Origin: a virus
Lineage: Duplodnaviria; Heunggongvirae; Uroviricota; Caudoviricetes
Direction: 5' to 3' (one strand)
Length of the DNA: 13,814 nt
Virus record (IMG/VR): IMGVR_UViG_2740892423_000026
Coordinates: 1-13,814 of that record
Below are positions 1 through 13,814 of the stretch, piece after piece. The notes under the pieces were generated by a model, which saw only the letters and a program-made list of their open reading frames with translations, did no database searches and was not told the origin of the DNA. The position numbers were made by a program, and so were the translations under genes. How positions within the stretch are numbered: position 1 is the stretch's first letter; every line of letters begins with the position of its first letter.

Positions 1-498
1 CGGCTGCAGGTGCAGAGTGATTTGCCGTGGTGGCTGGTCTGCCGGGGGACGATTCATAAGTTCCGCTGTGTGCCGCATCTCACCGGGCGGCGTTTTGAGC
101 ACGGGGTGACGGACTGTTACACGCTGTTCCGGGATGCTTATCATCTGGCGGGGATTGAGATGCCGGATTTTCATCGCGGGGATGACTGGTGGCGTCACGG
201 TCAGAATCTCTATCTTGACAATATGGAGGCGACTGGTTTTTACCGTGTCGCACTGACAGAGGCGCAGCCTGGCGACGTGCTGCTGTGCTGCTTTGGTTCA
301 TCGGTGCCGAATCATGCCGCCATTTACTGTGGTGACGGCGAGCTGCTGCACCATATTCCTGAACAACTGAGCAAACGAGAGAGGTATACCGACAAATGGC
401 AGCGACGCACACACTCCCTCTGGCGTCACCGGGCATGGCACGCATCTGCCTTTACGGGGATTTACAACGATTTGGCCGTCGCATCGACCTTCGTGTGA
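1..498 (+). CDS. K: Tail tip assembly protein K, 3' portion (5' end lies outside the window)
   Basis: Open in frame 1 from base 1. Translation (..PGDVLLCCFGSSVPNHAAIYCGDGELLHHIPEQLSKRERYTDKWQRRTHSLWRHRAW..) matches my recollection of the lambda gpK C-terminus. The 103-nt overlap with the next gene is the same as the lambda K/I overlap. Confidence 0.85.
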   Translation, partial: RLQVQSDLPWWLVCRGTIHKFRCVPHLTGRRFEHGVTDCYTLFRDAYHLAGIEMPDFHRGDDWWRHGQNLYLDNMEATGFYRVALTEAQPGDVLLCCFGSSVPNHAAIYCGDGELLHHIPEQLSKRERYTDKWQRRTHSLWRHRAWHASAFTGIYNDLAVASTFV

Positions 499-1043
499 AA
501 ACGGGGGCTGAAGCCATCCGGGCGCTGGCCACACAGCTTCCGTCGTTTCGCCAGAAACTGAATGAGGGCTGGTATCAGGTGCGCATTTCCGGGCGTGATG
601 CAGGCGAAAATGAATTATCTGCCCGTCTTAATGAACCGCTGGCAAATGGTGCCGTGATCCACGTCGTTCCGCGTCTGGCGGGTGCCAAAAGTGGCGGTGT
701 GTTTCAGGCGGTGCTGGGTGCGGCGCTGATTGCGGTGGCATGGTGGAACCCTGTTGGCTGGCTGGGGGCCGCGGCTGTATCGGGTCTGTATGCAGCAGGG
801 GCCAGTATGATCCTGGGTGGTGTGGCGCAGATGCTGGCACCGAAAGCCAGGACGCCCACGGCAGCCAGTACAGATAACGGCAAACAGAACACGTATTTCT
901 CGTCACTGGATAACATGGTTGCCCAGGGCAATGTTCTGCCTGTTCTGTACGGGGAAATGCGCGTGGGATCACGTGTGGTTTCTCAGGAGATCAGCACGGC
1001 AGACGAAGGGGATGGTGGTCAGGTTGTGGTGATTGGTCGCTGA
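396..1043 (+). CDS. I: Tail tip assembly protein I
   Basis: ATG at 396. N-terminus MAATHTLPLASPGMARICLYGDLQRFGRRIDLRVKTGAEAIRALATQL and C-terminus ..NTYFSSLDNMVAQGNVLPVLYGEMRVGSRVVSQEISTADEGDGGQVVVIGR are near-identical to lambda gpI as I recall it. Overlaps the K 3' end in another frame as in lambda. Confidence 0.9.
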   Translation: MAATHTLPLASPGMARICLYGDLQRFGRRIDLRVKTGAEAIRALATQLPSFRQKLNEGWYQVRISGRDAGENELSARLNEPLANGAVIHVVPRLAGAKSGGVFQAVLGAALIAVAWWNPVGWLGAAAVSGLYAAGASMILGGVAQMLAPKARTPTAASTDNGKQNTYFSSLDNMVAQGNVLPVLYGEMRVGSRVVSQEISTADEGDGGQVVVIGR

Positions 1044-1062
1044 TGCAAAACATTTTATGTGA

Positions 1063-1090
1063 AACCGCCTGCGGGCGGTTTTGTCGTTTA
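1063..1090 (+). terminator. Hairpin plus T-run in the I-J intergenic spacer (possible weak terminator or attenuator)
   Basis: AACCGCC-TGCG-GGCGGTT stem-loop followed by TTTTGTCGTTT, 14 nt before the J start codon. Confidence 0.35.
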
Positions 1091-1103
1091 TGGAGCGTGA
1101 CGA

Positions 1104-4100
1104 ATGGGTAAAGGCAGCAGTAAGGGGCATACCCCGCGCGAAGCGAAGGACAACCTGAAGTCCACGCAGCTGCTGAGTGTGATCGATGCCATCAGCGAAG
1201 GGCCGGTTGAAGGTCCGGTGGATGGATTAAAAAGCGTGCTGCTGAACAGTACGCCGGTGCTGGACAGTGAGGGGAATACCAATATATCCGGCGTCACGGT
1301 GGTGTTCCGGGCCGGTGAGCAGGAGCAGACACCGCCGGAGGGATTTGAATCCTCCGGCTCCGAGACGGTGCTCGGTACAGAAGTGAAATATGACACGCCG
1401 ATCACCCGGACCATCACGTCGGCAAACATTGACCGTCTGCGTTTTACTTTCGGCGTGCAGGCACTGGTGGAAACCACCTCAAAGGGGGACAGGAATCCAT
1501 CGGAAGTCCGCCTGCTGGTTCAGATACAACGTAACGGTGGCTGGGTGACGGAAAAAGACATCACCATTAAGGGCAAAACCACCTCGCAGTATCTGGCCTC
1601 GGTGGTGGTGGATAACCTGCCGCCGCGCCCGTTTAATATACGGATGCGCAGGATGACGCCGGACAGCACCACAGACCAGCTGCAGAACAAAACGCTCTGG
1701 TCGTCATACACCGAAATCATCGATGTGAAACAGTGCTACCGGAACACGGCACTGGTCGGCGTGCAGGTGGATTCGGAGCAGTTCGGCAGCCAGCAGGTGA
1801 GCCGTAATTATCATCTGCGCGGGCGCATTCTGCAGGTGCCGTCGAACTATAACCCGCAGACGCGGCAATACAGCGGTATCTGGGACGGAACGTTTAAGCC
1901 AGCATACAGCAACAACATGGCCTGGTGTCTGTGGGATATGCTGACCCATCCGCGCTACGGCATGGGGAAACGTCTTGGTGCGGCGGATGTGGACAAATGG
2001 GCGCTGTATGTCATCGGCCAGCATTGCGATCAGTCGGTGCCGGACGGTTTTGGCGGCACGGAGCCGCGCATCACCTGTAATGCGTACCTGACCACACAGC
2101 GCAAGGCGTGGGATGTGCTCAGTGATTTCTGCTCTGCGATGCGCTGTATGCCGGTATGGAACGGGCAGACGCTGACGTTCGTGCAGGACCGACCGTCGGA
2201 TAAGGTGTGGACCTATAACCGCAGTAATGTGGTGATGCCGGATGATGGTGCGCCGTTCCGCTACAGCTTCAGCGCCCTGAAGGACCGCCATAATGCCGTT
2301 GAGGTGAACTGGATTGACCCGAATAACGGCTGGGAGACGGCGACAGAGCTTGTGGAGGACACGCAGGCCATTGCCCGTTACGGTCGTAACGTCACGAAGA
2401 TGGATGCTTTTGGCTGTACCAGCCGGGGGCAGGCACACCGCGCCGGGCTGTGGCTGATTAAAACAGAACTGCTGGAAACGCAGACCGTGGACTTCAGCGT
2501 GGGCGCAGAAGGGCTTCGCCATGTGCCGGGTGATGTCATTGAAATCTGTGATGATGACTATGCCGGTATCAGCATCGGCGGGCGCGTGCTGGCGGTAAAC
2601 AGCCAGACCCGGACGCTGACGCTCGACCGTGAAATCACGCTGCCATCCTCCGGTACCACGCTGATAAGCCTGGTTGACGGTCAGGGTAATCCGGTCAGCG
2701 TGGAGGTCCAGTCCGTCACCGACGGCGTGAAGGTGAAAGTGAGCCGGGTTCCTGATGGTGTTGCAGAATACAGCGTGTGGGGGCTGAAGCTGCCGACGTT
2801 GCGCCAGCGCCTGTTCCGCTGTGTGAGTATCCGTGAGAACGATGACGGCACGTATGCCATCACCGCCGTGCAGCATGTACCGGAAAAAGAGGCCATCGTG
2901 GATAACGGGGCGCACTTTGACGGCGACCAGAGCGGCACGGTGAATGGTGTCACGCCGCCAGCGGTGCAGCACCTGACTGCCGAAGTCACCGCAGACAGCG
3001 GGGANNNNNNNNNNTCGCGCATCACCTGTAACGCTTACCTGACCACACAGCGTAAGGCGTGGGATGTGCTCAGTGATTTCTGCTCGGCGATGCGCTGTAT
3101 GCCGGTATGGAACGGGCAGACGCTGACGTTCGTGCAGGACCGACCATCAGATAAGGTGTGGACCTATAACCGCAGTAATGTGGTGATGCCGGATGATGGC
3201 GCGCCGTTCCGCTACAGCTTCAGCGCCCTGAAGGACCGCCATAATGCCGTTGAGGTGAACTGGATTGACCCGGATAACGGCTGGGAGACGGCGACAGAGC
3301 TTGTGGAGGATACGCAGGCCATTGCCCGTTACGGTCGTAATGTCACGAAGATGGATGCTTTTGGCTGTACCAGCCGGGGGCAGGCACACCGCGCCGGGCT
3401 GTGGCTGATTAAAACAGAACTGCTGGAAACGCAGANNNNNNNNNNGTATCAGGTACTGGCCCGCTGGGACACGCCGAAGGTGGTGAAGGGGGTGAGCTTT
3501 ATGCTTCGCCTGACCGTGGCAGCGGACGACGGCAGTGAGCGGCTGGTCAGCACGGCCCGGACGACGGAAACCACATACCGCTTCAGGCAACTGGCGCTGG
3601 GAAATTACAGGCTGACAGTCCGGGCGGTAAATGCATGGGGACAGCAGGGCGATCCGGCATCGGTATTGTTCCGGATCGCCGCACCGGCAGCGCCGTCGCG
3701 GATTGAGCTGACGCCGGGCTATTTTCAGATAACCGCCACGCCGCATCTTGCGGTTTATGATCCGACGGTACAGTTTGAGTTCTGGTTCTCGGAAAAGCGG
3801 ATTGCGGATATCAGGCAGGTTGAAACCACAGCCCGCTATCTTGGTACGGCGCTGTACTGGATAGCCGCCAGTATCAATATCAAACCGGGCCATGATTATT
3901 ACTTTTATATCCGCAGTGTGAACACCGTAGGCAAATCGGCATTTGTGGAGGCCGTCGGTCGGGCGAGCGATGATGCATCCGGCTATCTGGATTTTTTCAA
4001 AGGCGAGATAGGGAAAACCCATCTGGCTCAGGAGCTGTGGACGCAGATTGATAACGGTCAGCTTGCGCCTGACCTGGCTGAAATCAGGACGTCCATTACG

Positions 4101-5042
4101 GATGTCAGCAATGAAATCACGCAGACCGTCAATAAGAAACTGGAAGACCAGAGTGCGGCAATTCAGCAGATACAGAAGGTTCAGGTTGATACAAATAATA
4201 ACCTGAACAGCATGTGGGCTGTGAAGCTGCAGCAGATGCAGGACGGACGCCTTTATATCGCGGGTATTGGTGCCGGTATTGAGAACACCCCTGACGGCAT
4301 GCAGAGTCAGGTGCTGCTGGCGGCGGACAGGATTGCGATGGTTAATCCTGCGAATGGCAACACAAAACCGATGTTTGTTGGTCAGGGCGATCAGATATTC
4401 ATGAACGACGTGTTCCTGAAACGCCTGACGGCCCCCACCATTACCAGCGGTGGAAATCCACCGGCATTTTCCCTGACACCGGACGGAAAGCTGACCGCTA
4501 AAAATGCGGATATCAGTGGCAGTGTGAATGCGAACGCCGGGACGCTCAACAATGTCACGGTAAATGAAAACTGTACGATTAAGGGCATGCTGGAGGCGAC
4601 TCAGGTCAGAGGTGACTTCGTTAAAGCTGTATCCAAATCATTTCCGAAACAGGCTGGTACGTGGGGTAACACGGAAACACCAGACGGGACGGTTACAGTC
4701 ACCATCAGCGATGATCATAACTTTGACCGTCAAATCATTATTCCGCCCATTATCTTTAACGGAATAGCGTATAGCGATCCGGGAAGTGGTAATAACCCGG
4801 GAGGTACAAGATACACGGGTTATGGTTTTGAAGTTCGCAAAAACGGTGTATTAATCGCATCCAGAGAAACTAAAGGGGCCATTCCCGGTAGCTACAGTGC
4901 GGTTATTGATATGCCGAGTGGCAGGGGAAGCGTCACTCTGGAGTTTAAGGTTTTCCATAAAGGCAATCAGTGGGCAGGTAATATCACCGACTGTACGGTG
5001 ATTGTGACCAAAAAAGCTGCTTCCGGCATCAGTATTCGTTGA
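1104..5042 (+). CDS. J: Tail tip / host-specificity protein J (central fibre); reading frame as assembled includes a 441-bp N-flanked duplicated block
   Basis: ATG at 1104 with GGAG upstream. N-terminus [34 protein letters not shown] and most of the length are near-identical to lambda gpJ as recalled. The last ~300 aa (after ..[25 protein letters not shown]) diverge from lambda but keep the conserved ..[46 protein letters not shown].. block. Confidence 0.9.
3005..3445. other. N10 + 421-bp near-copy of J segment ~2064..2484 + N10; probable scaffolding or assembly artefact
   Basis: Two runs of exactly 10 N (3005..3014, 3436..3445) bracket a block that repeats 2065..2484 at a constant offset of 951 nt with about 10 point differences. 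The flanks GGGGA|GTATCAGG read ..ADSG-E-YQVL.. when joined directly, as in lambda J. Block length 441 = 3 x 147, so the frame is kept. Confidence 0.7.
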
Positions 5043-5063
5043 AGTTGTTATAACCCATATAAG

Positions 5064-5090
5064 GGCACCAGAAATGGTGCCTTTTTTATT
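5064..5090 (+). terminator. Rho-independent terminator downstream of J
   Basis: GGCACCA-GAAA-TGGTGCC perfect 7-bp stem followed by TTTTTTATT, 22 nt after the J stop codon. Confidence 0.7.
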
Positions 5091-5111
5091 GCAGAAAAGC
5101 GAGAGGTAATT

Positions 5112-5711
5112 ATGCGTAAAGTTTGTGCAGCCATTTTGTCCGCAGCCATTTGTCTGGCCGTATCCGGTGCGCCTGCATGGGCATCTGAACATCAGTCCAC
5201 GCTGAGCGCGGGGTATCTTCATGCCCGGACCAACGTTCCCGGCAGCGATGATCTGAACGGGATTAACGTGAAATACCGTTATGAGTTTACGGACACACTG
5301 GGGCTGGTGACGTCATTCAGCTATGCAGGAGACAAGAATCGCCAGCTTACCCGTTACAGCGATACCCGCTGGCATGAAGATTCCGTTCGTAACCGCTGGT
5401 TCAGCGTGATGGCGGGGCCGTCTGTGCGCGTGAATGAATGGTTCAGCGCGTATGCGATGGCGGGTGTGGCTTACAGCCGTATTTCTACTTTCTCCGGGGA
5501 TTATCTCCGCGTAACTGACAACAAGGGGAAAACGCACGAAGTGCTGACCGGAAGTGATGATGGTCGCCACAGCAACACGTCTCTGGCGTGGGGGGCTGGC
5601 GTGCAGTTTAACCCGACCGAATCCGTGGCCATTGATATTGCTTATGAAGGCTCCGGCAGTGGCGACTGGCGCACTGACGGTTTCATCGTGGGTGTCGGTT
5701 ATAAATTCTGA
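5112..5711 (+). CDS. lom: Outer-membrane protein Lom (Ail/Lom family beta-barrel; lysogenic-conversion gene)
   Basis: ATG at 5112 preceded by GAGAGG. Signal peptide [25 protein letters not shown]-terminus ..[27 protein letters not shown] identical to lambda Lom as recalled; ends in aromatic F typical of OM beta-barrels. Confidence 0.9.
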
Positions 5712-5737
5712 TTAGCCAGGTAACACAGTGTTATGAC

Positions 5738-5765
5738 AGCCCGCCGGTTCAGGCGGGCTTTTTTG
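5738..5765 (+). terminator. Rho-independent terminator downstream of lom
   Basis: AGCCCGCC-GGTTCA-GGCGGGCT 8-bp stem followed by TTTTTT. Confidence 0.75.
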
Positions 5766-5775
5766 TGGGGTGAAT

Positions 5776-8700
5776 ATGGCAGTAAAGATTTCAGGTGTAC
5801 TGAAAGACGGCGCAGGTAAACCGGTACAGAACTGCACAATCCAGCTGAAAGCAAAACGTAACAGCACCACGGTGGTGGCGAACACGGTGGCCTCAGAAAA
5901 TCCGGATGAAGCCGGGCGTTACAGCATGGACGTTGAGTACGGTCAGTACAGCGTTATTCTGTTGGTGGAAGGCTTCCCGCCATCGCATGCCGGGACCATC
6001 ACCGTGTATGAAGACTCACAACCGGGTACGCTGAATGATTTTCTCGGTGCCATGACGGAGGATGATGTCCGTCCGGAGGCACTGCGCCGCTTTGAACTGA
6101 TGGTGGAAGAGGTGGCGTGTAACGCGTCCGCAGTGGCGCAGAACACAGCAGCCGCGAAGAAGTCAGCCAGCGATGCCAGCACATCAGCCCGTGAGGCGGC
6201 AACCCATGCGACTGATGCTGCAGGCTCAGCACGTGCAGCCAGCACGTCAGCCGGACAGGCCGCTTCGTCGGCTCAGTCAGCGTCTTCCAGCGCAGGAACG
6301 GCATCAGCAAAGGCCACTGAAGCATCAAAAAGTGCTGCCGCTGCAGAGTCTTCAAAAAGCGCGGCAGCCACCAGTGCCGGTGCAGCGAAAACGTCAGAAA
6401 CGAATGCCGCAGCATCACAAAAATCTGCGGCCACTTCTGCATCCACCGCGACCACGAAAGCGTCAGAAGCTGCCACCTCAGCCCGGGATGCGTCGGCTTC
6501 AAAAGTGGCGGCAAAATCATCAGAAACGAGCGCAGCCTCGAGCGCCGGCAGTGCAGCTTCCTCGGCAACGGCGGCAGGAAATTCCGCGAAGGCCGCAAAA
6601 ACGTCTGAGACGAATGCGGATAACAGCGCACAGGCGGCAGCAGNNNNNNNNNNTTCCGCGACAGCAGCCAAAAAATCAGAAACCAACGCGAAAAATAGTG
6701 AGTCAGCAGCAAAGGTCAGCGAAACCAACGCTAAAGCGTCAGAGAACAAGGCGAAAGAATATCTCGACAAGGTCGGGGGACTCGTCAGCCCGATGACGCA
6801 ATACGATTGGCCTGTTGTTACTGCTAGTGAGTCTCTTTACATCAAGATCGCGAAACTTTCCGATCCTGGAACCAGCAGAAGTCATGTAACGCTAATGGTT
6901 ACTAACGCTGGTAACTACGGCTCCCCTTACGGAAACATTGACTTTATCGAGATCTCGGCGCGCGGTCTGCCTTCTTTGCTTAGTGCGGATAATGTTTCTC
7001 GTCATCTGAGTATACGCCGCTTAGGGTCAACCGGGCTGACCGATAACAACCAGATGCGTTACGGCCTGGTTAAAGGTGACGGCTTTATTGAGGTTTGGGC
7101 ATTCCAGGGTGCGTTTATTAACGACGCAAAGGTTGCGGTGCTGGCGCAGACAACACTAAACACAGAATTATACATTCCAGACGGATTTGTTAAGCAAACC
7201 GCCGCGCCTTCTGGATATATTGAAGGCAACGTTGTAAGGATTTACGACCAGGTAAACAAGCCGACTAAAGCAGATTTGGGTCTTTCTAATGCTATGCTTA
7301 CAGGCGCTTTCGGTCTTGGCGGTAGCGGGATATCAACAAACGGCAAGATGAGCGATGTAGAGATCTTAAAAGCTCTGCGTGACAAAGGTGGTCATTTCTG
7401 GCGCGGTGATAAGCCGACCGGAAGCACGGCGACCATTTATAGCCACGGTTCTGGTATATTCTCGCGGTGCGGCGATACGTGGTCAGCGATCAATATCGAC
7501 TACTCAACCGCGAAGATTAAGATCTATGCCGGCAACGATGCCCGGCTTAACAACGGGACTTTTAGCGTCAATGAGCTATACGGCTCGGCAAACAAGCCGT
7601 CGAAATCGGATGTTGGACTTGGCAACGTAACGAACGATGCGCAGGTAAAAAAAACCGGCGATACAATGACCGGTGACTTGACAATCAAAAAAGGTACACC
7701 GTCAGTCTTCCTGCGGGCAGACAGTGGAGTCACCGCTTTGCGGTTTTATACTGGCGATAACACAGAGCGCGGCATAATCTATGCTGGTCCTAACACTGAT
7801 TCGCTTGGCGAAGTTCGCATCAGGGCAAAGACAGCAGGGGGGACATCAGGAGGGGATCTTGTTGTTCGTCACGACGGGAGGGTTGAAGTCCGTGATCTCA
7901 CAGTAGCGTATAAAATTAAAAGCAGAACGATTGAGATTGCAAATACCGACACTGACTCATCGGCAACTACGCTAAGCATCTATGGAGTACAGCACACGCC
8001 GTTGGTTTTAACGCGTTCTGGTTCTTCTGAAAATGTGTCCATTGGGTTTAAGTTAGACAACATGAACCCAAAGTATCTTGGAATTGATACTAATGGGGAT
8101 CTGGCTTTTGGTGAGAGTCCTGATCAGAAACAAAACAGCAAATTGATCACGCAAGCGAAACTCGACAAGGGATTAACGATTGGTGGTCAACTGGCTTTCA
8201 AAGGTACGACAGCGTTTTCAGCCGTTGCTACGTTCAGTGCCGGGATAGCAGGAGCCATCGAGCCGGAAAACATTGACGGCCAGACGGTTAATCTTAACAA
8301 CCTGACCATCATCAAGTCAGATGCCGGGGCAGTTAAATACTATATTTGTCCATCCTCTGCAGGTGGTGCAAATATCACCAACAAGCCTGACGGCGTAACA
8401 GGTAACTTTTTGCTCCGTGTTGAATCGACTCGTAAGGTTAGGGATTCAGATTATGCGAACATGCAAACGCTGATTAACAGCGACACAAAACGTATATACG
8501 TTCGCTTTGTTGTTAATGGAAACTGGACAGCGTGGAGTCAGGTTGTTGTTTCCGGATGGAATCAGGATGTAACCGTCAGGTCGTTAACCTCGACGACTCC
8601 ATCAAAATTAGGTGGCGGGCGGATTGATGTGCTTGGAAGTACGTCAGATTATGGCAGCATGAATTGTACCGTTCGTGGTGTTGATAGCACTGGAACCAAT

Positions 8701-9543
8701 TCGGCGTGGTCGGTAGGCACATCAGAAAGCACAGGCAAAATGTTGTTCCTGAAAAACCACAGAAGCAGCGCTCAAGTGCTGTTAAATGGCGATGATGGAG
8801 CGGTTCAACTACTAAGTGGCACTGTTAACGGTGCTACAGCGCAGGCGCTAACCATCAACAAAGATGAGGTTAACTCAACTGCCGATTTAGTAATTAGAAA
8901 ACAAACAGGGACTGGCAATCGTTTTGCTTTACTTAATTCAGGTAATTCAGAACTACCAGTTAGTATCAGGGTGTGGGGTTCCAGTACTCGACAAAACGTT
9001 TTTGAGGTTGGCACGTCTGCTGCGTATCTGTTTTATGCGCAAAAAACAACAGACGGGCAAAACCTTACTGTAAACGGAAGTGTTAACTGCACCACACTGA
9101 ATCAGTCATCAGACCGCAGACTGAAAGAAAATATCGAGATTATCGATAACGCGACTGACGCAATCCGCAAAATTAATGGATACACGTACACGCTCAAGGA
9201 GAATGGGGCACATTGCGCCGGGGTTATAGCCCAGGAAGTTGAAGAGGCCATCCCGGAGGCCGTTGGTTCATTCATCCATTACGGTGAAGAGTTGCAAGGC
9301 CCGACCGTTGACGGCAACGAGCTACGCGAAGAAACGCGCTATCTTAATGTTGACTACGCCGCCGTGACGGGTTTACTTGTTCAGGTCGCCCGTGAAACAG
9401 ATGATCGCGTTACCGCGCTGGAAGAGGAAAACACAACGCTACGTCAAAATCTGGCAACAGCAGGCACCCGGATCACCACTCTGGAAAATCAGGTAAGCGA
9501 ACTGGTTGCACTTGTCCGGCAGTTAACAGGAAGCGAACATTGA
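5776..9543 (+). CDS. stf: Mosaic side tail fiber: lambda Stf-like N-terminal anchor, Ala/Ser-rich repeat shaft (contains a 10-N gap), divergent distal region, C-terminal self-cleaving intramolecular chaperone domain (peptidase S74-like)
   Basis: ATG at 5776 gives MAVKISGVLKDGAGKPVQNCTIQLKAKRNSTTVVANTV.., matching the lambda Stf N-terminus (the ORF track begins at a GTG two codons upstream). Shaft is long A/S/T/K repeats (AAKTSETNA.. units). Distal part carries fibre motifs NKPTKADLGLSNA, NKPSKSDVGLGNVTNDAQ and GDTMTGDLTIKKG. C-terminus has SSDRRLKENIEII...INGYTYTLKENG..GVIAQEVEEAIPEAV followed by a coiled-coil (TALEEENTTLRQNLATAGTRITTLENQVSELVALVRQL), the signature of the endosialidase / T5 L-shaped-fibre chaperone domain. 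Confidence 0.85.
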   Translation: MAVKISGVLKDGAGKPVQNCTIQLKAKRNSTTVVANTVASENPDEAGRYSMDVEYGQYSVILLVEGFPPSHAGTITVYEDSQPGTLNDFLGAMTEDDVRPEALRRFELMVEEVACNASAVAQNTAAAKKSASDASTSAREAATHATDAAGSARAASTSAGQAASSAQSASSSAGTASAKATEASKSAAAAESSKSAAATSAGAAKTSETNAAASQKSAATSASTATTKASEAATSARDASASKVAAKSSETSAASSAGSAASSATAAGNSAKAAKTSETNADNSAQAAAXXXXSATAAKKSETNAKNSESAAKVSETNAKASENKAKEYLDKVGGLVSPMTQYDWPVVTASESLYIKIAKLSDPGTSRSHVTLMVTNAGNYGSPYGNIDFIEISARGLPSLLSADNVSRHLSIRRLGSTGLTDNNQMRYGLVKGDGFIEVWAFQGAFINDAKVAVLAQTTLNTELYIPDGFVKQTAAPSGYIEGNVVRIYDQVNKPTKADLGLSNAMLTGAFGLGGSGISTNGKMSDVEILKALRDKGGHFWRGDKPTGSTATIYSHGSGIFSRCGDTWSAINIDYSTAKIKIYAGNDARLNNGTFSVNELYGSANKPSKSDVGLGNVTNDAQVKKTGDTMTGDLTIKKGTPSVFLRADSGVTALRFYTGDNTERGIIYAGPNTDSLGEVRIRAKTAGGTSGGDLVVRHDGRVEVRDLTVAYKIKSRTIEIANTDTDSSATTLSIYGVQHTPLVLTRSGSSENVSIGFKLDNMNPKYLGIDTNGDLAFGESPDQKQNSKLITQAKLDKGLTIGGQLAFKGTTAFSAVATFSAGIAGAIEPENIDGQTVNLNNLTIIKSDAGAVKYYICPSSAGGANITNKPDGVTGNFLLRVESTRKVRDSDYANMQTLINSDTKRIYVRFVVNGNWTAWSQVVVSGWNQDVTVRSLTSTTPSKLGGGRIDVLGSTSDYGSMNCTVRGVDSTGTNSAWSVGTSESTGKMLFLKNHRSSAQVLLNGDDGAVQLLSGTVNGATAQALTINKDEVNSTADLVIRKQTGTGNRFALLNSGNSELPVSIRVWGSSTRQNVFEVGTSAAYLFYAQKTTDGQNLTVNGSVNCTTLNQSSDRRLKENIEIIDNATDAIRKINGYTYTLKENGAHCAGVIAQEVEEAIPEAVGSFIHYGEELQGPTVDGNELREETRYLNVDYAAVTGLLVQVARETDDRVTALEEENTTLRQNLATAGTRITTLENQVSELVALVRQLTGSEH
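6644..6653. other. Assembly gap (10 N) inside the Ala/Ser-rich repeat region of the tail fiber gene
   Basis: Run of exactly 10 N in low-complexity repeat DNA; true length of the repeat shaft is unknown. Confidence 0.9.
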
Positions 9544-9591
9544 TATCCTTCAAGCCCTGAAGGAGGCTGTTCCTGGTACGTTCAGACTGTT

Positions 9592-9726
9592 GTTGAGCTG
9601 GAAATCGCAACGGAGGAAGAAACCTTGTTGCTGGAAGCCTGGAAAAAGTATCGGGTGTTGCTGAACCGTGTTGATACATCAACTGCACCGGATATTGAGT
9701 GGCCAGAAGAACCAGACACCGTGTAA
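9592..9726 (+). pseudogene. tfa: 3' remnant of tail fiber assembly gene tfa (no start codon; about 44 C-terminal codons)
   Basis: Translation [44 protein letters not shown] closely matches the lambda Tfa C-terminus (..[37 protein letters not shown]..) as recalled. It lies in frame directly after the fiber TGA stop, with no ATG/GTG or RBS of its own. Confidence 0.6.
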
Positions 9727-9728
9727 GC

Positions 9729-9780
9729 AAAAAAGAAAAACCGCAGACACGACGTATGCATGACGTGCTGCGGTTTATGC
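9729..9780. terminator. Bidirectional terminator-like hairpin (repeat copy A) between the tfa remnant and the convergent GIY-YIG gene
   Basis: AAAAAGAAAAA, then CCGCAGACACGACGT..ACGTGCTGCGG imperfect inverted repeat, then TTTATGC. A-tract upstream and T-rich tract downstream let it act on both strands. Confidence 0.55.
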
Positions 9781-9795
9781 TTATCACTTAAAGAC

Positions 9796-10665
<870 letters not shown>

Positions 10666-10753
10666 CTAATTCTTTGAATTTACATAGTAAAAAAAGATAC
10701 TTTTCCTCATAGTGTGAGCTAATTTTATGTTTCGTTTGATGATCGGACCGGTC

Positions 10754-10794
10754 TCAAAAACCGCAGGCACGTTGTATGCAAGAACGTGCTGTGG
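10754..10794 (-). terminator. Terminator-like hairpin (repeat copy B), related to copy A at 9729..9780
   Basis: TCAAAAA then CCGCAGGCACGTT-GTATGCAAG-AACGTGCTGTGG. On the - strand the hairpin is followed by TTTTTGAG. About 33 of 39 positions are shared with copy A by eye. Confidence 0.45.
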
Positions 10795-10957
10795 CTGGCT
10801 GGTGAACTTCCAATAGTGCGAATATTGAATGATGTCCAGCCGTTACCGTTTTTACGTGTTTATTAGTGAACAAACCACTCGTCAGCAGACTCCTAGGTAT
10901 GAACAAAAGTTTTAGCTGAAACTCTATCTGTGGTGCGCGTAACAGAAGTGTAATAAA

Positions 10958-10976
10958 AGGCCCTAGAAAAGGGCCT
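10958..10976 (-). terminator. Short hairpin downstream of the 47-aa ORF (weak terminator candidate)
   Basis: AGGCCC-TAGAAAA-GGGCCT stem-loop; on the - strand it is followed by TTTATTAC. Confidence 0.35.
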
Positions 10977-10990
10977 AAGATTAGCAAAGA

Positions 10991-11134
10991 TTATCCTCGA
11001 TACTTAGAGGCAGGAATTTTGATAGGAAAGGCTGCCAAGCCTTTTTGACGAGCAAAGATCCGTTTACCTTTGACCGTAATAAAAGGACGGTAAATTGTGA
11101 TGTATTCCTCAGATACAGCTTTTTCAATGGTCAT
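10991..11134 (-). CDS. Hypothetical small protein (47 aa), below the ORF-track length cutoff
   Basis: ATG at 11134 (- strand) to TAA at 10991: MTIEKAVSEEYITIYRPFITVKGKRIFARQKGLAAFPIKIPASKYRG. Weak AGGT Shine-Dalgarno; hairpin immediately downstream. Basic and non-hydrophobic; no motif I recognise. Confidence 0.3.
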   Translation of the reverse strand: MTIEKAVSEEYITIYRPFITVKGKRIFARQKGLAAFPIKIPASKYRG

Positions 11135-11160
11135 ATCGTGTTACCTGTAAAGTTTCGCTG

Positions 11161-11188
11161 TTGACAAAACCTAAGGTAAGCGTATACT
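11161..11188 (+). promoter_or_regulatory. Near-consensus sigma70 promoter (TTGACA-16 nt-TATACT) firing toward the ImmA 3' end
   Basis: TTGACA at 11161..11166, 16-nt spacer, TATACT at 11183..11188. No + strand ORF follows; a terminator lies about 45 nt downstream. Confidence 0.5.
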
Positions 11189-11194
11189 CACAAC

Positions 11195-11258
11195 CGCCAA
11201 GTTTTTCGTATTTGCTTACGATAGGAGAAGCCAGCGACAGCGGTTCGCTGGCTTTTTC
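11195..11258 (+). ncRNA. Candidate small RNA (about 60-65 nt) defined by a consensus promoter and an intrinsic terminator
   Basis: Predicted +1 about 7 nt after the -10. Transcript ends at GCCAGCG-ACAGCGGTT-CGCTGGC hairpin (11230..11252) followed by TTTTT. No start codon inside. Lies opposite the ImmA 3' end / intergenic region of the - strand operon. Confidence 0.35.
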
Positions 11259-11259
11259 G

Positions 11260-11793
11260 TTATCTTTTTGCATTTTTTCTCATCCAGGTTTCAGCCGCTT
11301 GTTGACTGACACCAAATGTTTTGCTTATATCTTCAACAGTCATTGTGGGCAAAACTAGTCTTGAGTCAATTAAGAAGTGGCTTGCAAAAACATCTGCTTG
11401 CCATTCGCTGTCTTCATAGATTTTATGCCCTCCACTAGTCTTATTACGTGCATAGATACTTTGATTGCGATGCATGACTAAATGACCAAGTTCATGCGCA
11501 ACAGTGAATCTCGCATGGTTCTCACCATTGCACACTGCATCGTAAACAGATCGCTGTAAAACAATTTTGTTCTTATCTGGATAAGTCACTGCATAGCGTT
11601 TGGGCAGTTCATGATCTTCAACAATTTCTAGCTCAATGCTTTCTGAGGCCATAAGACCTTCTAGTAATACATCCAGTCTCAGATATGTGTGATTTGATAT
11701 CTGAAGAACGTCTCTCAGACGATGAGCGTATGATTTAATCATGCTGGTGCTGAGAGGTGAAACGCGATGGCCAAGTTCTCGTTTCGCAATCAT
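11260..11793 (-). CDS. ImmA/IrrE-family Zn-metallopeptidase (COG2856-like)
   Basis: HEXXH motif in ..RFTVAHELGHLVMHRNQ... AAGGA Shine-Dalgarno 7 nt before the ATG; start lies 3 nt after the stop of the upstream XRE gene (TGA-ATA-ATG), typical of the coupled XRE/ImmA pair. Confidence 0.8.
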   Translation of the reverse strand: MIAKRELGHRVSPLSTSMIKSYAHRLRDVLQISNHTYLRLDVLLEGLMASESIELEIVEDHELPKRYAVTYPDKNKIVLQRSVYDAVCNGENHARFTVAHELGHLVMHRNQSIYARNKTSGGHKIYEDSEWQADVFASHFLIDSRLVLPTMTVEDISKTFGVSQQAAETWMRKNAKR

Positions 11794-11796
11794 TAT

Positions 11797-12147
11797 TCAG
11801 TCCTTTAACATTTTATTAAGCTTATCGAGTTGCTCTGGACTCAGGTCCTTAAATTTACGAGCAAAAACAAGCATTAGTTCTTTGTTCTGCTCATTTGCAT
11901 CCGACATATCAACCTTAATGGACGGTTGAGAAATCTCTGCCTGTTTCTTGAGATTGATGATGTCTTGTCCGCTAAGCTCAAAAGTTGTTGCAATCGTATT
12001 TACTAATGAGTCCGGTATAGCTCTTTTGCCTAATTCAATGGCGGATAAGTAAGCCGAACTAACGCCTAACAGATCAGCCATATTTTTGAGCACCATACCC
12101 CGGTCTATTCTCATTTTTCTGAGAGTCTTACCAAAGCTAGTTACCAT
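11797..12147 (-). CDS. XRE-family helix-turn-helix transcriptional regulator (ImmR/repressor-like)
   Basis: HTH_3-type helix-turn-helix ..MVLKNMADLLGVSSAYLSAIELGKRAIPDSLVNTIATTFELS... Start placed at ATG 12147 because it is preceded by AGGAGG with a 6-nt spacer (the ORF track starts 9 codons earlier without an RBS). Confidence 0.8.
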   Translation of the reverse strand: MVTSFGKTLRKMRIDRGMVLKNMADLLGVSSAYLSAIELGKRAIPDSLVNTIATTFELSGQDIINLKKQAEISQPSIKVDMSDANEQNKELMLVFARKFKDLSPEQLDKLNKMLKD

Positions 12148-12176
12148 GTTGCGCCTCCTACAATCCATGCTCACTT

Positions 12177-12205
12177 ATACTAAAAACCAAACTCAAGATC
12201 AACAA
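12177..12205 (-). promoter_or_regulatory. Candidate promoter for the XRE-ImmA operon (TTGTTG-17 nt-TAGTAT on the - strand)
   Basis: Reverse complement of 12200..12205 is TTGTTG, 17-nt spacer, reverse complement of 12177..12182 is TAGTAT, about 30 nt upstream of the XRE start. TGTAG-type repeats at 12209..12215, 12244..12249 and 12293..12298 lie just upstream as candidate operator half-sites. Confidence 0.3.
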
Positions 12206-12429
12206 AAATTGTAGAATTTTTTAATCTCAGCGTGTGATGACAATCTACATAAAATCATGAAATGGTGCAAGGCGTAACTTAAAAAATACCACATGTAGTG
12301 TCAATTTTATGTGCTGTATGGATATATGGGGTTGGTAAACTTTTGCTCTTTTGTGCTCCTCAGCTATGTGGTTGTTTGATTTTTGAACATCTTGTGGAAC
12401 ATAAATTGGGTTTATGCTTTTCCCTTTCG

Positions 12430-12457
12430 GTGACAACATGTTTATAGGATGTATAAT
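12430..12457 (+). promoter_or_regulatory. Candidate sigma70 promoter for the Bro-N gene (GTGACA-16 nt-TATAAT)
   Basis: GTGACA at 12430..12435, 16-nt spacer, TATAAT at 12452..12457, followed by AGGAGG (12468..12473) and the GTG start 7 nt later. Confidence 0.45.
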
Positions 12458-12480
12458 CCATAAAAAAAGGAGGGGATGGC

Positions 12481-13242
12481 GTGCAAAAGAATTTGTTACA
12501 ATTATGCTACGAAGAAGAGTGTGGAGAAAATTATATCCGTAGCATGAATGAAAAAGGGCAGATTTTTGTTTCACTTTCAGATGTGCTAAGAACGCTTTCT
12601 GCTGAGAACAGAAAACTGGATGGAAAGACTTCTCAAAGCTTGCTCACTGTAATAAGAGCGGTAATAAAAACTTTAGATCCAGATGAGTTTAGGAATGTTT
12701 CTCTTGTCGTGGATGGTGAAACTATCTCTGAGGTATTTCTTACTGAACCAGGTCTATATAGAGTACTTGCTCAGGATACTACTGCTGCGGGGAAAAAATT
12801 CCAACGCTGGCTTTTTCATCAGGTCCTTCCGTCTATTCGTGAATTTGGTGTATATCCTCCGCCACCTAAACAAGAACGTTCAGAACTGAGTGCTTTTGCT
12901 AACAGTCTGCAGCAGACGGTTCAAGCATTGGTAATGGAAATAGAAAAACGTGAAGAGTTAGAAAGTAGAGTAAACCAAGTTGAACTAAAAGTTAACTCGT
13001 TAGAAAGTTTAAGAGACTTGTCTCAGTTCAGAAGTGTTCCTCAACGATTGATGGAGTTAGGTTTGGATACCTATTCAGTTGAGGAACTTTGGCAATGGTG
13101 TGAAAAATTGCGTAGTGAACGTGGAGCAGAAAGAATTAAGTGCCCCTCCGGATTGAATATAAATTCTTGCTATCCATTAGCTTTGGTTGATGAAGCTATC
13201 GCTATATACCAGAAAGTAGTTGAGGCAAGAACACGTCAGTGA
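12481..13242 (+). CDS. Bro-N domain protein (antirepressor-like; N-terminal Bro-N DNA-binding domain, central coiled-coil, C-terminal domain of unknown function)
   Basis: GTG start with a strong AGGAGG RBS. Bro-N signature ..FVSLSDVLRTL...LTEPGLYRVLAQDTTAAGKKFQRWLFHQVLPSIREFGVY.. matches the conserved F-x-x-W-L/V-x-x-x-V-L-P-S-I-R-x-x-G-x-Y core of Bro-N / Ant N-terminal domains. Divergent from the XRE-ImmA operon. Confidence 0.75.
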   Translation: MQKNLLQLCYEEECGENYIRSMNEKGQIFVSLSDVLRTLSAENRKLDGKTSQSLLTVIRAVIKTLDPDEFRNVSLVVDGETISEVFLTEPGLYRVLAQDTTAAGKKFQRWLFHQVLPSIREFGVYPPPPKQERSELSAFANSLQQTVQALVMEIEKREELESRVNQVELKVNSLESLRDLSQFRSVPQRLMELGLDTYSVEELWQWCEKLRSERGAERIKCPSGLNINSCYPLALVDEAIAIYQKVVEARTRQ

Positions 13243-13261
13243 GCTTGAGGGAAAAAAACAA

Positions 13262-13289
13262 AAAAGCCCGCATAAGCGGGCTTTTTTGT
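13262..13289. terminator. Strong bidirectional rho-independent terminator (after the Bro-N gene; also faces ssrA)
   Basis: AAAAAAACAAAAAA, then GCCCGC-ATAA-GCGGGC, then TTTTTT. The A-run on one side and T-run on the other give hairpin+U-tract on both strands. Confidence 0.75.
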
Positions 13290-13412
13290 CACTCGGGAGC
13301 CGCGGCTCCTTTGCGTATCCTTTTTTGTCTCCTCACCGTCTGGTCGGTGTCCTGCTGAGACTGCTAACTTCCTGTTTTTATTGGTGTTGTCCTTACACCG
13401 TCCAATCATGAT

Positions 13413-13775
13413 TGGTGGAGCTGGCGGGAGTTGAACCCGCGTCCGAAATTCCTACATCCTCGGTACTACATGCTTAGTCAGTCTTTACATTCGCTTGCCA
13501 GCTGCGGACGGACACGCCACTAACAAACTAGCCTGATTAAGTTTTAACGCTTCAACCCCAGGCAGGGCTTCCACGCGATCTCTTTTGGGTTTGACCTCTC
13601 TTGATCCCCGTCCTAAGAGCGGAGGCTAGGGAGAGAGGGCTCTAAGCAGGTTATTAAGCTGCTAAAGCGTAGTTTTCGTCGTTTGCGACTATTTTTTGCG
13701 GCTTTTTACGAGGCCAACCGCCCCTCGGCATGCACCTTGGGTTTCGCAAATCCCGTCGAATCCAGAATCAGCCCC
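13413..13775 (-). ncRNA. ssrA: tmRNA (SsrA), complete 363-nt gene
   Basis: Reverse complement begins GGGGCTGATTCTGGATTCGACGGG.. and ends ..GGTTCAACTCCCGCCAGCTCCACCA. It contains the tag reading frame GCAAACGACGAAAACTACGCTTTAGCAGCTTAA (ANDENYALAA*) at 13654..13686. Matches the E. coli ssrA sequence as I recall it. Confidence 0.95.
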
Positions 13776-13814
13776 AATGTGTAAAGGTAAGTATACCAGA
13801 TTTATGAGCGCCAT

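Follow-up and report, generated by a model that had tools for sequence, protein, structure and literature searches.

Does the tail tip gene J of a lambdoid prophage of E. coli carry a genuine internal duplication, or has a piece of a second J gene been placed inside it during assembly? The question arises from a stretch of DNA of 13,814 nucleotides (the window, by which we mean the whole stretch that was analysed), in which a segment of J recurs further downstream in the same gene, enclosed by two runs of N. Taken together, our results indicate that this duplication is almost certainly an ordinary scaffolding artefact of a draft assembly and not a biological feature.

Gene J and its internal repeat

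The window corresponds to positions 3-13816 of JRGD01000121.1, a 32,556-bp contig of an NCBI draft WGS assembly (GCA_000754845.1), and the contig itself starts 2 nt upstream of the window, within the tail gene K, which encodes a C40 peptidase. The content of the window is the right end of a lambdoid prophage with the following features:

10-498: K, partial (gene calls, Pfam matches)
396-1043: I (gene calls, Pfam matches)
1104-5042, plus strand: J, lambda-like tail tip attachment/host specificity protein (ORF list, Pfam, recorded gene call)
2064-2484, plus strand: in-place copy of the repeated segment, J codons 321-460 and the first base of codon 461, in the Phage-tail_3 domain
3005-3014: first 10-N run, a scaffold gap placeholder with zero real sequence missing by comparison with CP149559
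3015-3435, plus strand: misplaced piece (the block, 421 nt), a variant allele of J 2064-2484
3436-3445: second 10-N run, a scaffold gap placeholder
3446, plus strand: start of the right-hand piece, at the third position of a Glu codon (GAG), and site of a G/A polymorphism
5112-5711: lom (gene calls, Pfam matches)
5770-9543: long side tail fibre gene (gene calls)
6644-6653: third 10-N run, in an Ala/Ser-rich repetitive part of the side tail fibre gene, a true small gap
interval from the tail fibre gene to ssrA: small cargo region
13413-13775, minus strand: ssrA (tmRNA gene), with the tag peptide ANDENYALAA

The gene order K, I, J, lom, stf is that of the lambdoid tail module and is the same in the RefSeq annotation of E. 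coli 1506D011 (CP149559), the closest complete genome for the window as a whole (97 % of the window covered at 97.0 % identity). The counterpart in CP149559 spans 13,363 bp versus 13,814 for the window, a difference of 451 bp. By exact protein lookup, the I protein was found with identical sequence in 4,886 index blocks. Between the tail fibre gene and ssrA, the cargo region encodes an LEM-3-like GIY-YIG protein, a pair consisting of an ImmA/IrrE peptidase and an HTH protein, and a BRO-N protein. In CP149559 as well as in the source contig, smpB comes next after ssrA, indicating that the prophage is integrated beside ssrA.

The block at 3015-3435 aligns to 2064-2484 without gaps, at an offset of 951 nt (3 x 317) and with 11 mismatches (97.4 % identity), and a 420-nt repeat of about 97 % identity cannot be chance. 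The initial annotation, made from the letters of the window, had already recognized this repeat as 3016-3435 versus 2065-2484 with about 10 substitutions and an identity of 97-98 %, which agrees with our count over these limits (10/420, 97.6 %), and it had correctly described the block as flanked by exactly 10 N on each side. It was also right about the block and its position, but it set the limits one base too tight: the block opens with T 3015, which already mismatches its counterpart C 2064. Window-wide, there are three runs of exactly 10 N, and the third of them, at 6644-6653, was absent from that annotation.

Together, the two N runs and the block make up 441 nt, or 147 codons, inserted at J codon 634. 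The block keeps the native frame, and the J ORF is open from 1104 to 5042 and encodes 1312 aa, of which 8 are X and 140 are duplicated; after removal of 3005-3445, J has 1165 aa. The warning that automated annotation would report a J that is 147 aa too long is borne out by the gene call on record, at 1312 aa versus 1165 aa for the repaired protein. This gene call is held in the contig index, and the 1312-aa J had no exact-sequence entry in the protein cluster table.

Continuity of J across the block

The bases on either side of the insert, 3004 and 3446, correspond to the adjacent bases 6004 and 6005 in the fetched segment of CP149559, where window positions 1-3004 map to 3001-6004 and the sequence from 3446 onward continues from 6005. 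The block maps to 5065-5484 of the same segment, inside J, and in every relative it maps to the native J position equivalent to 2064-2484. We also queried complete E. coli genomes with 810 nt in which both flanks were joined directly, accepting as a match only an alignment in one piece over at least 80 % of the query length. Such a single-piece alignment was obtained in 4,435/5,426 genomes, always in genes annotated as J. The insertion had been placed by the initial annotation between bases that are adjacent in lambda-like J (ADSG|E-YQVL), and this adjacency is seen in intact J genes; the 13 intact J genes that we fetched all encode 1132-1232 aa with single-copy domains. These comparisons show that the real J consists of 1104-3004 joined straight to 3446-5042, and that the block is foreign at that place.

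The junction between the left flank and the block was searched for with a 200-nt query, 100 nt of which came from the end of the left flank and 100 nt from the beginning of the block. In the normal arrangement, these halves occur in reverse order at a distance of about 740 nt, and the query length was set to prevent them from being merged into one match. At a coverage of at least 80 %, the junction was found in 0/5,426 complete E. coli genomes and in 0/50,697 phage records. These results bear directly on a genuine dispersed in-frame duplication, in which J codons 321-460 would have been copied into codon 634 and the junctions merely have gone unread. Such an event would agree with the native frame being kept and the ORF being open, and with N on both sides of the block its junctions are formally unread; the preserved frame is weak evidence, as both frames would be kept by chance in about 1 in 9 cases. 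Yet neither flank loses sequence, and the junction that a duplication would have created is missing from all of these collections. We consider a genuine duplication extremely unlikely.

The domain structure of the protein argues in the same direction. The repaired J contains the Pfam series FNIII-A_GpJ, Phage-tail_3, Ig_J, Ig_J_second, Phage_Tail_Tip and Ig_GpJ_C, all above the gathering score, with one Phage-tail_3 stretch and a complete Ig_J (profile 1-104, 142.5 bits), whereas the deposited J has two Phage-tail_3 stretches and an Ig_J matched at profile 24-104 only (124.2 bits). The insert thus cuts the 104-position Ig_J about 24 positions in and adds a truncated Phage-tail_3 fragment, neither of which speaks for a genuine duplication. 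That the strain makes a J whose first Ig-like domain contains a 140-residue Phage-tail_3 duplication, gained through recombination with another J allele and hidden at its junctions by the N runs, is in our judgement exceedingly improbable.

The repaired J and the J of LT838196.1 are both 1165 aa long and 98.2 % identical overall. From 3591 to the stop codon (3591-5042), J is 100 % identical to that of LT838196.1, and the C-terminal receptor-binding part (4575-5003) gave no alignment to CP149559. This C-terminal pattern is typical of mosaic exchange of the host-range end.

Origin of the second J sequence

If the block is foreign at its place, from where does it come? The 11 differences between the block and the in-place copy comprise nine synonymous third-position changes, one change from Asn to Asp and one boundary base. 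At 10 of the 11 sites, the variant base of the block is present in intact J genes (each in 1 to 13 of 13); the leading T (3015) is in none of these 13 genes and may be a sequencing or consensus error. Because the differences are mostly synonymous and the variants are natural J alleles, the block comes from a J gene that has evolved independently under selection, and is neither a recent in-place copy nor noise. Differences that are nearly all synonymous and common to other J genes are unlike those of a recent in-place copy, which adds to the case against a genuine duplication. In agreement with the proposal that a second J-like sequence exists in the source material, the two properties hold for 9/11 and 10/11 of the differences, respectively.

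The in-place copy, 2064-2484, is matched at 100 % identity in many complete E. coli genomes, in each case within J, and the best match of the block among the 5,426 complete genomes is 98.8 %, with no match at 100 %. CP149559, the relative of the whole window, carries 8 of the 11 block alleles; LT838196.1, which has the closest J, shows 12 mismatches to the in-place copy versus 17 to the block. With these two relatives disagreeing, either the block or 2064-2484 may be the native allele of the ssrA-adjacent prophage.

Complete E. coli genomes with a match hold a median of 3 copies of the segment, and up to 14, and one chromosome of E. ruysiae carries two J genes that differ by 4.3 % along these 421 nt, in part at sites where the block and the in-place copy differ too. 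The draft contig begins inside K, and three 10-N runs follow within 6.7 kb. A contig break within K would fit upstream tail genes that are common to another prophage and were collapsed in assembly. Because multiple J copies are common and the contig starts within the shared tail module, we infer that the second J is that of a resident paralogous prophage rather than of a second strain.

The same artefact could have arisen if the culture was mixed, contaminated or heterogeneous in itself and owed its second J allele to this instead of to a second prophage. A paralogue and a second strain are indistinguishable by sequence alone, and a block allele without an exact match in the complete genomes would suit such an origin. 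The number of segment copies in matching complete E. coli genomes nevertheless argues for a resident source, as does a contig start inside K, as the product of repeat collapse between resident prophages; a mixed sample would be expected to give bubbles genome-wide. We therefore regard a mixed sample as unlikely. With high confidence, we favour an artefact in a short-read draft assembly that involves at least two closely related lambda-like J sequences; their most likely sources are two lambdoid prophages of a single E. coli genome.

Lambda-like J sequences also turned up elsewhere in public data. An exact scan of a species-representative genome collection with a fully conserved 56-mer of lambda-like J gave matches in assemblies of unrelated organisms, including Neobacillus, Kitasatospora, Enterococcus, Pseudomonas, Shewanella, Bradyrhizobium and others. 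The contigs were often of low coverage and several were about 48.4-48.5 kb long, for example those of Pseudomonas sp. 30_B (48,442 bp), Pseudomonas sp. NFX15 (48,392 bp) and Shewanella canadensis (48,542 bp). These matches look like contamination of public assemblies with phage lambda DNA.

Break-points, scaffolding and known systems

The positions at which the pieces of J begin and end suggest how the block came to lie where it does. The block starts on a variant base and ends exactly 94 nt past its last variant (3341). At the position equivalent to 3446, where the right-hand piece begins, the 13 intact J genes have A in 10 cases and G in 3, and the left piece ends one base before this site. 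As GAG/GAA is a common polymorphism among J genes, 3446 is a likely branch point of an assembly graph. In a simulation with two alleles that differed at the block sites and at 3446, and in which a node was given as the last base of each of its k-mers, the node of the second allele was exactly 2064-2484 at k = 95 only, among the k tested; neighbouring variants are at most 73 nt apart, which leaves the node unbroken at k = 95. The three break-points would accordingly behave as de Bruijn graph nodes written by a scaffolder in which appended nodes lose their k-1 prefix, and the assembler was probably of the Velvet type, run with k = 95. Break-points that fall on variant bases, as graph nodes do, are a further argument against a genuine duplication.

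In Velvet, gaps shorter than 10 bp are written as 10 N. A literature search for a convention of 10 N as a minimum gap returned irrelevant uses of '10 Ns' only.

The following sequence of steps could have produced the deposited gene. Two J copies would collapse in the graph where they are identical and branch where they differ, with 2485-3004 common to both. One allele would have been threaded through as 2064-2484, and the other would have been left as an orphan node of 421 nt that read pairs tied to downstream sequence. As the true position of this orphan overlapped the piece that had already been laid down, the scaffolder may have used the next slot, the branch point 3004|3446, and both non-positive gaps would then have been written as minimum-length 10-N runs.

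A related possibility, that the left piece is itself chimeric, with a haplotype switch at 2064 or 3004, was considered and rejected: the mismatches to the J of LT838196.1 are scattered over 1448-3590 and show no step. Judged from this alignment, the scatter is ordinary lambdoid mosaicism.

Another procedure could yield the same artefact. Had contigs been placed in order along a reference genome and strung together with spacers of 10 N, their mapped starts would have put the left piece first, then the 421-nt piece and then the right piece, as observed, and the spacer length would have been fixed. The record, however, is one 32.6-kb contig, number 121 of a fragmented WGS set, and not a pseudochromosome, and the asymmetric geometry of the node, with its start at the first variant and its end at the last variant plus k-1, points to a de Bruijn scaffolder. 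Reference ordering thus appears very unlikely. The misplacement by a scaffolder of a short contig from a second, related J, as put forward in the initial annotation, is supported by the contiguous flanks, the absent junction, the J alleles, the split Ig domain and the draft nature of the source.

Unlike the two runs in J, the third N run stands for sequence that is really missing, a small gap at which the closest complete genome has about 22 nt; the length of 10 N is therefore apparently a convention and not a measurement. The tail fibre ORF (5770-9543) is open across 6644-6653, and its product of 1257 aa includes unknown residues. After this gap, the right-hand piece begins on T 6654, where the closest relative has a different base. 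In CP149559 (fetched segment 8316-12275), the side tail fibre is annotated in fragments, namely two pseudogenes, one N-terminal and one for a truncated tail fibre assembly protein, and a separate protein with a tail fibre domain, versus the single long, N-interrupted frame of the window.

The relevance of these observations is one of data hygiene only. Because the misplaced piece keeps the frame, the J read from the public record looks intact, yet its 1312 aa include 8 unknown residues and a repeat of 140 residues that is spurious; an inflated J of this kind could mislead surveys of tail-tip and host-range diversity, counts of domain architectures and structure predictions. A short, near-identical copy of nearby sequence between minimum-length N runs is a flag for such an artefact; flanks that join seamlessly in finished relatives and ends that lie on variant bases are further signs.

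Similarly to gpJ of phage lambda (TipJ family), the repaired J has the full gpJ Pfam architecture, a corresponding length and the position in the order K-I-J-lom-stf, whereas the deposited J has an extra partial Phage-tail_3 in its first Ig-like domain, an arrangement present in no finished genome searched. With genuine intragenic domain duplications in tail fibre and tail tip genes, it shares an in-frame repeat of a segment inside a single gene. However, such duplications have readable junctions, respect domain boundaries and consist of copies that are initially identical, while this J has junctions made of N, a split domain and copies that differ by standing synonymous alleles. A further parallel is provided by misplaced repeat or variant contigs in scaffolded short-read assemblies of E. 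coli with several lambdoid prophages, with which it has in common the fixed N placeholders, the near-identical copy, the contiguous flanks, the break-points where paralogues differ and the contig end inside a shared tail module. It differs from these in nothing essential; what is unusual here is that the frame is kept, and thus the artefact passes as a longer, intact gene.

Follow-up and report, generated by a model that had tools for sequence, protein, structure and literature searches.

How a side tail fibre gene that begins like lambda stf came to end in an unrelated fibre followed by a piece of tfa, and whether such a gene still looks functional, are the questions raised by this locus. The window analysed here is a stretch of viral DNA of 13,814 nucleotides, for which a first-pass annotation had proposed a module swap: an Stf N-terminus fused to a distal fibre with a self-cleaving chaperone domain, leaving an orphan 3′ fragment of tfa. 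Every sequence feature listed in that annotation was found where it had been placed (Table 1). Our analysis indicates that the locus very probably holds a functional-looking mosaic side tail fibre gene, tipped by an S74 domain and followed by a tfa vestige, in a lambdoid prophage at ssrA.

Table 1. Features of the stf-tfa region, in positions of the window
Feature	Positions	Strand	Basis
stf (side tail fibre gene)	5776..9543	+	ORF list, translation, Pfam domains
Stf N-terminal virion-attachment domain, aa 1-134	5776..6177	+	PF08400
Ala/Ser-rich proximal rod, aa 135-331	6178..6768	+	translation, blastn breakpoints, alignment
Scaffold gap of 10 N inside stf	6644..6653	.	stands for 22 nt of relatives
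Foreign distal shaft and receptor-binding region, aa 332-1111	6769..9108	+	without lambda Stf similarity; lower GC
S74 intramolecular chaperone domain, aa 1112-1255, 15.9 kDa	9109..9540	+	PF13884
Predicted scissile/catalytic Ser1112	9109-9111	+	motif alignment
Predicted Lys1117	9124-9126	+	motif alignment
37-nt linker of incoming cassette	9544..9580	+	alignment; contains GAAGGAGG
tfa 3′ remnant, lambda Tfa residues 147-191, variant tail and TAA stop	9581..9726	+	blastn, tblastn, Caudo_TAP
Conserved hairpin after tfa	9738..9776	.	dG -23.4 and -24.7 kcal/mol, z -4.9 and -4.5

Architecture of the fibre gene

The stf reading frame (5770/5776..9543 in the ORF list) closes with a TGA at 9541-9543, and the ATG at 5776 opens a product, MAVKISG..., whose start is identical to that of lambda Stf. 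The product has 1255 aa as written; judging from its relatives, the true length after gap filling is probably 1259 aa, i.e., 4 aa longer. PF08400 matches the first 134 residues over 134 of 134 profile positions (E=1.2e-70, Pfam search), and the gene lies behind J (1104-5042) and lom (5112-5711) in a region syntenic with lambda, Ayreon and HN68. By this N-terminus and this position, the product is a lambda-type Stf. The lambda-like N-terminus that had been noted is real, but its extent was underestimated at about 120 residues, as aa 1-284 share 86% amino acid identity with lambda Stf. At the DNA level, lambda homology around the 5′ part of stf covers 5584-6617 (blastn) and so stops within the proximal rod, where homology to mEp460 and PhiR70_1 stops at 6737.

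The distal part was confirmed to be unrelated to lambda Stf: protein comparison found no similarity to it in the approximately 970 residues past aa 284, and none between the distal region and lambda orf-314. The turn to AT-richer DNA was likewise recovered, with GC falling from 0.60 (6001-6600) to 0.46-0.50 (6600-9000); the distal region itself (6769-9108) has a GC of 0.44-0.50. The first ~617 aa of the distal region share 54% amino acid identity with Klebsiella phage fibres, and tblastn also matched Klebsiella phage proteins annotated ‘L-shaped tail fiber’ at 34-39% identity. Near the C-terminus the matches are fibres of E. coli phages, including JLBYU43, vB_EcoS_VAH1, damhaus and JenP1 (45-52% identity, tblastn), and a T4 gp34-like shaft motif stands immediately ahead of the predicted cleavage site. 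A Pfam search detected no depolymerase domain in Stf. The foreign character of this region suggests a receptor and host range different from those of lambda.

The S74 domain and its proposed role

The C-terminus of Stf carries SSDRRLKENI, then GVIAQEVEEAIPEAV and a C-terminal heptad-like helix, from which an intramolecular chaperone had been proposed. A profile search bears this out: Peptidase_S74 (PF13884) matches aa 1112-1163 over profile positions 1-57 of 58, scoring 60.1 bits against a cutoff of 22. Within the motif S1112-D-R-R-L-K1117, the Ser stands at the domain boundary and the Lys five residues further, the same i/i+5 spacing as in the Ser1264/Lys1269 dyad of T5 (PMC4690869). Both residues are invariant in 20 homologues of 57-96% identity. 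Self-cleavage before Ser1112 may be expected by analogy.

A PDB sequence/profile search returned no direct match to T5 pb1 or K1F; the best solved-structure sequence match is a T2/S16-type gp37 (6f45, E=2e-9), whose SSDRRIKKDI aligns to the SSDRRLKENI motif. That protein is the distal half-fibre of a myovirus working with a gp38 adhesin, and only the chaperone core of about 70 residues aligns. A weak alignment to the MYRF domain (7dc3, E=0.04), in which the corresponding motifs are paired, was also observed, and the C-terminal coiled coil matches P22 gp26 and APC. The AF2 monomer has a mean pLDDT of 56, and most of the chaperone core falls below 50. Within the chaperone region, scores are highest for a long helix predicted at aa ~1194-1251 (pLDDT ~54-84 over 10-residue blocks). 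Foldseek with this model of poor quality found no match at E<=0.001.

The fibre could work as follows. The first 284 residues, i.e., PF08400 and the Ala/Ser-rich rod, would attach the fibre to the tail, and the next ~830 would form the foreign shaft and receptor-binding region. In the 144-residue chaperone, the C-terminal helices would be the first to trimerise and would serve as a template on which the distal fibre folds, as in T5 pb1 and K1F. The Ser1112/Lys1117 dyad would then cut before Ser1112, releasing the 15.9 kDa fragment from a mature subunit of ~115 kDa. A separate Tfa would not be needed, because the folding help is built into the fibre. Trimerisation and independence from Tfa in vivo are thus predicted by analogy.

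The C-terminal chaperone of K1F endosialidase is the founding member of the Peptidase_S74 family. The Stf C-terminus belongs to the same family (60 bits) and shares the catalytic motif, although the K1F passenger is a sialidase tailspike and the passenger here is a fibre. T5 pb1 is also a long fibre, in which a C-terminal intramolecular chaperone of 133 aa (144 aa here) has a Ser/Lys dyad five residues apart, forms a trimeric coiled coil and cleaves itself off after folding (PMC4690869). The fibre described here differs from pb1 in its lambda-type N-terminal attachment domain, and its cleavage is predicted from sequence. Compared with lambda Stf and Tfa, the side tail fibre system of Ur-lambda, the locus is the same and the 86% identity over 284 aa, the last 45 tfa codons and the hairpin are kept, whereas orf-314, the distal region of lambda, is missing together with Tfa residues 1-146. 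Lambda employs a separate Tfa chaperone; here the chaperone function is predicted to lie inside the fibre polypeptide. As it bears no likeness to orf-314 and neither the window nor Ayreon has an intact tfa, the distal region does not look to be of the lambda-like, Tfa-dependent kind.

Selection, distribution and origin of the junction

The gene might be a decaying relic of a cryptic prophage that makes no working fibre, in which case the S74 domain would be irrelevant. We consider this improbable. Side fibres are dispensable for plaques in lambda, and lambda PaPa is without them (PMC11990801); the viability of Ayreon and mEp460 is therefore no proof of fibre assembly. The window also shows the prophage only in part, and PGAP splits the gene into a pseudogene and a partial CDS in several genomes. 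However, the split is an artefact of annotation, since the ORF runs on without a break. The ORF is intact across 3.8 kb in all five lineages examined, with orthologous intact ORFs of 1259 aa in HN68, 1252 in Ayreon, 1200 in mEp460 and 828 in PhiR70_1. The same gene is present in plaque-forming phages, and the catalytic Ser and Lys do not vary. Importantly, dN/dS is 0.13-0.31 in all Stf segments, the chaperone domain included (0.17 against Ayreon). Stf is under purifying selection, which argues against decay.

The swap itself was verified in its parts (Stf N-terminus, foreign S74 fibre, orphan tfa 3′ fragment), but it is not specific to this strain. The junction, consisting of the stf stop, 37 nt and tfa codon 147, is present in 804 of 5426 complete E. 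coli genomes (~15%), and the chaperone 3′ end in 803 of the 5426; from these counts the two are essentially always linked. The same junction occurs in phages Ayreon (MF807953), mEp460 (JQ182728) and PhiR70_1 (PV340577), whose fibres share the position behind J and lom, the N-terminal domain and the S74 C-terminus, and end in the same stop, linker, tfa remnant and hairpin. The fibre in the window is 84.5% identical to that of Ayreon in DNA and 76% in distal protein, and up to 99% identical to those of E. coli prophages; the central receptor-binding regions of mEp460 and PhiR70_1 differ from that of the window. Unlike its relatives, the window copy is broken by a scaffold gap. RefSeq names of the prophage proteins include ‘pyocin knob domain-containing S74 family peptidase’ and ‘prophage tail fiber N-terminal domain and S74 family ...’. 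Both parts already carry labels in RefSeq, S74 family peptidase for the fibre and incomplete tail fiber assembly protein for the remnant.

The simplest history is a single old event, common to the ~15% of complete E. coli genomes, in which the replacement would have removed tfa codons 1-146. One ancestral illegitimate join would have produced the junction, and homologous recombination would later have spread and diversified the module. It is very unlikely that the junction arose several times through recurrent recombination at tfa codon 147. Other rearrangements do leave tfa 3′ remnants, e.g., after effector genes in O157:H7, and the ultra-conserved tfa 3′ core is a likely crossover site. Nevertheless, the 37-nt linker and the exact 9580/9581 join are identical in the window, HN68, Ayreon, mEp460 and PhiR70_1, and the genome counts for chaperone end and junction coincide.

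Following such a single join, exchange of cassettes may have continued. At least three different receptor-binding cassettes are found next to this junction, and 9300-9700 is 94-100% identical between lineages in which 9050-9300 is only 64-86% identical. In the handful of sequences compared, this pattern of a conserved segment beside a diverged one suggests that the conserved segment acts as a homology arm for cassette exchange. The left arm would be the conserved stf 5′ region of ~960 nt, and the right arm, at about 9300-9700, would start with the C-terminal coiled coil of the chaperone and take in the tfa remnant. The remnant consists of allele patches, with different tails joined to different downstream DNA, and the 64-nt core of tfa is present in 4541 of 5426 genomes. 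It is possible, though we put it forward tentatively and at less than even chances, that populations maintain the tfa stub together with the near-invariant coiled coil for exchange, in which the two would form the right-hand homology arm. If so, lambdoid prophages would swap whole receptor-binding cassettes and switch between Tfa-dependent and self-chaperoning fibres, and they would recombine with the thousands of tfa copies that co-resident prophages carry and that share the near-identical core.

The tfa remnant, the scaffold gap and implications

The 146 nt behind the linker would be a non-coding vestige of tfa (codons 147-191 and a tail), followed by the hairpin. A lambda Tfa query recovered residues 147-191 of 194 only, at 9580-9714 (tblastn), in agreement with the approximately 44 startless codons first reported; blastn aligned 9581-9704 to lambda 22412-22535 at 91%. 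The 60 codons after the stf stop match Caudo_TAP (PF02413) at profile positions 87-130 of 131 (E=3e-20). No plus-strand ORF of at least 40 aa with an ATG, GTG or TTG start lies over the remnant, no intact tfa exists in the window, and tblastn detected no tfa-like sequence besides the remnant in the complete Ayreon genome. It had been allowed that an intact gene might appear once the draft was corrected; the finished HN68 and GF47 genomes carry the same remnant, which PGAP calls ‘incomplete; missing N-terminus’. The remnant is thus a pseudogene fragment without a start codon and not a complete Tfa. The lost codons 1-146 encode the variable fibre-binding N-terminal domain, and the piece that was kept lies in the conserved C-terminal trimerisation domain (PMC9608196). 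Apart from junction carriers, E. coli tfa alleles have no homology upstream of 9581, and the linker folds no better than shuffled sequences. The hairpin is probably a bidirectional terminator; its T-run is on the minus strand, it was missed by a simple terminator scan, and the same hairpin is conserved behind intact tfa in lambda.

Could the fragment still work, TGA read-through or re-initiation yielding a small protein, made of the Tfa C-terminal helix, that helps the fibre to trimerise? It lies in the stf frame, is highly conserved and free of stops and indels in five lineages, has GAAGGAGG upstream, and is matched along this Tfa segment by PHROG families of 78-88 aa. Still, we judge the idea most improbable: the SD-like motif in the linker has no usable in-frame ATG, GTG or TTG nearby, an ORF of at least 40 aa is lacking, a read-through extension would go away with the cleaved chaperone, and the fibre-binding N-terminal domain is missing. 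Recombination in patches with intact tfa alleles, seen as allele blocks, accounts for the conservation, and a similar remnant in O157:H7 has an internal stop. That the fragment shares its frame with stf is incidental and has no evident meaning.

The 10-N run crossed by the stf ORF begins 27 nt beyond the end of lambda homology, at a site where relatives have 22 nt. Within J, two further N10 runs bracket a duplicate segment that is out of place, which suggests that such runs are scaffold joins; with a gap in the fusion zone, the draft alone is therefore no proof of the Stf fusion. That a scaffolder joined an Stf N-terminal piece and an S74 fibre from different loci is scarcely credible even given the nearby gap, the demonstrable mis-join in J and a stf 5′ region that most E. 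coli genomes carry repeatedly (median of 3 places per genome), as the complete genome HN68 and phages Ayreon, mEp460 and PhiR70_1 show the identical architecture in a single unbroken ORF, one blastn piece (5025-10779) is 97.6% identical to HN68, and in 301 genomes the match takes in 80% or more of the entire 4 kb.

The arrangement is ordinary lambdoid mosaicism and opens no new question. It is common in E. coli and also occurs in cultured phages; alternation between a separate Tfa and a built-in chaperone among related phages has already been described (PMC11990801). The locus offers a natural example of a tail fibre changing its folding strategy, in which the Stf tip and the fibre-specific half of tfa were apparently replaced together. 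The places where its parts naturally meet, near aa 284-330 and at the chaperone domain, would mark tolerated fusion points, of practical use in host-range prediction and in the design of chimeric lambda-type fibres.

Composition of the side tail fibre locus

The window covers the right-hand end of a lambdoid prophage. The product of its side tail fibre gene, stf, begins MAVKISG, as lambda Stf does, and carries a complete Pfam "prophage tail fibre N-terminal" domain (aa 1-134, E=1e-70). A Peptidase_S74 domain ("chaperone of endosialidase") was detected at aa 1112-1163 (60 bits, cutoff 22), where a first-pass annotation, all of whose quoted motifs occur in the translated 1255-codon ORF, had placed an S74-type chaperone. 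DNA homology to lambda spans 5584-6617 (87%) and is found again at 9581-9704 (91%; lambda 22412-22535, within tfa). The conservation proposed for the N-terminus was confirmed over a stretch more than twice as long as had been estimated, with aa 1-284 sharing 86% identity with lambda Stf. The remaining ~970 residues have no similarity to lambda Stf, and no counterpart of orf-314, the distal half of lambda Stf, was found here. The fibre thus shares its N-terminus and gene position with lambda Stf, but its tip is not lambda-type. GC content falls from 0.60 to about 0.47 past ~6600, in agreement with the AT-richer DNA noted before.

Mosaicism extends to the distal region: over its first ~617 aa it resembles Klebsiella phage fibres (54% identity), and near its C-terminus it shares 45-52% identity with the fibres of several E. 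coli phages, JLBYU43, vB_EcoS_VAH1, damhaus and JenP1 among them. A T4 gp34-like shaft motif is located in the segment just ahead of the predicted cleavage site.

Downstream of stf lies the 3' fragment of tfa that had been described as lacking a start. With lambda Tfa as the tblastn query, residues 147-191 of 194 align at 9580-9714 with no other match in the window, and the 60 codons past the stf stop match only positions 87-130 of 131, the last third, of the Pfam tail fibre assembly protein model (E=3e-20). No start codon or ORF was found over this stub, which does not qualify as a functional Tfa gene. Together, the domains and the lambda breakpoints support the proposed swap, in which a lambda Stf N-terminus was joined to a foreign S74 fibre followed by a tfa stub. 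In Tfa proteins the N-terminal domain binds the fibre and is variable, and the C-terminal domain is helical, conserved and serves trimerisation (PMC9608196); hence the swap took out the fibre-specific half of tfa together with the former tip, while part of the generic half was kept.

Features at the right end of the prophage
Feature	Position	Strand	Remarks
NlpC/P60 K-like gene, then I		+	
J	1104-5042	+	
lom	5112-5711	+	
stf	5776-9543	+	1255-codon ORF
Linker	9544-9580		37 nt
tfa stub	9581-9726		
Cargo genes	3' of stf ORF	-	
PD-T4-3 homologue	9796-10620	-	First gene past tfa stub
M78/ImmA-like peptidase	11260-11793	-	
XRE-type HTH protein	11797-12174	-	Precedes the peptidase
Bro-N domain gene	12481-13242	+	Opposite strand to peptidase/HTH pair
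ssrA	13413-13775	-	tmRNA gene (ARAGORN; Rfam 296 bits)

Integrity of the fusion and its annotation

The window contains three runs of exactly 10 N. Two of them enclose 421 nt within J (3005-3446), a segment that is a 97.6% copy of 2065-2484 and whose flanks (3004 and 3447) are adjacent in lambda. This marks the N10 runs as likely scaffold joins, and 3005-3446 looks like a mis-scaffolded repeat contig. The duplicate inflates J to 1312 aa, compared with 1159 aa in the finished E. coli genome HN68, and creates a spurious second Phage-tail_3 domain, the ORF staying open by coincidence of length.

The third run (6644-6653) interrupts the Ala/Ser-rich repeats within stf, 27 nt past the end of lambda homology, where relatives have 22 nt in place of the N10. 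The stf fusion in the window thus crosses a scaffold join, and could be a scaffolding artefact. This explanation was rejected on finished genomes and complete phages: HN68 aligns with 5025-10779 in a single piece (97.6% identity) and has an uninterrupted stf of 1261 codons from a GTG start (1259 aa from ATG), and intact orthologues are present in the Escherichia phages Ayreon, mEp460 and PhiR70_1.

PGAP labels the two parts "pyocin knob domain-containing S74 family peptidase" and "tail fiber assembly protein, incomplete, missing N-terminus". NCBIfam yielded no family for either Stf or the remnant, and the "pyocin knob" label was not reproduced. In HN68 and GF47, a second finished E. coli genome, PGAP splits the continuous 1261-codon ORF (6001-9780 of both loci, L001 and L004) into a "missing C-terminus" pseudogene and a separate downstream CDS. 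This split is an artefact of annotation where the Ala/Ser-rich repeats lie, and accounts for the many "partial" protein records for the S74-type Stf family.

The predicted C-terminal chaperone domain

As judged from sequence, the Stf C-terminus shows those hallmarks of the S74 chaperone family that can be tested. The predicted catalytic Ser1112 and Lys1117 are invariant in 20 homologues, and the motif S1112-D-R-R-L-K1117 aligns with its equivalent in S16 gp37 (E=2e-9) and, weakly, in the MYRF domain (E=0.04). Sequence and profile searches of the PDB reached only S16 gp37, T4 gp34, MYRF and coiled coils, not T5 pb1 or K1F. An AF2 monomer of aa 901-1255, built on a 20-sequence alignment, had a pLDDT of 56, and Foldseek with this low-confidence model gave no PDB match below E=0.03.

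In T5 pb1, Lys1269 activates the scissile Ser1264, five residues upstream, cleavage happens only once the trimer has folded correctly, and folding is proposed to begin at the C-terminal coiled coil (PMC4690869). By analogy, the domain (144 residues, 15.9 kDa) would trimerise, template the fibre tip and cut itself off before Ser1112. Self-cleavage of Stf is thus suggested by T5 pb1; Stf may also be Tfa-independent, and its tip may bind a new receptor. Between the window and Ayreon, dN/dS is 0.13-0.31 over every Stf segment (0.17 in the chaperone domain), and stf is therefore kept by selection. Lambda forms plaques without its side fibres (PMC11990801), so phage viability is no proof.

Translation of the stub by read-through or re-initiation was rejected, because it has no start codon and any extension would go with the cleaved domain; for the latter reason, the shared frame of stf and stub, noted before, is irrelevant. 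The Ayreon complete genome has no tfa-like sequence besides its stub. A hairpin in the linker was no more stable than shuffled sequences. A strong hairpin follows the stub at 9738-9776 (dG about -24 kcal/mol, z about -4.7, both strands), as it follows intact tfa in lambda; it was missed by a simple terminator scan and recovered by folding.

Probable recombination at the tfa 3' end

Among 5426 complete E. coli genomes, 301 contain 80% or more of the entire 4-kb region, and a 201-nt probe over the stop codon and junction is found in 804. The chaperone 3' end alone is found in 803, so essentially every copy is joined to a tfa stub. The window, HN68, Ayreon, mEp460 and PhiR70_1 all have the same 37-nt linker and the same join at 9580/9581, and no ordinary tfa allele among those sampled from 2446 genomes with a match had homology upstream of 9581. 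The coinciding counts, identical joins and abrupt end of tfa homology point to one ancestral event for the junction.

Three central cassettes occur within the same flanks: a window/Ayreon type, an mEp460 type differing over 6737-8575 and a PhiR70_1 type differing over 6737-9100. Between lineages, identity is 94-100% at 9300-9700 and only 64-86% at 9050-9300. HN68 and PhiR70_1 carry a stub allele patch, a differing 10-residue stretch (EEEKALLAAW against ten other residues), and the stub tail and the DNA beyond are lambda-like in Ayreon, unlike the window. A 64-nt tfa 3' core (9641-9704), near-identical in lambda and all five remnant-bearing sequences compared and conserved far above its surroundings, is present in 4541 of the 5426 genomes at 7724 places, mostly at ≥95% identity. 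In E. coli O157:H7 Z1826, another tfa 3' remnant, with an internal stop (4433-4585 of its locus), lies downstream of espW and espM2, which encode type III effectors, and upstream of a DinI-like gene and of ssrA. In unrelated cargo replacements, too, the tfa 3' end recurs as the scar on the right. The conserved 9300-9700 segment, shared flanks, allele patches, 64-nt core and O157:H7 stub fit the stub being a frequent crossover site in common with intact tfa genes, and such crossover would keep it undecayed without being translated.

The ssrA gene, the only Rfam match in the window, is the site next to the prophage insertion, likewise in HN68, GF47 and O157:H7 Z1826. The first gene past the stub matches the PD-T4-3 anti-phage defence protein over its full length (PADLOC E=9e-140) and has a LEM-3-like GIY-YIG nuclease domain; the peptidase/HTH pair is similar to the CapP/CapH regulator pair. 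Because a type II restriction-modification pair occupies the corresponding position in HN68 and GF47, the stretch from the tail fibre locus to the end of the prophage is a variable cargo/defence island.

A literature search found no paper on the stf-linker-tfa junction; PMC9836094 mentions mEp460, not its fibre. It is known that, among related phages, a separate Tfa alternates with a chaperone built into the fibre (PMC11990801). Near-identical sequences are already widespread, cultured and annotated, and the locus is ordinary lambdoid mosaicism.

Follow-up and report, generated by a model that had tools for sequence, protein, structure and literature searches.

In Sfi21-like phages and other siphophages of Gram-positive bacteria, lysogeny modules combine a metalloprotease, a CI-like repressor with Cro, and a Bro-N/KilAC antirepressor. 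In the ImmR/ImmA pair, as summarised in published work, the repressor is cleaved by the protease, and CapH/CapP regulators have been described for CBASS and for further defence operons (Lau et al.; bioRxiv 10.1101/2022.04.27.489752, 10.64898/2026.05.16.725639). About 33% of CapP proteins have a cysteine-switch loop, which is located between HExxH and the third zinc ligand (bioRxiv 10.1101/2022.04.27.489752). The XRE-ImmA pair studied here is of this well-known repressor-plus-protease kind. It lies in a 13,814-nt stretch of DNA (hereafter the window) that forms the accessory, ssrA-proximal end of an E. coli lambdoid prophage; there it faces a Bro-N family gene (Table 1). The initial annotation had read this arrangement as a repressor/antirepressor switch. 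Comparison across phages points instead to separate modules: the XRE-ImmA cassette and the Bro-N gene are independent units that happen to be adjacent in a single sub-lineage of lambdoid prophages integrating at ssrA.

Table 1. Features of the XRE-ImmA and Bro-N modules, in window coordinates.
Feature	Position	Strand	Basis
Intrinsic terminator closing the XRE-ImmA-sm2 operon	10958..10976	-	terminator scan
sm2, 47-aa basic ORF, last gene of the XRE-ImmA operon	10991..11134	-	alignment
Candidate cis-antisense sRNA unit	11161..11272	+	promoter, terminator, conservation, folding
ImmA/IrrE-type M78 zinc metallopeptidase gene, 177 aa	11260..11793	-	Pfam Peptidase_M78 2.8e-11
XRE-family HTH repressor gene, 116 aa	11797..12147	-	Pfam, PADLOC, RefSeq start
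Proximal XRE promoter candidate: -35 TTGATC 12202-12197, 17-nt spacer, -10 TATAAG 12179-12174	12174..12202	-	
O1, candidate XRE operator, imperfect palindrome TTCTACA-N5-TGTTGAT (XRE strand)	12198..12216	.	conservation
Distal XRE-direction promoter candidate: -35 TTGCAC 12270-12265, -10 TAGATT 12247-12242	12242..12270	-	
Upstream conserved block, XRE strand ACACTACATGTGGTATTTTTT, contains TGTAG site 3	12283..12303	.	cassette alignment
P_bro: GTGACA 12430-12435, N16, TATAAT 12452-12457	12430..12457	+	11/12 match
Bro-N family gene, 253 aa, GTG start	12481..13242	+	Pfam Bro-N
GC-rich hairpin between A-runs and T-runs	13257..13290	.	- strand version in terminator scan

How firmly is the pair placed in its class? 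It is a genuine HTH repressor/M78 peptidase operon of the ImmR/ImmA, CapH/CapP and DdrO/IrrE class. Domain matches confirmed every gene of the set originally proposed (XRE, ImmA and a divergent Bro-N), and the suggested likeness to ImmR/ImmA is backed, at the level of class membership, by Pfam, by the capP and capH profiles and by PDB entry 7t5t. The XRE protein matches HTH_19 (3.7e-9), HTH_31 and HTH_3 in Pfam, all above their cut-offs, as well as the PADLOC models HTH_VI (1.9e-12) and capH (1.2e-10; residues 3-115 on model positions 5-96 of 103), and its PDB matches include an immunity repressor, DdrO and the N-terminal domain of CapH. Its C-terminal helical domain holds a hydrophobic-Arg motif, LVF95-A-R97. 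RefSeq and seven aligned cassettes agree on the ATG at 12147, behind a GGAGG and in a start context invariant across the seven; a longer XRE start at GTG 12174, disfavoured by both sources, is unlikely. Because translation starts at this ATG, the divergent intergenic region comprises 12148-12480, its 333 bp agreeing with the ~330 bp estimated before. The reported coupling of the two genes also holds: the XRE stop (11797-11799) and the ImmA ATG (11791-11793) are separated by 3 nt.

The peptidase carries HELGH at residues 100-104, and an E..AD.FA motif is also visible in its sequence. It is a single-domain protein without a GAF domain. The PADLOC capP match (5e-15) covers model positions 31-146 of 242 only, and the sole PDB match, CapP 7t5t (291 aa), aligns over residues 84-144, the peptidase core only; by both profile and alignment, the central HTH and C-terminal GAF domains of CapP are missing. 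Nor does the ImmA segment LVMHRNQSIYARNKTSGGHKIYEDSE contain a Cys that could act as cysteine-switch residue. As ImmA is devoid of the CapP groove domains, ssDNA sensing of the kind known from CapP and IrrE should not be assumed for it.

The initial annotation had further singled out three TGTAG-type sites as operators. All three are present (TGTAG at 12210-12214 and 12294-12298, CTACA at 12245-12249), and a fourth lies at 12158-12162 in the same intergenic region, such that 12158-12298 holds four of the 12 TGTAG/CTACA occurrences of the whole 13.8-kb window (simulating the intergenic region with a first-order Markov model gives P(at least 4) = 0.0012). Six of seven related cassettes keep the sites at -15 and -67/-68 relative to the XRE ATG, and the conserved TGTAG blocks lie no more than 170 bp from that ATG in 6/7 close cassettes. 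We take the TGTAG-containing elements to be genuine regulatory DNA that is conserved. The best candidate for an XRE operator is O1, which reads TTCTACAatttTTGTTGAT on the XRE strand and pairs TGTAG site 1 with TGTTGA. Compared with TTCWACA-N5-TGTWGAA, it has one mismatch in the window and none in phage LLS, and locus L043 carries TTCAACA at the palindrome position, yielding a perfect TTCAACA/TGTTGAA, instead of the TGTAG-containing block. O1 sits inside AATTCTACAnnTTTTGTTGA, a block better conserved than any other non-coding stretch of the seven cassettes. It overlaps the -35 box of the proximal promoter, and distant cassettes have palindromes of their own at the same place, over the -35 box of the XRE promoter. 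It appears better supported than the inverted pair CTACAT..ATGTAG put forward earlier, which is literally present, but whose arms are 42 bp apart and whose right arm reads ATGTTG or ATATAG in relatives. No second O1-like site was found elsewhere in the window.

The hexamers and spacing of the proximal promoter candidate are kept in all seven cassettes, including L043, which is devoid of the distal region; a simple scanner missed this promoter because its -10 box, TATAAG, lacks the T at position 6. The distal promoter shows its hexamers at a fixed 17-nt spacing around a non-conserved spacer in six of the seven, and TGTAG site 2 is best read as its -10 box. The upstream block aligns as ACAACATATAGTGTTTTT in LLS, L039, L040 and L041 and as CTAGATGTAGTG in L042; it marks the left edge of the cassette, just past which similarity between cassettes stops, and may constitute an auxiliary operator or an UP-like element. 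Promoters had been predicted in both directions, and P_bro plus the two XRE-direction candidates from the cassette alignment agree with this. So does the search for a LexA box with the reported absence of one: CTGT-N8-ACAG with up to one mismatch does not occur in 9400-13814, and direct LexA control of the locus is, judged from sequence, absent.

On the opposite side of the intergenic region, the Bro-N protein exceeds the Pfam gathering score (2.4e-7; 31.7 bits versus a cut-off of 25.6) and consists of the Bro-N domain (~1-122), a long helix (135-175) and a small C-terminal domain (183-252), in which an alignment reveals a conserved W.WCEK motif. We found 58 homologues. Past residue 117 there is no Pfam match, hence no KilA-C, ANT or P22_AR_C domain, and the AlphaFold2 model (pLDDT 83) returned no PDB fold match with E < 0.001. 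Behind P_bro come an A-rich leader and the ribosome-binding site GGAGGGG. The arrangement (c)ATGACA-N17-TATAAT plus leader is kept in 17/17 Bro-N loci, with or without XRE/ImmA; across the same 17, the spacer is variable and no operator is shared. Judged from sequence, there is no sign of a dedicated repressor, of LexA or of antisense control of Bro-N (no LexA box, no conserved operator at P_bro, and the same promoter in loci that have no regulator alongside). Downstream of the gene, the hairpin at 13257-13290, GCCCGCATAAGCGGGC then TTTTTTGT on the + strand, can be read as a terminator both for Bro-N (+) and for ssrA read-through (-).

Are the two modules linked? Our Bro-N search found 27 IMG/VR loci, to which phage LLS was added for comparison. 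Among these, the divergent XRE/ImmA pair occurs in three lineages only (Bro-N identity at least 78%). XRE/ImmA is missing within 4 kb in 13 of 17 Bro-N loci, one locus has a distant XRE/ImmA pair oriented the same way as Bro-N, and distant Bro-N orthologues (Yersinia, Methylovulum and others) are also without the pair. The cassette, in turn, is found without Bro-N in at least four other contexts (L040-L043; 76-85% XRE identity) with different neighbours, and the TGTAG blocks are equally conserved where the left neighbour is not Bro-N (L040, L041, L042). Being XRE-proximal and conserved without Bro-N, these blocks belong to the XRE cassette.

We therefore regard it as unlikely that XRE represses both itself and the divergent Bro-N gene, with ImmA cleavage freeing Bro-N as an antirepressor or as some other effector, e.g. 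a defence protein. The repression proposed initially is argued against by a P_bro that persists, with no shared operator, in the 13 loci lacking XRE/ImmA, and by conserved motifs that are all XRE-proximal. P_bro lies at least 130 bp beyond the last conserved XRE-side block, and the DNA in between (12300-12425) is unconserved among the three linked lineages. Within 12300-12480, no O1-like site has three or fewer mismatches. A degenerate O1-like element at 12381-12401 (TTCCACA/TGTTCAA, 3-nt spacer, 4 mismatches), 29 bp upstream of the P_bro -35 box, and a TCAACA half-site at a similar place in LLS put such weak elements ~100 bp upstream of the Bro-N start; they speak for repression and count against two separate modules, but L039 has none. 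Other observations likewise favour a switch. The two genes diverge from one shared 333-bp region, in exactly the geometry of ImmR/Pxis and of CapH/CapP and their defence operons; capH and capP are the best matches of the pair, and CapH/CapP-like pairs are always found upstream of the operon under their control and in the opposite orientation (bioRxiv 10.1101/2022.04.27.489752). Such regulator pairs are promiscuous, and varied neighbours alone therefore leave room for control of the facing promoter. Of 5426 complete E. coli genomes, 34 carry the cassette, as does the cultured phage LLS, and in 34/34 of these genomes Bro-N is linked to it. The Bro-N protein falls in PHROG 'anti-repressor Ant' families, although the C-terminal KilA-C or ANT domain is lacking and PADLOC gives no match.

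An antirepressor role for Bro-N in its own prophage is unlikely also from the genomic setting. The prophage has its own CI/Cro region ~36 kb from the window, together with a separate KilA-N or KilAC protein elsewhere, and phage LLS has separate CI/Cro and antirepressor genes as well. Because a separate CI/Cro region exists, XRE-ImmA is not the master switch of the prophage. Moreover, an antirepressor behind a near-consensus promoter that appears unguarded in most relatives would be hard to reconcile with stable lysogeny.

The cassette adjoins PD-T4-3 (PADLOC, 8.7e-140) in an accessory/defence hotspot. This location would suit a tool of inter-phage conflict, wherein ImmA acts in trans on the repressors of other elements, resident or incoming (cross-induction or anti-lysogeny), or XRE represses incoming relatives that bear O1-like operators. 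In Listeria, an ImmA-like protease of the monocin element reportedly controls the repressor of a co-resident prophage. The lack of a second O1-like site in the window argues against such trans activity, and we hold it to be highly improbable.

The conserved partners of the cassette lie downstream instead, namely sm2 and a putative antisense unit. The promoter of the latter (TTGACA 11161-11166, N16, TATACT 11183-11188; 11/12 match) would give rise to a transcript of roughly 75 nt (~11195-11272), ending at an intrinsic terminator hairpin (11224-11258) with a T-run. The unit overlaps the ImmA stop codon and a RefSeq 49-aa protein (11124-11273, -). Its DNA is near-invariant, with frame-breaking indels in LLS, L040 and L041, and its folding energy is low (-26.8 kcal/mol, z = -3.4); it belongs to no Rfam family. 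All 16 IMG/VR contigs bearing the hairpin carry the cassette, and in the distant cassette L045 the antisense terminator is kept with two compensatory stem changes. The RefSeq hypothetical protein WP_001519526.1 is probably non-coding, an annotation that we flag for correction. The sm2 protein, with the core PFITVKGKRIFA..GLAAFPI, varies in a synonymous-type manner in the alignment. It is found in the close cassettes except L043, which has, by eye, a divergent sm2-like ORF only, and at 51% identity in the distant cassettes L045 and L050. Just five database homologues exist, none of them named, and Pfam, PADLOC, PHROG and NCBIfam gave no match. LLS, L039, L040 and L041 have an equivalent hairpin 3' of sm2. 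Even cassettes at just 42-46% protein identity still hold sm2 and the antisense terminator, and another distant cassette encodes a TIR effector downstream, in the same orientation.

Could the whole be an autonomous, mobile, stress- or infection-triggered unit of XRE, ImmA, antisense RNA and sm2, with sm2 as its effector? This would represent an undescribed kind of compact, phage-borne defence or conflict module, in which sm2 would be gated twice, once through proteolysis of the repressor and once through the convergent cis-antisense sRNA. The peptidase, being GAF-less, would have to be triggered by something other than ssDNA in a CapP-like groove; we rate this reading as rather unlikely. Less probable still is a type II TA-like addiction or stress module that stabilises the prophage end, with Xre as antitoxin, the COG2856 protein as 'toxin' and no target but itself. 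The tight two-gene operon with the HTH gene first, the mobility of the cassette across many contexts and the candidate self-operator would all fit, and Xre-COG2856 pairs have been predicted to be TA-like mobile modules (PMC2701414). However, the characterised ImmA, IrrE and CapP are repressor-cleaving regulators rather than toxins, and a conserved antisense RNA and sm2, superfluous for a simple TA pair, argue for a larger unit.

On balance, we lean slightly towards a self-regulated ImmR/ImmA-like (CapH/CapP-like) cassette beside an independently expressed Bro-N moron. The first module (~10958-12303, -) would comprise two tandem promoters, XRE, ImmA, the antisense sRNA unit, sm2 and a terminator. 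We infer that XRE, as a dimer or tetramer, binds O1 over the proximal -35 box and keeps the operon low, the other TGTAG-containing blocks being possible further targets. Upon a stress signal (by family analogy either infection or damage to DNA; a LexA box is absent), ImmA would cut XRE in its C-terminal oligomerisation helix and thereby derepress the operon, whose conserved cargo would be sm2, small and basic. If made, the 75-nt antisense RNA, which runs convergently, could further limit read-through, or mRNA stability, into sm2. The second module (~12425-13290, +) would consist of the Bro-N gene plus a near-consensus promoter and a terminator of its own, an att-proximal moron that is probably expressed constitutively in the lysogen, independently of XRE. 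Besides the geometry, the weak element and the strict E. coli linkage discussed above, the missing T6 of the proximal -10 box weighs against this two-module reading, making it uncertain which of the two XRE-direction promoters is used; so does the lack of any detectable family for sm2, its supposed cargo.

If true, an XRE/Bro-N switch would have given a lambdoid coliphage a second induction circuit, one that does not depend on SOS; the comparative data make this unlikely. The locus cautions that genes diverging side by side in the accessory region of a prophage do not have to regulate one another, and that apparent operator repeats can be promoter hexamers. What it offers is a small, mobile and easily testable XRE-ImmA cassette, defined by a candidate operator, two promoters, an antisense sRNA unit and a small ORF. 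A GAF-less protease of the CapP/IrrE/ImmA class in E. coli could help clarify how short ImmA-type proteases sense their signals.

How does this cassette compare with described systems? The Sfi21-like modules, which the switch analogy reflects, share the three protein types in the same relative orientation, and most tblastn matches of the Bro-N protein in phages carry an antirepressor annotation and belong to Gram-positive phages. Unlike in those modules, there is no Cro-like gene between the operators and Bro-N, the locus is outside the immunity region, and the Bro-N promoter is independent, conserved and found without the repressor, too. As a stand-alone prophage protein that combines a KilA-N/Bro-N-type DNA-binding domain at its N-terminus with a second, C-terminal domain, Bro-N also resembles the prophage Abi protein BstA (bioRxiv 10.1101/2020.07.13.199331). 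By this analogy, one possible reading is that of a defence protein expressed by the lysogen, although no PADLOC sequence match exists and the domain is Bro-N rather than KilA-N. With CapH/CapP, the pair shares the order of HTH and peptidase genes, the orientation facing away from the neighbouring gene and the defence-rich accessory region, and LVF95-A-R97 of XRE may correspond to the F82/R83 cleavage context of CapH. In contrast to CapP, the 177-aa peptidase lacks the central HTH, the C-terminal GAF domain (the ssDNA-binding groove of CapP) and the cysteine switch, and the pair faces a single Bro-N gene, in unconserved linkage, rather than a known defence operon. In DdrO/IrrE (PprI) of Deinococcus, a COG2856 peptidase likewise cuts an XRE repressor within the C-terminal dimerisation domain, as might occur here; IrrE, however, has a GAF domain, and irrE and ddrO are non-adjacent and serve a chromosomal regulon, whereas our pair forms a mobile cassette carried by a phage. 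ImmR/ImmA of Bacillus subtilis ICEBs1 and c-phi105/ImmA of phi105 similarly consist of an XRE repressor followed by a ~170-aa single-domain M78 HExxH peptidase, a likeness by which a self-operator would be expected at the pair's own promoter and a divergent promoter on the other side. Unlike ImmR/ImmA, the present pair is not the master switch of its element, does not include int in its operon, and is not backed by comparative data as controlling the divergent gene; it resides in a lambdoid phage of a Gram-negative host, and a 47-aa ORF and an antisense sRNA unit form part of its operon.

Does the XRE repressor govern its divergent neighbor, Bro-N? The initial annotation had proposed a repressor/antirepressor switch, in which XRE silences Bro-N until it is cleaved by ImmA. 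Its gene calls proved sound: the M78 peptidase (HELGH), the XRE HTH and the Bro-N domain all score above Pfam thresholds, the XRE stop and ImmA start codons are 3 nt apart, the divergent intergenic region, estimated at ~330 bp, measures 333 bp when counted from the conserved XRE start codon, ATG 12147, and a near-consensus Bro-N promoter is present (12430-12457). Of the proposed switch, the evidence upholds the repressor paired with a protease as well as the regulatory motifs, but neither the link to Bro-N nor a role of the latter as antirepressor. Judging from comparative evidence, Bro-N is probably not a target of XRE, given that its promoter is kept without a common operator, that many Bro-N loci lack the pair, and that related cassettes (XRE, ImmA and downstream parts) occur without Bro-N. 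A search for Bro-N returned 27 IMG/VR loci; when the cultured phage LLS is added, a divergent XRE/ImmA pair adjoins Bro-N in only three lineages (the window type, the L010 type and LLS), and 13 Bro-N lineages or loci of this set have no such pair within 4 kb. One further locus (L012) has a distant XRE/ImmA pair in the same orientation as Bro-N. Found beside Bro-N where the pair is missing are, among others, UmuC-like, SRAP and tail-fibre genes, along with small unknown ones. The pair is likewise absent beside the Bro-N orthologues of Yersinia and more distant bacteria, and is present in Citrobacter, whose Bro-N is a 90% orthologue. Cassettes that are 76–85% identical but lack Bro-N adjoin an integrase, a lipoprotein-like gene or a secreted protein. 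Copies in E. coli genomes are all >99% identical, with the cassette always linked to Bro-N, and are therefore uninformative on module independence. Scanning one genome per species for ImmA relatives yielded only 4 distant loci, with unrelated neighbors.

All 17 loci examined retain the Bro-N promoter itself, (c)ATGACA-N17-(g)TATAAT, together with the A-rich leader and G-rich ribosome-binding site behind it; the promoter spacer varies and holds no operator common to the 17. Conservation is lacking over the 120 bp between the cassette edge (~12303) and this promoter, even when just the three linked lineages are compared. The main point in favor of the switch would be weak elements resembling O1, the candidate XRE operator (palindrome 12198-12216): scanning for the O1 pattern gave only 4-mismatch elements, located in the window and LLS ~100 bp ahead of the Bro-N start, and none upstream of Bro-N in L039. 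The O1 region recurs in degenerate, inverted form (TTCCACA-aga-TGTTCAA; 13/16 identical to the O1 flank) at 12381-12401, 29 bp ahead of the -35 box of Bro-N; LLS has a TCAACA half-site at a similar position, and L039 lacks one.

The TGTAG elements, read initially as operator repeats, are, on alignment evidence, better described as part of the promoter/operator region of the XRE cassette itself. The TGTAG/CTACA pentamers of all three half-sites lie where the initial annotation placed them, with a fourth copy at 12158, so that 4 of the 12 copies in the window fall within 140 bp (P ~0.001 by simulation). We gathered related cassettes from IMG/VR and aligned the 200 nt upstream of XRE for seven of them, whose XRE proteins are 76–100% identical and whose left neighbors differ. 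The most conserved non-coding block, AATTCTACAnnTTTTGTTGA (12218-12198), holds O1 as an imperfect palindrome, TTCTACA-N5-TGTTGAT. In LLS only the W positions depart from a perfect palindrome, and L043 has a true one. O1 overlaps a -35 box (TTGATC) separated by 17 nt from TATAAG. Farther upstream, a second pair of hexamers, TTGCAC and TAGATT, is conserved at a spacing of exactly 17 nt around a non-conserved spacer, a promoter signature; this TAGATT is the second half-site. The third lies in another conserved block at the cassette edge, where the pentamer itself varies (ATATAG or ATGTTG in relatives). In distant cassettes (30–46% identity), a palindrome of the cassette's own covers the XRE promoter's -35 box, and the common theme therefore appears to be autoregulation. 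As the initial annotation had noted, a LexA box is absent: the region holds no CTGT-N8-ACAG with up to 1 mismatch, ruling out LexA control. Neither an ORF at 12245-12574 (-) nor the small ORFs upstream of XRE in LLS, L040 and L041 matched any family, and they were rejected as genes; all they have in common is NIQHIVF, which comes from a conserved DNA block.

What, then, is Bro-N? Its family comprises 58 homologues (33–90% identical). In the protein, a helix of 40 residues follows the Bro-N domain, and the small C-terminal domain carries a conserved W.WCEK motif. A Foldseek search against the PDB gave nothing below E = 0.09, a sequence search of the PDB no meaningful match, and PADLOC no defence-family match. 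In tRNA-Pro-integrating relatives, the Bro-N -35 box (cATGACA) lies inside a ~50-nt tRNA-Pro 3′ fragment (the att core) directly upstream of the gene, and an integrase follows on its 3′ side; a remnant of the fragment persists in LLS (L002 ~21440-21455). The ssrA-integrating phages kept the promoter and not the tRNA fragment. Bro-N is thus conserved, att-proximal and equipped with a promoter that looks constitutive. A self-directed antirepressor role is unlikely. The variable slot beside Bro-N in relatives is often occupied by genes associated with the DNA damage response. In Methylovulum (L059/L060 4001-6339), a 39%-identical Bro-N homologue sits between glyQ and glyS with an AAA_15/AAA_21 ATPase and a 165-aa protein, an insertion that may be a small defence-like islet.

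The window is the right-hand end of a lambdoid prophage that has ssrA as its integration site, with the tail genes J, lom and stf upstream of the locus. The annotation of E. coli 1506D011 shows this arrangement too, and of 5426 complete E. coli genomes, 34 contain the block 11000-13420 at >99% identity. Phage LLS carries a 76%-identical version between its tail-fibre/invertase genes and attP, which is the ssrA 3′ end (PMC12315714); the LLS paper does not discuss genes 27-30 (PMC12315714). With the ssrA 3′ end coming from the phage, the terminator downstream of the tmRNA gene is phage DNA. LLS and the E. coli prophage each carry, far from the locus, a conventional CI/Cro region along with a Q antiterminator and a separate KilA-N or KilAC protein. 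The locus is therefore an accessory ('moron') region; because CI/Cro sit elsewhere, XRE/ImmA is ruled out as the prophage immunity repressor. G+C is ~0.55 in J and lom and 0.505 in stf, falling to 0.36–0.44 at the locus. The adjoining PD-T4-3 match marks the tail-fibre-to-att region as a hotspot of defence and accessory genes. The cassette is unlikely to regulate PD-T4-3, given the terminator and 390 bp in between and the lack of PD-T4-3 in LLS and L010. The window also contains three 10-N runs (3005-3014, 3436-3445 and 6644-6653); the block between the first two repeats ~140 aa of the J protein (1312 aa here versus 1159 aa in a RefSeq relative), which looks less like biology than like an artefact of assembly or masking.

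Of most interest among the side results is a conserved cassette architecture with an antisense sRNA unit and a small ORF. Downstream of ImmA, the region annotated in RefSeq as a 49-aa hypothetical protein (WP_001519526.1; 11124-11273, -) is nearly invariant DNA across cassettes whose proteins are only 76–88% identical, and 1-nt indels break its reading frame. On account of such indels in near-invariant DNA, this protein was rejected, and the region is probably non-coding. On the opposite strand, the promoter and terminator predict a ~75-nt RNA antisense to the junction of ImmA and the next gene, sm2. It matched no Rfam family and had no convincing complementarity to trans targets within the window. 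Its hairpin was found in 16 IMG/VR contigs, all 16 with the cassette. Even in L045 (XRE 42%, ImmA 46% identical), the terminator is kept, exactly at the ImmA stop codon, with two compensatory G:C to A:T changes in the stem (compared by eye; the MAFFT alignment shifts the arm by one position), and an sm2 homologue is also present. Retained with the cassette down to ~45% cassette identity, sm2 has only 5 database homologues, none of them named, and profile searches assigned it to no known family. In a distant cassette (39% identity; L046/L053, a Candidatus Accumulibacter contig), a CAP12/Pycsar-type TIR effector and then a membrane protein follow downstream in the same orientation. Cargo in this clade therefore seems to be carried co-oriented on the downstream side of the cassette rather than divergently on the upstream side. 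The divergent neighbor at a Vibrio locus (L052) resembles a DNA methyltransferase.

Coordinates of features at the locus and in comparison loci (window positions unless a locus is named)
Feature	Position	Strand	Remarks
GIY-YIG (LEM-3-like) gene, PD-T4-3 defence family	9796-10569	-	PADLOC 8.7e-140, full-length match; adjoins locus
sm2, 47-aa basic ORF	10991-11134	-	Synonymous-type variation; terminator follows
sRNA-like unit	11161-11272	+	Invariant promoter TTGACA-N16-TATACT, strong intrinsic terminator; nearly invariant DNA
GC-rich hairpin with flanking A-runs and T-runs	13257-13290	both	Could terminate Bro-N (+) and ssrA read-through (-)
Complete tmRNA gene	13413-13775	-	ARAGORN and Rfam
tRNA-Pro 3′ fragment holding Bro-N -35 box	L013 3906-3960		Also L014, L015, L020, L024, L027, L029
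DNA-damage-associated neighbors	L014 3043-3720 (-), L020 2551-3813 (+), L062 1669-2379		SRAP/YedK-like peptidase, UmuC-like polymerase, DinI, UmuD-like S24 peptidase
CAP12/Pycsar-type TIR effector and following ORFs	L046/L053 5121-5876	+	Downstream of distant cassette

Taken together, the locus is an ordinary new representative of a known regulator class. By sequence, the XRE-ImmA pair belongs with ImmR/ImmA, CapH/CapP and DdrO/IrrE. The ssDNA groove, the established mechanism of CapP and IrrE, is not simply transferable, because the peptidase here is of the short, single-domain ImmA type, without GAF domain, central HTH domain or cysteine switch. The capH profile aligns with the XRE protein over its full length, and a hydrophobic-Arg motif in the C-terminal helix of XRE, VF95-A-R97, may be the counterpart of the CapH F82|R83 site that it recalls.
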